From Nitrospirota bacterium (GTDB lineage: Bacteria > Nitrospirota > Thermodesulfovibrionia > Thermodesulfovibrionales > JdFR-88): a stretch of 64,000 nt of DNA. The notes below the pieces were generated by a model, which saw only the letters and a list, made by a program, of their open reading frames with translations, made no database searches and was not told the origin of the DNA. A program made the position numbers and the translations under genes. The stretch covers positions 62,771 through 126,770 of the forward strand of contig JAKAKS010000008.1 of assembly GCA_021813405.1 (NCBI GenBank). Direction: 5' to 3'. Shown here piece by piece: positions 1 to 64,000 of the stretch (within the stretch, counting starts at the first letter, position 1; the number at the start of each line of letters is the position of its first letter).

Positions 1-660
1 GCGCAATACGCCCGCAGCAAAAACGCTGTAACCATAATAGACAACACATTTGCCACTCCGGTAAACCAGAACCCCTTGAAGCTGGGCGTGGATGTGGTTG
101 TGCACAGCGGCACAAAGTATTTTGGAGGGCATAGCGACCTGTGCTGCGGCGTTGCGGTTGCCGGAAAAGAAAACGCCCGGCGCATACGCTCTGAAGCAAG
201 GCACCTGGGCGGCAGCGTGAACGCGCTTACGTGCCACCTTATTGAAAGGAGCCTGAAAACGCTTGCCCTGAGGGTGGAACGCCAGTCTGAAAACGCGCTG
301 CGGATTGCGCAATTCCTGGAAAAGCACCCGAAGGTCAGGAAGGTGTACTATCCCGGACTTCCCAGTTCGCCCTATTACGGTTTGGCCAGGGCCCAGATGG
401 AGGGTTTTGGCGCGATGGTTTCGTTTGAGCCTGATATGGATGCGGAACGGTTTACAAGGAACCTGCGCATTATAAAACCGGCGGTAAGCCTTGGCGGCGT
501 GGAATCCACCATATGCCCGCCCGCGGCCACATCGCACGCCGGGGTCCCCGCGGCTGACAGAAAAAGGCTTGGCATAACAGACGCACTGCTCAGATTGTCC
601 GTGGGAATAGAGCACTGCGAGGACCTGATTGCGGATATCGGCGGTGCGCTGGAATTGTAA
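1..660 (+). CDS. Cys/Met-metabolism PLP-dependent enzyme (cystathionine gamma-synthase/beta-lyase family), C-terminal part; the gene starts upstream of the window
   Basis: Frame 1 is open from base 1 (AQYARSKNAVTIIDNTFATP...). PLP-lysine region HSGTKYFGGHSD. Family-typical C-terminus LRLSVGIE. Confidence 0.85.
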   Translation, partial: AQYARSKNAVTIIDNTFATPVNQNPLKLGVDVVVHSGTKYFGGHSDLCCGVAVAGKENARRIRSEARHLGGSVNALTCHLIERSLKTLALRVERQSENALRIAQFLEKHPKVRKVYYPGLPSSPYYGLARAQMEGFGAMVSFEPDMDAERFTRNLRIIKPAVSLGGVESTICPPAATSHAGVPAADRKRLGITDALLRLSVGIEHCEDLIADIGGALEL

Positions 661-682
661 TATGTTAAACTTGCATCTTGCT

Positions 683-710
683 TTGCAGTGTCATTTGGCA
701 TTAGTATAAT
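683..710 (+). promoter_or_regulatory. Putative sigma70-type promoter TTGCAG-N16-TATAAT
   Basis: TTGCAG at 683-688 and TATAAT at 705-710, about 60 nt upstream of the 773 start codon. Confidence 0.4.
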
Positions 711-727
711 AGGCTGAATAAAAAACG

Positions 728-743
728 TGTGCCATATGGCACA
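728..743. promoter_or_regulatory. Perfect 16-bp palindrome TGTGCCATATGGCACA; candidate operator for the adjacent Xre-like protein
   Basis: Read directly from the sequence. It lies between the putative -10 box and the RBS (GGAAAGGAG) of the HTH gene. Confidence 0.5.
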
Positions 744-772
744 AATACAAGAACGTAAGGAAAGGAGACGCA

Positions 773-1201
773 ATGAGCGCCGCTTCCGTCAATAAAGTGC
801 TTCTGGAGACAATGGGGCTGAAAGACTCCGATTTGAAAAAGCAGAAAGCCAGGGGGATGCTGGCCTTCGACGCCATTATAAGAAAAGGCATTCCGTGCAT
901 GAAGCTTCAGTCCCTTAAAGAGGCCCTGGCCCTTACGGACAGCCAGGTGGCCGATTGCCTTGGCATAAGCCTCAGGACATTCCAGAGGAAGCGGGACGCG
1001 CGCGAAAAGCTCTCCGTTCACGAAGGCGACAGGTTCTTCCGTGCTGCCAGGCTTTTTGCTATTGCCGCGTCGGCCCTTGGCAGCCGCGACAAGGCGCGGG
1101 AATGGCTCTGGAAATCCCAGAAGGCATTGGCAGACAGGGCGCCTATCGAGGCAATGCAAACGGAGGCCGGCGCCAGAGAGATAGAGGCCCGGTTTAAATA
1201 A
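773..1201 (+). CDS. Xre-family HTH protein with a DUF2384 (MbcA/ParS-type antitoxin) C-terminal domain
   Basis: 142 aa. HTH-like segment LTDSQVADCLGISLRTFQRKR. C-terminal RFFRAARLFAIAASALGSRDKAREWLWKSQKALADRAPIEAMQTEAG fits the DUF2384 pattern. The stop overlaps the next ATG (TAATG). Confidence 0.7.
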   Translation: MSAASVNKVLLETMGLKDSDLKKQKARGMLAFDAIIRKGIPCMKLQSLKEALALTDSQVADCLGISLRTFQRKRDAREKLSVHEGDRFFRAARLFAIAASALGSRDKAREWLWKSQKALADRAPIEAMQTEAGAREIEARFK

Positions 1202-2538
1202 TGCGCACCGTGGACATCATAAGGAAGAAGCGGGACGGCGGCTGCCTTGCGCCTGAAGAGATATCGTCTTTAATTCAGGGGTACAGCGCAGGCGCGGTGC
1301 CCGATTACCAGATGGCTTCCTTTTTGATGGCCGTTTATAACAATGGCATGCGCGATGATGAAACCATGGCCCTTACCCAGGCCATGCTCAACTCCGGCTC
1401 CAGGCTGGACCTGAGCGGCGTCACCGGCATTAAAATAGACAAGCACTCCACCGGCGGCGTGGGCGATAAAACCAGCATCATCCTGGCTCCTCTCATGGCG
1501 GCTATGGGGCTTAAGGTGCCCATGATAGCCGGGCGCGGGCTGGGCCATACCGGCGGAACCATAGACAAGCTTGCCTCCATTCCCGGTTTAAGCACGGAGG
1601 CCGGCCCGGAAGATATTCGGGAACGGCTTAAAACAGTGGGCTGCTCGATCAGCCGGCAAAGCGGCGCGATAGCCCCCGCGGACAAAAAGATATACGCCCT
1701 GCGGGACGCCACCGCAACTGTGGAGTCCATCCCGCTTATAGCGGCAAGCATCATGTCGAAAAAACTTGCCGAGTCTCTTGACGCCCTTCTTCTGGACGTG
1801 AAGACCGGCTCCGGCGCGCTGACAAAGGACATTGAAGGCGCCAGAAAACTTGCCCGGCTTATGGTGGACATCGGCAACTCCATGGGTGTAAAGACCGCGG
1901 CCGTTATAACCGATATGGACGCGCCGCTCGGGCGCGCCGTGGGCAACAGCCTGGAGGTAAAGGAATGCGTATCCGCCCTTAAAGGCAAGGCCGCGCCGGA
2001 CCTGATGGAAGTCACGCTTGTGCTTGCCGCATGGGCGCTGCACCTGGCCGATTCTGTAAGCGAAGAGGTGCCGGTGAGGACAATGGCCGGTCCCGTTGTG
2101 GCCGGTTATAAAAACGAGGTATTCGATTACCTTGAGCACGCCGACGCATTCAAGAAGTTCGCCGAGTTTGTGGATGCCCAGGGTGGAGACCCGGAGGCCG
2201 CTTTCAAGCTGTCGATGCTGCCCGCGGCAAAGGAAATCAAGACGGTAGAGTCCCCGTGGGAAGGATATATAAGAAAACTGGACGCCTTTGCCGTTGGCCA
2301 TGCCGCGGCGCTCCTTGGCGGCGGACGGGACAGGATGGAGGATGATGTTGACCTGTCGGCCGGTATCCTGATAAACAAGAAACCCGGGGACAAGGTGGCC
2401 AAAGGGGAGCTGCTTGCCACGCTGCATACCAATGACACCGCCCGGCTAAAGGAGGCCGGCGAGGTCTATCTTTCCGGGATTGAGATAACGGAGCGCGACC
2501 TGCCTGCCAGGAAACTTATTCTGGACGTAGTGGTCTGA
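1201..2538 (+). CDS. deoA: Thymidine / pyrimidine-nucleoside phosphorylase
   Basis: 445 aa. Family motifs KIDKHSTGGVGDK and GRGLGHTGGTIDKL. Typical length. Confidence 0.9.
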   Translation: MRTVDIIRKKRDGGCLAPEEISSLIQGYSAGAVPDYQMASFLMAVYNNGMRDDETMALTQAMLNSGSRLDLSGVTGIKIDKHSTGGVGDKTSIILAPLMAAMGLKVPMIAGRGLGHTGGTIDKLASIPGLSTEAGPEDIRERLKTVGCSISRQSGAIAPADKKIYALRDATATVESIPLIAASIMSKKLAESLDALLLDVKTGSGALTKDIEGARKLARLMVDIGNSMGVKTAAVITDMDAPLGRAVGNSLEVKECVSALKGKAAPDLMEVTLVLAAWALHLADSVSEEVPVRTMAGPVVAGYKNEVFDYLEHADAFKKFAEFVDAQGGDPEAAFKLSMLPAAKEIKTVESPWEGYIRKLDAFAVGHAAALLGGGRDRMEDDVDLSAGILINKKPGDKVAKGELLATLHTNDTARLKEAGEVYLSGIEITERDLPARKLILDVVV

Positions 2539-2665
2539 TTCAAAGCCTGTCCTGTAATTTCCATTTGACTTTTTCCGTGGAAGTGCAAAAATCTTCATAT
2601 ACGGTTTGAGCACGTAAAAAATGCCTTCCTCTTGCTAACTGAAAGCCGGTCAAAAGGAGAATGCC

Positions 2666-3124
2666 ATGGGTAAAAACAGGATTTCATGGTTGATGGCTGT
2701 CATTTTAGTGCTTTTCGCTGCTACCGTGGCGCAGGCCGCCTGGAGGGGCGGCATGGGCAGCGGCGGATGGGGTATGGGGTCGGCTTACCAGAGGATGTAC
2801 AATCCGCAGACCATTGAAACGGTTTCCGGTGTTGTGGAATCCGTGGAGAAATTCAAACCGATGAGAGGGATGTATTCCGGGATACACCTTATGGTCAAAA
2901 CGGAAAAGGGAGTTGTCCCGGTGCACCTTGGGCCGGACTGGTACATTGACAGGCAGGATGTAAAGTTTAAAAAGGGAGACAAGGTGGACGTTACGGGCTC
3001 AAAAATTACGTTTGATGGAAAGCCCGCAATCATCGCGCAGCAGATAAAAAAGGACGGCGGCACGCTTGTGCTAAGAAACAGCGCAGGCATACCGGAATGG
3101 GCAGGATGGCGCAGAGGCAGATGA
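2666..3124 (+). CDS. Secreted protein of unknown function (beta-rich, OB-fold-like C-terminal domain)
   Basis: 152 aa. Signal peptide ...LVLFAATVAQA, Gly/Trp-rich linker, AAGGAG RBS upstream. Confidence 0.6.
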   Translation: MGKNRISWLMAVILVLFAATVAQAAWRGGMGSGGWGMGSAYQRMYNPQTIETVSGVVESVEKFKPMRGMYSGIHLMVKTEKGVVPVHLGPDWYIDRQDVKFKKGDKVDVTGSKITFDGKPAIIAQQIKKDGGTLVLRNSAGIPEWAGWRRGR

Positions 3125-3150
3125 AAGGTCAAAAATTCATCTAAATCAGA

Positions 3151-3381
3151 CCGGTTAGCCGTTACCGCGGCATTTGCCGATATGCCTTTAAGCTCTCATC
3201 TTGGTTTTTTCTTTTTCCGAGGGCGGTGTTCGTCTGCGTTATGGCGCGGTCTTTTCCACCAGATCCACCGTGGTACCATGCGCGGCTCACATGAATACGG
3301 CAAACGGCCATCGCCGCTTGACTGCCGGCAGGTCCGCCGCGCCAATTCGCTCACAACCCGCCACGCTTTGCCCGGTACGTC
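3151..3381 (-). repeat. R1 interspersed structured element, copy A (candidate ncRNA)
   Basis: On the minus strand it contains GTGAGCGAA, CCGTATTCATGTGAGCCGCGC (3280-3300, identical to 58243-58263) and TAACGCAGACGAACACCGCCC (3221-3241), followed by TCGGAAAAAG. Only weak ORFs overlap it. Confidence 0.6.
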
Positions 3382-3566
3382 AAATGCAACATCAAAAAAT
3401 CTCTGTGAATAATTCGGGAGATGTCCCCAGATTATGCTGAGGCGCGCCCCTAACAGAGTCGAACACTGCCCCGCGAAAAAGTAAAACCCGGCTATTTTAA
3501 GATTCAGGTATATCGGCGAACGCCGCAAATAAACTTGCCCTATAGGAAACCAGCAGAGCCAAAAAT
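3325..3566 (+). repeat. R1 element, diverged copy F, head-to-head with and overlapping copy A
   Basis: GGTCCGCCGCGCCA (compare AGTCCGCCGCGCCA at 58161). TAACAGAGTCGAACACTGCC at 3451-3470, followed by CCGCGAAAAAGTAAAACCCGG (compare copy B). 3' ATATCGGCGAACGCCGC...CAGCAGAGCCAAAAA. Confidence 0.45.
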
Positions 3567-3642
3567 TACAAATGTGAAACGTATCTGTCTTTTTAGCTAA
3601 TTCCGCGCTATATGCAACATCGAAAAACTCTATTGTGTTAAT

Positions 3643-4089
3643 ATGATTGCGTTGTACAATAAAAACTCAGGGAGGGGAGAAGTGAAACTGTTTTTTTCTG
3701 CAACTTCAATTTTATTATGCCTTTCTTTAGTGAGCTGCGCCTCGATCATACACGGAACATCTCAGGATGTAGGTTTTTCAAGTACGCCGCCTGGGGCTTT
3801 TGTCACTGTCGACAATCATCCCGAATGTACAACTCCATGTGTAGCCCACCTCAAGCGAAGGGATAACCATGTAGTTAAAATGGATCTCAATGGGTATCAA
3901 ACATTTAGTGCTACGCTTACGAGAGAGGCATCCGGTTGGGTATGGGGAAATATAGTATTTGGCGGCCTTGTAGGTCTTGTAGTGGATGCCGTAGATGGCG
4001 GTTTTTATAACCTTACTCCAAAACACGTTACGGCCACATTAGTTGCTAAGCCTACAACGACAGCTCTAACGAATAGCACTGGGAAATAG
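3643..4089 (+). CDS. PEGA-domain lipoprotein
   Basis: Lipobox LSLVSC. PEGA-like core PPGAFVTVDN...NGYQTFSATL. Gly-rich hydrophobic C-terminus. The real start is probably GTG 3682, behind GGAGGGGAG. Confidence 0.7.
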   Translation: MIALYNKNSGRGEVKLFFSATSILLCLSLVSCASIIHGTSQDVGFSSTPPGAFVTVDNHPECTTPCVAHLKRRDNHVVKMDLNGYQTFSATLTREASGWVWGNIVFGGLVGLVVDAVDGGFYNLTPKHVTATLVAKPTTTALTNSTGK

Positions 4090-4128
4090 GCGCTTCTTTA
4101 AGATTAAACATCTTTTTATAATAAATCC

Positions 4129-4154
4129 AGGGCGGGGTTCTCCCGCCCTTTTTA
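4129..4154 (+). terminator. Rho-independent terminator
   Basis: AGGGCGGGG-TTCT-CCCGCCCT followed by a T run, 40 nt after the stop at 4089. Confidence 0.75.
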
Positions 4155-4198
4155 CTTCACTTACGCCCCCCGGATTACACCCAACACCCCTCAATACC

Positions 4199-4570
4199 CA
4201 TGACACAAACTTAATGACATATGTCATATTGACGATGTCATGGCCTGCCGGGGTAAGATGGCGCTGGCAGAGGGGCTTGCCCGTTCCTGCTCTTTGAAAA
4301 AATGCCGTAAAATGACCGGCAAGCCGGAGAATAACCGCTAAAACGTTAATGTGACGCGGAGAGGTCCAAATCTCAAAAAAATCTCAAAAAATACGGCCAG
4401 TTACGTCTGGAACAGGCTTTTTGGGGCGAAAAATCAAAAACTTTTAAAATCGGGCAGTCAGGCGGAATTGACAACGGAAAAGATGGAACAAATGGAACAA
4501 AAATTTGGCCTTAAGCGGGCCGGAAATAAACGGAAATCCCGAAATTGCCGGAACATATAAAAAGAAAAGG
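4199..4570 (+). repeat. R2 element copy 1 (nested palindrome, GGA/GGAAC direct repeats, A-rich tail)
   Basis: CATGACACAAACT (4199-4211), TGGAACAAAAATTT (4493-4506) and GGAACATATAAAAAGAAAAGG (4550-4570) are each identical to blocks at 60618-60630, 60997-61010 and 61053-61073. Confidence 0.6.
4200..4243. promoter_or_regulatory. PAL motif: ATGACA-N8-ATGACATATGTCAT-N8-TGTCAT
   Basis: Central perfect 14-bp palindrome ATGACATATGTCAT at 4214-4227, with outer ATGACA/TGTCAT half-sites. Related sites at 16667, 30112 and 60611. Confidence 0.55.
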
Positions 4571-4585
4571 CTTGGCGGGGGCTTT

Positions 4586-5395
4586 CTACGGCTTATATCC
4601 AGCGATGATAATCCCGGCCTGGTCGGCCAGCCGCACGCACGCGGTTTTGTCCATGAATATGGTTGCGCCGGCCTCCACTGCAAGCACAGATGCGTTGGCG
4701 GCCAGCATTGATTCTATGGTTGCGGGGCCTATTGCGGGCACGTCGAACCTGGGGTCCTGCTCCGGTTTTGCAACCTTCACCACAACGGCCCCTTTCATGG
4801 CAAGCCCGCCGCCGCGCTCTATTGCCTTGTCCGTGCCCTCTATGGCCTCCACAGCCATTACCGCGCGGTTTTTAACAACAACCGTCTGGCCGATATCAAG
4901 CCGCCCCATCTCCTTGGCCACTTCAAACCCGAACTCGATGTCCTTCCATTGGGCGGACGATGGTTTCTTTTTTGTGTAAACCCCTTCTTTGGCAAGCAGG
5001 CCGGGGCAGAAGGCGGCGGTATTCAGAAGCGTTATGCCGTCCTTTTCCAGTTCCCTTGTTATGGCCAGCATTATAGTGTCGTCCTTGCGGTCTTTGAGTG
5101 TAAGCAGCAGTTTTATGGCGCGGGCGTCAGGCGTTATCCGGTTTTTATAGAGGAGCTGTTTTGATACCTTGCCGGCAAACACGGCCTCTTTTACGCCGTG
5201 CTTTTTAAGGGCCGCTATCATCCTGCCCAGCTTGCCCACATTCACGCGCTCCACGGCGTGCGCGGCGGAGAGGGATTCCGGGTCCGCCACGGGGTCCAGG
5301 GCCACGGCCACCACCTGCACGCCGTTTTTGGCGGCCTCTTCAACGATGGCGCGGGGCAGATCGCCCTTGCCGGCGATAAGCCCTAGCGTTCTCAT
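4586..5395 (-). CDS. lpxI: UDP-2,3-diacylglucosamine pyrophosphatase LpxI (DUF1009)
   Basis: 269 aa. N-terminus LGLIAGKGDLP. Directly downstream of lpxA in the lpxD-fabZ-lpxA cluster. Confidence 0.8.
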   Translation of the reverse strand: MRTLGLIAGKGDLPRAIVEEAAKNGVQVVAVALDPVADPESLSAAHAVERVNVGKLGRMIAALKKHGVKEAVFAGKVSKQLLYKNRITPDARAIKLLLTLKDRKDDTIMLAITRELEKDGITLLNTAAFCPGLLAKEGVYTKKKPSSAQWKDIEFGFEVAKEMGRLDIGQTVVVKNRAVMAVEAIEGTDKAIERGGGLAMKGAVVVKVAKPEQDPRFDVPAIGPATIESMLAANASVLAVEAGATIFMDKTACVRLADQAGIIIAGYKP

Positions 5396-6217
5396 TTAAA
5401 AAGGCAGGGCGGTCTTTGAGGCCGACGGCCGGCAGATGCCCCGCTTAGAGCTCAATACAAATTCAACCAGGGTCTCTATCTCGGCGGAACGGGGCAGGTC
5501 CTCCCGGATTTTTTTGACCGCCTCCTTCAGCGTGTGCTTGCTCCTGAAGAGGATTTTGTAGGCCCTGGTAAGCTCGTTTATCGTCTCTCTGGAAAAGCCG
5601 TGCCTCCTTAGCCCCACAAGATTGAGGCCGTAGAGTTTTGCCCTGGGGCCTGAGGCCATTGTGTAAGGAGGTATGTCCTGCCCGATGCCGCTGAAACCGC
5701 CGGTCATCGAGTAAGAGCCTATGCGGGTAAACTGGTGCACGGCCACAACCCCGCCTATTATCGCATGGTCCTGCACCTCCACGTGCCCGCCAAGGGTGGC
5801 AGCGTTTGTGATGATCACATTGTTTCCTATTACGTTATCGTGCGCAACATGGGCGTAAGCCATGATGAAATTATTATCGCCAAGCACTGTCCGGCCGCCG
5901 CCGCCCACCGAGCCACGGTGAATGGACACATACTCGCGGATCACGTTATTGGCCCCAATTGTTACCCCGGTTCTTTCGCCCCTGTACTTCAGGTCCTGCG
6001 GGGGCAGCCCTATGCCCGCAAAGGGATGGATTACGCAGTTGGGGCCGATTACCGTATCGCCTTCCACTATTACGTTGTTTGCCAGCTTGCAGCCTGGCCC
6101 GATTTTAACGCCTTCCCCGATTATGCAGAAGGGGCCTATTGAGACGTTTTCTGAAATGGAGGCGGATTTATGCACTATCGCAGACGGATGCACCGATGTC
6201 TTTTGTTGTTTGGCCAT
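5396..6217 (-). CDS. lpxA: Acyl-ACP--UDP-N-acetylglucosamine O-acyltransferase
   Basis: 273 aa left-handed beta-helix hexapeptide repeats. Synteny after fabZ. Confidence 0.9.
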   Translation of the reverse strand: MAKQQKTSVHPSAIVHKSASISENVSIGPFCIIGEGVKIGPGCKLANNVIVEGDTVIGPNCVIHPFAGIGLPPQDLKYRGERTGVTIGANNVIREYVSIHRGSVGGGGRTVLGDNNFIMAYAHVAHDNVIGNNVIITNAATLGGHVEVQDHAIIGGVVAVHQFTRIGSYSMTGGFSGIGQDIPPYTMASGPRAKLYGLNLVGLRRHGFSRETINELTRAYKILFRSKHTLKEAVKKIREDLPRSAEIETLVEFVLSSKRGICRPSASKTALPF

Positions 6218-6218
6218 T

Positions 6219-6650
6219 TCAGATGTCCTTCCCGCTTACCATCGCGGTGAATTCGGCTTCCGAGACAACTTTGCCGTCCACCAGCGCCTGGCCGGAGAAC
6301 TTCCAAACGTTTCCACGCTGCTGGACCACCTTCACCTCCAGCCGTATCTGGTCGCCGGGGGTAACAGGCTTTCTGAACTTGGCCTTTTCTATGCTCATGA
6401 AATATACCGCCTTGCCCTGCCTGCCCGATTTAAACGCCAGCACTCCAGCGGTCTGGGCCAGCGCCTCAATTATCAGCACCCCCGGCATAATCGGGTTCCC
6501 GGGGAAATGGCCGGTGTAAAAGTGCTCGTTTATGGTGGAGTTTTTAATGCCTACCGCGCTTACATTCTGCTCCAGTTCCACTATCCTGTCCACCAGCAAA
6601 AAAGGGGGCCTGTGGGGCAGGATGCTTTGAATCTCCTTGATATCGATCAT
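6219..6650 (-). CDS. fabZ: 3-hydroxyacyl-ACP dehydratase FabZ
   Basis: 143 aa. LPHRPPFLLVDR and GHFPGNPIMPGVL motifs. Confidence 0.95.
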   Translation of the reverse strand: MIDIKEIQSILPHRPPFLLVDRIVELEQNVSAVGIKNSTINEHFYTGHFPGNPIMPGVLIIEALAQTAGVLAFKSGRQGKAVYFMSIEKAKFRKPVTPGDQIRLEVKVVQQRGNVWKFSGQALVDGKVVSEAEFTAMVSGKDI

Positions 6651-7681
6651 TGATGTCCCTCCTTTTCAAGCTCAAGCAGCTTTTTTTCCAGCGCGGACAC
6701 TTTTTTGGACAACTCCGGCAACTTTGCCAGCACCGCCATGGATTTAAGCCATTCCCTGTGCGGCTGCACCGGGCTGCCCGCGTACGCGCCTTTTTTAAGC
6801 TCCGCGCCCGGCATCACCCCGGCATTTGCGCCCAGAATTGAGCCGGCCTCTATTTTTACGTGGTCTGCAATTCCGGCCTGGCCTGCCACAACCACGTAAT
6901 CTCCCAGCGCGGAACTGCCCGCAATGCCCGCCTGGGCCACAACAAGCGCCCCTCGTCCTATCTTGACGTTATGCGCTACCTGCACAAGGTTGTCTATCTT
7001 GGTCCCGCCGCCTATCTCGGTTTGTCCCGTAGTTGCGCGGTCTATCGTTACGCAAGCCCCTATTTCAACATCGTCTCCGATTGTCACGCCGCCGATATGG
7101 GGTATTTTCACATGGCGGCCTTCGCGCACCGTGTAACCGAAACCGTCGGAGCCAACCACCGTACCGGCATGGATTATCACTCGGTTTCCGATGCTCACGC
7201 CCTCGCGGATGGTTACATTGGGGTAGATTATACAATCCTCGCCTATACTGGAGCCTTTCCCAATGAACACCCCCGGATAAAGCACGCTGCCCCTGCCCAC
7301 CGTAGCCCCTTCCTCCACATAGCAGAGTGGGTAAAGAGATGCCTCCGCGGATACGCCAGTGCCTTCCTTTACAACGGCCCCTTGCGATATGCCCCTGGGG
7401 TGATTGAGCGGCTTTTGAAAGGCGGCCAGAAGCTTGATAAAACCCAGCTGCGGGTCGTCCACTTCCAGCTGGAATATTTGCGCCCCGGGCGTGAACGCAT
7501 CGGGGGAAACGATTATGCAGGAGGCTCTGGTTTCCGGCAGCGCCTCCCTGGAAGATTTTTTACTTAGGAAGGTTATGTCGCCTGGCGCGGCCGTATCCAG
7601 ACCGGAAACGCCCGTTATCTGGCATTCCGGGTCCCCGGCCAGCCTGCCCCCAAGCAAGGCGGCGATTTCACCCAGTTTCAT
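6647..7681 (-). CDS. lpxD: UDP-3-O-acylglucosamine N-acyltransferase
   Basis: 344 aa. LpxD N-terminal domain plus hexapeptide repeats. 4-nt overlap with fabZ. Confidence 0.9.
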   Translation of the reverse strand: MKLGEIAALLGGRLAGDPECQITGVSGLDTAAPGDITFLSKKSSREALPETRASCIIVSPDAFTPGAQIFQLEVDDPQLGFIKLLAAFQKPLNHPRGISQGAVVKEGTGVSAEASLYPLCYVEEGATVGRGSVLYPGVFIGKGSSIGEDCIIYPNVTIREGVSIGNRVIIHAGTVVGSDGFGYTVREGRHVKIPHIGGVTIGDDVEIGACVTIDRATTGQTEIGGGTKIDNLVQVAHNVKIGRGALVVAQAGIAGSSALGDYVVVAGQAGIADHVKIEAGSILGANAGVMPGAELKKGAYAGSPVQPHREWLKSMAVLAKLPELSKKVSALEKKLLELEKEGHQ

Positions 7682-7690
7682 CCGGATTTC

Positions 7691-8239
7691 TTACTGGCCC
7701 TTGCTCCCGGCGGAGGTTGCCAGCATGTCGTTATATTTCTCTATTACCTCTTTTGTGAGGTCCGTGGCGCCGTTGGCGTAGAGCACCGAGTCCGCCGGCA
7801 GGATGAGATTGTAATTCTCCTTCTTCCCGATGGCGTCTATCACCTTCTTGAGGCCTTCTACTATCACGATCTCTTTCTCCTGCTGCTTCTTCTGTATGTC
7901 CTGGACGGCGTCATTGTTGATCCTTTCGGCGTCCCTGTTAAGCTTTTCTATCTGGTCCTGCTTCTCTCTTACCGCATCGGAAGACAGCACCAGGCTCTGC
8001 CTGTCCAGGTCCGCCTTCAGCGCGTCCCTTTCGTCTATTTTTTTTGCTATGCGGGCCTGGTATTTTTTCTGTATCACTTCCAGGTCCCTCTTGGCCTGCT
8101 TGCCTGCATCGGACTCGTTTATGGCCTTTTGATAATCCACGTAGCCTACCTTCAACTCCGCCGCTGCGGCATGGCCGGCAAACACCGTCTGTCCGGCCGT
8201 GAGGGCCAATGCAAATATCATAGTCAGAATGGTTTTCAT
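7691..8239 (-). CDS. skp: Periplasmic chaperone Skp/OmpH
   Basis: 182 aa. Signal peptide, charged coiled-coil region. Located between bamA and lpxD. Confidence 0.85.
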   Translation of the reverse strand: MKTILTMIFALALTAGQTVFAGHAAAAELKVGYVDYQKAINESDAGKQAKRDLEVIQKKYQARIAKKIDERDALKADLDRQSLVLSSDAVREKQDQIEKLNRDAERINNDAVQDIQKKQQEKEIVIVEGLKKVIDAIGKKENYNLILPADSVLYANGATDLTKEVIEKYNDMLATSAGSKGQ

Positions 8240-8290
8240 CTTTCCTCCAGTATGGTATTCATGCCGGTGAGGGCGGGCATTCAGACCCGC

Positions 8291-10663
8291 CTAAAAGAAC
8301 CCGCCGAACGTGAATTCGAACCGGTTTCTCTTCTCATCGTAATTTTTCCTTATGTTGTAGCCCCAGTCTATGCGGATGGGGCCTATGGGCGATATCCACC
8401 TGATGCCAACCCCCGTAGTATACCTGTAATCCCTGGGCAGCAGGGTGTCATACGCGCTTCCCGTGTCGAAGAACACTTCGCCCTTGAATTTAAAGGCGCT
8501 TACAAGCGGGAATATGTAATCCACATCGGCTATGGCCTCGTTCAGGCCGCCTATGGGCTCATCGTTAATATCGCGCGGGCCGCCCTCTCCATAGCCAAGC
8601 CCCATAACCGTGTAGATACCGCCCACGTAAAATCTCTCATATAGCGGCACGGCCTTGCCAAACAGTCCAGTGCTGTAACCCAGCGCCCCCGAGAGTGCAA
8701 GAGTGGTGTCGTCAGAAAGCGGGATGTACCAGGATGTGTCAAACTCGCTTTTTAAATAATCGTTGTCGCCGCCTATGCCAGCGAATGTCAGGTAGAAGCT
8801 GTTTTTAGAGCCTGTATGGGGATCCAGGTAGTTGTCCCTGGTGTCCCGCGCAATAGTGGGCGTTATGCTGCTTGTCAGCTTGGAGCCGGCCTGGTCCTGT
8901 ATCTGTGGGCTTGCGGTGCCAAGCACGCCGTAGATATTGTCGTTTTCCAGTTTGTAGTTTGCCCCGATCCACCAGTTTTCCCAGTAATTCTTGTTCAGGC
9001 CGAAGGTAAAGCCCGTCGCCTTGCTTGCATAATCCAGGTAGGTCCTGCTGGATTTGTAAATGGATGTGGACATCGCAAGCTTCTGGCCCAGGAACCACGG
9101 GTCCATATAGGTGAATTCATAATCGGAGGAGATGCTGCCCAGTTCCCCCTTCAGTTTTATCGCGCGCCCGGTGCCCCCGAGATTGGACTGGGTGATATCC
9201 ACCATGCCGATTATCTTGTCCACGGAGCTGTAACCGCCTCCTATGCTGAAGAAGCCGGTGCTCTTTTCCTTTACGTTTACATCAAGGTTCACCAGTTTTT
9301 TCTCCGGGATGGGTTCCGGCTGGATGGCCACGGAATCGAAGAAGTTAAGGTTGTTTATGTTCTGATAGCTTTTCTTGAGCTTTGCGCTGTTGAAAAGGTC
9401 CCCTTCGTTCAGGGTTATCTCGCGCCTTATAACGTGGTCCTTGGTCTTGGTGTTGCCGGAAATCTCTATCCTGCCCACATGGTACTGGTCCCCTTCATCC
9501 ACGGTGAAGCCTACGGAAACGGTCTTTGCGGCCGTATCCGGCGCCAGATTTGGGGAGATGCTGGCAAGGGCGTAGCCCTTCTCGGCGTATTTGTTGGTGA
9601 TGTCCACCACGTCTTCGCGCAAAAGCGCCCGTGACAGGGGTTTGCCTGTTTTTATCTTCAGTGACTTCTCTAGTTCCGGCGTGCTGAACACCTTATTGCC
9701 GGAGAAGCTTACTGAGGAGAGTCTGAACTGGTCCCCTTCGGAGATTGCGTATTTGACGTAAGCCCATTTCCTGTTTGGCGAGAAAGTGACGTCCGGGCCT
9801 GAAACGGATGCCTGGAGATACCCATTATTGAAGTAAACGTCCGCTATCTTTTCCGCGTCCGCCTGAAGGTCGTTCTTCTTGTAATAGCCGCCCTTTGTCA
9901 GGAAAGAGAAAAAGCCCCGTTCCGTGCTGGTCATGGCTTTTCTGAGTTTGCTGGAGGGTATATGCTTATTGCCCACGAATTCTATCTTCTTTATCATCGT
10001 CTTGGGGCCTTCTTTTATCATGAACACCAGGACGGCCTCGTAATCATTTAGCTTGTGGACAATGGGCACCACCTGGGCAAGCCCGAAGCCCTCGTCCTCA
10101 TATAGATGCCGCAGCTTTACAACGTTGTCATTGATAAGCACGGTGTCAGCAACGGCCCCGGTGGGCACCTTGATCTTGTCGGTGATTTTTGAGGTGCTGA
10201 GTTCCTTGTTGCCGTAGAACTGCACGTTTATAATGGAAGGCTTTTCCTTGACTATATAGATGAGCTTGATGCCGCCCTCAAATGGCTCGGCATCTACCTT
10301 AACGTCATCGAAGTACCCGGTTGCGAAGATGTTTTTTATGTCTTTTGTGACAGCCGAGGGAGACAGCGGAAGTCCCACGCCCTGGCTTATGTGCTTCCTG
10401 ACCGCGCCCGCTTCGATCTTCCGGAGCCCCTGTATCTCGATGGCTACAACATTAGGCTCGGCCTGTTTGGGCTGGCCTGAAGACTCGTCCGCCATCGCCA
10501 GGCCGGCCGCGGCAGGCGTTATTAGAACCAGCGCCGCAAATACCAGGCTTATCGCGGTAAGTAAAACTGCCGTACGTGCTGTTGCCGGATACCCGGCATT
10601 ATTCTTAGAGGGGGAGAACACTCCTAAGCGCCTTGCTGCCAACGTACCTCCAGGTTTTTTCAA
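8291..10663 (-). CDS. bamA: Outer membrane protein assembly factor BamA
   Basis: 790 aa. POTRA repeats followed by an Omp85 barrel ending ...NRFEFTFGGFF. Confidence 0.9.
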   Translation of the reverse strand: MKKPGGTLAARRLGVFSPSKNNAGYPATARTAVLLTAISLVFAALVLITPAAAGLAMADESSGQPKQAEPNVVAIEIQGLRKIEAGAVRKHISQGVGLPLSPSAVTKDIKNIFATGYFDDVKVDAEPFEGGIKLIYIVKEKPSIINVQFYGNKELSTSKITDKIKVPTGAVADTVLINDNVVKLRHLYEDEGFGLAQVVPIVHKLNDYEAVLVFMIKEGPKTMIKKIEFVGNKHIPSSKLRKAMTSTERGFFSFLTKGGYYKKNDLQADAEKIADVYFNNGYLQASVSGPDVTFSPNRKWAYVKYAISEGDQFRLSSVSFSGNKVFSTPELEKSLKIKTGKPLSRALLREDVVDITNKYAEKGYALASISPNLAPDTAAKTVSVGFTVDEGDQYHVGRIEISGNTKTKDHVIRREITLNEGDLFNSAKLKKSYQNINNLNFFDSVAIQPEPIPEKKLVNLDVNVKEKSTGFFSIGGGYSSVDKIIGMVDITQSNLGGTGRAIKLKGELGSISSDYEFTYMDPWFLGQKLAMSTSIYKSSRTYLDYASKATGFTFGLNKNYWENWWIGANYKLENDNIYGVLGTASPQIQDQAGSKLTSSITPTIARDTRDNYLDPHTGSKNSFYLTFAGIGGDNDYLKSEFDTSWYIPLSDDTTLALSGALGYSTGLFGKAVPLYERFYVGGIYTVMGLGYGEGGPRDINDEPIGGLNEAIADVDYIFPLVSAFKFKGEVFFDTGSAYDTLLPRDYRYTTGVGIRWISPIGPIRIDWGYNIRKNYDEKRNRFEFTFGGFF

Positions 10664-10757
10664 AGTAGTAGTATAACCTTGGAAACGGAGATAAGTAAAC
10701 AGAATCCGGGCGGCCCCGGATTGCCTCTGCCGGGAGCGCGCCCGCCCTGTTTTTCCC

Positions 10758-11996
10758 TTAACATCCGGACTTTTTTCCGGTGGTTGGCAGGAAGGCCGTT
10801 AATATCCCAAGCAGCGGCAGGAACGAGCATACATGATACACATAATCTATGCCGCGCAGGTCCGCCAGCCAGCCCAGCACCGCAGCCCCGATCCCGCCCA
10901 TTCCGAAGGCAAACCCAAAGAAAAAGCCGGAGACGGTGCCCACCTTGCCGGGCACCAGCTCTTGCGCAAAAACTATTATGGCCGAAAATGCTGAAGCCAG
11001 AATGAAACCGATTATGAAGGAGAGAATGCCGGTCCATAACAGGTCCGCATACGGCAGCGTCAGCGCAAAGGGCGCAGCCCCCAGGATCGATCCCCATATC
11101 ACGCCTTTTCTGCCGATACGGTCGCCTATGGGGCCGCCAAGCAAGGTGCCAGCGGCAACCGCAAACAGGAAAAGGAAAAGATGTGCCTGCGCCGACTTTA
11201 CAGTGAGGTGGAAACGGTGCATCAGGAAAAAGATATAATAGCTGCTAAAGCTTGCCAGGTAGAAGTACTTCGAAAATATCAGCGCAAGCAGTATTGCCAT
11301 GGCCAGCGCCACATTGCGTGCCGGCCTTTCTTCGCGCGTGCCGTCATTGGCGTGGCCGTGTTTTGCAATGCGCCAATTGCGCTTGTACCAGCCGCCAACA
11401 CGCAGCAGTACGGCTATTGCCAGCAAGGCCGCAAGTGAAAACCACCTGATGCTGCCCTGTCCCATAGGGATAACTATCCACGCCGCCAGCAGCGGGCCCA
11501 TGGCGGTCCCCGCGTTGCCGCCAACCTGGAAGATGGACTGTGCCAGCCCGTGCCGCCCGCCCGATGCCATGCGCGCCACGCGGGAGGACTCCGGATGGAA
11601 AATCGATGACCCGGTGCCTACCAGCGCCGCGCCAAAAAGCAGCATGCCGTAGCTGTTTGCGGACCCCAGTACCAGAAGCCCCCCCATGGTGCATCCCATT
11701 GCAAAGGCAAGCGAATACGGCTTCGGGTGACGGTCGGTGTAAAATCCCACCAGCGGCTGAAGCAGGGACGCCGTAAGCTGATAGCAAAGCGTAATCAGCC
11801 CGATTTGCGCAAAGCTGAGCTGGAATTTCCCCTTGAGCAGCGGATAAACGGCCAGAAGAAGGGACTGCATGATGTCGTTCAGGAAATGCGAAAGACTGAT
11901 GGCGCCAAGCACCCTGAAGCCGGTGCTTCCGTAAGGCGCGTTTTGCGCGCCGCCGTTTTCAGGTTGATTCCGGATCATGAGAGCGGGGCCTGGCAT
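10758..11996 (-). CDS. MFS transporter (Fsr/fosmidomycin-resistance-like)
   Basis: 412 aa polytopic protein. N-terminal SLSHFLNDIMQSLL motif typical of this MFS subgroup. Confidence 0.8.
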   Translation of the reverse strand: MPGPALMIRNQPENGGAQNAPYGSTGFRVLGAISLSHFLNDIMQSLLLAVYPLLKGKFQLSFAQIGLITLCYQLTASLLQPLVGFYTDRHPKPYSLAFAMGCTMGGLLVLGSANSYGMLLFGAALVGTGSSIFHPESSRVARMASGGRHGLAQSIFQVGGNAGTAMGPLLAAWIVIPMGQGSIRWFSLAALLAIAVLLRVGGWYKRNWRIAKHGHANDGTREERPARNVALAMAILLALIFSKYFYLASFSSYYIFFLMHRFHLTVKSAQAHLFLFLFAVAAGTLLGGPIGDRIGRKGVIWGSILGAAPFALTLPYADLLWTGILSFIIGFILASAFSAIIVFAQELVPGKVGTVSGFFFGFAFGMGGIGAAVLGWLADLRGIDYVYHVCSFLPLLGILTAFLPTTGKKSGC

Positions 11997-12092
11997 TGCC
12001 GGACGCTTTTATGATAGCACTTCCGCACAAATTTCTTGCCGTCCATTTTTCTCTTGACTTTTGCAAGGTACATGCGATAAAAATAGAAGGCC

Positions 12093-13196
12093 GTGAAAGG
12101 ACAAACTTCAAAAACCATAAAGACAGCACTCATTGTGACGCTTGTCACATTCATGCTTTGCGCCCAGATGGAAGCCACCGCCTTTGCCGCCGGCCAGGAC
12201 GTTGGCGTCATAAACGGGCTGGTGGACAACTCTATCGCCCAGAAGGCGGTGGAAAAGAATGTAAATGCCTTTACCGATGTCTTCAGAAAACCCTTCGCAA
12301 AGTGGCTCAGCCGCTCCAGAAAATACATCGGCATGATGAAACGGATATTGACGGAGCACAATGTTCCGGCGGACATGATCTTTCTTTCAATGATAGAAAG
12401 CGGCTTCAGCCCTTATGCCTATTCGCCGGCAAAGGCTGTGGGGCCGTGGCAGTTCGTGGACTCTACAGCCCGCCGGTACGGGCTTAAGATAGACAAATGG
12501 GTGGATGAGAGGCGGGACCCCGAAAAATCCACCAGGGCGGCGGCCATGTACCTTAACGACTTGCACAAGATGTTCGGTTCCTGGGGGCTTGCGATGGCTG
12601 CCTACAACGCGGGGGAGGGCGCCGTGAAGCGGGCTCTTGAGCATGTAAACGGCAATGATTACTGGGCCCTTTATCAGACCAACAGGATAGCCCAGGAGAC
12701 GAAAGATTACGTGCCCAGGATCATAGCGGCCAAATATATTTCTATGGATCCGGCAGCGCACGGTTTTACAGATATCCAGTACGAAAAAAAGACGCCCTAT
12801 GACCAGGTTGTGCTTTGGTCTCCGGTGGACCTGGATGTGGCCGCCAAATGCGCCGGCACGGACGTGCAGACCATTAGAAAACTGAATCCGGAGCTGAAAA
12901 GGTGGTGCACTCCGCCGAACGTGAGAAATTACATCCTCAAGATACCCCAGGGCACGCTGGTTACGTTCCTTGACAACCTGAGCAAGCTGCCCGCTCAGGA
13001 CCGCATCTCGCCGCAGCGCATTTATTCCTCAAGGCGTGGAGACACGCTTCGCAGGATAGCGTTCAGGTTCGACTTGTCAGTGCGTTTGCTGGCCGATTTA
13101 AACGGGCTGCGAAGCATTGGCAGAAGGCTCAGGCCGGGAACACGGATAACTCTTCCGCCGGCCGGCAAGTCCCAGTACCTTATAGCAAGAAGCTAA
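12093..13196 (+). CDS. Lytic transglycosylase with C-terminal LysM domain (MltD-like)
   Basis: SLT catalytic region MIESGFSPYAYSPAKAVGPWQF. LysM-like YSSRRGDTLRRIAFRFDLSVRLLADLNGL. Confidence 0.85.
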   Translation: MKGQTSKTIKTALIVTLVTFMLCAQMEATAFAAGQDVGVINGLVDNSIAQKAVEKNVNAFTDVFRKPFAKWLSRSRKYIGMMKRILTEHNVPADMIFLSMIESGFSPYAYSPAKAVGPWQFVDSTARRYGLKIDKWVDERRDPEKSTRAAAMYLNDLHKMFGSWGLAMAAYNAGEGAVKRALEHVNGNDYWALYQTNRIAQETKDYVPRIIAAKYISMDPAAHGFTDIQYEKKTPYDQVVLWSPVDLDVAAKCAGTDVQTIRKLNPELKRWCTPPNVRNYILKIPQGTLVTFLDNLSKLPAQDRISPQRIYSSRRGDTLRRIAFRFDLSVRLLADLNGLRSIGRRLRPGTRITLPPAGKSQYLIARS

Positions 13197-13292
13197 GCCC
13201 CGGTTTTTTCTTTTTTTAGCTGTGCGGGCAATTCGCCTGCATGGCTGGATTCTCATTTTCAAAGACTTTTATCTGCAAGAAACCATGAGGAA

Positions 13293-13480
13293 CCGGTTTG
13301 GCTATTCCGGAATTCCTGTGGGTGTATGGCGTGCTCCCAAAGGCTGTCACTCCAGAGCGAACAGCCGGATCCTGAGTCTTAGTGGCGGGTTTTACTTTTT
13401 CCGCGGGACGGTGTTCGTCTCCATTGGGGCCGCCGTCTTACGATTTTCTTTTGTTCAAATCATCGCTCATTTACCACCCG
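13293..13480 (-). repeat. R1 element copy B (candidate ncRNA)
   Basis: The minus strand reads GGGTGGTAAATGAGCGATGA...AATGGAGACGAACACCGTCCCGCGGAAAAAG...GCCTTTGGGAGCACGCCATACACCCACAGGAATTCCGGAATAGCCAAACCGG. The last module closely matches 17199-17246. Confidence 0.55.
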
Positions 13481-13569
13481 TTCCCCCCCCCGGGTAACGC
13501 AAACCAAACGGGCAGGGAACCCGGGAGAGTCAAATCCTGAAGCCCCTTTATTTAAAGGGCCCGGAAATG

Positions 13570-13601
13570 AAAAGCGCAGCCCGTTTGTGAGCGGGCCGCG
13601 C
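13570..13601 (-). terminator. Rho-independent terminator for the 13622-14365 gene
   Basis: Minus strand GCGCGGCCCGC-TCACAAA-CGGGCTGCGC followed by TTTT. Confidence 0.6.
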
Positions 13602-13621
13602 TTTCGCCAGATGTTTAAGAG

Positions 13622-14365
13622 TTACTTTGTGCCCTTTTTTGCAGGCCCGGCTTTAAGTGCCTTCTTTTGGCCTGCCGCAGGCGCCGGGGTGTTTGCCACC
13701 GCTGCCGCGGGCGAGTTCGCCAAAAATGGCGAGGACGGGAAGTTCTGTCTTAACGTGCCAAGCTCCCTTTGGGCTTCCGTTTTGTTGCCTATCGCATCGT
13801 AAATGCGGGCGCTTTCATAAAGGGCAAGGTCTTTCAGCGAGGCGGATTTATCATTTTCAATGGCCCCAAGGTATTTAAGGGCGTCCTGCTGGTTGCCCAT
13901 TTTCATAGAGGCCATTGCCATCCTGTACTTGGCAAGAGGCACCAGCCCGTCATCCGGGAACCCGGCTGCCAAGTTTGAGAATGTCTTGATGGCATCGGCG
14001 TATTTCCCCATATCATACTGGATGGACCCTATGTAAAAAAGAGGATAGGCCGATTCCTTTGTATTATAGGCCTCCTGGAATTTTTCAAGTGCTTTTTGAA
14101 GCCTCTCGTCCTTTGTCATTGGCTCTTTAAGGTAAAGGTTGTAATAGAGCTTGTAGCCCTGGTAATTGAGATTGGTGGACTTGCTGTTCCGGTAGCTTAT
14201 ATAAAAATAGATGCCTCCGGCCAGCACCAGCGCGGCAACGGCGGCCGCCCCCGCAACAATAAGAGAGCGCTGCTTTGCTTTCAGGTTTTCTTTTATTTGT
14301 TCAAAGTCCTCAGCCTGCTCCGGCCGGGGTTTTTTTACAGATCTTTTTTTAAGGGATTTAGGCAT
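13622..14365 (-). CDS. Membrane-anchored TPR-like protein (YfgM-like architecture)
   Basis: 247 aa. Basic N-terminus, one TM (LIVAGAAAVAALVLAGGIYFYI), helical-repeat periplasmic part. Confidence 0.65.
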   Translation of the reverse strand: MPKSLKKRSVKKPRPEQAEDFEQIKENLKAKQRSLIVAGAAAVAALVLAGGIYFYISYRNSKSTNLNYQGYKLYYNLYLKEPMTKDERLQKALEKFQEAYNTKESAYPLFYIGSIQYDMGKYADAIKTFSNLAAGFPDDGLVPLAKYRMAMASMKMGNQQDALKYLGAIENDKSASLKDLALYESARIYDAIGNKTEAQRELGTLRQNFPSSPFLANSPAAAVANTPAPAAGQKKALKAGPAKKGTK

Positions 14366-15020
14366 CCGTCCTCCTCAGGGCTTTTTCCAGTATGGTCCGT
14401 GAATTCTCGAAAACCCTCCCGGCCTCATCCGGCGTAAGCCCGGCGCCAAACAGCACTTTAAGGGCCGTTGCCTTCGCTATAAGGTCCGAGGGGGAATGTG
14501 CGTCTGTATTGATTACCATCCGGGCACCTGCCATCGCAGCTGCCTTTGCAACGTGCCCGTTTGATATTGAATGGCCTTTCCTGGCGGTTATCTCCAGCGC
14601 AACGCCTTTTTCCTTAGCCGCCCGCGCGTCATCAGGGGAGATGAGCCCGGGATGGGAAAGAATGTCAGCCAGGGCCTCAATGGCCGCCCGGTTTGTGCCT
14701 TCCTTCACAGGCTCGGCAAGGGTCTCTCCATGCACAACTATTATGCGCGCGCCAAGCCTTCTGGCCTCCTGCACCAGTTCCGCTATAAGGGCCGGCGGAA
14801 CGTGGGTAATCTCCGCTCCCGGCACAATGTCCAGTGAAACATGTCCTTTCAGCTTTGCAACCGCCTTCACCAGCGCTGGCACCACGGAATCTATATTGGA
14901 TGCGTCCACGTGGTCGGTTATCGCCAGCCCGGAAAGGCCCAGCGCTTCGGCGCGCCTGGCAAGCTCAAAAGGCAGGAGCTCTCCATCGCTAAGCACGGTA
15001 TGGGTGTGCAGATCGATCAT
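14358..15020 (-). CDS. PHP-domain metal-dependent phosphoesterase (histidinol-phosphatase-like)
   Basis: 220 aa. MIDLHTHTVLSDG... and ITDHVD motifs. Confidence 0.8.
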   Translation of the reverse strand: MIDLHTHTVLSDGELLPFELARRAEALGLSGLAITDHVDASNIDSVVPALVKAVAKLKGHVSLDIVPGAEITHVPPALIAELVQEARRLGARIIVVHGETLAEPVKEGTNRAAIEALADILSHPGLISPDDARAAKEKGVALEITARKGHSISNGHVAKAAAMAGARMVINTDAHSPSDLIAKATALKVLFGAGLTPDEAGRVFENSRTILEKALRRTDA

Positions 15021-15110
15021 ATCCTAGAAAGATAACGGATTTACAGGGAAATTGTAAAGTTTTAAGGGGGTTATGGCCTATTTGATTTGCGCAAACCGGT
15101 ATGCGTTTTA

Positions 15111-16568
15111 TTAAACGGCATTTGTGCGCCTGGTCTTAAACAGCATCCAAACCGTGCCCCACCACAGAAAAAGCGTGCTGAAAAGCACAAGCCCAAAATC
15201 CCGCAGATAGAAGAAAAAGCCTTTATCTATCGAGGTGAGCAGATGGCTTGCCGCAAGGAATATCAGCATTGCCTTCCAAGCAGGCGGCATATGCCCGTAT
15301 GAGTAGCGGTCCCATATCAGAAATACCATCAGCGTTGTAACCGGCAGCAGCATGGAGACGTAATGCGGATGGAACACAGGGCTGGCCACAAGCATAAGCG
15401 GCGTGAGTGATGCCAGCAGAAGCGTATCATGTATATTTTCATAGCTGTTGGGACTGCCTGGGAGCCGGAGTCCTTTGTGCCAACCAGCCGCTGCCAGGGC
15501 TGTTATAACCAGCAAAACCGCGATAATCCAGTGCGTGGCGCGCACCCAGGGCGCGGCAGTTGGCGGGCGCTGCTGCCGGGGCACCGAGGCGTACATGATA
15601 TTGTGCATTACCACCATGGGTGAGTTGCTGTCCGTACTGGTAATCCCCGTAAGCTCTCCGCCAACGGCGCTTTTTGTGCTTCCCTGCAATCCCCCCTTTA
15701 TTACCTCGGTGTAAAAAGAGTTGTAGGCCTTTACGGTCCGCGCTGGCCCCATGGCCGCAAGCGGTATGAGGCCAAGGGTCAAAATAAGCCCAACCGCAAT
15801 CCCGCCCAGCATGCGCCAGGAACGCCGCCAGACTGGCATCAGGATTAATAACGCCGGGATCAGCTTTATGGCAATCGCCGCAGACAGCCAGATGCCTGCA
15901 CGGAATTTTCTGCCGCGTACAATGTTTGCGGCAGTCACGCAAAGGATAAACGCAATCAGCAGGCCTGCCTGTCCGCGCATCTGGGAACGGCCTATTGCGG
16001 GCAAAAGCGCCAGAACAGGCACTATCCTTAGCGCCCACCAACGCCTGCTTGAAACAAGCGGCGGCCCGCTGGCCGTATACGGTATCTCTTCCAGCGCGCT
16101 GGCCAGGATGTGCACTCCCCAGAACCCCAGCGCCATTGTAAGCAAGTACCAGAACCCCACTGTAACCGCATACGGTACATAGCCAGCCCGGCTGGCCCCG
16201 GCAGGCGGGTCCGCCAGCGGCGTCATCAGCACGGCAAAAAAGGGCGGGTAGACGTAATGCCATCCCCTATCATCCGTGATGGAGTAAATATCGCCTTCAT
16301 TTCTGATGGCCCATGCAGCCCTGAGATAGGTACCCACATCGGTCTTGCGCGTGTGCTGGAGCGCGCCCCTCAGTTCCACCCAACCCCCAAAGAGGACAAC
16401 AAGCGCAACCAATGCCCAAAGCCATCCGCGCATGCGGCTTGAAAGCTGGGCTGCCCCCGGTTCTTCTTCAGGCTTGGGCGGTTCAATCTCAACGCGTACA
16501 GGGTGGGCCCTGGCGGATGCAGTGCCGGGCTCCGGGATTAAATCGGGTGTTTTTAATTCCTCAGGCAT
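15111..16568 (-). CDS. Polytopic membrane glycosyltransferase-like protein (DUF2029/GT87-like)
   Basis: 485 aa with many TM segments. WHYVYPPFFAVLMTPL loop typical of the DUF2029 family. Confidence 0.65.
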   Translation of the reverse strand: MPEELKTPDLIPEPGTASARAHPVRVEIEPPKPEEEPGAAQLSSRMRGWLWALVALVVLFGGWVELRGALQHTRKTDVGTYLRAAWAIRNEGDIYSITDDRGWHYVYPPFFAVLMTPLADPPAGASRAGYVPYAVTVGFWYLLTMALGFWGVHILASALEEIPYTASGPPLVSSRRWWALRIVPVLALLPAIGRSQMRGQAGLLIAFILCVTAANIVRGRKFRAGIWLSAAIAIKLIPALLILMPVWRRSWRMLGGIAVGLILTLGLIPLAAMGPARTVKAYNSFYTEVIKGGLQGSTKSAVGGELTGITSTDSNSPMVVMHNIMYASVPRQQRPPTAAPWVRATHWIIAVLLVITALAAAGWHKGLRLPGSPNSYENIHDTLLLASLTPLMLVASPVFHPHYVSMLLPVTTLMVFLIWDRYSYGHMPPAWKAMLIFLAASHLLTSIDKGFFFYLRDFGLVLFSTLFLWWGTVWMLFKTRRTNAV

Positions 16569-16666
16569 GTCTTATGTACTATGCATGTTTTAAGCGGGGC
16601 TTTTCAACTGTGGATATCCCCCGGATGTCCCGGAACGGATTTTTTAACTTTGTTAAAAATGCTGGC

Positions 16667-16705
16667 ATGAATTTCATGACATATGTCATATGGACAATGT
16701 CATGG
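16667..16705. promoter_or_regulatory. PAL motif copy 2
   Basis: ATGAAT-N3-ATGACATATGTCAT-N8-TGTCAT. About 100 bp upstream of the divergent 16568 start codon. Confidence 0.55.
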
Positions 16706-16906
16706 CAACCGGTGTTTCAATAGGGGCAGGGCGGTTTTGTTTTGCCGCCAGGATCTTTTAAAAGCCTGATACAAGACGGGATCGCCACGGCCAATATGGC
16801 CTTGCCATTACAAAGCAAAGATTGAACGGATTTGAACGGTGAAATACGTGAAATGTTTTAAAATCAAAGGCTTGCGGATTTCAGGTTGAACACTAAAAAA
16901 AAGGGG
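16667..16906 (+). repeat. R2 element copy 2 (PAL, ATTTGAACGG direct repeat, A-rich tail), immediately upstream of R1 copy C
   Basis: ATGACATATGTCAT at 16676-16689. ATTGAACGGATTTGAACGG at 16821-16839. TTGAACACTAAAAAAAAGGGGG at 16886-16906 (compare GGAACATATAAAAAGAAAAGG). Confidence 0.55.
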
Positions 16907-16966
16907 GTTCTTCAGGATTTCCTGTGGGTAAAACAACTGCTTTTGCAGGCCGTTTGGTTTGCCTTG

Positions 16967-17250
16967 CCCGGGGAAGCGGGCGGTTTCGCGGAGTGGGCTG
17001 TGCGTGCGTACGTCTGCAAGTGCCTGGCTAGCAATAGCTCCGGCGCGGGCAAATTCGGTGAGACTGGTAAAGACATGGCGGAATCTAACGCAGACGAACA
17101 CCGCCTGCGAAAAAATCAGAGAGCAGGCTGGCCATTGGCAAATGAGTCAGCAGTGGCGGAAGCGAAGCCGTTGGGGTCCGGCTTTCGCCGTGGTGAGCGC
17201 CTTTGAGAGCACGCCATATAACCACAGGAATCTCGGTAGAGCCAAAAAAA
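16967..17250 (+). repeat. R1 element copy C (candidate ncRNA)
   Basis: TAACGCAGACGAACACCGCC at 17086-17105. 3' module GCCTTTGAGAGCACGCCATATAACCACAGGAATCTCGGTAGAGCCAAAAAAA at 17199-17250. An upstream CGTCTGC (about 17010) is complementary to GCAGACG. Confidence 0.6.
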
Positions 17251-17262
17251 GGAGGCAGCCGG

Positions 17263-17964
17263 TCAGGCGGGGGTTCTTGCAAGGGCCAGGACGAACACCT
17301 CTTTTGCACCGGCCTTAAGTAGCGCTTTGGCGCAATGGTGCGCGGTGGCGCAGGTGGTGATAACATCGTCCGCAAGGATAATCCGCAGGCCGTTCGCGCA
17401 TGCGTCTGCCTTGAAGACGCCGCGAAGGTTTTTAAGCCGTTCCTCCCGGTTCAGGGAGGATTGGGGCAACGTGGCCCTGGTCTTTAAAAGCGCGTGCGGC
17501 AGGAATTCAAGCCCCTTCTCATCAGATATCGCCTTGCCTAAAAGAAGGCTCTGGTTAAAGCCCCTTGCAAGTATGCTTTTTTTTGAAACCGGCACGGCCG
17601 CCACGGCGTCCGCCTCCGGCATTTCAATGGCTGAAAGCAGCCTGGCAAGCGGCGCGCCCAACCTGCGTACCTTAGAGAACTTGAAGGCGTTAATCGCTTC
17701 TTTAAGCGTATCGCTGTACAGCCCATAATAAAAAGCTTTTGTAAACGCGGGCCTCTTTTCAATGCACCGCTGGCAGGTGACGGAGTAGGCGGAGACAAGC
17801 GGCTCTCCGCAGATATTGCAGCGCGGCCCCTCATATAACGGCATTGAATTCCAGCAACTGGAGCAAATGGGAGAGTGGGAGAACACGTCCGAAACAAGCC
17901 CGCACACAGGGCAATTGGAGGGGAAGACCGTTTTTAAAAGAGGGCGGGCCAGCAGGCCCGCCAT
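17263..17964 (-). CDS. comF: ComF family protein (amidophosphoribosyltransferase-like)
   Basis: 233 aa. N-terminal Cys-pair zinc fingers (CPVC..CSSC, CNIC..CQRC). PRTase motif IILADDVITTCAT. Confidence 0.85.
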   Translation of the reverse strand: MAGLLARPLLKTVFPSNCPVCGLVSDVFSHSPICSSCWNSMPLYEGPRCNICGEPLVSAYSVTCQRCIEKRPAFTKAFYYGLYSDTLKEAINAFKFSKVRRLGAPLARLLSAIEMPEADAVAAVPVSKKSILARGFNQSLLLGKAISDEKGLEFLPHALLKTRATLPQSSLNREERLKNLRGVFKADACANGLRIILADDVITTCATAHHCAKALLKAGAKEVFVLALARTPA

Positions 17965-17983
17965 ACCCTTGAAATCCGAGAGG

Positions 17984-20862
<2,879 letters not shown>

Positions 20863-20863
20863 C

Positions 20864-22024
20864 TTATTTCGCCTCCGCCAGAATCTCCTCGGCGGCGGCA
20901 ACACCGGAGCCGAGCTTTATGGGGTGACCAAGGGTCTTCAGCGTCATTTCCACGGCGGCAATGGCCGTTATCACATCGAACACGCCGGCATAGCCCAGGT
21001 GCGCTATCCTGAAAACCTTGCCCTTGAGCTTGTCCTGCCCTCCGGCCGCCGTTACGCCGTATTTTTCCCTTAACGTTTTATATATGGCCTGGCCGTCCAC
21101 GCCATCGGGCGCGTTTACAGCCGTAACCGAATTGCTTGGGTTTTCCTGGGGATACAGGGTGAGCCCCGCAGCCTTCATCCCGTGCCTTGTTGCATGGGCA
21201 AGTTTGGCGTGGCGCGCAAAGACGTTTTGCAGGCCCTCCTGCTCCAGCATCCTGAGCGCCTCTTCCAGCCCGATTATAAGCGATACCGCCGGGGTGAAAT
21301 TGGTGGAGTTTTTATGCAGCCCCTCACGCTCTTTTTTAAGATTGAAGTAGAACCGCGGGAGCTTGGATTTTCCGTTCATCTCCCATGCCTTTTCAGAAAC
21401 GCTGAGGAAGGCCAGCCCCGGAGGCAGCATCAGCCCCTTCTGGGAGCCGCCCACCATCAGGTCCACACCCCAGGCGTCTGTTTTAAGGTCGTGCGCCACA
21501 AGCGCGCTTATCGCGTCCACAATGAAGAGGGCGCTGCTGTGTTCCTTTATTATCCTGCCCAGCTTCTCTATATCATGGTAAACGCCGGTGGAGGTCTCAA
21601 CAGCCTGCACGAACACACCTTTTATATCTTTATCTTCGGCAAGCGCCTTTTTTACGGCGTCCGGATCCACGGCGCGCCCCCATTCAACGGCTGTTTCCTT
21701 TACCGAGAGCCCGTAGGAGGAGCATATCTTGGTCCATCTTTCGCCGAATTTACCGCCGTTTATAACCAGTACGTGGTCGCCCTGGTTGAAGAAGTTATTC
21801 ACCGAGGCCACCATGGCCCCCGTGCCGCTGGAGGTGAGGATGATAACGTCATTTCCGGTCTGGAAGAGCTTTTTAAGCCCGTTTTTCGCCGATTCGAAGA
21901 TTGGCGTGAAATCCGGCGCCCTGTGGTGTATCATGGGCGCGGCCATCCTCAGCAGCACGTCGGGGGGAACGGGCGTAGGCCCTGGAGCCAGCAGGTAACG
22001 TTTAAGCATCTGGAAAACCTCCAA
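20864..22024 (-). CDS. Class V aminotransferase (AGXT/SerC-like; probable phosphoserine aminotransferase role)
   Basis: 386 aa. GGSQKGLMLPPG PLP-lysine region. Immediately upstream of serA. Confidence 0.8.
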   Translation of the reverse strand: MEVFQMLKRYLLAPGPTPVPPDVLLRMAAPMIHHRAPDFTPIFESAKNGLKKLFQTGNDVIILTSSGTGAMVASVNNFFNQGDHVLVINGGKFGERWTKICSSYGLSVKETAVEWGRAVDPDAVKKALAEDKDIKGVFVQAVETSTGVYHDIEKLGRIIKEHSSALFIVDAISALVAHDLKTDAWGVDLMVGGSQKGLMLPPGLAFLSVSEKAWEMNGKSKLPRFYFNLKKEREGLHKNSTNFTPAVSLIIGLEEALRMLEQEGLQNVFARHAKLAHATRHGMKAAGLTLYPQENPSNSVTAVNAPDGVDGQAIYKTLREKYGVTAAGGQDKLKGKVFRIAHLGYAGVFDVITAIAAVEMTLKTLGHPIKLGSGVAAAEEILAEAK

Positions 22025-22114
22025 AAGGGTTATAAACTTTTCTATTGAGCCATAAAAAGTAACACACGGGGGCTTTGAAGGTCAAGAAAGCGCTGTATAT
22101 GTTAAATTAGCTTT

Positions 22115-23680
22115 ATGCGTAAAGTGGAGATATACGATACCACATTAAGAGACGGGGCGCAGGCCGAGGACCTTTCTTTTTCCGTGGAGGACAAACTCAG
22201 GATTACCCGAAAGCTTGACGAGCTTGGGGTGGACTATATAGAAGGCGGGTGGCCGGTTTCCAACCCGCGGGAGGCGGAATTCTTCAAGAAGGTCCAAAAG
22301 GAAAAGCTCTCCCGCTCCAGGATGGCCGTCTTCGGCAGCACCCACAGGCCCAGGCATAAGGTATCGGAGGACCTGAGCATGCGGGCCATCCTTGAAAGCG
22401 GCGCCTCCATTGCAACCATATTTGGAAAGACCTGGGATTTCCATGTTAAAGAGGCGTTTAAAATCCCGCTTGCCGAGAACCTGGAGATTATCTATGAATC
22501 CGTAAGGTTTCTTAAAAAGCACATGGAGAAGGTCTTTTTCGATGCGGAGCATTTCTTTGACGGATATGCAGCCAATCCCGAATACGCCATTAAATGCCTC
22601 GATGCGGCGGCCCAGGCAGGGGCGGATTGCCTGGTTTTGTGCGACACAAACGGGGGGACGCTTCCAGGCAAACTTGCGGAGGCGGCAGCTTCCGTAAAGA
22701 AGATGAAGTCGCCATTCGGCATACATGCCCATAACGACTCAGAGTGCGCCGTAGCCAACTCGGTTGCGGCGGTCGGTTTGGGGGCCTCCCAGGTGCAGGG
22801 CACAATAAACGGCTACGGCGAGCGCTGCGGCAACGCCAATCTCTGCTCCATAATACCCAATCTGAAACTCAAGATGAACGTGGACAGCCGTGCCGGGCGG
22901 TCATTGGATAAACTGACCGAGATTTCACGTTACGTAAGCGAGATATCGAACCTGAGGCCGTTCAAGCGCCAGCCTTTTGTAGGCGACAGCGCATTTGCGC
23001 ACAAGGCCGGTGTGCACGTGAACGCGGTGATGAAACACCCTGGAACGTACGAGCACATAGACCCGGAGCTTGTCGGCAATTCAAGGCGGGTGCTCCTTTC
23101 GGACCTGGCCGGGAAGAGCAATATTCTCAGGAAAGCCAGGGAGTTCAAAATCGAAATGGACGAAAAATCCCCGCTTGTTGGCGAGATAGTCCGTTCGCTG
23201 AAGGAACTGGAGGGGCAGGGTTTTCAGTTCGAGGCGGCCGAGGCCAGTTTTGAGCTTTTAATGAAGAAGGCGCTGGGGCTGCACAGGCGGTTTTTTGACC
23301 TGGCCGGTTTCAGGGTGATCGTGGAAAAAAGAAAAGAGGGAGAGCCTTCTGTCAGCGAGGCCACAATAATGCTGAAGGTGGGCGGGCATGTGGAGCATAC
23401 TGCCGCAACCGGCGACGGCCCGGTAAACGCGCTTGATAACGCTTTAAGAAAGGCATTGGAAAAGTTCTACCCGGAGCTGAAGGAGGTAAAACTCCAGGAC
23501 TACAAGGTGAGGGTGCTTACGACGGGCAAGGGCACATTCGCCAAGGTGCGGGTATTGATAGAATCCGGAGACGGAAAGCTCAAATGGGGGACGGTGGGGG
23601 TTTCGGAGAACATAATAGAGGCGTCTTACCAGGCGCTTGTGGACAGCATAGAATACAAGCTTTTAAAAGAAGAGGCCTAG
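22115..23680 (+). CDS. cimA: Citramalate synthase (long form)
   Basis: 521 aa. HMGL-like barrel ([15 protein letters not shown]) plus a LeuA-type C-terminal regulatory domain. Confidence 0.8.
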
Positions 23681-23689
23681 CCAGTAAAA

Positions 23690-24916
23690 ATGCAGAAGAC
23701 CTTCGTTCTGGACACAAGTGTTCTGGTGCATGACCCGGACGCGATCCATAAATTCGAGGACAACAGGGTAATAATCCCGATAACCGTAATCGAGGAACTG
23801 GACGGCCTTAAAAGAGGGCACGGCTCAGTTGCCTATTCCGTGCGCGAGGCGCTCAGAAATGTTGATGCGCTGAGGCAGCACGGCAATCTTTCAAAAGGGA
23901 TAACCCTTCCAAACGGAGGGTTTTTAAGGATAGCCCTGCAAGTCCAGAACGGAAACCTTACCGCGGACGACAAGATTATAAAAACTGCGCTGGAACTGGC
24001 GTCCTCAAAAGGGGCGGCCCCTGTGATAGTGGTTTCCAAGGACACGGCGGTGAGGATAAAGTCCGAGGCGCTTGGGATAGGGGCGCAGGACTACACTCAC
24101 GACAAGACATCCTTATTCCAGGAGTACGGGAAAATACTTTCCGCAGATATAAGCGGAGGGATCACGTCTGTAAGATACCTGCTTTCCGGCGACCGGATAT
24201 TCAGGCTGTGGGACGCCGGCAACCAGGCGCAGATCAAAAGGCAAAGGGCTGTTTCCGGCATATTGCCCAGGAACATCGAGCAGGAGTGCGCGATAGATGC
24301 CCTTACCGCGGAAGAGATAAGCGTGGTTGCCCTTACAGGCCATGCCGGTACCGGCAAAACACTTCTTGCGCTTGCGGCCGGGCTGTTCATGAAGGAGAAG
24401 GACGATTACGAGCAGGTTCTTGTGGCCCGCCCCGTGGTCCCGATGGGGCAGGATCTGGGATTTCTGCCAGGCGACGTGGAGGAGAAGCTGCGCCCATGGA
24501 TGCAGCCGATATTTGACAACCTTGATGTCATAGTTGCCACGCCGTCCGGACATAAGGATGAAAAGCCGGTATCGCGGTACAGAAGCTCCAATTACCTGGT
24601 GGAATCCGGAGCGGTGCACATAGAGCCGCTAACTTATATCAGGGGCAGAAGCCTGCCGCGCAGGTACATGATTATAGACGAGGCTCAGAACTTACGGCCC
24701 CTGGATGTGAAGACCATTCTTACAAGAGCGGGCGAGGGCACGAAAGTCATCTTCACCGGGGACCTGGACCAGATAGACACCCCTTATCTGGATTCCCATT
24801 CAAACGGGCTTTCCTACCTGATCGGCAGGTTTATAAACGAGCCCAATTTCTGCTACCTGAATCTGGTTAAAAGCGCCAGGAGTCCCCTGGCTGAGAGGGC
24901 GGCGGAACTGCTGTAA
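23690..24916 (+). CDS. PhoH-like ATPase with N-terminal PIN domain (YlaK-type)
   Basis: 408 aa. PIN-like FVLDTSVLVHDP. Walker A GHAGTGKT. IIDEAQN Walker B. Confidence 0.85.
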   Translation: MQKTFVLDTSVLVHDPDAIHKFEDNRVIIPITVIEELDGLKRGHGSVAYSVREALRNVDALRQHGNLSKGITLPNGGFLRIALQVQNGNLTADDKIIKTALELASSKGAAPVIVVSKDTAVRIKSEALGIGAQDYTHDKTSLFQEYGKILSADISGGITSVRYLLSGDRIFRLWDAGNQAQIKRQRAVSGILPRNIEQECAIDALTAEEISVVALTGHAGTGKTLLALAAGLFMKEKDDYEQVLVARPVVPMGQDLGFLPGDVEEKLRPWMQPIFDNLDVIVATPSGHKDEKPVSRYRSSNYLVESGAVHIEPLTYIRGRSLPRRYMIIDEAQNLRPLDVKTILTRAGEGTKVIFTGDLDQIDTPYLDSHSNGLSYLIGRFINEPNFCYLNLVKSARSPLAERAAELL

Positions 24917-24920
24917 AAAA

Positions 24921-25280
24921 CTAACCGCTCAGGCAGTTTTCGATCAAGGCCCTTAATTTCGCCAGATCGAACGGCTTGTCTATGTATTGCATCTGTTTTT
25001 CGTTTTTCTGGAGCTCGTCTATCTTGTCGAAATAGGCGGTCATGATAATCACCGGTATCCCAAGACGGGCGCTTATTATCTTTCCGGCCTCGATTCCGTC
25101 CATCTTGCCGCGCATCCTTATATCCATCAATACGGCATCCGGATGCTCCGATTCTGCCAGCGCCAGCGCCTCTCTTCCTGATTGCACCGGCCCGCATACG
25201 CCATAGCCCCACATACCAAGCAGTTCGGTAAGCCCCTTGGCCGTGTTTATCTCGTCTTCAGCTATCAAAATACGTTTCAA
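24921..25280 (-). CDS. Single-domain response regulator (receiver)
   Basis: 119 aa. ILIAEDE, phospho-acceptor in VLMDIRM, conserved K in IDKPF. Confidence 0.85.
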   Translation of the reverse strand: MKRILIAEDEINTAKGLTELLGMWGYGVCGPVQSGREALALAESEHPDAVLMDIRMRGKMDGIEAGKIISARLGIPVIIMTAYFDKIDELQKNEKQMQYIDKPFDLAKLRALIENCLSG

Positions 25281-25471
25281 TTTATTCCACCGAGAAAAAA
25301 TTTAATAAGACTATCATTGCATGGTCATTTGCGCCAGTCCCCATTTGGGGCATGGGAATCTAAATAAAATCATAATTTCAGATTGGTGATAGAATATGGC
25401 TGTAAGGGATAATTGCTCAGTTTTTTTAATTGGCCTGACTGGCCGTTGTCCTTGTGTGTGCAGGTGAGGAA

Positions 25472-25993
25472 ATGGACCGCACAATTGATGCAAGGATAAA
25501 AGATGCGATTGAAGCTTTTGAAAAGCTTCAAAAGAAATCACCTTTTATTTTTATCCACGATGGCGATTACTGGCTAAACCCTCACGCCAGGAAGCTTATC
25601 CACCGCAAGGCCATACCTGTTGACGATTTCATTGCATGGCTCAAGATAGGCGTTGCCCACCTGAAGAAATTCTCATATGATGATTTGACTATAAATATGG
25701 CGCAATTGCCGGGGGGTGCCGTTTTGGTTTTTTTGCAGCAGGAGGATAAAGGGGCCGGCGCCTGCCCCAGGGTGGATCTCACTATTAAGGAAAGGGAAGT
25801 GCTACGCCTTGTTATACGAGGGTTTTCCAACAAGAAGATTGCCGAATCTATGAGGATAAGCCCGCAAACTGTAAATGCCCACCTGGACCATGTGTACCAG
25901 AAGCTTGGCTGCTCAAACAGGGCGGCGGCCGTTACAATTGGGTTGAAGAACGGCCTTTTCCTTCCCCGGCGCGGTGAAAATAAACATTCCTGA
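25472..25993 (+). CDS. LuxR-family transcriptional regulator with an uncharacterised N-terminal domain
   Basis: C-terminal HTH LTIKEREVLRLVIRGFSNKKIAESMRISPQTVNAHLDHVYQKLG. ATG 25472 lies behind GGTGAGGA (the ORF-track start at 25454 is also possible). Confidence 0.75.
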   Translation: MDRTIDARIKDAIEAFEKLQKKSPFIFIHDGDYWLNPHARKLIHRKAIPVDDFIAWLKIGVAHLKKFSYDDLTINMAQLPGGAVLVFLQQEDKGAGACPRVDLTIKEREVLRLVIRGFSNKKIAESMRISPQTVNAHLDHVYQKLGCSNRAAAVTIGLKNGLFLPRRGENKHS

Positions 25994-26066
25994 GTTTCCG
26001 CATTCCCTCCATTTGTGCTGTATAATTTTCTAGTTTGACCTGACCGGGTTTATTCCGGGGATCGGC

Positions 26067-26891
26067 ATGGGAATGGATTTTCCGACCATAAGTTATCTCA
26101 TCCTCACATATACGGCATTGTCCGTGTTTACGGCAGGGATTCTCTGGAATCTTGTTGCGCATCGGGATAAAATTGCGCCGGCAGCGGCCAGGCCCGGAAG
26201 GGCAATACGCCTGCTGTATTCATTCATGATTGCCTGCATGGCATTTGCCATGCTGAGGCATGCAAGATTAGTCCTTAATCCCATTCCGGCCTGCCTTGCG
26301 GAATTCCAGAGTATAGGGTTGTACGGAGAATGCCTGCTCCCTTTTGTTGCCCTTGCGCTTTTGGCGGCTTATGCCAGGTATGAAGGCCCGGCCAGTGATG
26401 TTATTGCGCAGTGGATTGCCGCAGGCCTTCTGTTTCTGACCGCAGCTTCCGGATGGGCCGTTAAATACCTGGCTGGCAGCGCTGTTTCAGATGTGAAGAA
26501 TTTTCTTGTTGGCGCCCTCGCGTTCCGCCCGGCGCCAATTGATACGCATCCGCTTTTTCTGCTCCATTACACTTTATTCCTGGCCCTTGCGGCTTGTGCT
26601 CCGTTTGCCCGTATTCCAAAAGTGGTCTCAATCTCCTGCATGATTGTTATGGCTGGAATGCTGGTCGCGGCCAGGCCAAATCCTCAGATGCGCACGGCCA
26701 GTGGTTCTGATGCCGCAGCTCCCCGCAATCATTATCCGGTGGATTACTGGGTGAGAAGTCATGGTGAGATATTAACAGGATCGCGCGAATTCGGCATCGG
26801 GGAGTGCTGGTTATGCCATAATGCTGATGCTTCCTGCAATAACTGCCATAAGTATGTTGGCGTTCCAACCGTCCGGCAGGTGCTTGAATAG
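26067..26891 (+). CDS. Polytopic membrane protein with two C-terminal CXXCH motifs (putative dihaem c domain)
   Basis: 274 aa, several TM helices. C-terminal CWLCH and CNNCH. Confidence 0.6.
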   Translation: MGMDFPTISYLILTYTALSVFTAGILWNLVAHRDKIAPAAARPGRAIRLLYSFMIACMAFAMLRHARLVLNPIPACLAEFQSIGLYGECLLPFVALALLAAYARYEGPASDVIAQWIAAGLLFLTAASGWAVKYLAGSAVSDVKNFLVGALAFRPAPIDTHPLFLLHYTLFLALAACAPFARIPKVVSISCMIVMAGMLVAARPNPQMRTASGSDAAAPRNHYPVDYWVRSHGEILTGSREFGIGECWLCHNADASCNNCHKYVGVPTVRQVLE

Positions 26892-29207
26892 ATGAAACGG
26901 CATCTTTTAAAGATTTTCTTTATGGTGCAGCTGGTTTTACTTGTGCCTGGCTTATCCCATGCGGGGCAGGCCTACTTCTGCATCCAGTGCCATACGGCAG
27001 CACAGGTGGACAGCATGGCCGGGCAGCTCCCCGGCGGCGGGGCCAGCCTTTACCGCGCAAGCCATGACCCATGCCCGGCTTTAAGCAAAGTGAGAACCGA
27101 TATGTTTCTGACTGAAAGCCGGATATTGAGAACACAGTATGTCATCAGCCAGCCGGGAGCATGGGGAAGGCAGGGATTGGCCGGTTTCGATGGGGAACTG
27201 GACAGGCTCTACATACTTTTTCAGGATGTGAAATCGGGCTATCCAGCCAACCTGTCGGCCGGTGCCGTAACCGCCGGTCTTGCCGGGATAAACGCTGAAG
27301 TAAACCATATCTGGACAGAAGTTGACAGCGCACGCAACGGCATCCGGGAAGGCGAGGCAATTGTGGCTGGCGTACTGGGGCTTCTGCTCCTTGCGGCCGC
27401 TGTGTTTCCATTCTTAAGAAAACTGTCTTTTCGCGTGGGCAATAGCCTCCTGCTGCTGCTGATATCCCTTGTTCTTTTATCCTGCTCTTCTTCCCAGAGT
27501 GACGAGGCGTTTTATTCCGGGCAGATAGCAAAGGCCGATTACTTTTCAAAAGCGTCCGAAAACATGGCCTGGCGGTCTTGGGAGGCGGCCAGGCTGGCCT
27601 TCATTACAACTGACAGCGCAGAAAGTGATGCGCTTGTCTCTAAGGCGGTTACAATGGCCCGTTCGCTTGCGGCCCCGGATGAAATCAGGTATTCCCAAAC
27701 ACTTGTTCAACAGTCTGCCCAGTGGCCGCCGTATTGGAAAATGCGCGCTCTGCGTGCCGCGCAAAGGCTGGCAGCCGATGCGGGGACGGGCTGGCCGTTG
27801 AGGGCCATAGGCTCGTTAATGGCCCGGGCAGGGCGGGATGATGAGGCAAAGAAACTGATCCTGGAATCCGCCGCCATTTCCGGCAGGCTTGCGGCCACCC
27901 GTTACAGGGATGATGAACTTAAGGCGGCCTCTGTGGACCTCTGCGGGTTTGACCCGCCGGATGCGCTTGCAGTATCAAAAAAAATAAGCTCGCCTGTGAT
28001 AAAAGCTGCCGCTTTAAGGGAAATGGGGGGACGGCTTGGCTCTGTGCTGATGATAAGAAGCGCCCTTTTAAGGCTTGAGCAGGCCGGGCCGGTACGGGCG
28101 GGCAGGCTTTATAAAAAAGCAATTGAATCCGGCAAGATTGCCGCGGCCCTTGCCAGGGCCGGAGATCGGGATGGCGCAGAACAAGCCATTGATTTTGCTC
28201 TGGCAACGGCAAGTTCAACCGGGCCAGATATAAAGGCATTTGCCCTTGACGCACTGGCCGGATATGCGGCCCGGTTTGACCCTGGTAAGGCCCTGGCAAT
28301 CGCCGGGCAGATAGGCAAGGAATTCCCGGAACAGCGGCTGGAAGCAAGGCTTGCCGTTGCAGGCTCAAAGCGCAATCCCACGCGCGAAGAGCTTTTGTCC
28401 GTTATCAATGAGGCCGGCCTGATAAAAGACATTTACATCCATGACAGGATATTGGCCAGGGCTGTTTACATGCTTGGGGAAACCGCCCCGGAGGAAGCGC
28501 TTAAACAATCAGCCTTAAACCCTTTTAATTTCCGTCAGATGCGTTCAAAGGCCCTTTCATCCGCTTTCGCCCGCCTGGTTTCTGAAGGGGAAAGCGGCTG
28601 GCAAAAAAAGATAAACGTCTTTATTCCGGATGCGTACTGGCGCGCGCAGGCGTATTGCAGGGCGGCGCGCACGCGTGGGGAAGAACATGGCTTCAGGCGT
28701 ACATCGGCCCTTTTTTCCAGGGCCATGCGCGAGGCCAGGCTGGCAAAAAGCGAATTTTTGCCCTGGCCGATTGCCATGAACTGGGGGGCGCTGTGGCTTC
28801 AGTTCAACGATATGCCGCCTGGCCAGCTCCGGGAAGAACTAACAAGCAGGCTGGCCAATCTGGGTTACGGCACGGATGTTTCCGGACAGGAATTTCCCAG
28901 CCAGGGCGGCGAGGAAGATTTTGAGCGGATTTTGCGCTCCGCGCACCCTTATTTTGCCGCAGCATGGCTTGATAAGATAGCCAGGAGGCTGTATTTGGCA
29001 GGCGAAACCGGGGCGGCAAGAGAGGCGTATTCATTGGCTGTGATGAAATCGCGCGGGATAAAGGACGCTTTTTTAAGAGGAGAGATTTCCTCCGCTCTTG
29101 CAAAAAACGGGCTTATCATAGATAATAAAAATGCTCGCGCGGCCTTCGAAACCGCTTTGGATGCGGCCAGTCTGACAGGCCCCTTGCAAGGAAGCAGTGC
29201 TCCCTAA
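26892..29207 (+). CDS. Large Ala-rich helical-repeat protein with an N-terminal CXXCH motif and internal TM segments
   Basis: 771 aa. Signal peptide, CIQCH at residues 30-34, two hydrophobic helices around residues 155-200, then about 570 aa of Ala/Arg/Leu-rich repeats. The start abuts the previous stop. Confidence 0.6.
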   Translation: MKRHLLKIFFMVQLVLLVPGLSHAGQAYFCIQCHTAAQVDSMAGQLPGGGASLYRASHDPCPALSKVRTDMFLTESRILRTQYVISQPGAWGRQGLAGFDGELDRLYILFQDVKSGYPANLSAGAVTAGLAGINAEVNHIWTEVDSARNGIREGEAIVAGVLGLLLLAAAVFPFLRKLSFRVGNSLLLLLISLVLLSCSSSQSDEAFYSGQIAKADYFSKASENMAWRSWEAARLAFITTDSAESDALVSKAVTMARSLAAPDEIRYSQTLVQQSAQWPPYWKMRALRAAQRLAADAGTGWPLRAIGSLMARAGRDDEAKKLILESAAISGRLAATRYRDDELKAASVDLCGFDPPDALAVSKKISSPVIKAAALREMGGRLGSVLMIRSALLRLEQAGPVRAGRLYKKAIESGKIAAALARAGDRDGAEQAIDFALATASSTGPDIKAFALDALAGYAARFDPGKALAIAGQIGKEFPEQRLEARLAVAGSKRNPTREELLSVINEAGLIKDIYIHDRILARAVYMLGETAPEEALKQSALNPFNFRQMRSKALSSAFARLVSEGESGWQKKINVFIPDAYWRAQAYCRAARTRGEEHGFRRTSALFSRAMREARLAKSEFLPWPIAMNWGALWLQFNDMPPGQLREELTSRLANLGYGTDVSGQEFPSQGGEEDFERILRSAHPYFAAAWLDKIARRLYLAGETGAAREAYSLAVMKSRGIKDAFLRGEISSALAKNGLIIDNKNARAAFETALDAASLTGPLQGSSAP

Positions 29208-29232
29208 AATTTAATAGGAGGTGAACCGGCCA

Positions 29233-29418
29233 ATGTACCTGGTCAGCGTTGATGTAAACAAGTGTACAGGGTGCGAGGAATGCGTGAACGTGTGCCCTAA
29301 CAGCGTCTTTCAGATGACCGATGGGAAATCCGATCCGTATCAGGGTTCCGAGTGCGTGTTTTGTGAAAGCTGCCTCGGCGTATGCCCTTCTGCCGCAATC
29401 ACGATTACAGAAATGTAA
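29233..29418 (+). CDS. 2x[4Fe-4S] ferredoxin
   Basis: CTGCEECVNVCP and CVFCESCLGVCP motifs. AGGAGG upstream (GTG 29221 is an alternative start). Confidence 0.85.
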   Translation: MYLVSVDVNKCTGCEECVNVCPNSVFQMTDGKSDPYQGSECVFCESCLGVCPSAAITITEM

Positions 29419-29424
29419 TTTCAA

Positions 29425-29467
29425 CCGGGGATGCGGCCGACCCCAGGGTCCGGCCTCCCCGGTTTTT
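29425..29467 (+). terminator. Rho-independent terminator after the ferredoxin gene
   Basis: CCGGGGA...TCCCCGG stem with a GC-rich inner stem, followed by TTTTT. Confidence 0.75.
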
Positions 29468-29646
29468 AATTGCCTCCTCTTTTGTGCTCCAGATCAAGTA
29501 AAAACGTGTAATGTCCCTGCTTTAATTTTTCCCCGCCGCCGGGCCCAGTGGCGCTCCTGCTGTTTCTTAAGTCACTGTTTTTTTTAAATTTCTTTTATAT
29601 AATAACTAAACTAATTTATTAATTTAATTAATTTTCAGGAGGTAAA

Positions 29647-29955
29647 ATGAAGGTTAACTGTTGGGAATTTAAAAAGTGCGGCCGAGAGGCGGGCGGGGCC
29701 AATGCAAAGCAGCTCGGTGTTTGTCCTGCTTCCGTAAATGATCCGCTGCACGGAGTGCATGGAGGCGTAAAAGGAGGCAGGGCCTGCTGGGTGATCTCCG
29801 GTACCCTCTGCGAAGGCACGCTCCAGGGCACTTTTGCAAGGAAATTTGGTTCATGCAAGGAGTGCGAGTTCTATCAGCTGGTAAAAAAAGAAGAGTCTCC
29901 CAATTTCATGCTTTCAGCCACATTGCTAGCCAAGGTAGGCAAGGCGGCGTCCTAG
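29647..29955 (+). CDS. Stand-alone Cys-rich protein resembling the two-CW domain
   Basis: 102 aa. NCWEFKKCGRE ... RACWVISGTLCEG ... GSCKECEFY (7 Cys). Strong RBS AGGAGG, very AT-rich upstream region. Confidence 0.75.
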   Translation: MKVNCWEFKKCGREAGGANAKQLGVCPASVNDPLHGVHGGVKGGRACWVISGTLCEGTLQGTFARKFGSCKECEFYQLVKKEESPNFMLSATLLAKVGKAAS

Positions 29956-29969
29956 AAAAAGAAAATGAA

Positions 29970-30006
29970 AAGGGGCTAACCTCAATGGCTAGCCCCTTAT
30001 TTTTTG
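29970..30006 (+). terminator. Rho-independent terminator
   Basis: AAGGGGCTA-N11-TAGCCCCTT followed by ATTTTTTG. Confidence 0.8.
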
Positions 30007-30111
30007 CAATAGGCACGGGCGTCAATAAGAAGGTCTAAATTTCACTTTCAGGATACCTCGACCAACGCGCGTAATTTCAGGTGCATCAAACATTAGCGGT
30101 CCGCCGTAAAC

Positions 30112-30139
30112 ATGACATGAAAATCATGGCATATGTAAT
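30112..30139. promoter_or_regulatory. PAL motif copy 3 (degenerate)
   Basis: ATGACA-N8-ATGGCATATGTAAT. Confidence 0.4.
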
Positions 30140-30154
30140 ATAAAAAGAAAGGGG
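30112..30154 (+). repeat. Miniature/degenerate R2 element (PAL fused directly to the A-rich tail)
   Basis: ATGACATGAAAATCATGGCATATGTAATATAAAAAGAAAGGGG. It ends 14 nt from the stop of the convergent methyltransferase gene. Confidence 0.45.
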
Positions 30155-30167
30155 ATGGGCCTGCCAA

Positions 30168-30824
30168 TCACCTTCCATCGGTCCTGGCAACTGCCGGTTT
30201 TACCGCCTTTACCACCACAAACGAGCCCTCGCCGCGGCCTTCCTTTGCAGGCTCAATGGATTTTAAATCAGCCGGGTTGGTAAAGAGCGTCTGGACTATG
30301 CGGAAATCCGTGAACCCGGTGTCCTTAAGGAAGGCCACAACTTCGTCCACCGAATAGAATGTGGCAGGTCCGTAAAAGACGCTTTCGTTTTTATGTGCCT
30401 GGTAGAAAGCCCCGAGCGGGCTGTCCTTGTCTATAAGCCCGATTATCAATGCGCCGCCTGGCTTGAGCACACGGTACGCTTCTTTCACAGCCAGCCCCGG
30501 GTTGTCCACAAAACATATGGTTGTTACCATCAGGGCGAAATCGAACATGGAATCGTTGAATGGAAGCGCCTCAGCCACGCCATTTGTCACATTTATGCCC
30601 CGCTGGCTGGCTATGGCGCCCATGGCCTCTGAAGGCTCAATTCCATTTTTTATGCCGAGGGGGGCGGCAAACCGGCCGCTGCCAACCCCGATTTCCAGAC
30701 CGTCGCCCTGTCCGGGCAGCAGCGGCCTTATGGCTTCCAGTTCGGACTGATATGCAAACCTGTTTCGCTGGAACCAGGCTTCGTACTTTGCTGCATGGCT
30801 GTCAAACGGACCGGTTTTGGGCAT
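30168..30824 (-). CDS. Class I SAM-dependent methyltransferase
   Basis: 218 aa. Motif I LEIGVGSGRF and post-I/II regions (LKPGGALIIG). Confidence 0.85.
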   Translation of the reverse strand: MPKTGPFDSHAAKYEAWFQRNRFAYQSELEAIRPLLPGQGDGLEIGVGSGRFAAPLGIKNGIEPSEAMGAIASQRGINVTNGVAEALPFNDSMFDFALMVTTICFVDNPGLAVKEAYRVLKPGGALIIGLIDKDSPLGAFYQAHKNESVFYGPATFYSVDEVVAFLKDTGFTDFRIVQTLFTNPADLKSIEPAKEGRGEGSFVVVKAVKPAVARTDGR

Positions 30825-30842
30825 TGCCGTGCCCCTGTTTTC

Positions 30843-31184
30843 CTATTGCGTTATTTTAACAAGTACCGCTAATGCCGCCTTCGGCAGGCAGACGTCAGAA
30901 AGCTGGCATTTCCCAAGCTCTTTCTGGCTTAAGGTATTTACGGGTATGTCCAGCCCGGCCTGTCTTTTATAAACCTCCACCTGAAGCCCCGGGAATTCCG
31001 ATGGCAATCCGCCTTGCAGGGCCGCGACTTCCTGCTCAAATTTTTTGAAGCTGCCTGCAATGGTTTCGTAAGCCCTGGTAAGGCCCCGGCACTCCATGCA
31101 GTAAGGGTCTTTGAGCAGGGTTTCCATAACCCCGAATGCATAATTAAAACCCCTGAGCCTTGTGACAGCTGTTTTGTAATCCAT
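30843..31184 (-). CDS. Hypothetical protein
   Basis: 113 aa ORF in an operon-like position between the DsrE-like and methyltransferase genes. Contains CMEC and C..DVC. No family recognised. Confidence 0.5.
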   Translation of the reverse strand: MDYKTAVTRLRGFNYAFGVMETLLKDPYCMECRGLTRAYETIAGSFKKFEQEVAALQGGLPSEFPGLQVEVYKRQAGLDIPVNTLSQKELGKCQLSDVCLPKAALAVLVKITQ

Positions 31185-31193
31185 ACGACCTCC

Positions 31194-31565
31194 TTAAAAA
31201 GTGAGGGCCTGCCGCTCCAGAAGCATCTCAGCCAGAAAAGACCCCGGTTTGACCTCGGAATTTTCTATGCGCTCCACCTTGTCCAGCTCATAGTGCTTTA
31301 CGCAGGAAGCGCAGATGTAAAAGCGTGCGCCCAGGTCTGTAAGTGTTTTTATGAGTTCGGAAACAGGCGAGAACTCGTCTTTTTTCTGCCAGGTCAGCGT
31401 TTCCGCAAAACCTTTTTTGGCCAGAAGCACGCCTTTATCCATGAAGAAGAAATCCAGTTCCATGTCAAATGCCTTCATGTTTGTGGCAAGCTGCATAGCC
31501 CCGGCCACAACGTCCGGGTTGTCGTAAGAATGCGTAATCACAAAGACGAATTTTTTATTCTCCAC
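31194..31565 (-). CDS. DsrE/DsrF-like family protein
   Basis: 123 aa. FVFVITHSYDNPD...ICASC pattern of the DsrE-fold family. Confidence 0.65.
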   Translation of the reverse strand: MENKKFVFVITHSYDNPDVVAGAMQLATNMKAFDMELDFFFMDKGVLLAKKGFAETLTWQKKDEFSPVSELIKTLTDLGARFYICASCVKHYELDKVERIENSEVKPGSFLAEMLLERQALTF

Positions 31566-31647
31566 TTGGTCATCTCCTTTAATGATGGCACTTTATGTGA
31601 TTGGTGTCTTGCTTCCGGGGCGCTTCGAAATCAATTTTGTGGCAGGT

Positions 31648-32019
31648 CTAGTGGGCGCAGCCCCCGTGCCTGCCGCAGGTATGCCCCGGCACAAAGCGTG
31701 GAAGGGCTTGCTTTCCGAACGCCTCGATGTTGTCCTTTACTGTCCCTTTAATGGCCTGATAGGCCTCTATCCCGGCGGCATTCAGCTTGGCCAAAGCCCC
31801 GCCGCCTATGCCTCCGGTAAGAATGGCGTCCACCTGTTGGCCGCCCAGGGCAGCTATCGGGCTGCATGCCCCGTGCGCGTGGACCGCGTTCTGGTTGATT
31901 ACAGTTTTGCTCTCCCTCGTGTCCAAATCTATAATCAGAAAGGCGGGCGCAGAGCCGAAATGCCCGAATACCACGCTTTCCAGCCCTTCGTCTTTCTCTA
32001 CCGGCAAACATACCTTCAT
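31648..32019 (-). CDS. NifB/NifX-family (dinitrogenase FeMo-cofactor-binding domain) protein
   Basis: 123 aa. GHFGSAPAFLIIDL...ILTGGIGGGA pattern. Cys/His-rich C-terminus. Confidence 0.8.
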   Translation of the reverse strand: MKVCLPVEKDEGLESVVFGHFGSAPAFLIIDLDTRESKTVINQNAVHAHGACSPIAALGGQQVDAILTGGIGGGALAKLNAAGIEAYQAIKGTVKDNIEAFGKQALPRFVPGHTCGRHGGCAH

Positions 32020-32134
32020 TGGCGGCCTCCTTTTAATTTGAGCATATGCACATTATATGAATGAATGTAATAAAAGTCAAATTATAATTTTAGAATTGAA
32101 GGCGGGCAGGGCGGGAGGGTTTATTGCCTGGATA

Positions 32135-32425
32135 CTATTGGCAGGAAGTGTTTTCCAGGAGGATGGCCTTGCATTCCGAGATGGCCTGGGCAACCTTCTT
32201 CCGGGCGGACGACAGTATTCTCTGGACCGTGCCCCTGGATACACCCATTTTTACCCCAGCCTCTTCCTGCGTAAGGCCGTCCATGTCGCACAGCTTCAGG
32301 GTTTCCAGTTCATCCCTTAAAAGGACTATCTTTTCCAGCTGCGTCATCGGAATTCCGGTGGGCTTGAAACCCTTTCCTGTGAACGGGCATCCGCAGACCC
32401 TCGCTTTCTTATGCCTTGGAGACAT
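32135..32425 (-). CDS. DUF134 family DNA-binding protein
   Basis: 96 aa. FKPTGIP...DELETLKLCDMDGLTQEEAGVKMGVSRGTVQRILSSARKKVA matches the DUF134 sigma-70 region 4-like pattern. Confidence 0.8.
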   Translation of the reverse strand: MSPRHKKARVCGCPFTGKGFKPTGIPMTQLEKIVLLRDELETLKLCDMDGLTQEEAGVKMGVSRGTVQRILSSARKKVAQAISECKAILLENTSCQ

Positions 32426-32531
32426 GACTGTTTACCCCGTGGGATTTGAGCATTTGCACATTGTATGGAGTGCAAAAGATTCTGTCAAATTTCCCCCGCT
32501 GAAGAGGGGGAAATTCCGTTATAATAAACAT

Positions 32532-32852
32532 ATGATAAGCAGAATATTCTTGGGGCTGTTCTTCTGCATTGTTTGTATCGCTGCTTTCCCCGGCTCATCC
32601 AGCGCCAATCCCGAATATGCCCGTGCAACAGGGAAGAAGTGCGCAACATGCCACGAAAAAAGCAATCCGGACAGAGGCCGGGTTGCCAATATAAAATTTT
32701 TACGGGGCCAGCTTGCCGCGAAAGGGCCGGTATATAATGGCCGGGCAAAACAGGTTTCCGCCAACTACATGTTTGTGATTGCAGGCGGGTGGTTTTTGGC
32801 CCTCGTGTATGCACATTTTTTTAGACGGCGGCATCTCCGTTTCCTCAGCTAA
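32532..32852 (+). CDS. Small membrane-anchored c-type cytochrome-like protein
   Basis: Start trimmed to ATG 32532 (MISRIFLGLFF... signal peptide). Single CATCH motif and a C-terminal TM. The upstream part of the 242-aa ORF is antisense to the DUF134 gene. Confidence 0.5.
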   Translation: MISRIFLGLFFCIVCIAAFPGSSSANPEYARATGKKCATCHEKSNPDRGRVANIKFLRGQLAAKGPVYNGRAKQVSANYMFVIAGGWFLALVYAHFFRRRHLRFLS

Positions 32853-32866
32853 GGCCTCATTTCTCT

Positions 32867-33107
32867 TTACGGGAATAAAATTCCGTTATTTCTTTTCCCC
32901 CTTCTTCAAGTGAGTAACGGGGCCTCCAGTTCAGCAGATTGCGCGCCTTGGTACTATCAAAATAAAGTTCCGAATACTGGCGTCCGGTCATTCCTTAACG
33001 GGCGCCAGTGGTACAACATATCTTATGATTGTTTTGACGGTGGCCACATCCCGGATACCACGCCGCCTCTGCGGCTGGGAGATCCATTTGTATGCCCCCT
33101 TGTCATT
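32867..33107 (-). pseudogene. Remnant of the C-terminus of an NAD-dependent epimerase/dehydratase gene
   Basis: The minus strand translates to ...GIRDVATVKTIIRYVVPLAPVKE*, then, in another frame, TGRQYSELYFDSTKARNLLNWRPRYSLEEGGKEITEFYSRKEK*. No N-terminal Rossmann part is present. Confidence 0.5.
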
Positions 33108-33200
33108 AATTGCACAAAAGCATTTCCTCTGCTGGAAAATCCATTGATGCAGTGATTTGGCCAGTTGCCCGTGCGGAGAGATTTATGCGATAATCACAAA

Positions 33201-34883
33201 ATGAGACGTTTATTGCTGGTTTTTTCTGTCCTGTCAGTTTTTCTTGTTGCCGGCATTGCCTTTGCCGGAGAGGGTGAAAATTCCTACTATGAGTTCATCC
33301 GCGGATATCAGGCCCAGCAGCAGGGCCAATGGGAAAAAGCCCTTAATTACTACGAGCAGGCCCTTCAGATGGATCCCTCGTCGGAAGAGATCAGTGTACA
33401 GATAGCCTCTGTCCTGGCCAAGCTGGGCCGCATTAAAGAGTCCGCGAAAACATTGGAGGATGTAACACAGAAGGACCCCAAGAACACCAGGGCGCTCCTG
33501 ATGCTTGGCGATGTTTATAACAGCATGGGGCGCGTAACGGATGCCGAAAAGGTTTACAAGCAGGCGCTCAGTTTGGACCCCGCAAACGAAAGGGCGCTCC
33601 TGATGCTTGGCGTGCTGCAAGCCTCGAAGGGCGATTACAAAGGCGGCAGCCAAATGCTCCAGAAGATACTGGACCGCAATCCCAATAACCTTATGGCACT
33701 CTTTTACATGGGGCTTATCAACTTCGACCAGAAAAACTATGCCCAGGCCCAGGGCTACCTGAAGAAGGCGGCCGCCGTGGATCCGGAATTCGATGGCGCC
33801 CAGTTCTATCTTGGCGTGATAAGCGAGTTAAATGGCGATCTGGCCGCCGCGGAGCGGTATTACAAAACCGCTTCAGAACTTAACCCCGGCAACACCCAGG
33901 CCATAGAAAGGCTGGGCCAGCTTTACGTGCAGCAGAAAAACAGCAAAAAAGCAATCGAGCAATACAGGAAAATACAGAAAGCCAATCCCGGCGACACCAA
34001 TGTGCACAGGAAACTGGCGGTTTTATACGTGGACGAAGGAGATTACAATAACGCGGTGGACGAACTTCGTCTTGTGCTTGCCGCGGAGCCTACCGATACC
34101 CAAAGCGCCTATATGCTTGCCTTTTCACTGGACCAGCTTGGACGGACCAGAGAGGCCGCCTCTGAAATGGATAAGATGCTGGCCAGCACCCCGGGCGACT
34201 TCCGGGCGCTCATGTATCTGGGTTACCTGAAAACAAAACTGGATCAGCCGGCAGACGCCGTGGCTGCATATAAAAAAGCGCTGTCGCTGGACGATACCAG
34301 GCCGCAGCCCTTCATTTATCTGGGGTCGCTTTACCTGGATTTGAAAAAATACAGCGAAGCCGGGAAGGTGCTTGGCGACGGGCTGGCAAAGTTCCCCAAA
34401 AATGACGAACTGAACTTCTATATGGCCGTCTACTACGACAAGACGGACCATTTTGGTGAAATGGAAGCCAAACTTAAAAAGGCCATAGAGCTGAACCCCA
34501 AAAACGCCGATGCAATGAATTACCTTGGCTACAGCTATGCGGAAAAGGGGGTAAAACTTGACGACGCCCTTGCCCTTCTAAAGCGCGCCGTGGGGCTTGA
34601 GCCCGGCAGCGGATATGTAGTGGACAGCCTTGGGTGGGTGTATTACAAGATGGGCCATTATAAAAGGGCGCTGCAACAGCTGCTTAAGGCGAAAGACATT
34701 TTAACCACGGACCCAACCATATTCGAGCACCTGGGGGATATATACTTCTCGCTTGACCAGAAAGACAATGCCGCAAAGGCATGGGAAAAGTCGATCGGCC
34801 TGCCCAAGAAGGAAAAAGGGCAGAAAGAACGTGTTGAGAAGAAGCTGAAGGCCCTCCAGGCAGAGGCCCCAAAGAAGCAGTAA
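33201..34883 (+). CDS. Secreted TPR-repeat protein
   Basis: Start at MRRLLLVFSVLSVFLVAGIAFA. More than 10 TPR units (A..YY..AL..DP.. pattern). Confidence 0.85.
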   Translation: MRRLLLVFSVLSVFLVAGIAFAGEGENSYYEFIRGYQAQQQGQWEKALNYYEQALQMDPSSEEISVQIASVLAKLGRIKESAKTLEDVTQKDPKNTRALLMLGDVYNSMGRVTDAEKVYKQALSLDPANERALLMLGVLQASKGDYKGGSQMLQKILDRNPNNLMALFYMGLINFDQKNYAQAQGYLKKAAAVDPEFDGAQFYLGVISELNGDLAAAERYYKTASELNPGNTQAIERLGQLYVQQKNSKKAIEQYRKIQKANPGDTNVHRKLAVLYVDEGDYNNAVDELRLVLAAEPTDTQSAYMLAFSLDQLGRTREAASEMDKMLASTPGDFRALMYLGYLKTKLDQPADAVAAYKKALSLDDTRPQPFIYLGSLYLDLKKYSEAGKVLGDGLAKFPKNDELNFYMAVYYDKTDHFGEMEAKLKKAIELNPKNADAMNYLGYSYAEKGVKLDDALALLKRAVGLEPGSGYVVDSLGWVYYKMGHYKRALQQLLKAKDILTTDPTIFEHLGDIYFSLDQKDNAAKAWEKSIGLPKKEKGQKERVEKKLKALQAEAPKKQ

Positions 34884-34908
34884 CGCCCCAGGGCCCGGTA
34901 ATCAGACC

Positions 34909-35763
34909 ATGCTATCACTTCGAGCCCCCGCCAAGATCAACTGGGCGCTTTTTATTGCGGGCAGGCGGGACGATGGCTATCACGAAATCATTTCGCTTAT
35001 CCAGTGCATAGATTTATGGGACGAGCTTTCGTTTGAGCCCTTCGGGGCGATTACCCTTGAATCAGACTGCCCGGTGCCCCCTACGTCCAATCTTGTTTGG
35101 AAGGCGGCCCTGCTTTTAAAGGACTACGCGGGGGTGGATGCCGGCGCAAGAATAACACTCAAAAAAAATGTCCCCATGGAGGCCGGGTTGGGTGGCGGAA
35201 GCTCCGACGCGGCGTTCACGCTTATGGGGCTCAATAAACTATGGGGCCTGAAAATCCCAAACGGAAAGCTGGCCGCGCTTGGGGCGCAGCTAGGCTCCGA
35301 CGTGCCTTTCTTTTTTTATGGGCCGTCAGCCATTGTTACAGGCCGTGGTGAAGTGGTGAAGCGCGTAAAGACCGGCCAGCCAATGCACCTGACGGTTTCG
35401 AAGCCGGATTTTGGCGTGTCCTCCGGCTGGGCTTACAGGGCGCTCAGGGGATATACCGGGTTGACAAAAGCACGTGACAATATTAAACTCTTTATTCGCG
35501 CCTTGGCGCGAAGGGATTATTCCGCCCTGGAAGGCGCGGGCGGCAACGACCTTGAGCCGGGTGTCTGTGCGGCTTATCCAGAGATAGGCCGGATGAAGGC
35601 CGAGCTTGGTAGAAAGGGCGCTGTTTACGCTCATATGAGCGGCAGCGGTTCGGCCGTATATGGGGTTTTTGGCGGCCTGGATGAAGCGATGAAGGCTGCC
35701 TCCGGCATGTCCTGGTGGAGCCGGGCCGTCTCTACCGTAACCGAAGCAAATTTTTTAAGCTGA
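34909..35763 (+). CDS. ispE: 4-diphosphocytidyl-2-C-methyl-D-erythritol kinase
   Basis: 284 aa. APAKINW..L, GHMP kinase motif PMEAGLGGGSSDAA. Synteny with tRNA-Gln-prs. Confidence 0.9.
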   Translation: MLSLRAPAKINWALFIAGRRDDGYHEIISLIQCIDLWDELSFEPFGAITLESDCPVPPTSNLVWKAALLLKDYAGVDAGARITLKKNVPMEAGLGGGSSDAAFTLMGLNKLWGLKIPNGKLAALGAQLGSDVPFFFYGPSAIVTGRGEVVKRVKTGQPMHLTVSKPDFGVSSGWAYRALRGYTGLTKARDNIKLFIRALARRDYSALEGAGGNDLEPGVCAAYPEIGRMKAELGRKGAVYAHMSGSGSAVYGVFGGLDEAMKAASGMSWWSRAVSTVTEANFLS

Positions 35764-35858
35764 AGTCCGGAATTAAAGGGAATGGGATTTGACATCTTGA
35801 AAACGCCGCAATCAAGGCCCCGCGAGCTAAAGGATATGGGATCTTTTAATTTAAAGCT

Positions 35859-35933
35859 TGGGGCGTCGACAAATGGCAAGTCAGGAGATTTTGGATCTCC
35901 CATGTGGAGGTTCGAATCCTCCCGCCCCAGCCA
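35859..35933 (+). tRNA. tRNA-Gln (anticodon UUG)
   Basis: 75 nt. Acceptor TGGGGCG/CGCCCCA, anticodon stem GGAGA/TCTCC with loop TTTTGGA, T arm GGAGG-TTCGAAT-CCTCC, encoded GCCA 3' end. Confidence 0.9.
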
Positions 35934-35957
35934 TTTTTTTAAAGGAATATTTTAATT

Positions 35958-36899
35958 ATGCCTGTTGGAATAAAGCTTGTTTCCGGAAACGCGCACAAGG
36001 AGCTGGCTTCGTCCATATCCAGCCACCTTGGCGTACCCCTTACCGATGTTGCCGTCACGCATTTCAGCGACGGCGAGATAATGCTTCAGATAAACGATAA
36101 TGTGAGGGGCGCGGACGTTTTTGTTATCCAGCCAACCTGTCCTCCCGTGAATGAAAACATAATGGAACTGCTGCTGATGCTGGACGCGCTAAAAAGGGCG
36201 TCTGCGGGCAGGATCACCGCCGTTATGCCGTATTACGGGTATGCAAGGCAGGATAGGAAGGTGCAGCCCAGGGTGCCTATATCTTCCAAGCTGGTTGCGG
36301 ACCTGCTTACAACAGCTGGCGCGCACAGGGTGCTTACAATGGATTTGCACGCTGGCCAGATACAGGGCTTTTTCAATATCCCGGTGGACCATCTTTACGG
36401 GCAGGCTGTGCTGTACGATTATATAAAAAGAGGCAAATTCCAGGAGCCTGTAATAGTGTCCCCGGACGCTGGCGGTGTGGAGAGGGCCAGGAATTTCGCC
36501 AAGAAACTGAAGGCGTCGCTGGCCATCATTGATAAGAGGCGGCAGGCGGCCAACATATCGGAAGTCATGAACGTGGTAGGCGACGTCTCAGGAAAAGACG
36601 CGGTAATACTGGATGACATGATCGATACCGCCGGTACGATTACCCAGGCGGCCGAAGCCCTCAAGAAGAAGGGGGCAAGCAGGGTGTACGCTGCCTGCTC
36701 GCATGCCGTGCTCTCCGGCCCGGCAATAGACAGGGTAAACAAGTCCGCGCTGGAGGAACTGATAGTTACCGACACAATAGCGCTGGACAGCAAGCGGGAG
36801 CTTTGCTCCAAGCTGACCATACTTTCCGTGGCGGGTCTCTTTGCTGAGGCCATACGGAGGATCCATGAGGAATCCTCGATCAGCTCTCTTTTTATATAA
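35958..36899 (+). CDS. prs: Ribose-phosphate pyrophosphokinase
   Basis: 313 aa. YYGYARQDRK and VILDDMIDTAGT motifs. Confidence 0.95.
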   Translation: MPVGIKLVSGNAHKELASSISSHLGVPLTDVAVTHFSDGEIMLQINDNVRGADVFVIQPTCPPVNENIMELLLMLDALKRASAGRITAVMPYYGYARQDRKVQPRVPISSKLVADLLTTAGAHRVLTMDLHAGQIQGFFNIPVDHLYGQAVLYDYIKRGKFQEPVIVSPDAGGVERARNFAKKLKASLAIIDKRRQAANISEVMNVVGDVSGKDAVILDDMIDTAGTITQAAEALKKKGASRVYAACSHAVLSGPAIDRVNKSALEELIVTDTIALDSKRELCSKLTILSVAGLFAEAIRRIHEESSISSLFI

Positions 36900-36943
36900 G
36901 AGAAAAAATAAGCAGGATATAAAATACAGGAGGTGTGTTTTAA

Positions 36944-37609
36944 ATGGAAAGGATAACCCTTAAAGCTGAAAAAAGGCCTGAAGCGGGCAAAGGCGCGGCC
37001 CGGACCCTCCGCAGGGGCAGCATGATCCCTGCCGTGCTCTACCGGGCAGGCGGCTCTTTGCCAATAAAACTTCAGAAGCCCGAACTTATAAAATTCCTGA
37101 AGCAGACTTCGGGCGAGATGGTCATAGTAAATCTTCAGTTCCCCGAAGGCGAGACCCGTCTTGCGCTGCTGAAGGACTACCAGGTGGATCCGGTAAGAAG
37201 GGAACTTCTGCATACCGACTTCTTCGAGGTCTCCCTGAAGGAGGCTATAAAGGTCACTGTGGCTGTACACATAAAAGGCGAGCCCATCGGCATTAAAAGA
37301 GACGGCGGCATTCTTACCCATGGCGTAAGCCAGATAGAAGTGGAGTGCCTGCCTGACCAGGTTATCGGCCATGTGGACGTGGACGTCTCTCCCCTTGGGG
37401 CTGGCCAGTCACTTCACGTAAGCGACATAAAATTGCCCGAAGGCATGAAGGTGCTTACACACAAGGAAGAAGCCATAGCCATTGTATCGCTGCCCAGCAA
37501 GGCTGAAGAGGCCGCTCCTGCTGCAGCCGCTGCCGAGGGGGCCGCAGCCGAACCCGAAGTGATCAAGAAGGGCAAAGAGAAGGAAGAGGCTGCCCCGGCC
37601 AAAAAGTAG
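36944..37609 (+). CDS. rplY: 50S ribosomal protein L25 / general stress protein Ctc
   Basis: 221 aa. L25 N-terminal beta-barrel pattern (GKGAARTLRRGSMIPAVLY). Ala/Glu-rich tail. Confidence 0.9.
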   Translation: MERITLKAEKRPEAGKGAARTLRRGSMIPAVLYRAGGSLPIKLQKPELIKFLKQTSGEMVIVNLQFPEGETRLALLKDYQVDPVRRELLHTDFFEVSLKEAIKVTVAVHIKGEPIGIKRDGGILTHGVSQIEVECLPDQVIGHVDVDVSPLGAGQSLHVSDIKLPEGMKVLTHKEEAIAIVSLPSKAEEAAPAAAAAEGAAAEPEVIKKGKEKEEAAPAKK

Positions 37610-37619
37610 AGAACTCTTT

Positions 37620-37793
37620 GAACCTGTCTCAAAATTGATTTTGAAGCGAAATAGAGAGGGAGTTGTGGCAGGCAGGGAGACAAGGGGATACCGCCCGGAG
37701 GCGCAGCAGCGCTGCGTTGAGGACGGTTTTTCATTAGGCGGAGCATGCCGCGATTTCAGCCTTTTGCAGCCTAAAGCAATTTTAGGCAGGTTC
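37620..37793. repeat. 17/18-nt inverted repeat bracketing about 140 nt between rplY and pth
   Basis: GAACCTGTCTCAAAATTG (37620-37637) versus CAATTTTAGGCAGGTTC (37777-37793): one mismatch plus one indel. Confidence 0.5.
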
Positions 37794-37797
37794 TAAA

Positions 37798-38358
37798 TTG
37801 CTGGCGGTAATAGGTTTAGGCAATCCCGGCGCAAAGTACAGCAATACGCGCCACAACCTGGGTTTCATGGTTGTGGAGGAGCTTGCGCGCCGGTTTGCCG
37901 TTTCAGATAAAAAAACGGCCTTCTCCGGCAATTACGACGCCTGGACTGCCATTATAAGCGGCCAGAAGGTCATCCTGGCCGAACCTCTAACCTATATGAA
38001 TTTAAGCGGCGCGGCAGCCGCGGAGATAATGCGCAAGCATTACATTCAGCCCGCGGACTTCATTGTAATCCAGGACGATATAGACCTGGAGCTTGCCAGG
38101 GTAAAGATCAGGCGCGGCGGGTCATCCGGCGGGCACAGGGGGATCGAGTCTATAATAGGCTCGCTGGGCACCGGCAAATTCGCCAGGATAAAAATAGGCA
38201 TAGGCAGGGACCCGAAACTTCCGGCAGATGCCTACGTGCTCAAAAAGTTTCCTCCGGAAGAAAGGGAAATTATAAGTGAGGCCGTGTCCAGGGCAGCGGA
38301 CGCCGTGGCTGCGATTATCAAAGATGGGCTTGAAAAAGCCATGAATAACTATAATTGA
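37798..38358 (+). CDS. pth: Peptidyl-tRNA hydrolase
   Basis: 186 aa, TTG start. VIGLGNPG..Y..TRHN motif. Confidence 0.95.
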   Translation: MLAVIGLGNPGAKYSNTRHNLGFMVVEELARRFAVSDKKTAFSGNYDAWTAIISGQKVILAEPLTYMNLSGAAAAEIMRKHYIQPADFIVIQDDIDLELARVKIRRGGSSGGHRGIESIIGSLGTGKFARIKIGIGRDPKLPADAYVLKKFPPEEREIISEAVSRAADAVAAIIKDGLEKAMNNYN

Positions 38359-38378
38359 GGCGCGTCAACTAGCCCTTC

Positions 38379-38708
38379 TTATTTGCCCCCTTTTTTTCCC
38401 AGGATGTCATCCGCCCAGGAGAGCGCCGCTGCCACCGTCGGAAACCCTACCGTGCTTGTAAGCAGAAGCAGCGCATGATATATCTCTTCTTTTTCTGCCC
38501 CGGCCATAAGCGCCCTTCTTGTATGGGAATGAACTGCGCCCTCCGAGTGGACGGCCGCCGCGGCCGCCATCTGGATAAGGTGGGCCGTCTTTTCATCCAG
38601 TGGGCCAGCGCCCCTTGCTGCTTCGCCCAGCTTGTCCAGGGCGGAGGCGTACTCCGGGAATCTTTTCCTTATCTTGTTGTAATGGCCTGGAAGCGCTTTA
38701 ATATCCAT
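38379..38708 (-). CDS. Carboxymuconolactone decarboxylase (AhpD-like) family protein
   Basis: 109 aa. CMD-domain helical pattern (LDEKTAHLIQMAAAAAVHSEGAVHSH). Confidence 0.75.
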   Translation of the reverse strand: MDIKALPGHYNKIRKRFPEYASALDKLGEAARGAGPLDEKTAHLIQMAAAAAVHSEGAVHSHTRRALMAGAEKEEIYHALLLLTSTVGFPTVAAALSWADDILGKKGGK

Positions 38709-38724
38709 TTGATCCTCCTTCTGT

Positions 38725-39315
38725 TTAAAAACTTATTCCTGGCTTCATGCGGCCTGAAGCAATCTCTGCGCCGGCTTCGAAAACCTCTTTGAGGGCCTCC
38801 GGGTGCTTCAGGACGTCGCCTTTTGCGTCTATGCCAACATAGGCCAGCTTTTTCATATCAGTCAGGCTGACGGTCAGGAAAAAAGCCCGCGCAGTGGCGC
38901 CGGAGCATTTTTCGCCCTCTTTCTTGTCCATGCCTGCCACGGTTATAAAGAGGCCAGCGCGGTTTTCCCCCGGTATGGGTTTTTTTAACAGATATTTTTC
39001 GCACCATATGGACTGGCAGCGGTCTATCATCGCCTTGGTTTGCGAGGGCAGGCCGGAGAAGTAAACAGGCGCGGCAAGAATGACACCCTGGCAGGCCCGC
39101 AGCTCCGGATAGATCATCTGCATGTCATCTTTGATAACGCAATTGCCCGTGTCCGCGCAGCAGCCGCAATTCCTGCACCCCTCTATCTTCATGCCGGGCA
39201 GGTCGAATATCTTCAGTTCCGCCCCGGCCTGCCTGGCGCCTTTAAGCGCTTCGTCAAGCAGGGTGCGCGAGTTGCCGCCCTTCCTGGGGCTGCCGATGAA
39301 TGCAACTATCCGCAA
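38725..39315 (-). CDS. Flavodoxin-fold FMN reductase / iron-sulfur flavoprotein-like
   Basis: 196 aa. IVAFIGSPRKGGNS and Cys cluster CRNCGCCADTGNC. Confidence 0.75.
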   Translation of the reverse strand: MRIVAFIGSPRKGGNSRTLLDEALKGARQAGAELKIFDLPGMKIEGCRNCGCCADTGNCVIKDDMQMIYPELRACQGVILAAPVYFSGLPSQTKAMIDRCQSIWCEKYLLKKPIPGENRAGLFITVAGMDKKEGEKCSGATARAFFLTVSLTDMKKLAYVGIDAKGDVLKHPEALKEVFEAGAEIASGRMKPGISF

Positions 39316-39380
39316 AGATGGGGACCAGCCAACAGTAATTTCATTAAAAGATTATAGCGTATCGGAGGAAAGGATTGAAC

Positions 39381-40199
39381 TTACCTGAAGCTCTGCTCTT
39401 CAGACGGGAATACGCCTTTTTCAACCTCGTCCTTGTAGGCAAGCACGGCCTTCAGTGCCTCTTCCTTAAGGTTTGCATACCGCTTGGCGAACTTGGGCAG
39501 GAACCGTTCGAACATCCCGATAACATCGTACAGCACCAGCACCTGGCCGTCGCAGTGCGGCCCTGCGCCAATCCCAATCGTGGGGATGGAAAGCGTCCCG
39601 GTAATCTTCTTTGCCAGTTCCATGGGCACGGCCTCAAGCACCACCGCAAATGCCCCCGCCTCTTCCACAGCCCGGGCCTCCTCAATTAGCCTGGCTGCGG
39701 CGCGTTCCTCACGCCCCTGCACCTTGTAGCCGCCCATGCGGTGAACGGATTGTGGAGTAAGCCCCAAATGCGCGATTACAGGGATATCGGCCGTTACCAG
39801 CGCCTTTATCTGCCCTGCGATATTGACGCCTCCTTCCAGTTTCACCGCCTCGCAGCCGGCCTCCTTTAAAAACCGCCCGGCGTTGAGAACGGCCTGTTCC
39901 GGGCCGGCCTGATAAGACAGAAAGGGCATGTCTCCAACAAGCAGCGCATTTTTTATGCCTCTTTTTGCCATGATCGCGTGGTAGACCATCTGGTCCATTG
40001 TGACGGGTATCGTGTTTTCGTGCCCCTGCACCACCATGGCAAGCGAGTCGCCCACTAGCACCATGTCCACGCCAGCCTCGTCAACCATCCGGGCTGTGGG
40101 GAAATCATGGGCGGTAAGCATTGTAATCTTCTGGCCCGCAGCTTTTTTTGCAAGAATGGTCTGTACGGTTACCTTTGGCATGGTTCTGAATTTTAGCAC
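39381..40199 (-). CDS. panB: 3-methyl-2-oxobutanoate hydroxymethyltransferase
   Basis: 272 aa. [18 protein letters not shown] and KLEGG motifs. Confidence 0.95.
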
Positions 40200-40248
40200 A
40201 AAAAAACATTATAATAGCGAAGGATATTGCTATGCGGGGGTGAACACG

Positions 40249-41016
40249 ATGGCCCAGGATGTTGCGGCAAGGTTGGATTTAAAGGGGCTTTCCACAGAGG
40301 TCCAGAACAGGGTTTTCCCGCTGTTGGCCGAGGTGCTGGAAGGCGAGGGGGACAACGTACACTCGCTTTATGTGGTCGGCGCGGCGGCATCCGGCGGGCA
40401 TTATGTGGCGGGGGGCGAGATAAACACCCTCATACTTTTAAAAGACCTCGATTTCCAATTTGTTAAAAAACTGGCTCCCAGCGGCAAGGTGCATGGCAAG
40501 AGGCGGCTTGCCCCGCCCATAGTCCTGCCGGACGCATTTGTCAGAGAGTCATCATATGCCTTCCCCGTGGAGTTCCTCAACTACAAATACGCGCACAAGA
40601 CCGTTTACGGCGAAGATATACTGGCCGGGGTGGAGATAGACAACAGGGCCTTGCGGCAGCAGTGCGAAAGAGAGCTTGCAACCAGGCTTATCACTTTGCG
40701 GCAGGAATATCTGTACTCCCGCGGAGAAGCCGGAGCGCTTGGCGGACGCTGCATGGCCTGGAGCAGGCCTTATATGCCGGTGCTGCGGGCCGTCCTTCAC
40801 CTTTTGGGGGCGGACGCGGCAGAGACAGGCGATTACGAGGTGCTTGAAAAAATATCCGCGCTAACCGGGGCGGATTTCATGGTGTTTGCTCATAAGGAAG
40901 AAAAGGAGAAATCGCCTCTTCGCTTCCTGAAGGCAGCCGCACACCACAAGAGTTTTGAAAAAATATACGAGGTTACGGAAAGGCTCAGTCATTTGGTAAA
41001 TGAGATTAAAGTCTAG
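40249..41016 (+). CDS. Hypothetical protein
   Basis: Start trimmed to ATG 40249 (GTG 40240 is also possible), because the upstream part of the ORF is antisense to panB. No family recognised with confidence. Confidence 0.5.
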   Translation: MAQDVAARLDLKGLSTEVQNRVFPLLAEVLEGEGDNVHSLYVVGAAASGGHYVAGGEINTLILLKDLDFQFVKKLAPSGKVHGKRRLAPPIVLPDAFVRESSYAFPVEFLNYKYAHKTVYGEDILAGVEIDNRALRQQCERELATRLITLRQEYLYSRGEAGALGGRCMAWSRPYMPVLRAVLHLLGADAAETGDYEVLEKISALTGADFMVFAHKEEKEKSPLRFLKAAAHHKSFEKIYEVTERLSHLVNEIKV

Positions 41017-41803
41017 GTTTTTTATTTTCGCTTTCGCATTTCTCTTCCTTGCAGCAGCTCCGATTGTTGCCGCAGGTGACACATCCGGTCCATCATCTTC
41101 TCAATCCGCGCAACAGACCGTTCTTCCCGCAAACCCTTCCGATTACGTTATGGACCTTGCGGGGATAATAGATGCGAACACAGCCTCGCGCATAGACGCG
41201 CTGTTAAAGGAGCTTGAGGAAAAGACCGGCGCGCAGGTTGTGGTCCTCACCGTCCCAAGCCTTAATGGGCAGGACATTGAGCAATTCTCGGTTGATACCG
41301 GCCAGAAATGGGGGCTTGGACAAAAGGGCAAGGATAACGGTTTCCTTTTTGTTGTGGCCCCAAATGAAAGAAAATACTGGTTTTCAACCGGGTACGGGCT
41401 TGAAGGCACTCTTCCGGACAGCTATCTTGGCACCCTTGGCAGACAGGTTTTGGTGCCCGCATTCAAGGCCGGCCAGTATTCGCAAGGCATAGAACAGGCC
41501 GTTGGAGTGGTCGCGCAGCGGATAGCAAGCCGGAAGGGCATAACCCTTACAGGCGTGCCGCAGCCTCAGCAGATGGAGCGCCAAAGGGCCTCTTTTGTCC
41601 CGCTCATATTCGGGGGCCTGTTCTTTCTGCTTATCATTATATCGGCATTCAGGGGCGGCCTGCCCCTCATCCTTTACCCGTTGCTCTTCGGAGGCGGCGG
41701 ATGGGGCGGAGGCGGCGGGTTTGGCGGCGGTTTCGGGGGCGGAGGCTTTGGCGGAGGCGGCGGAGGCAGTTTTGGCGGAGGCGGAGCGGGCGGAAGCTGG
41801 TAA
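41000..41803 (+). CDS. TPM-domain protein (YgcG-like) with TM and poly-Gly tail
   Basis: 267 aa. Signal peptide, TPM pattern (AQVVVLTVPSL...GFLFVVAPNERKYWFSTGYGLEG), C-terminal GGGGWGGGGGFGGG... Confidence 0.85.
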   Translation: MRLKSRFFIFAFAFLFLAAAPIVAAGDTSGPSSSQSAQQTVLPANPSDYVMDLAGIIDANTASRIDALLKELEEKTGAQVVVLTVPSLNGQDIEQFSVDTGQKWGLGQKGKDNGFLFVVAPNERKYWFSTGYGLEGTLPDSYLGTLGRQVLVPAFKAGQYSQGIEQAVGVVAQRIASRKGITLTGVPQPQQMERQRASFVPLIFGGLFFLLIIISAFRGGLPLILYPLLFGGGGWGGGGGFGGGFGGGGFGGGGGGSFGGGGAGGSW

Positions 41804-41851
41804 GCTTGCCTGGCCATTTCAGAATTTAATATTATCAAGAAGGAGAGCGCA

Positions 41852-42415
41852 TTGAAAACCGGAGCGAAGGTAACGATAATAGTCCTGATAATTGCAACCT
41901 TACTCGCCATGTCCGCGGTTTCAGGGTACAACAAGGTTATTTCAATGAACGAGAATGTAAAAAGCCAGTGGGCGCAGGTTGAAAACCAGTTGAAGCGCCG
42001 GTATGACCTTATCCCCAACCTTGTGGCCACCGTAAAAGGCTATGCCGCTCATGAAAAAGGCGTGTTCGACGACATCGCCAACGCAAGGACAAAATATTTT
42101 CAGGCAAACGGGGTTAAGGACAAGATAGACGCTTCAAACCAACTGGAGGGGGCTCTTTCCCGCCTGCTGATGCTCAAAGAGGCATATCCGCAGCTTAAGG
42201 CAAACGAGAACTTCCTTAAGCTCCAGGACAGCCTGGAAGGCACGGAAAACAGGATTGCGGTGGAGCGCATGAGGTATAACGTTGACGCAAAGGCCCTCAA
42301 TGCATACATAAAAGGCATACCTGGCAGGTTTTATGCTGCCATGGCGGGAGTTTCCCCGGCCCAGTATTACGAAGCTCCGCAGCAGGAGCAGGAAGCACCG
42401 CAAGTAAAATTTTAG
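41852..42415 (+). CDS. lemA: LemA family protein
   Basis: 187 aa, TTG start behind AAGGAGAG. N-terminal TM and the QWAQVENQLKRRYDLIPNLV motif. Confidence 0.9.
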   Translation: MKTGAKVTIIVLIIATLLAMSAVSGYNKVISMNENVKSQWAQVENQLKRRYDLIPNLVATVKGYAAHEKGVFDDIANARTKYFQANGVKDKIDASNQLEGALSRLLMLKEAYPQLKANENFLKLQDSLEGTENRIAVERMRYNVDAKALNAYIKGIPGRFYAAMAGVSPAQYYEAPQQEQEAPQVKF

Positions 42416-42496
42416 TGCTGCCTGGGCGGCAGATGTCCGGATTATCCGTGCCACGCAGCCGGGGATTTGATATAATCTTCTGCGGATAACACGTTC

Positions 42497-43843
42497 ATGA
42501 CCACATTCGCCCATATCTACGAACGCATAGAGAGCAAGAAGGCCGATTACGCAAGCTACAACTTCTCCCACAAAGAGAATAACGCGCTTAAGACCTTCTT
42601 CGACCTGGCTCAGGAGTTCGATGACCTTACGGACTTCTACAAGCTCTGCGTTGCCATCCCGAAGGCATTCTTCGACCTCGATGCCAGGCTGTACATGCTG
42701 GGCGCGAGGGAGGGCATGCTGGTACTGGCGGCCCAGACTGAAAGCGGAGCATTGCCGCTGCGCACCCCGCTACCCGAAGATATAAAACCCGCAAGCCAGC
42801 CCTACTACACGGAAAAAGGCGGCCTTGTGCTTACTATTCATGGCAAGGAGATTTTAAGCGCGCAGCTTCCGTTCAAGGCGGAGGACAACGTGCTTGGGAT
42901 ACTGGAGGTCTATCCCACCTGGAATTTATCGGACCACCAGGCGCTTTTCTTCCAGAAATACGCAAACCGCGTAGGGTTCAACCTGCACAATAGGTTCATC
43001 ACCCAGAAAAATATAGAACACCTGAGGTTCATAAGAGGGCTTGTCTCGGACATCGAGCACAATATAATTGTGCCCAATATGGTTTATAAACTGTTCCTTA
43101 GAAATCTCAAGGCCAAGATATCCGACAGCCTGAAGCTTGAGGAAATGATAAAAGAATGCCTGGCCAGCGGGCAGTGCCAGGCCCCTACCATGTCAGAGTT
43201 CCTGGCGGCGATATCGGAGGTAAACCGCGGTATTTCTGCCGAGTTTGAAAATATAGAGAAGCACTACACCAATATGACACTGTTCCTGGAGACCCTGTTC
43301 AGGCGAAGCCATTTCGACAAGGGCAGGCTTACGCTGCGGACGAAGGCATGCAACATGAAGAAGGACATTGTGGCCCCCCAGCTGGAAAGATATGCGGGCA
43401 GGTTCAGGGACACGGGCATAGAGATAGACGACCGGCTAAGCGGCATTCCGGACGAAGAGATAATAACGGTTGTGGACCTTGGGCTGATGGCCCAGGTGTA
43501 CGCCAACCTGTTTTCAAACGCCCTCAAATTCACCAGGGAGATCACGGACGATTACGGACACACAAGGAAATACATATCTTATGGCCATGAAGTATTCAAG
43601 GACTACTTCGGCCCTGGCAAGGACGGAATAAAATACAACGTCTTTAATACCGGGCCGCATATTCCCGAAGGTGAAAGGGGCAAGCTGTTTGAGGATGGCT
43701 ACCGCGGGTCCAATGCGCCGGACATCCCGGGGACAGGGCACGGGCTTGCCTTTTTCAAGAACGTTATAGAGCTGCACGGCGGGGTGGCGGGCTACGAGGC
43801 CACCAAAAACGGTAACAATTTCTATTTCATCCTGCCCAGATAA
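42497..43843 (+). CDS. Histidine-kinase-like ATPase (GHKL) protein with an atypical phospho-acceptor region
   Basis: 448 aa. N box YANLFSNALKFT and G2 box GTGHGLAFFKNVIELHGG. No canonical HisKA H-box seen (only SDIEHNI). Confidence 0.7.
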   Translation: MTTFAHIYERIESKKADYASYNFSHKENNALKTFFDLAQEFDDLTDFYKLCVAIPKAFFDLDARLYMLGAREGMLVLAAQTESGALPLRTPLPEDIKPASQPYYTEKGGLVLTIHGKEILSAQLPFKAEDNVLGILEVYPTWNLSDHQALFFQKYANRVGFNLHNRFITQKNIEHLRFIRGLVSDIEHNIIVPNMVYKLFLRNLKAKISDSLKLEEMIKECLASGQCQAPTMSEFLAAISEVNRGISAEFENIEKHYTNMTLFLETLFRRSHFDKGRLTLRTKACNMKKDIVAPQLERYAGRFRDTGIEIDDRLSGIPDEEIITVVDLGLMAQVYANLFSNALKFTREITDDYGHTRKYISYGHEVFKDYFGPGKDGIKYNVFNTGPHIPEGERGKLFEDGYRGSNAPDIPGTGHGLAFFKNVIELHGGVAGYEATKNGNNFYFILPR

Positions 43844-43870
43844 AAACTTTTGATTTGAAAGGACAACTGA

Positions 43871-46861
43871 ATGCGCGCAATTGTCGTCTTCACGATAGCC
43901 TTTCTGTCAGTTGCGGGGCTTGCAATGGCCAGCGATATTAAAACGGGGGCGGGTGTTGCTGAAAAAATCCCGGCATGTTCAATAAATGTGTCATTTGACC
44001 TTAACGGGGCATCTCTTTCCGGCACGGAAGCCATAGACCTCCCGGAAGGCCAGTATAAAATATACACCGGCGGTCTGAAGATAACATCCACATCCATGAC
44101 AACGGCCCAGGTTTCTCCGGTGCTCAGGAAGGACCATATCGAGGCCTACGGCCCAGGCACGCTAAACATCTCCTTCCAGGGCAGGTTCACGGGGGCAGGG
44201 GAGGCGTTGCCGGCCGAAGTCCCAGGCGGCGGGGTTATCAACAATGATGGCGTGGAGCTTACCGGCCTGTGGTATCCGCAGATGGACGGTCTGGCAACAT
44301 ATGAAATGAAGGCGCTGGTGCCGCATGAATTTTCAGCCATATCGGAGTCCGACGAAATACAGTACACGGACACGGCAAGCGGCAGGCTGTACTCGTTCAG
44401 GTTCGCGCACCCGGTTGGCGGGATAAGCCTGGTTGCCGCAAAATACCAGGAGCTCTCCACAAATGTTGACGGCATCACCGTGTACACGTATTTTTTTCCA
44501 GCCGATGAGGACCTGGCCCAGACGTATCTTGATTACGCAAAAAAATATTTCAGCATGTACAACCGCCTTTTCGTCCACTACCCGTATAAAAGGTTTTCCG
44601 TTGTGGAAGGGGCGATGCCAACGGGCCTGTCCATGCCCACGTTCACGCTTCTGGGCAGGGATGTGGTCCGCCTTCCGTTCATACCCGGCACATCCCTTGG
44701 CCACGAGATCGTCCATCAATGGTTCGGCAATTACGTCTACTGCAACACTTCGGAGGGCAACTGGCTGGAGGCCATAACCAGCTACCTTGCAGACCATCAT
44801 CTGGCGGAACTGGAAGGCAAAGGCTGGCAATACAGAAAAAAGATAATGACCGATTACGCCAGCTATGTAAATCCTTCAAACGAGATTACCATTGCGCAAT
44901 TCCGGGAGCGCACCAGCCCGGCCACCATGGCCATAGGTTACGGCAAGGGCGCCATGATGTTCCACATGCTAAGGAAGATGAAAGGGGACAAGGATTTCTA
45001 CGCGGCGGTGCGGAAGCTGATAACGGACAACGAATTCAGATACGCGTCATGGGATGACGTGAAAAAGGCTTTCCAGTCGGTTTACAAGGAGGACCTGGGG
45101 TGGTTTTTTGACCAGTGGCTGTACCGCAAGGGAGTGCCCGGCTTTGCCGTGATGGACGGCACACCTCTTGTACTGCACGGCAAGCCAGTTGCCTCGTTCT
45201 ATATCGACCAGGGTGAAAAGCCTTACAGGCTTTCGCTGCCTGCCACTATTGTTACGGATAAAGGCACGGAAAACACCATGCTTCAGATTGCGGCCCCCAA
45301 GCAGTCCTTCCAGCTTAATGCGGCCGCTACGCCGCAGTCCGTTATTTTTGATGAAAACTATGACGTCATGCGCACACTGGCCCCGGATGAATTACCGCCT
45401 CTTATATCCAGGCTGATGGGGGCCAAAAAGAAAATACTTGTATACCCGGCTGATAAAAAAGAGCAATCCAAATACAATGACTTCATTAAATACTTCACCG
45501 GGATGGGATTTGCTTCCAAAAGCGAGGAACAACTGACGGACAACGAGATAAGGGAGAACACGCTCCTGGTGCTTGGAAACGGGACTGCGGTTGAGAAAAG
45601 GCTCTTTGGCAGGGCGGAAGGCCGCGGGCCGGGGTTCGTTATCGACGTGCGGATAAACCCCATTGCTACCTCCAGGGTGGTGGCATTTGCCAATGCCAGC
45701 TCGGCCGATGATGCAAGGCTTGCCGCTCCAAAGATACAGCATTACGGCCAGTATTCCTGGCTGAGGTTCGAAGGCGGCATTATAAGGGAAAAGAAAGCAG
45801 CCGTTTCCAAACGGGGCCAACCGCTGGACCTTTCAGAGGAGATACAGGCGGTAGAGCCGGCCAGATCATTGGGCCTTAACCAGGTAATCAAAAAAGTTAG
45901 CGGCTTCCCCGTGATATTCATTGGCGAGCGGCATACAAATTACGAGGACCACAAGGTGGAACTGGATGTAATAAGGGCCCTCCACCGTGAAGGCAAAAAG
46001 ATCGCAATCGGCATGGAGATGTTCCAGGTGCCATATCAGTTTGCGCTGGACGATTATATAGCCGGCAAGATAGACGAGCGGCAGTTCCTGAAGAAAAGCC
46101 AGTATTTCTCCAGGTGGGGGTTCGACTATAACCAGTACCGTGAAATAATAGAGTACGCCAAAGCCAATCACATCCCCATAGTAGCGCTTAATATAAGGGC
46201 CGGGATAGTGGACAAGGTGTCCCGCGGAGGACTGGACTCGCTTACCCCCAAAGAGAAAAAGGCCATACCGGCGGATATGGACATGTCCAACTCCGCATAC
46301 CGCAAACGGCTTGAGGACGTGTTCTACAGCCACCCGGGGAAGCTGAATTTCCATGATTTCTACCAGGCCCAGATCATATGGGACGAGACTATGGCCCACT
46401 CGGCGGCGGCATATATGGCGAAAAACCCCGGCGTCCAGATGATTATACTTGCCGGGGCGGAGCATGTCATGTACTCCGATGGCATACCGGACAGGCTGAA
46501 AAGGCGCACGGGTAAGGACTATTGCACCATCATAAACGGTGAATATGACAAGGGAGTGGGCAATTACGTTGTTTTCGCCGCCCCGATGGAGGCGCCGGAG
46601 GCCCCGAAGCTGGGCATATACACGGAAGAAAAGGATGGGGGGCTTTTTGTCAAATCGGTCCTGCCGGACAGCCCGGCTTACAGGGCAGGCATAAAAGAAT
46701 CAGACCGGATAACCGAAGTGGACGGCTGGGAGGTTTCCGGCCTGAATGACGTAAAGATAGCCATGTTCGACAAACTGCCCGGCCAGGTGGTTAGGGTGCG
46801 TGTGGTCCGCAGGAAATTCCTTTTTGGCCAGAGTACGCTGGACCTTTACGTGACGCTTTAA
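43871..46861 (+). CDS. Secreted fusion protein: M1-family zinc aminopeptidase domain + ChaN/Tiki-type domain + PDZ
   Basis: 996 aa. HEIVHQWFGN...NWLEAITSY (HEXXH-E). FIGERHTNYEDHKVELDVIRALH...IVALN (ChaN-like). C-terminal PDZ (GLFVKSVLPDSPAYRAGIKESDRITEVDG). Confidence 0.8.
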   Translation: MRAIVVFTIAFLSVAGLAMASDIKTGAGVAEKIPACSINVSFDLNGASLSGTEAIDLPEGQYKIYTGGLKITSTSMTTAQVSPVLRKDHIEAYGPGTLNISFQGRFTGAGEALPAEVPGGGVINNDGVELTGLWYPQMDGLATYEMKALVPHEFSAISESDEIQYTDTASGRLYSFRFAHPVGGISLVAAKYQELSTNVDGITVYTYFFPADEDLAQTYLDYAKKYFSMYNRLFVHYPYKRFSVVEGAMPTGLSMPTFTLLGRDVVRLPFIPGTSLGHEIVHQWFGNYVYCNTSEGNWLEAITSYLADHHLAELEGKGWQYRKKIMTDYASYVNPSNEITIAQFRERTSPATMAIGYGKGAMMFHMLRKMKGDKDFYAAVRKLITDNEFRYASWDDVKKAFQSVYKEDLGWFFDQWLYRKGVPGFAVMDGTPLVLHGKPVASFYIDQGEKPYRLSLPATIVTDKGTENTMLQIAAPKQSFQLNAAATPQSVIFDENYDVMRTLAPDELPPLISRLMGAKKKILVYPADKKEQSKYNDFIKYFTGMGFASKSEEQLTDNEIRENTLLVLGNGTAVEKRLFGRAEGRGPGFVIDVRINPIATSRVVAFANASSADDARLAAPKIQHYGQYSWLRFEGGIIREKKAAVSKRGQPLDLSEEIQAVEPARSLGLNQVIKKVSGFPVIFIGERHTNYEDHKVELDVIRALHREGKKIAIGMEMFQVPYQFALDDYIAGKIDERQFLKKSQYFSRWGFDYNQYREIIEYAKANHIPIVALNIRAGIVDKVSRGGLDSLTPKEKKAIPADMDMSNSAYRKRLEDVFYSHPGKLNFHDFYQAQIIWDETMAHSAAAYMAKNPGVQMIILAGAEHVMYSDGIPDRLKRRTGKDYCTIINGEYDKGVGNYVVFAAPMEAPEAPKLGIYTEEKDGGLFVKSVLPDSPAYRAGIKESDRITEVDGWEVSGLNDVKIAMFDKLPGQVVRVRVVRRKFLFGQSTLDLYVTL

Positions 46862-46876
46862 AAAACGGCACCATTA

Positions 46877-46973
46877 CAGATTTATAATTCCTTCGGGGCA
46901 GTTCTTTGCTTTTAAAGCCAGTCACCCGGCGGAGGCCGGGGACGTGGCTTTTGTTGTTCCATCCATTGGTTCC
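46877..46973 (-). repeat. Partial, diverged R2 element (direct-repeat and tail modules) in minus orientation
   Basis: The minus strand reads GGAACCAATGGATGGAACAACAAAAGCC...CCCCGAAGGAATTATAAATCTG (compare ATGGAACAAATGGAACAAAAATTTGGCC...CCCGAAATTGCCGGAACATATAAAAAG at 4483-4564). Confidence 0.35.
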
Positions 46974-47041
46974 CAAATGCATTCAAAGGTAACAGGCTGT
47001 TTCTGAAAGTTACAAGCCTTTTTGCATCCTGGGCCTGCCTG

Positions 47042-47075
47042 TCCGCCGGATTTGCCTCTGGGCGGGTTTTTTTTC
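47042..47075 (+). terminator. Weak terminator-like hairpin plus T run
   Basis: CCGCC-N13-GGCGG followed by GTTTTTTTT. Short stem. Confidence 0.35.
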
Positions 47076-47190
47076 TATTTATTGCGCCATGGGCATAATT
47101 GTTGCTTTTTGGAAAGTAAGTTGATCCTTTTTGCGCGTCCAGGAGTATTGCAGGGGGTGGAAATTTTTCCAGCATACCGGAGGTGGTGAG

Positions 47191-48042
47191 ATGGAAACCG
47201 AGGGCCTTTTGGATTCCCCTTTTTTCATGAATTCAAAGTCCGTTGCCTGCCGGGGTGAGGTGGTGGCCGGGGCCGGGCGCGAGGAGCTGGAATTCTGGAA
47301 AAGCCTGATTCTGAAAGACGAGCTGGTGGATGTCTGCCAGCTTAAGGATTTGCCTGCCTCAATCACAGGCAAGCGCAAAGTTGATGCGGCGGTGCTGGAC
47401 TGCGGCCCGGACGCCCCGGCGGGGCTGAAGATGCTGGCCGAAATAAAGGCGGCGCGCCCGGAGGTCCCGGTGATATTCATATCGCCCGACGGGTCCCCGG
47501 AAACCACGCTGAAGGCGTTAAAGGCCGGGGCAAGGCTGAGCTTTACAAGGCCTGTTGACGTGCTTTCCATGAAGGACGTGCTAAAGGAGTTTCTGAAGGC
47601 AAAAAGGGCCACAAGGGAGGTAAGGAGAAGATTCATACCTGCGGAACAGGATGCCGCAGGCCCCCTGGCGGCCACCAGCGAAAAACCAGCCGCGCTCCTG
47701 AGGGTTATGCAATACGTTGACGAGAACATATCCGAGAAGATCAGCCTTGACACTCTTGCCGGCGTTGCCAACATGAGCAAATACCATTTTTGCCGCTTCT
47801 TTCTGAGGCATGCCGGGATGAGCCCTATAAGGTACGTGGTGCGCATGCGCATAGAAAAGGCAAAGGCCATCCTGAAGGCAAGCGGCAGGACGGTCTCCTC
47901 CGTTGCCGACCAGACCGGTTTCAACGACCTTGGCACCTTTATAAGGCAGTTTAAAAACGCCACCGGGCTTACCCCGTCTGCGTACCAGGGCGGCAGCATA
48001 TCCGCAATGCCCATTGTACATGGGCAGGATTTAGTGGATTAG
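47191..48042 (+). CDS. Receiver-like domain / AraC-family HTH regulator
   Basis: Start at METEGL behind GGAGGTGG. REC-like VDAAVLDCG...VIFIS. C-terminal AraC HTH (KYHFCRFFLRHAGMSPIRYVVRMRIEKAKAIL). Confidence 0.75.
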   Translation: METEGLLDSPFFMNSKSVACRGEVVAGAGREELEFWKSLILKDELVDVCQLKDLPASITGKRKVDAAVLDCGPDAPAGLKMLAEIKAARPEVPVIFISPDGSPETTLKALKAGARLSFTRPVDVLSMKDVLKEFLKAKRATREVRRRFIPAEQDAAGPLAATSEKPAALLRVMQYVDENISEKISLDTLAGVANMSKYHFCRFFLRHAGMSPIRYVVRMRIEKAKAILKASGRTVSSVADQTGFNDLGTFIRQFKNATGLTPSAYQGGSISAMPIVHGQDLVD

Positions 48043-48083
48043 GGGCGCCACACCGGAGCGGTGTTCACGGCGAGGTGCAGGCA

Positions 48084-49364
48084 ATGAGACCGCGGCGGAT
48101 TTTAAAAAAAGGCCTGGCAGTCTTATATGCTGCTGTAATGCTTGTATCCTTTTGCGGGCTTGCCCCCCTGGCCGTTGTCGCCGGGCATCTGATGGCAGTC
48201 CGAAACCAGTTGCAGAGGGCGGCAAATGCGGCGGCGCTGGCCGGGGCCAACCAGCTTTATATTCAAAACGCGACAGGGGTTAACCCCGGCGCCAACCATG
48301 CGGCATATAGCGTGGCCACCTCCAGCTATGCGGAGGCATGCCCCATTGAGGTGGACAGGCCCGATTCCAACGATGCCGGAGTGCAGCGCGGCCACTGGAG
48401 TTTTGCCACTCGCACGTTTACCAGGAGCGACGCCGGGAGCATCCTCCCGGCCCTTTATGCAACCGATTCAAATCTGGAATTTATCAATGCCGTAAAGGTA
48501 GTTACCCGGCGCGGCGCGGCTGCGGGAAGGTCTTTTTTTGAAAAAATAGTAAGCGGTATGGGGTTTGGCCTAAGCGCGGAGGCGGTGGCCTGCGTGGGTT
48601 TCGCGGGTACACTGCTTCCGGGCCAGGCCACGGCCCCGCTTGCGGTATGCAAGCAGAGTATCACGGATTCCGGCGGTAATTATTCATGCGAAACAGGCAG
48701 GTTCATAAACAGCGGCACAAAAAACTCCGGCACAAAAAACCTCACCGGGTACTGGACGGATGAAAGCAACGCAAGCGGTTCCGGATGCTCCGGCATTGCC
48801 GGGACGGACAATAACGGTGTAAGCAGCATAATCCAGATTTCGGGCGAAAGCTGCAATGCCTCCAATACGAATGTCATATACATGAACAACTGGCTGAGCA
48901 CCAGCAGCGGGCCGATGCAAAACGCGTTCAGCAGCTTCCGGCAGTGCTGGATAGATTCGGCCGGCAGCGGCCAGATATGCAACAGCAGCGCCGTTGCAGG
49001 CTGTCCGGACCGGCCATGGCTGCTCACTGTTCCCGTGCTGGACTGCGCAAACGGAAGCCCAACGTGCAACCGGGTTATAGGGGCGGCGGATGTGGACGTG
49101 TTATGGATTACGGGGGATATCCCGGATTATACGGAAGCTCCAAGGGAAATAGGCAACTGGAAATGCCCGGAGCAATTCACCGGGCAGCAGTGCTGGAAAA
49201 ATTTTGTTGCGGCCTTCAACCTGCAAAACCCGGACGGCACGCCTGCCGCCTACCTGCCCAGGTCCATTTATATAATCCCCGATTGCAGCAAACACGCCCC
49301 CACAGGCGAGACTGGCGGAGGCCCTTTCGGCGTGACCGCGGGCATTCCGGAACTGGTGCGGTAG
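48084..49364 (+). CDS. TadG/TadE-like (Flp pilus assembly-type N-terminus) secreted Cys-rich protein
   Basis: N-terminal GLAVLYAAVMLVSFCGLAPLAVVAGHLMAVRNQLQRAANAAALAGA fits the TadE/G-like pattern. No other tad/flp genes are nearby. Confidence 0.6.
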   Translation: MRPRRILKKGLAVLYAAVMLVSFCGLAPLAVVAGHLMAVRNQLQRAANAAALAGANQLYIQNATGVNPGANHAAYSVATSSYAEACPIEVDRPDSNDAGVQRGHWSFATRTFTRSDAGSILPALYATDSNLEFINAVKVVTRRGAAAGRSFFEKIVSGMGFGLSAEAVACVGFAGTLLPGQATAPLAVCKQSITDSGGNYSCETGRFINSGTKNSGTKNLTGYWTDESNASGSGCSGIAGTDNNGVSSIIQISGESCNASNTNVIYMNNWLSTSSGPMQNAFSSFRQCWIDSAGSGQICNSSAVAGCPDRPWLLTVPVLDCANGSPTCNRVIGAADVDVLWITGDIPDYTEAPREIGNWKCPEQFTGQQCWKNFVAAFNLQNPDGTPAAYLPRSIYIIPDCSKHAPTGETGGGPFGVTAGIPELVR

Positions 49365-49400
49365 AACAAATGTGAAAAAAAAAGCGCGGATGCAGCCCTT

Positions 49401-52400
49401 TTAGCTCTGCCGTTTCAGTTGCGCGTTTTTAGTGCTGAACAGCACGGCCCTGTTTCTCATCCAGCCCTGCGTCTTGTCCATGTAAACGTATATCACAGGG
49501 GTAAGGAAAAGCGTAATCAGCTGCGAGAAGAACAGCCCGCCCACAACCGCAAGCCCCAGCGGCCTGCGGGACTCCGCCCCCGCCCCGAACCCGATGGCTA
49601 TGGGCAGGGTGCCCATAAGCGCGGCCATGGTGGTCATCATGATGGGGCGGAACCTTATAAGGCAGCCCTGGTAAATGGCCTCTTCGGGGTTTTTGCCATC
49701 TTTCCTTTCCGCATCCAGCGCAAAGTCTATCATCATGATCGCGTTTTTCTTCACTATGCCGATTAGCATTATTATCCCTACAAACGCGTACAGGTCCAGT
49801 TCCATGCCAAATATCTTCAGGGTCAGAAGCGCGCCGAAGGCGGCCGCCGGCAGGCCGGAAAGGATCGTAAGCGGGTGTATGAAGCTTTCATAAAGTATCC
49901 CAAGCACTATGTAGATAACAAGTATGGCCATTATAAGCAGCATGCCAAGCCCGCGCACGGAACTTTGAAACGCCTGGGCGGTGCCCTGGAAGCTTGTTGT
50001 GATAGTGGGCCCCAGCGTGCCTACCGCGGCCTTCTGCACCTCCGCAACCGCCTGGCTCAGTGAATAGCCGGGCTTCAGGTTGAACGAGATCGTCACGGCG
50101 GGTATCTGGCCCAGGTGGTTTACAGTGAGCGGGCCCACGCCGGGCGTAAGGCGCGCAACTTCGCTTAATGGCACCAGCTGGCCGGAATTGGAACGTATAT
50201 ACAGTTCAGACAGGGCGGCGGGGTCCTTCTGGTACTGCGGCTCCAGCTCCATTATCACCTGGTATTCGTTATTTGGCGCATATATCGTGGATACCTGCCT
50301 GGAGCCATATGCCGTGTAAAGCGCGTTTTCTATCTGCTGGGCCGTTACCCCCATGGAGGACGCCTTGTCCCTGTCTATCTGCACGTTTACCTGGGGGTTG
50401 GATATCTCAAGGTCGCTTGTCACGTCTTGCAGCCCCGGAAGCGTGCGCATCTTGTCCTCCATCTGTCCGGCGCCTGCGTAAAGCTCATCCGTACTGGGGG
50501 ACTCCAGGGTGTACTGGTACTGGCTTTTTGTGAGCATGCCGCCAATGCGTATGGTTGGCAGGTTCTGCATGAACACGCGGATGCCCGGCACTGCCGCAAA
50601 CTTGCCTCTCAGCTCCTGTATTATCTTGTCTATGCCCGGGCGCTGGTTCCGGGGTTTCAGCTTCATGAACATCCTGCCCTGGTTTATGGCCACGCTTGGG
50701 CCGGCAGGGCCGATGGCGGACATGAAGGACTCCACGTTGGGGTCTTTCTCAACAATGGCCATCAATTTTTTCTGGTGCGCCTTCATCGAATCGAAAGATA
50801 CGCCCTGGGAGGCCTCGGTGAAGGCGAATATCAGCCCGTTGTCCTCACTGGGCAAAAACCCCTTGGGCATGGTAACAAAGAGGTAAACGGTGCCGGCCAG
50901 TATCAGCACGGCAACTGACAGCACGGCCGGCTTATGCCGCAGCACTGTTTTTAACGTGCGCTCGTAGATGTTCAGCATCCCTGTAAATACTTTTTCCGAT
51001 GCTTGGTAAACCTTTCCGTGGTGCACATCGTGCGCGTGCTTTAGTATGCGGCTGCAAAGCATCGGGGTAAGCGTAAGCGAGACGAAACCCGATATCAGCA
51101 CCGCCGCGCTTATCGCAACCGCAAACTCGTGCAGCAGCCTGCCTATTACCCCGCCCATGAACAGCACAGGGATAAATACAGCGACCAGCGAGATCGTCAT
51201 TGAAACAATGGTAAAGCCGATCTCCTTTGAGCCTTTAAGGGCGGCCTGTAAAACGGGCTCGCCATGCTCGGTATGGCGCACTATGTTTTCAAGCATGACG
51301 ATTGCGTCGTCCACCACAAAACCCACCGATAGCGTAAGGGCCATCAGCGAAAGGTTGTCCACGCTGTAGCCCATCAGGTACATCACCACGAACGTGCCGA
51401 TAAGGGACATGGGCAGGGCCAGGCTTGGGATTATTGTGGCGGAGACGTTTCTCAGGAAAAGAAATATCACCATGATAACCAGGCAAAGCGCCAGCAAAAG
51501 GGTGAATTTCACGTCGTGAACAGATTGCATTATGGAGACGGACCTGTCGTAAAGTATGTTCATCCCCACGGACGGCGGCATCTGGGCCTGAAGCTTCGGC
51601 AACAGGGCCTTGATATTATCCACCACCTCCACCGTATTTGTGCCGGGCTGCCGCATGATGGCCAGCACCACCCCGCGTGTTCCGTTATACCAGCTTGCTA
51701 TCTTGTTGTTCTCCACGCTGTCAAACACGTTGCCTATCTGGTCCAGCCGTACGGGCGCGCCGTTGCGGTATGCAACAATAATGGGCCTGTACGCCTTTGC
51801 GTCCGTAAGCTGGCCTGCCGCCTGGATGGTTGTGGCCTGAGTGTTTCCCCACAGGGTGCCGGTGGGCAGGTTCACGTTGGCGTTCTGCACGGCGCTGGCG
51901 GCCTCGTCTATGCCGATGCCCATGGAGGCCATTTTATTTGGATCAAGCTGGGCGCGGACGGCGTACTTCTGGGAGCCAAACACGTTTACCTGCGCCACGC
52001 CGCTTATCATAGACAGCCTTTGGGAGATAAGCGTTTCCGCGTACTCGTCCACAGTGGACAGCGGAAGGGTGGGCGAGTGCAGGGCTATGAAGATAACCGG
52101 CTGGTCCGCCGGGTTCACCTTCTGGTACGTTGGCGGGGTTGGCATATTGGGCGGAAGCTGGTTTGCCGCCTTGGCTATCGCGGCCTGCACGTCCTGGGCG
52201 GCCGCGTCTATACTGCGGCTGAGGTCAAACTGTAGCGTTATCTGGGTATTGCCAAGGGCGTTTGTGGACGTCATCGAATCCAGCCCCGCTATTGTGGAGA
52301 ACTGCTTTTCCAGCGGGGTTGCGATTGAGGACGCCATGGTCTCCGGGCTGGAGCCCGGCAGCGACGCAGTAACCAGTATCGTGGGGAAATCCACATTGGG

Positions 52401-52511
52401 CAGGTCGCTAACCGGCAGGAGCTTGTAGCTGATAACTCCAAATACCAGGATGGCCAGCATGATAAGCGTGGTGGCTATCGGGCGTTTTATAAAAACTTCG
52501 GATATGCTCAC
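49401..52511 (-). CDS. RND efflux transporter, inner-membrane permease (AcrB/MdtC family)
   Basis: 1036 aa. 12-TM RND architecture, FIKRPIATTL N-terminus. Confidence 0.95.
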   Translation of the reverse strand: MSISEVFIKRPIATTLIMLAILVFGVISYKLLPVSDLPNVDFPTILVTASLPGSSPETMASSIATPLEKQFSTIAGLDSMTSTNALGNTQITLQFDLSRSIDAAAQDVQAAIAKAANQLPPNMPTPPTYQKVNPADQPVIFIALHSPTLPLSTVDEYAETLISQRLSMISGVAQVNVFGSQKYAVRAQLDPNKMASMGIGIDEAASAVQNANVNLPTGTLWGNTQATTIQAAGQLTDAKAYRPIIVAYRNGAPVRLDQIGNVFDSVENNKIASWYNGTRGVVLAIMRQPGTNTVEVVDNIKALLPKLQAQMPPSVGMNILYDRSVSIMQSVHDVKFTLLLALCLVIMVIFLFLRNVSATIIPSLALPMSLIGTFVVMYLMGYSVDNLSLMALTLSVGFVVDDAIVMLENIVRHTEHGEPVLQAALKGSKEIGFTIVSMTISLVAVFIPVLFMGGVIGRLLHEFAVAISAAVLISGFVSLTLTPMLCSRILKHAHDVHHGKVYQASEKVFTGMLNIYERTLKTVLRHKPAVLSVAVLILAGTVYLFVTMPKGFLPSEDNGLIFAFTEASQGVSFDSMKAHQKKLMAIVEKDPNVESFMSAIGPAGPSVAINQGRMFMKLKPRNQRPGIDKIIQELRGKFAAVPGIRVFMQNLPTIRIGGMLTKSQYQYTLESPSTDELYAGAGQMEDKMRTLPGLQDVTSDLEISNPQVNVQIDRDKASSMGVTAQQIENALYTAYGSRQVSTIYAPNNEYQVIMELEPQYQKDPAALSELYIRSNSGQLVPLSEVARLTPGVGPLTVNHLGQIPAVTISFNLKPGYSLSQAVAEVQKAAVGTLGPTITTSFQGTAQAFQSSVRGLGMLLIMAILVIYIVLGILYESFIHPLTILSGLPAAAFGALLTLKIFGMELDLYAFVGIIMLIGIVKKNAIMMIDFALDAERKDGKNPEEAIYQGCLIRFRPIMMTTMAALMGTLPIAIGFGAGAESRRPLGLAVVGGLFFSQLITLFLTPVIYVYMDKTQGWMRNRAVLFSTKNAQLKRQS

Positions 52512-52518
52512 AGCTTTT

Positions 52519-53706
52519 TCAGCGCGCCGCGCCCGCCACTGTGTTAGTGGATGCGTTAACCGCGCCAGAGGCTGTGGCGGCGGGGATTATCTTCACCTTC
52601 ACCCCAGGCATAAGCCTGGACTGGCCATCCGTAACCACCCTTTCGTCTGCTGAAAGGCCGGACTGGATTACCGTATATCCCCTGTATGATATCCCGGTCT
52701 TCACCGGGCGGACCTGCGCGGCCATGTCCGGGGTTATTACAAATACATATTCCCCCTTCTGGCCCGTCTGCACGGTGGGCGAGGGGACCACAACGGCATT
52801 CTTTAATGTGTACAGATAAAGCGAAACATTAAGGAACTGTCCCGGCCATAGCCGTCCGTTTTTGTTGGGGAACTCCGCCTTCAGCAGTACCGTGCCTGTG
52901 GACGTGTCCACAACATTGTTTATGAACACCAGCCGTCCTTCTTCAGGGGCGGATTCTCCAGCCGGGTACGCCTTTACCTTAAGTACGCCCGCGGACATGT
53001 ATTTTTTTATCTGGTCCAGGTACTGCTGGTTTACTGAAAAAGAGACGTAGATGGGGCTGATCTTGTCTATGGTGAGGATAGGCACGTCATTGGCTTTTAC
53101 GACGTTGCCTCCCTGTATGAGTATGCTTCCGGTCTTTCCGTCCAGCGGGGATTTTATATAGCAATATGCAAGCTGTACTTTGGCGTTTTCCACATTCGCC
53201 TGGTCCGCCTTCACAAGGGCGGCCTGGGCAGCGGCATTGGAGCTCATCTGGTCAAACTGCTCCTTGGCAACATAGTCCTTCTTTACAAGCAGGCCATACC
53301 TCTTTTGTTCCTCCTGCCAGTATTTTGCCTGCGCGGAGTCCCTTGCAAGCGTGGCCTCTGCCTGGGCCAGGGCGGCCTCAAACGGCCTGGGGTCAATCAG
53401 GAACAGCATCTGCCCCTTGCGCACGTTCTGGCCCTCTGTAAAATAGACCTTTTCTATCTGGCCGTTTACCATCGACTTTATCTGCACCGTCTGCATGGAT
53501 TCCGCATTGCCGATAGCGGTTACCGTTACAGGCACGTCCTTTGAGGACGAGACCGCGGCAATCACGGGGACAACCATCGCCTTCGGCTTCGGGGCGGTCT
53601 TCTTATCGCAGCCTGTAAAGGCAGTAGCTGCAATCAATGCAAATAAGACGGCCGCGCTCCGGCAAAGGATTTTCCGGGGGAGCGCATTTGAAAAACCGGC
53701 CTTCAC
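52519..53706 (-). CDS. RND efflux periplasmic adaptor (membrane fusion protein)
   Basis: 395 aa. Lipobox-like FTGC, coiled-coil hairpin and beta-barrel regions. Confidence 0.9.
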   Translation of the reverse strand: MKAGFSNALPRKILCRSAAVLFALIAATAFTGCDKKTAPKPKAMVVPVIAAVSSSKDVPVTVTAIGNAESMQTVQIKSMVNGQIEKVYFTEGQNVRKGQMLFLIDPRPFEAALAQAEATLARDSAQAKYWQEEQKRYGLLVKKDYVAKEQFDQMSSNAAAQAALVKADQANVENAKVQLAYCYIKSPLDGKTGSILIQGGNVVKANDVPILTIDKISPIYVSFSVNQQYLDQIKKYMSAGVLKVKAYPAGESAPEEGRLVFINNVVDTSTGTVLLKAEFPNKNGRLWPGQFLNVSLYLYTLKNAVVVPSPTVQTGQKGEYVFVITPDMAAQVRPVKTGISYRGYTVIQSGLSADERVVTDGQSRLMPGVKVKIIPAATASGAVNASTNTVAGAAR

Positions 53707-55037
53707 TTTGGACCTCCCAGGCCCATGGCCCTTTCAAGCGCGGCCTGGGCGGTTTTGTAATTATAAAGGGCTGCGTTACATGAGTAGCCGGCGCTTACGT
53801 ATGCCGCCATCGCGTCGGACACCTCTATCTGATTGCCAACACCGTATTTATACCTGCCGTTTGCCACGTCAAGGTTCTCTTTGGCCTGCGTCAAAGCCAG
53901 ATTGGCGGCGTCCACGCTTTGTCTTGCCACGTCCGTCTGTATCCATGCCTGGTCCACCTGCAAATATATGGCCTGCCTGAGTGCCGTCTCGTTCTGTTTC
54001 AGCAGGGCCAGCGCGGCCGTATTTTCACGTGCCTGGTATTTTGTGATAAACCCGTTAAAAACCGGGAAAGTGATAGTCGCCCCCGCGCCCCAGGCATGTT
54101 CAAGCGGAAACCTTTCGCCGCCATAGCCGTATTCGGCGCTGGCGGTGATGAAAGGCAGGAAGTTGCTCTTTGCCAGCCTGATAGCCTGTTTTTGTGACTG
54201 TTCCCTTAGAATCAGGGATTGCAGGTCCGCCCTCTGGTTGTAAGCCGAGGAAAGTGCATCGGCCAGAGTGGGCCCGGTCGGGCTGATGGAAAGATTGTCC
54301 TGTATAGTGTAATCCGGCGCGTTTGTAAGCCCCATTGCGTTATTCAGCTGGATTTTGGCAACCTTCACTGCGCCGCCCGCGTTAAGCAGGGCCAGCTTCG
54401 CGTTGGAGAGGTCCACCTCCGCGCGGGTCACGTCATATTTGGCCACTGTGCCGGCGCTGTGAAAGGCCAGGGCCTGGTCCAGATGCTGCTGGAACTGCGT
54501 GACGGCCTGCTGCTGCACGGCCAGATTGTGTATGGCCTGAAGCACGCCGAAATACGCCTGTTTTATCGCAAGTATTACGCTGTCCTGCGTGTCCCTAAGG
54601 TCTTTTTGGGAGGACCGGAACAGGAATTGCTGTCCCTTTACGCTGGAGGATGTGCGGCCGAAATCATATATGTTCTGCGACAGCGAGGCGGTGCCTGAAA
54701 ACCCGATAACCCCGTTAGTCCTGCCGGCGGAAAACGCGCTGGCTGCTGGGGCGCCGGTTGAGGCCGTGAAGTCCCCGGCCTGGGCGCTTACCTGCGGATA
54801 ATAGGCGGATTTTGCCTCCCCAACCCTGTTTTTGTTTACCAGTGCCGCTTGTCTTGCCGCCGCTATGGCGGGGTTTAGCCGCAGGCCAATCTCCAGGCAT
54901 CTTTCCAGGCTGATTGTTTCGCCGGGTTTAATAGGCGGCACTGCCTGCCCGCCGGAAGTGGCCGCGTTCTGCGCCATTGCCGGCAAGGGCAGAAGAACCA
55001 ATACAAATAGAATCTTCGATATGTACTTAAGGCGCAT
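53703..55037 (-). CDS. TolC-family outer membrane efflux protein
   Basis: 444 aa. Signal peptide and duplicated OEP repeats. 4-nt overlap with the adaptor gene. Confidence 0.9.
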   Translation of the reverse strand: MRLKYISKILFVLVLLPLPAMAQNAATSGGQAVPPIKPGETISLERCLEIGLRLNPAIAAARQAALVNKNRVGEAKSAYYPQVSAQAGDFTASTGAPAASAFSAGRTNGVIGFSGTASLSQNIYDFGRTSSSVKGQQFLFRSSQKDLRDTQDSVILAIKQAYFGVLQAIHNLAVQQQAVTQFQQHLDQALAFHSAGTVAKYDVTRAEVDLSNAKLALLNAGGAVKVAKIQLNNAMGLTNAPDYTIQDNLSISPTGPTLADALSSAYNQRADLQSLILREQSQKQAIRLAKSNFLPFITASAEYGYGGERFPLEHAWGAGATITFPVFNGFITKYQARENTAALALLKQNETALRQAIYLQVDQAWIQTDVARQSVDAANLALTQAKENLDVANGRYKYGVGNQIEVSDAMAAYVSAGYSCNAALYNYKTAQAALERAMGLGGPK

Positions 55038-55203
55038 TGTTGTAAATGTTAGCGAGTGCTTACTTAATATACATCAGCCGCCAAATAAAGGGAAGCCCCG
55101 CGCCTATCAATGTTAGAACTAAATGGGCCATAATGTGTAAAATAATGGATGGGCCGTTTTTTTTCCGGGCCGGTTTTTCCAGGGAGGAGCAGAGGAACTT
55201 AAA

Positions 55204-56322
55204 TTGTTACGGTTCAGCAAGTCACATAACGTACTGGCCGGAAGGCTGATAGTAACCGTGGGCGCTCTCATTGGCACTGGGGCCATCCTCTTCGGCCTTA
55301 TATTCATCAAGTACAGGGAAGTGCTTACCGTAGAAAAGCTCGTTTTGATTACGGCCTGTTTCGTGGCAACCATCAGCGTTTTGCTCTGCACTATCCTCTA
55401 CTACTTTGTATCAAAGCCGGTTGCCCTGCTTGAGGCCGGGATGAAAAGAATAGCGGCTGGAGAACTGGGCCAGCCCATTGAGATCAACTCCAGTGATGAA
55501 ATGGGGCTGCTTGCAAGGACGCTGAACTCCATGTCCGCGGACATGAAGCTGTATCATGAGCGGATGGAAGACGCGGTCAGCGAAAAGACCCGCAAGATAA
55601 TGGAGGCGCAGGAGGAACTGATAAACGCCGAAAAGCTTGCCTCGCTAGGGCGTATGGCGGCTGGCGTTGCCCACGAGATAAACAGCCCGCTTACCGGCAT
55701 TATCACCTTTGCCCACCTGGTGAAAGACAGTCTTCCGGCCGAAGACGGCCAGATAAGGGAGGACGTGCAGGTGATTATCGACCAGGCCAACCGGTGCTCC
55801 GCAATAATAAAGGGCCTTCTGGGGTTTGCCAGGAGGACCGATTTTGAAGTGGTGGACCTGGACTTAAACGTGCTCATCAGGACCGTTGTGGACATGGTGA
55901 AAAAGCAGGCCCGGTTCCACAATATCCGGTTGGACATGGCGCTGGATTATCACCTGCAGCCGGCCAGGGCCGACGCCAACCAGCTTCAGCAGGTTTTTTT
56001 AAACCTGCTTATAAACGCAGCCGACGCCATGAATGAGAAGGGCTCCATCTTCATATCCACGCGCTTATTGAAGGGCGACGGCGGCCGCGGCATGTTCGAG
56101 ATAGAATTCACGGACTCCGGGCCCGGAATACCGGAGGAGCATATAAACAAGATATTCGAGCCGTTCTTTACCACCAAGCCTGTGGGCAAGGGCACGGGGC
56201 TTGGGCTTGCGGTGAGCTACGGCATAATCAAAAAATACGGCGGTGACATTATCGTAAAGAGCGCCCCTGGCAAAGGTGCCAGCTTCTTTATAAGGCTGCC
56301 GATGCAGGGTGAGGCAAAATGA
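55204..56322 (+). CDS. Sensor histidine kinase (TM-HAMP-HisKA-HATPase)
   Basis: 372 aa. H-box AAGVAHEINSPLTGI. N/G boxes LLINAADAM, GTGLGLAVSYGII. Confidence 0.85.
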   Translation: MLRFSKSHNVLAGRLIVTVGALIGTGAILFGLIFIKYREVLTVEKLVLITACFVATISVLLCTILYYFVSKPVALLEAGMKRIAAGELGQPIEINSSDEMGLLARTLNSMSADMKLYHERMEDAVSEKTRKIMEAQEELINAEKLASLGRMAAGVAHEINSPLTGIITFAHLVKDSLPAEDGQIREDVQVIIDQANRCSAIIKGLLGFARRTDFEVVDLDLNVLIRTVVDMVKKQARFHNIRLDMALDYHLQPARADANQLQQVFLNLLINAADAMNEKGSIFISTRLLKGDGGRGMFEIEFTDSGPGIPEEHINKIFEPFFTTKPVGKGTGLGLAVSYGIIKKYGGDIIVKSAPGKGASFFIRLPMQGEAK

Positions 56323-56696
56323 AACAAAACGCGAATATTCTGGTAATAGACGACGAGGAAATAATCAGGAAAAGCTGCTTGCGCATACTGGAGCCTTTGG
56401 GGTTCAAAGTAGATACTGCTCCGGACGGGCCAAGCGCGCTTTCCATGCTGGGCAACAGGAGGACCTACGACCTTGTGCTCACCGACCTCAAGATGCCCAA
56501 TATGGACGGCCTGGAGGTCATGGCGGAGATACTGAAGCGCTTCCCCGGCTTAAGGATAATACTTGTTACCGGGTACAGCACCCGCGAGACCGCGGCCAGC
56601 GCCCTCAAGATGGGGGCTTTCAATTATGTTGAAAAGCCCTTCAATCCCGAAGTCCTGGGCACGGTGGTAAGAGAGGCCCTTGAGGGGATTGATTGA
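56319..56696 (+). CDS. Single-domain response regulator
   Basis: 125 aa. VIDDEE, LVLTDLKMP, EKPF. ATGA overlap with the kinase gene. Confidence 0.9.
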   Translation: MKQNANILVIDDEEIIRKSCLRILEPLGFKVDTAPDGPSALSMLGNRRTYDLVLTDLKMPNMDGLEVMAEILKRFPGLRIILVTGYSTRETAASALKMGAFNYVEKPFNPEVLGTVVREALEGID

Positions 56697-58072
56697 CGAA
56701 AATCCTCGTCCTGGATGACGAAGATATTGTCCTTAAGGCCTCCAGGCGTGTGCTTGAGTCCGAAGGCTACGCCGTAGAGACCACCGCTTCTCCTGAAAAT
56801 GCCCTGTCCGTAATAGAATCATCCTCCGTGGACATTGTACTGTCCGACCTGAGAATGCCCGGCATGGACGGGCTGGAATTCCTGAAAAAAGCAAGGGAGA
56901 TATCGCCTGAAACCGAGGTGATTATAATAACCGGGCAAGGCACCATAAAAAGCGCCGTGGAGGCGCTTAAGTTCGGGGCCTATGATTTTATAGAAAAACC
57001 CCTCAACCCGGACCAGCTTAAGTCCCTTGTGGCCCGCTGCCTGGAGAGGAAAAACCTGCTGTCGGAAAACCGCGAACTCAAGAAAGAGGTGCGGGCGCTA
57101 TATAACCTTGAAAACGTTATAGGCCGGTCCGCGCCGATGCAGGAGGTTTTCGAGCTTGTGGCGAAGGTGTCCAGGCTGGACACCACCGTTTTGATAGAAG
57201 GCCAGTCCGGCACCGGCAAGGAGCTTGTGGCCAGGGCCATCCATTACAACAGCCCAAGGCGCGACGGCCCCTTTGTGGTGATAGACTGCGTCACCATACC
57301 GGAGAACCTCATGGAGTCCGAACTGTTCGGGCACGTAAAAGGCTCGTTTACGGGGGCTGGGGCAACGGAAAAAGGGCTTGTGGAGCTTGCCAGGGGCGGC
57401 ACCCTGTTTTTTGACGAAATCGGCAACCTGCCCGAGACCGTCCAGGTAAAGCTCCTGCGGCTCCTTCAGGAAAAGGAATTCAGGCCGGTAGGCTCCAGGC
57501 AGATTTTCAAGGCGGACTCCAGGATAATTGCCGCCACAAACGCAAACCTTCAGCAGATGGCCGCCGAAGGCAAATTCCGGGAAGACCTTTATTACAGGCT
57601 TAACGTCTTCCCGATAAAAATGCCGCCCCTCAGCCTGCGCAAGGAGGACATTCCCGCCCTTGTGCGCCATTTCATAAAGAAGCATTCCGCAGCGTCCGGA
57701 CGGCGCAAGCTGCCGGATGTGTCCGTGGAGGCCATGAGCCGGCTGGTAAGGTACGACTGGCCCGGCAATGTCCGCGAGCTTGAAAATTCAATTCAAAGGG
57801 CGCTTATAATGGCGGGCGAACAGAATATAGACGTAAATCATGTGCTGATTGGCGATGAAAGGCGGCTTGCCCCGGCATCCGTTGAGGAGCTTAAACAAAG
57901 GAAGAAAGAGGCCCGCGCCAGGTCAGCCGGCGAGCTTGAGAAATCCTTCCTTATAGACCTGCTTACCAGAAACGGCTGGAACGTAACCCGCGCCGCTGCC
58001 GATGCAGGCATGGAGCGCACCAACTTCCACGCCATGATGAAGAAGCACAGGATAAAAAGACCGGAGAAGTAA
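56693..58072 (+). CDS. Sigma54-dependent response regulator (NtrC/AtoC family)
   Basis: 459 aa. Receiver + AAA+ (GQSGTGKE, GAFTGA-like GSFTGA, ESELFGH) + C-terminal Fis-type HTH. Confidence 0.9.
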   Translation: MTKILVLDDEDIVLKASRRVLESEGYAVETTASPENALSVIESSSVDIVLSDLRMPGMDGLEFLKKAREISPETEVIIITGQGTIKSAVEALKFGAYDFIEKPLNPDQLKSLVARCLERKNLLSENRELKKEVRALYNLENVIGRSAPMQEVFELVAKVSRLDTTVLIEGQSGTGKELVARAIHYNSPRRDGPFVVIDCVTIPENLMESELFGHVKGSFTGAGATEKGLVELARGGTLFFDEIGNLPETVQVKLLRLLQEKEFRPVGSRQIFKADSRIIAATNANLQQMAAEGKFREDLYYRLNVFPIKMPPLSLRKEDIPALVRHFIKKHSAASGRRKLPDVSVEAMSRLVRYDWPGNVRELENSIQRALIMAGEQNIDVNHVLIGDERRLAPASVEELKQRKKEARARSAGELEKSFLIDLLTRNGWNVTRAAADAGMERTNFHAMMKKHRIKRPEK

Positions 58073-58154
58073 AAAAACCTGAATTCTCCCTCCCCCTTCA
58101 GAGAAGAGGGGTTTAAATAACATTATTCCCTTATCCGGTTTAATATAATTTATT

Positions 58155-58410
58155 CCCGGAAGTCCGCCGCGCCAGGTAAGGCGGGGTGGGTAGTGAGCGA
58201 AGTGGCCGGGCGAGCCATTTCTGACCAGTGGCGCGGCGTTGGCCGTATTCATGTGAGCCGCGCGGCGCAGTTCTTAATTTATTGAAGCGAGACTAGGCCC
58301 TGTAACGCAGACGAACCCCGCCCCTCGGAAAAAAGGAAAAACTCAAATGAGAGGGCCAGGCGTACCGGCGAATGCCGCCGGAAAACGGAACAAGAAGGGC
58401 CCCGGACCGG
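58155..58410 (+). repeat. R1 element copy D (candidate ncRNA; best reference copy)
   Basis: AGTCCGCCGCGCC (58161-58173) is complementary to GGCGCGGCG (58230-58238). GTGAGCGAA. CCGTATTCATGTGAGCCGCGC (58243-58263). TAACGCAGACGAACCCCGCC (58303-58322) followed by CCTCGGAAAAAAGG. Confidence 0.6.
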
Positions 58411-58478
58411 AATCAGCAAGAATGGCAATCAGGGGATTAAGCCGGATATGCATTTAAGATTATTCCCTGATGTAAAGT

Positions 58479-58985
58479 TCATTTTCGAAGCCCATTTTTT
58501 ATTTTTAGCAATCCATCTACAACCCTTCTGTTTGACGGGTCTTTCTGGAGGGCCTGTTTTAAATAAAACTCCGCCCGTTCAGGCAGCCCAAGCTTCAGGT
58601 AAACCAGCCCAAGTTCCGCCTGGATGGCTGGGTCCTCCCGGTCCAGCGAAAGCGCGCGGTGAAGTATCTTTACGGCTTCCTTGTGATTTTCCAGCCTGGC
58701 AAGCGTAGAGCCGTAATAAAACATGTATTCCGGTCTTTTCGGGTCCAGCCCCGCAGCGAGGGTGAAAAACACCTCCGCCTTTTTAAAGTCGTTGTTCGAA
58801 TAATAAACCCTGCCCTGGTTGAAATTCTCCGATGCGGATTTTGGGTCCGGCGCAAGCTTTACCGAAGCCCCCGGCCTAAGCGTTGCATCGTAATTTATCC
58901 GTTTCGCGGGGTCTATCAGGTTAGCGTACGCAATCGAAATCCTGGAAAAAATAGCATTGAGCTTGTCCGTCAGTTCCACTGGCAT
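58479..58985 (-). CDS. 3' segment of a frameshifted J-domain/TPR gene (C-terminal J-domain helices plus TPR repeats)
   Basis: 168-aa ORF. The same frame stays open upstream and reads GQKAEPPEIKKAYYKAAREFHPDKNFH before the annotated M. TPR units follow. Confidence 0.7.
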   Translation of the reverse strand: MPVELTDKLNAIFSRISIAYANLIDPAKRINYDATLRPGASVKLAPDPKSASENFNQGRVYYSNNDFKKAEVFFTLAAGLDPKRPEYMFYYGSTLARLENHKEAVKILHRALSLDREDPAIQAELGLVYLKLGLPERAEFYLKQALQKDPSNRRVVDGLLKIKNGLRK

Positions 58986-59038
58986 GTGGAAATTCTTGTC
59001 CGGATGGAATTCCCTGGCGGCCTTGTAATACGCCTTTT

Positions 59039-60301
59039 TTATCTCCGGAGGTTCCGCTTTTTGTCCCAGAGGCCAAGCATTTCGTAATGGTCGTATTTTC
59101 CAAGCATCCGGTGCATCTCGTCTATCCTGGTGATTTGCTCTTTGGTTATATTCAGCGCATTTTCGCTAGCAGCGCTTGTGGGGCCGGTGTTATCGTTCCT
59201 TGTGCTGCCGGCATCACCGGCCGGAACCGGTCCTTCAACTTTCCCGGTGTATGCTCCTCTTGCCGTGGCCGGTTTAGAGCGCCCGGCGTCTTCGCGGCTT
59301 TCTTCCGGTGCGTCCTGGCTTGTTTCAGGCTGGTCTTTCAGCTCAAGGGTCCTTGCGTAGAGCAGGGCGTAAATAGTTTGCAAGGTCTTCGATTCAGGAA
59401 AGGGGGCTTCCTTAACAATTTCACTGAGATGCCGCCGCCCATCCGCCAGAGACATTATCATTTTGTCCTCGGAGGGAATCTTCATCGCCTGGAACAGATG
59501 CAGCGGATAAGAAAAAGGCGCGATAACGGAATCTTCCCGCAGCCCAGCCTCAAAAACCGCATTTTTATCGGCTGTGCGCTTGATGCCGCGATAGATCAGG
59601 TCCGGCGCGGAAATCTTCAGCCGCAGCAGGTTGTCGGGGAGCGGGCCATCATGGAAAAGAAAGGACCCTTCATGTAGGGAAAACACCCCAAGGCAAATCT
59701 CCTCCAGTTGACTGTAAACGGCTTTTATCATGTCATTTGGCGTAAGAGCGCCCAGTTCCACAAGGATGGCGCCCTGTTTCCTGCCGGTGGTTTTTAAAAG
59801 CTCCACGGATTTTTCGTACTGTTGGCGGGTGATTGTCCCCTTCCTAAGAAGCATGTCACCGAGGCTGTCTTCCACCTGGTTGGATGAAGAAAAGACGATA
59901 TTGCCCTGCTGCAAGTATATTTTCCTGACGGCCTGGTCTCTTCTGAATTCCAGAACACCGGTTTCTGCCGCCCCGCAGAGCCCCGTAAATATGTCTGGCG
60001 CCGTGAAAACGGAAAGCGAGCCTTCCACGTTTCTGGCCAGCGAGAGCCCTATTTTCTGGCCGCCGTGCCATATCACTTTGGCTTCGCAATGGAAATCAGG
60101 GTTTTTGCAGGAGACCTCAATTGTCCGGCCTACCGCCGAGAGGATTTTCCTGTCCGCCTGGACGCCTGCGCCCAGGATTGAATAGTCTTGCAGGGTGGCT
60201 TCTGCCGTCTCTTTGTTTATGGTTATCCGGAGCGGATTGTCTTTGCTGTTTTTAAACCTTCTGAACTGCCTTTTTTCGGGCGATTGCCAGCGTTTGCTCA
60301 T
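59039..60301 (-). CDS. 5' segment of the same gene: PilZ + DUF4388 + start of the J domain
   Basis: PilZ motifs RQFRR and DYSILG. DUF4388-like LEFRRDQAVRKIYLQQGNIVFSSS...LGDMLLRKGTIT. Ends ...KYDHYEMLGLWDKKRNLRR*, so the J domain is interrupted. Confidence 0.7.
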   Translation of the reverse strand: MSKRWQSPEKRQFRRFKNSKDNPLRITINKETAEATLQDYSILGAGVQADRKILSAVGRTIEVSCKNPDFHCEAKVIWHGGQKIGLSLARNVEGSLSVFTAPDIFTGLCGAAETGVLEFRRDQAVRKIYLQQGNIVFSSSNQVEDSLGDMLLRKGTITRQQYEKSVELLKTTGRKQGAILVELGALTPNDMIKAVYSQLEEICLGVFSLHEGSFLFHDGPLPDNLLRLKISAPDLIYRGIKRTADKNAVFEAGLREDSVIAPFSYPLHLFQAMKIPSEDKMIMSLADGRRHLSEIVKEAPFPESKTLQTIYALLYARTLELKDQPETSQDAPEESREDAGRSKPATARGAYTGKVEGPVPAGDAGSTRNDNTGPTSAASENALNITKEQITRIDEMHRMLGKYDHYEMLGLWDKKRNLRR

Positions 60302-60610
60302 GCGGCTTCCGCAAATGAGATGAGGTTTGTTGTAAACCTGTTAGCGCAAGGAACTGATTTAAAAAAACATAAAATACGCAACAGTACCTGATTCCTCTAC
60401 TTTTTGGCTCTATATTTGTACCAGTTATATCCACCAAATTTCAAGCGTTTTTTCAAGTTGGTCCGCTTAACTCACTAATTATTCATTCTTTCCATTAATT
60501 CCGGTGACACAAATCAGCGTTTGTTTGAAGGGAAGTAAACGGCTCAGGCGGAATGGGCATGAGTCCCGGTTTTCCTGTGTACTCAACACTCCTTGGCCTG
60601 TATCCCTTCC

Positions 60611-60668
60611 GGCAAAGCATGACACAAACTTTATGATATATGTCATATGGACTATGTCATGCTTTGCC
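60611..60668. promoter_or_regulatory. PAL motif copy 4, with 14-nt outer inverted arms
   Basis: GGCAAAGCATGACA-N8-ATGATATATGTCAT-N8-TGTCATGCTTTGCC. Confidence 0.55.
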
Positions 60669-61073
60669 GTGTTATGATCGCGGGTGGCGGGAACCCACCC
60701 CGGCCCTGCGCCCACCCCTCCGAAGAGGGTGGTTGCCAAAGGCCCTTTAAAAAAGACATCTGCCGGAATAGGTGATAACGCAAATGCCAAATTAGATTCC
60801 CGGTTAAAACGATCGGCAATGGCGGAGAAAAGATTTTTAAAGGCAGGGGTTTACAAACGTAAAAGGCTTGAAAAAACAGGAGGTTAGGTTTGTTCCAATT
60901 TTTTAGTTATGTTGCAGGCTGGAAGTTGAAATCATTAAAAAACGGGCACTTAGGGGTGGGGCTTCACTGCGAAAAGTATGGAACAGATGGAACAAGTGGA
61001 ACAAAAATTTAGGCCCAAGTTATTGAAAATAAAACGAAATACCAAAAAAGCTGGAACATATAAAAAGAAAAGG
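60611..61073 (+). repeat. R2 element copy 3 (extended palindrome, GGAAC triple repeat, A-rich tail)
   Basis: GGCAAAGCATGACA...TGTCATGCTTTGCC. ATGGAACAGATGGAACAAGTGGAACAAAAATTT at 60978-61010. GGAACATATAAAAAGAAAAGG at 61053-61073. Confidence 0.6.
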
Positions 61074-61320
61074 GGAAAATCAAGGTGAACAGATTCCCCT
61101 GGCCGCTGGAAAGGCGATGCAAAAAAACCTGCGCCCATATTACAATAACGCATTGCGCATGGAGGGGAGATAAACTGAAACGCCCGCTCAATTTTCTTAT
61201 TCCTTTCCACTTTCATTTTTCCGGCTCAATCGATCGCTTCCGGCAAAACAGACCATCTCCGCGCACTGGCAAGGCAGATAGTTTTGCAATCTCCAGGGGC
61301 AAACCCTCGCTTGTACGGAA

Positions 61321-61370
61321 ATGCGTGGTGGCCGGGATGTTTTATATCAGGCGCGGCATTCATGAGATGT
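61321..61370 (+). repeat. Partial R1 5' module (copy E), downstream of R2 copy 3
   Basis: GCGTGGTGGCCGGG...CAGGCGCGGCATTCATGAGATG (compare GTGGCCGGGCG...GTGGCGCGGCGTTGGCCGTATTCATGTGAGC at 58201-58257). Confidence 0.4.
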
Positions 61371-61437
61371 TTCTGGAACTAAATTCTGATTGGCCGAAGG
61401 CCGGTTATTTAAAAAATACCAAGCAAGGAGAATTTTG

Positions 61438-62301
61438 ATGCCCATGCTATTTCCCCCTCGGTTTGATTTCCGTTCCGTTTTCCGTGCTACCCTGGTTGCC
61501 GTTTTGCTTATTCCCCTTGCGGGCGTGTCTGTGGCGGGGGCCGACGGCGTTTCCAGGGCCGGCAAACTGGCCAGCGGTCATGAAGACGCTGTTATCACAG
61601 TAAAGGCCATCACCAGGATAAGCATTATGGTTGGAGGCAAGGAAGTATCTAAAACAGAAGATGCAGTGGAGACGCCCGCCACGATAATAGACCCCTCCGG
61701 GCTGGCGGTGCTGTCTTCCTCCAGGATAGACCCGTCCAAGCTTTACAAGCAGATAATCGACAAACTTAAATCCGGCCAGGAACAGGCCAAGTTCGAGGTG
61801 CAGACAACCATATCGGATATAAAAATGCTTACAGCCGGCGGCGACGAGCTGCCGGCAAAACTGGTGATGCGGGACAAGGATATGGACCTGGCCTTTGTAA
61901 AACCCGCTAAGGCCCCGGCCAGTCCGATGCCCTGGCTGGACCTCTCTGACAGCAGCAAGCCCGATATGCTAAGCCGTGTTGTGATACTTACCAGGCTGGG
62001 AAAGCCTGCCGGGTATATCCCTTCGCTATCCTTGTACAGGGTGGAGGCCGTAATAAAAAAACCATCGGTCTTTTACATGACGGACCAGAACATTATGCAG
62101 GGCAAACTGGGCGCGCCCGCTTTTACGCTGGATGGGAAGCCCGCCGGGATAGTGGTCCTTAGGTTCAATAATGTTGGGCAGAAGATATCGAGCATGGACA
62201 GGATATTCTACGGCCTGGACGGGTTTGGAATGTTCCCGGTGATAATCCCCTCTGCCCAGGTGCTGAGCGAGGCCAAACACATACTGAGCACAAAAAAATA
62301 A
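61438..62301 (+). CDS. Secreted trypsin-like (S1C/DegP-type fold) protein, apparently catalytically inactive
   Basis: Start ATG 61438 behind AAGGAG. DMDLAFVKP (Asp region). GKLGAPAF occupies the position of the GNSGGP serine motif. Confidence 0.55.
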   Translation: MPMLFPPRFDFRSVFRATLVAVLLIPLAGVSVAGADGVSRAGKLASGHEDAVITVKAITRISIMVGGKEVSKTEDAVETPATIIDPSGLAVLSSSRIDPSKLYKQIIDKLKSGQEQAKFEVQTTISDIKMLTAGGDELPAKLVMRDKDMDLAFVKPAKAPASPMPWLDLSDSSKPDMLSRVVILTRLGKPAGYIPSLSLYRVEAVIKKPSVFYMTDQNIMQGKLGAPAFTLDGKPAGIVVLRFNNVGQKISSMDRIFYGLDGFGMFPVIIPSAQVLSEAKHILSTKK

Positions 62302-62387
62302 AAAAACGGGGGCACTTGACACAGCCTTTAATGGTGAGACCATTTAAGCGGGCGCCAGATTTAAAAAATGCGTTAAGGAGGACAGCC

Positions 62388-62612
62388 ATGTTGTGCAGCC
62401 TTTCGCAACTGGACGGGACCATCATAGACCAGATAAAGTCTGCCGAGAGGAAGCTGGGGAAAACGCTGCTTGCCTATAATTGCTACGATACCAGGCCGGA
62501 AACCCTGTCCGCAGGCGAACTTAAGGAGATAGAGCAGCTGGAGGAAAAGCTTGGTGTGCTGCTGGTTGCGGTAAAACAGCCTGTCTCTGCTGCGGAGCCG
62601 CAGGACATTTAA
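62388..62612 (+). CDS. Hypothetical small protein
   Basis: 74 aa from ATG 62388 behind AAGGAGG. No family recognised. Confidence 0.45.
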   Translation: MLCSLSQLDGTIIDQIKSAERKLGKTLLAYNCYDTRPETLSAGELKEIEQLEEKLGVLLVAVKQPVSAAEPQDI

Positions 62613-62618
62613 GGTGAG

Positions 62619-63569
62619 TTAAAGCCTTATGTCTACGTATGCGCTTTGCCGCAGGGAGATAAGCCAGGCCTTATATTGCTTTTCAAAACGGATTGTCGTA
62701 AGTGCCTGCCTGGCTTTTTCGACATAGGCGCTTGGATCGCCGGGCTCGATTCTTTTGTTCAGCTTCAGTATGAATATCCCTTTGTCCGTTTGGAAGGGCT
62801 TGCTTATCTCGCCGGGCTTTAACTTGTCCAGCGCATTTTCGAATTCGGGCGAAAGCGTGCCTTTTTTCAGGGATCCAAGATCGGGGTCGGCAGGGGAATA
62901 GTACCTTGCAACGCTCAGGAAATCCTCTCCTTTTTTAAGACGCGCCAGCGCCGCGTTGGCATTTGCCATGGCTTTGTCCTTGTTTTCTCCCGTTGGAATG
63001 AAAATCTGGTAAACGTTGTAATATTCAGATGAGTCGTCTGCCATGCCCTGTGAGCGCGCATAGGCGATTGCCTCTGCCTTGGATACTTTGATTTTATCCC
63101 TGACGTCCACTGAAACCAGCTTGCCTATGAGTATCTGGTCCGACAGCCTGGCCCTGTACTCATTAAGTGTAAAACCCTCTTTCCGGAGGGCCTGCACAAA
63201 CTGGTTCTGGTCCATGGAGTATTTCTTCTTTATGGATTCTATTGCGTCTGATATCTCAAGCGGATCTACCGTGATGTTCAGCTTTGCCGCTGCCTGAAGC
63301 TCCAGGGTATGATCGATCATCTTGTCCAGGTACTTGCTCTCGTGGTCTTTCAGAAATTTCCTTTTTTCATCGCCTGTATCGGAGCTTAGCTGTTGGGCGT
63401 ACTCGAACTCCATTGCTTTGTAAAGCTCCGCCCAGGTGATCGCCTGGTTGTTTACCACGGCAATTATCCTGTCCAGCTCGAATTCTTCGGCCCGGGCCTG
63501 GACGGCAGGCCGCACAAGCGAAAGCAGAATCAGCAATACAATGAATATCTTTATTTTTATGCGCCTCAT
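62619..63569 (-). CDS. SurA-like peptidyl-prolyl isomerase (parvulin domain)
   Basis: Start taken at MRRIKIKIFIVLLILL (63569). SurA N-terminal-like region plus a PpiC-type domain (...GSLKKGTLSPEFENALDKLKPGEISKPFQTDKGIFILKL). Confidence 0.85.
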   Translation of the reverse strand: MRRIKIKIFIVLLILLSLVRPAVQARAEEFELDRIIAVVNNQAITWAELYKAMEFEYAQQLSSDTGDEKRKFLKDHESKYLDKMIDHTLELQAAAKLNITVDPLEISDAIESIKKKYSMDQNQFVQALRKEGFTLNEYRARLSDQILIGKLVSVDVRDKIKVSKAEAIAYARSQGMADDSSEYYNVYQIFIPTGENKDKAMANANAALARLKKGEDFLSVARYYSPADPDLGSLKKGTLSPEFENALDKLKPGEISKPFQTDKGIFILKLNKRIEPGDPSAYVEKARQALTTIRFEKQYKAWLISLRQSAYVDIRL

Positions 63570-63747
63570 AGCTTTGTCCTTCCGGAAGAGACACCCTGCA
63601 AGAACTAAGCCGCGGTCTTTTGAGGCCGGGCTTGGGCAAGCGGGCTTAATCCGTATTCTGCCATATCGGGCGCGGCCTCCGCAAGCCAAACGCGGCCAGG
63701 GGATTGCCTGGCGCTATGGCGGTTTTTATAATGTAAAATAATCATTC

Positions 63748-64000
63748 ATGGAAAAGTCTTCTCAAAGTTCGCCAGGGCTGGTCCCTTTCCCGGCTTTATA
63801 CCAGAAGGATTTCAGGTATCTCTGGCTGGGGCAGGCCATATCTTTTTCAGGCACCTGGATGCACTCCACCGCCCAGGGCTGGCTGATATACTCGCTTACG
63901 CACTCTCCGCTGTACCTCGGGGTTGTGGCGGCGTTCTCCTCAATGCCCGTGCTTTTTTTCTCGCTGCTGGGCGGCGTGGCGGCGGACAGATTCCGCAAGC
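63748..64000 (+). CDS. MFS transporter, N-terminal part (runs off the window end)
   Basis: ATG 63748. MEKSSQSSPGLVPFPALYQKDFRYLWLGQAISFSGTWMHSTAQGWLIYSLTHSPLYLG... matches the MFS_3/EntS-like N-terminus. Not in the ORF track because there is no stop inside the window. Confidence 0.7.
   Translation, partial: MEKSSQSSPGLVPFPALYQKDFRYLWLGQAISFSGTWMHSTAQGWLIYSLTHSPLYLGVVAAFSSMPVLFFSLLGGVAADRFRK

Follow-up and report, generated by a model that had tools for sequence, protein, structure and literature searches.

The window, a stretch of 64,000 nucleotides from a Nitrospirota bacterium, carries a nested palindrome, called PAL here, at positions 4199-4242 (copy A), 16661-16704 (copy B) and 60618-60661 (copy D), and a shortened copy C at 30111-30139. 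A sequence-only reading had reported a conserved palindrome at four loci, and all four were indeed present. With up to three mismatches allowed, the full nested pattern ATGACA-N8-ATGACATATGTCAT-N8-TGTCAT matched three times in the window, compared with 0.00 matches expected from 100 shuffles (no mismatch at 4200-4241, two at 16662-16703 and one at 60619-60660). The 14-mer ATGACATATGTCAT alone gave seven matches at the same tolerance versus 1.16 expected, and for a profile HMM of the PAL module the same four sites were all the matches in the 64-kb window. PAL is real and non-random.

Anatomy of PAL

Four heptamers of the form (C/T)ATGACA make up PAL in a 7-7-7-2-7-7-7 arrangement (CATGACA-7-CATGACA-TA-TGTCATA-7-TGTCATG). 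The inner pair constitutes a 7-2-7 inverted repeat, and this pair, CATGACA-TA-TGTCATA, was found in every full copy. Left spacer (yrAAnTTn) and right spacer (ATnGACnA) are each conserved and not complementary to one another, which makes PAL directional. The right spacer always contained T(G/T/A)GAC(A/G/T), reminiscent of a -35 element (TnGACn). A hexamer followed 19 nt past this element and 12 nt after TGTCATG, at a distance that was fixed in 18 copies. It exhibited the -10-like variants TATGAT, TAAGAT, TATTCT, TATTGT, TATCCT, TAAGCT and TAATAA, in which T1, A2 and T6 are the sole near-invariant positions and A5 is likewise well conserved. The pattern T-A-n-n-n-T was retained in about 16 of 19 copies and across species; a poor -10 was found in three copies, namely B, L019 and L011. 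Conservation of the central 20 nt among paralogues is partly by construction since they were the query that retrieved the copies of a sister MAG; heptamers H1 and H4, both spacers and the -10 were not covered by this query. The elements in the window are as follows; promoter-like elements and start sites are predictions.

4199-4242, + strand: PAL of copy A (CATGACA, 7 nt, aATGACA-TA-TGTCATa, 7 nt, TGTCATG); 0 mismatches, conserved in ortholog L006
4229-4234 and 4254-4259, + strand: promoter-like elements of copy A, TTGACG (in the right spacer), 19 nt, TAAGAT; predicted start ~4266
16661-16704, + strand: PAL of copy B, outer left heptamer degenerate (GCTGGCA); conserved in ortholog L019
16691-16696 and 16716-16721, + strand: -35-like TGGACA and degenerate -10 position TTCAAT of copy B
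30111-30158, + strand: truncated copy C, left half of PAL CATGACATGAAAATCATGGCATATGT fused to right end AATATAAAAAGAAAGGGG
60611-60668, + strand: PAL of copy D, core 60618-60661 plus a 7-nt extension of each outer arm
60648-60653 and 60673-60678, + strand: promoter-like elements of copy D, TGGACT, 19 nt, TATGAT; predicted start ~60685

The perfect 14-nt outer arms described for copy D were confirmed at 60611-60624 and 60655-60668. This extension is peculiar to copy D and absent in the other approximately 18 copies. The 13/13 identity of the 5' flank CATGACACAAACT between 4199 and 60618 was confirmed as well. The core of copy D carries one C-to-T change in the inner left heptamer, and the copy D sequence was identical in five further assemblies of the same species. 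The outer half-sites had been placed one helical turn away, but their start-to-start distance is 14 bp, which corresponds to about 1.3 turns. From the proposed dimer-of-dimers operator we can thus retain a multimeric regulator, reasonably suggested by four half-sites, but not the helical-turn geometry.

A sigma-70 promoter scan made no call at the PAL copies, where the spacer between -35-like and -10-like elements is 19 nt, outside the usual 16-18 nt. Because of this over-long spacer and the silent scan, a promoter at PAL would be weak or factor-dependent.

No compensated change was found in any of the 12 pairs of the nested hairpin over 19 copies, and 16 cells were broken. The putative transcript of copy A was not more stable than shuffled sequences (z = 0.12). 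In Rfam, a tRNA-Gln was the sole match in the window at the gathering threshold, and nothing meaningful was found across copies A and D with E values up to 10. Given the lack of compensated pairs, the non-complementary spacers, the unstable transcript and the empty Rfam result, PAL is more likely recognised as duplex DNA; the DNA rather than RNA function favored by the sequence-only reading is the better fit. An RNA or single-stranded DNA hairpin, acting as minus-strand terminator or as REP-like structural element, would be in line with the fold of copy D DNA (z = -7.97) and with a CAAAAAC just 5' of PAL in about 60% of the copies, equivalent to GTTTTTG after the hairpin on the minus strand. 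We nevertheless hold it to be very unlikely: substitutions broke the pairing in the absence of compensation, the A+T-rich stem would be interrupted by an 8x8 internal loop made of the conserved non-complementary spacers, the loop closing the central stem would measure only 0-4 nt, and none of the Rfam families matched. A REP/REPIN-type repeat was rejected on the grounds of the uncompensated changes, and an intrinsic terminator on those of the A+T-rich stem, the internal loop and a minus-strand T run present in just that 60% of copies.

The longer repeat and its distribution

PAL is the best-conserved part, 44 nt long, of a directional, modular, non-coding repeat of 200-480 bp without a conserved ORF. 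At least 20 loci of this repeat were found in the window's species and the sister MAG, and alignment of the flanks showed copies A and D to be homologous over about 380-460 bp. Its architecture starts with a weak 'up module' of about 50 nt, followed by PAL, n4-GCCGGGT-TATGAT-GG and a GC-rich stretch of 25-130 nt. Then come a box (T)GCTCTTTGAAAA, an optional 100-250 nt and two to three direct repeats GAT(G/T)GAAC with a period of 9-10. An A+T-rich stretch leads to the end T(G/T)GAACAyaTAAAAA(A/G)AAA, after which a copy-specific GC hairpin is found. The copies fall into two subfamilies, TGGAAC and TTGAAC. The 3' module (T(G/T)GAAC repeat / TAAAAAAAA) never occurred without PAL in the sequences examined. 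In the window, the repeat comprises the following parts in addition to PAL:

4150-4198, + strand: up module of copy A, consensus tTCAGGTGCAtCAaACAcc, GC-rich stretch, CCCtCAAAAACC; weakly conserved, left boundary approximate
4289-4300, + strand: box GCTCTTTGAAAA of copy A, 3' of the GC-rich stretch of variable length; homologous to P-L-E-N codons of a four-cysteine ORF (see below)
4405-4425, + strand: terminator-like hairpin GTCTGGAACAGGC of copy A, then TTTTTGG; a transcript would end at ~160 nt
4482-4570, + strand: 3' module of copy A, direct repeats GATGGAACAAATGGAACAA (4482-4500) and right end GGAACATATAAAAAGAAAAGG (4550-4570)
16752-16904, + strand: rest of copy B (TTGAAC subfamily), starting with box GATCTTTTAAAA (16752-16763)
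16822-16904, + strand: 3' part of copy B, direct repeats TTGAACGGATTTGAAC (16822-16837), cTTTTAAAATCA, right end TTGAACACTAAAAAAAAGG (16886-16904)
~60574-60617, + strand: up module of copy D
60742-61073, + strand: rest of copy D, starting with box GCCCTTTAAAAA (60742-60753)
60977-61073, + strand: 3' part of copy D, three direct repeats TGGAACA (60977-61004), right end GGAACATATAAAAAGAAAAGG (61053-61073)

Immediately next to the 3' module of copy A comes the stop codon (4586) of LpxI, a convergent gene. In the sister-MAG ortholog L006 the terminator-like hairpin reads GCTTGGAACAAGC, with one compensated pair; from some copies of the repeat it is missing. The site at 30112 had been described as a degenerate copy. 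It is instead truncated: relative to the intact ortholog in the sister MAG (L003), an internal 386-bp deletion has joined the PAL core (CATATGT) directly to the right end (ATATAAAAAG). This deletion falls between short repeats ACATAT and is the sole allelic difference among the loci compared.

Several other functions of the repeat were considered and rejected. Small ORFs could not be maintained as an explanation: reading frames within the TGGAAC repeats and 3' of the box vary from copy to copy, and the TTGAAC subfamily contains stops. Sigma-54 and ECF or sigma-28 promoters were dismissed by eye since TGGAAC/GGAAC and GCCG..TTAT misfit the consensus spacings. As for a CsrA sponge, GGA motifs are just about two-fold enriched and are lost in the TTGAAC subfamily.

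The search for the motif beyond the window, suggested by the sequence-only reading, covered one genome per species. The 20-nt core had 16 exact matches in the sister MAG, 'Nitrospirae bacterium DBS2-1.bin64', each on a separate contig and often near contig ends, and seven matches in other organisms, each without the outer heptamers. The MAG orthologs of copies A, B and C were 92-97% identical to them. Other assemblies of the window's species (99.7-100% identical) revealed a fifth copy 6 kb past the window; the spacing of the copies is about 15 kb, and four of the five share the same orientation over about 70 kb. The next relatives of this Thermodesulfovibrionales-like Nitrospirota host display only about 70% PurA identity. 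PAL was not found in their syntenic 20-kb regions, which left no space for copies A or B, and we therefore regard the PAL family as a lineage-specific expansion and not as a set of ancient gene-specific operators. Two PAL patterns had no match in viral contigs, a 531-bp copy of the repeat was unmatched in GenBank phages and PLSDB plasmids, and PAL was absent from 16 related Mu-like viral contigs (IMG/VR) found via their portal protein. In the literature searched, neither the exact 14-mer nor the combination of 'Nitrospirae' with 'MITE' gave a result.

Matches in metagenomes were mostly unrelated tandem arrays of the 7-mer ATGTCAT. Such ATGTCAT/ATGACAT arrays, with an orientation that sometimes switches, were seen in unrelated organisms (L024, L027, L033, L036, L037 and L048). 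In L025 and L044, ATGACATATGTCAT-N6-ATATGTCAT lies just 5' of a ribosome-binding site. A more A+T-rich relative of PAL, TTGACATgatttaATGACATATGTCATAAAGACAATGTCAT, stands at a contig end in L034 and L038 (Ga0116194 / Ga0208462), which hints at the presence of the motif in at least one further lineage.

The gene context bears on the first interpretation given to these sites, as independent operators through which a local regulator would control the genes flanking each of them. Four half-sites and an intergenic location are what would be expected of such operators. Copies A and C, however, lie between convergent genes, the flanking genes share neither function nor orientation, and the same long repeat surrounds every site. 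A listing of the downstream genes, which had likewise been suggested, brought up no common function, and the downstream gene was co-oriented in only about half of all copies. We thus consider local operators extremely unlikely. What stands of the idea of a regulator-binding site is the operator as the most likely reading of PAL, but not the free-standing operators of local genes.

Synteny is interrupted at two of the copies. Compared with L049, L051 and L052, a gene for a 485-aa membrane protein, copy B and a second repeat are inserted in the window (15111-16568 with 16569-17262), and the insertion with copy B separates ComF-like and PHP genes that are adjacent in other genera. At copy C, synteny with the sister MAG (L003) breaks about 26 nt upstream, at window position 30086; to the left of the break, the two genomes have different genes and different up modules, which suggests recombination between PAL elements.

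The second repeat, about 350 bp long with the core TAACGCAGACGAACACCGCC, is unrelated to PAL. It was found in the window at 16913-17262, 3197-3551, 13297-13511 (inverted) and 58237-58339, and elsewhere in L013 (2755-2850) and L023 (1045-1158), three times beside or inside PAL elements. The copy at 16913-17262 is missing from the MAG ortholog L019 and has the direct repeat GGGGGTTCTT on both flanks; it thus looks like a recent MITE-type insertion. A further run of repeats of the type GGCGG(A/C)GG, 9-21 nt long, at 41687-41802 is probably a glycine-rich coding repeat.

The PAL repeat itself is small, non-coding and dispersed (200-480 bp, at least 20 loci), as a MITE would be. Terminal inverted repeats were not found: the left end TCAGGTGCA... 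and the right end ...TTGAACAcTAAAAAAAA are alike only directly, if at all, and the similarity between the up module and the right end is likewise a direct one. By eye, no target-site duplication was seen, and the three orthologous loci compared were all occupied. The sequence-only reading had named a purely structural repeat end, such as a terminal inverted repeat, as the finding that would speak against a regulatory site. All copies are indeed embedded in a longer repeat, but PAL is internal to it, about 50-60 nt from its left boundary.

These observations have to be weighed for the hypothesis that a transposase or recombinase recognises PAL in moving the repeat, with the promoter-like features being incidental. 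The family is multi-copy, lineage-specific and intergenic. Its two subfamilies differ in all T(G/T)GAAC sites together, as transposase-site specificities do, synteny breaks at copies (other genera lack the insertion that holds B, and the sequence 5' of C is unlike L003), and the same species harbours a bona fide Mu-like prophage that has a Mor gene. The internal position of PAL does not agree with this hypothesis, and neither terminal inverted repeats nor a target-site duplication were found; against it also stands that the three loci comparable between two genomes are all occupied, with an internal microhomology deletion as the sole difference. It also leaves the T-A-n-n-n-T pattern unexplained, as well as the 48/48 footprint before the operon described below. 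Overall, a mobility site appears unlikely to us.

A Mu-like cluster behind the same putative control module

The same 5' module, composed of up module, PAL, -10 and a leader with the CCTCTTGAAAA box, was found directly 5' of a Mu-like gene cluster in L021 from the sister MAG, L077 from the window's species, L075 from a species further removed and the metagenome contig L041/L078. In L021, L041/L077 and L075, about 245 nt separate the module from the start of an endolysin gene downstream, with which a co-directional operon of about 13 kb begins. The cluster encodes an M15 endolysin, TerL, Portal_Mu, a head protease, a scaffold, the major head protein, an adaptor, Mu Gp36/Gp37-like proteins and a tail tube, and it was followed over 1-9607 in L077, 82-12889 in L041, 1-5897 in L075 and 5719-8000 in L021. 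On the opposite side, about 130 bp off and divergent, a protein of 168-175 aa with a GerE/LuxR HTH is encoded, and host genes for cytochrome b, Rieske and NrfD proteins adjoin this regulator gene. The whole arrangement is syntenic between L075 and L077, with genes 75-82% identical and regulators 65% identical. Since synteny is kept despite this divergence, the cluster is long-resident and probably domesticated. We regard it as a candidate for a Nitrospirota cluster of the domesticated-phage or gene-transfer-agent-like type. A sample of the same species (L080 and L081) also contains a Mu-like prophage distinct from this cluster; it has a tape-measure gene, a Mor-family gene and a gene for a 740-aa Mu portal, and no PAL.

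Phylogenetic footprinting of this locus showed 48 of 48 consecutive nt over PAL and both spacers to be invariant between L075 and L077, whereas the surroundings have diverged. The -10 changed from TATCCT to TAAGCT between these two sequences, with T-A-n-n-n-T kept. Exactly 6 nt after the -10 hexamer, a GTG start opens an ORF of 65-68 aa with four conserved cysteines (C-x7-C...C-x2-C), which overlaps the start of the endolysin gene. It was located at

L077, ~9607-9805, - strand: four-cysteine ORF
L021, 5525-5722: four-cysteine ORF
L075, ~5897-6104, - strand: four-cysteine ORF

Pfam and PHROG contained no match to it. Nine synonymous versus 15 non-synonymous substitutions, with codon position 2 the least changed, weakly favour the view that the ORF is coding, and a leaderless mRNA starting with this GTG would be possible.

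An alternative function should be considered here, that of a DNA site for a phage-like particle (a pac-like packaging start) or for a chromosome-organising protein. It is appealing in that PAL sits at the host-proximal edge of the head/tail cluster, is made up of several short repeats and recurs about every 15 kb, with 4/5 copies in one orientation over ~70 kb. A promoter is indicated instead by the -10 pattern and by the ORF whose start coincides with the predicted +1, no terminase small subunit was identified, and about 400 bp of other conserved sequence per dispersed copy would be superfluous for such a site. We consequently give this function very little probability.

Concerning the regulator, its C-terminal domain matched the DNA-binding domains of NarL, VraR, GerE, ComA and others, and its N-terminal region of about 100 aa is uncharacterised, with neither a receiver nor an autoinducer domain. 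Adjacency to PAL was observed at one locus and is conserved in three genomes; no such gene stands beside any of the orphan copies, as we call those away from the cluster. From this gene context, the LuxR-type protein beside the cluster is probably the binder of PAL. The LuxR-type gene of the window had been among the regulators put forward by the sequence-only reading, and this lead pointed to the right family: the window protein (25454-25993) is a 32%-identical paralogue of the phage-locus regulator that adjoins PAL in the three genomes. The window gene itself belongs to another orthologous group, which stands beside a response-regulator gene and has no PAL nearby. Neither was PAL found in the neighbourhood of more distant LuxR paralogues. 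Upstream of these distant paralogues, a different conserved palindrome, CCTGTCC-N4-GGACAGG, is present (L085 ~5850-5880; L088 ~1490-1520); by gene context, it is a possible operator of the paralogue group that includes the window gene at 25454-25993.

The orphan copies align with the leader of the phage-like locus through PAL, the -10 region and the box. Their sequence CTCTTTGAAAA(A/T)GACG corresponds to the P-L-E-N-D codons of the small ORF, although no orphan retains the ORF, and between the -10 region and the box the orphans are shortened or rearranged with respect to the phage-locus leader. Because of this homology in leader and box, the orphans can be described as degenerate copies of the control region with ORF remnants, joined to the 3' module.

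Proposed origin and comparison with known systems

Taken together, the data are best explained by a composite reading, to which we assign a probability of about one in two: PAL would be an operator lying over a promoter, and the core of a mosaic repeat that goes back to a domesticated Mu-like cluster and its switch region. We have more confidence in the operator and promoter part of this reading than in the regulator's identity or in where the orphans come from. PAL would act as a double-stranded DNA operator overlapping a promoter that fires rightward. In the predicted geometry, the centre of the palindrome falls at about -45.5 and the heptamers extend from about -66 to -24. With a tetramer or two dimers bound on both sides of the -35, repression would be expected; alternatively, the suboptimal 19-nt spacer might allow activation. 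The ancestral module would be the control region of the vertically inherited Mu-like cluster, with the divergent LuxR/GerE gene in the position of a phage switch. In the lineage of the window, this control module and remnants of the small ORF would have been joined to the 3' module with its T(G/T)GAAC repeats and A-rich end. The combined element would then have reached at least 20 intergenic sites in the form of a non-coding mosaic repeat, the four copies in the window being orphans. Binding of the regulator to these orphans is probably retained, and short non-coding or read-through transcripts may start from them. The absence of PAL from related Mu-like viral contigs counts against this reading, as PAL is not general in that phage group. 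A more far-reaching option, which we judge quite unlikely, is that the orphans form a functional network in which one phage-derived LuxR-type switch governs, at the same time, the particle cluster and dozens of intergenic promoters or non-coding transcripts of the host, or that they serve as pac-like marks of the chromosome about 15 kb apart.

If the composite reading is true, PAL offers an operator together with candidates for its regulator and regulon, in an uncultivated Thermodesulfovibrionales-like Nitrospirota lineage for which transcription factor sites have so far not been described. It would also represent a bacterial case of a regulatory module of a phage cluster copied round the genome on a repeat. 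Eukaryotic transposons are well known to copy regulatory modules in this way; from bacteria, few cases have been documented. Under the network or particle reading, an amplified phage operator-promoter would wire the host genome to a gene-transfer-agent-like system. For annotation, PAL palindromes should be taken as repeat cores and not as gene-specific operators; their repeat nature explains why contigs of the sister MAG break there.

Inverted heptamers in a 7-2-7 arrangement are the geometry used by NarL/FixJ/LuxR (GerE-domain) dimers. The inner pair of PAL resembles NarL/NarP 7-2-7 sites, the lux box and the RcsB box in consisting of inverted heptamers 2 bp apart, and NarL-regulated promoters have extra single heptamers nearby, as PAL does. 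In line with these systems, a GerE-domain gene adjoins the putative ancestral PAL copy, and its domain matches the structures of NarL, VraR and GerE by sequence. The PAL heptamer sequence is new, however, in that the exact 14-mer was absent from the papers searched, and the candidate regulator lacks receiver and autoinducer domains.

Temperate-phage control regions combine a divergent regulator gene, multiple operators and a lytic or late promoter, as in lambda OR and the Mu operators, and late promoters of the Mu C / mom type have a 19-bp spacer. The PAL locus shares the divergent regulator and operon, the multi-site operator over the -35, the suboptimal 19-nt spacer and an operon that starts with lysis genes followed by Mu-type head genes. 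It differs in that the regulator is of the GerE type and not of the CI, Cro, Mor or C type. Furthermore, host genes lie right beside the switch and synteny holds across species, so that the locus looks domesticated, and related Mu-like phages are without PAL. Gene-transfer-agent clusters are known to be under LuxR-type control, such as that by GtaR in Rhodobacter. As with GtaR and RcGTA, a LuxR-family regulator is found here with a domesticated head-tail cluster, in the present case known from the genes alone; for RcGTA, we know of no dispersed copies of the operator.

As a repeat, the PAL element is comparable to Correia/NEMIS elements of Neisseria, to ERIC and to the pneumococcal BOX, being likewise small, non-coding, multi-copy, modular and lineage-specific, with subfamilies, length variants and both promoter-like and terminator-like signals. 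Correia elements have terminal inverted repeats and a target duplication, neither of which was seen for the PAL repeat. Unlike Correia, ERIC and BOX elements, the PAL repeat is strongly directional, and its 5' half appears to stem from the control region of a phage cluster, including remnants of an ORF.
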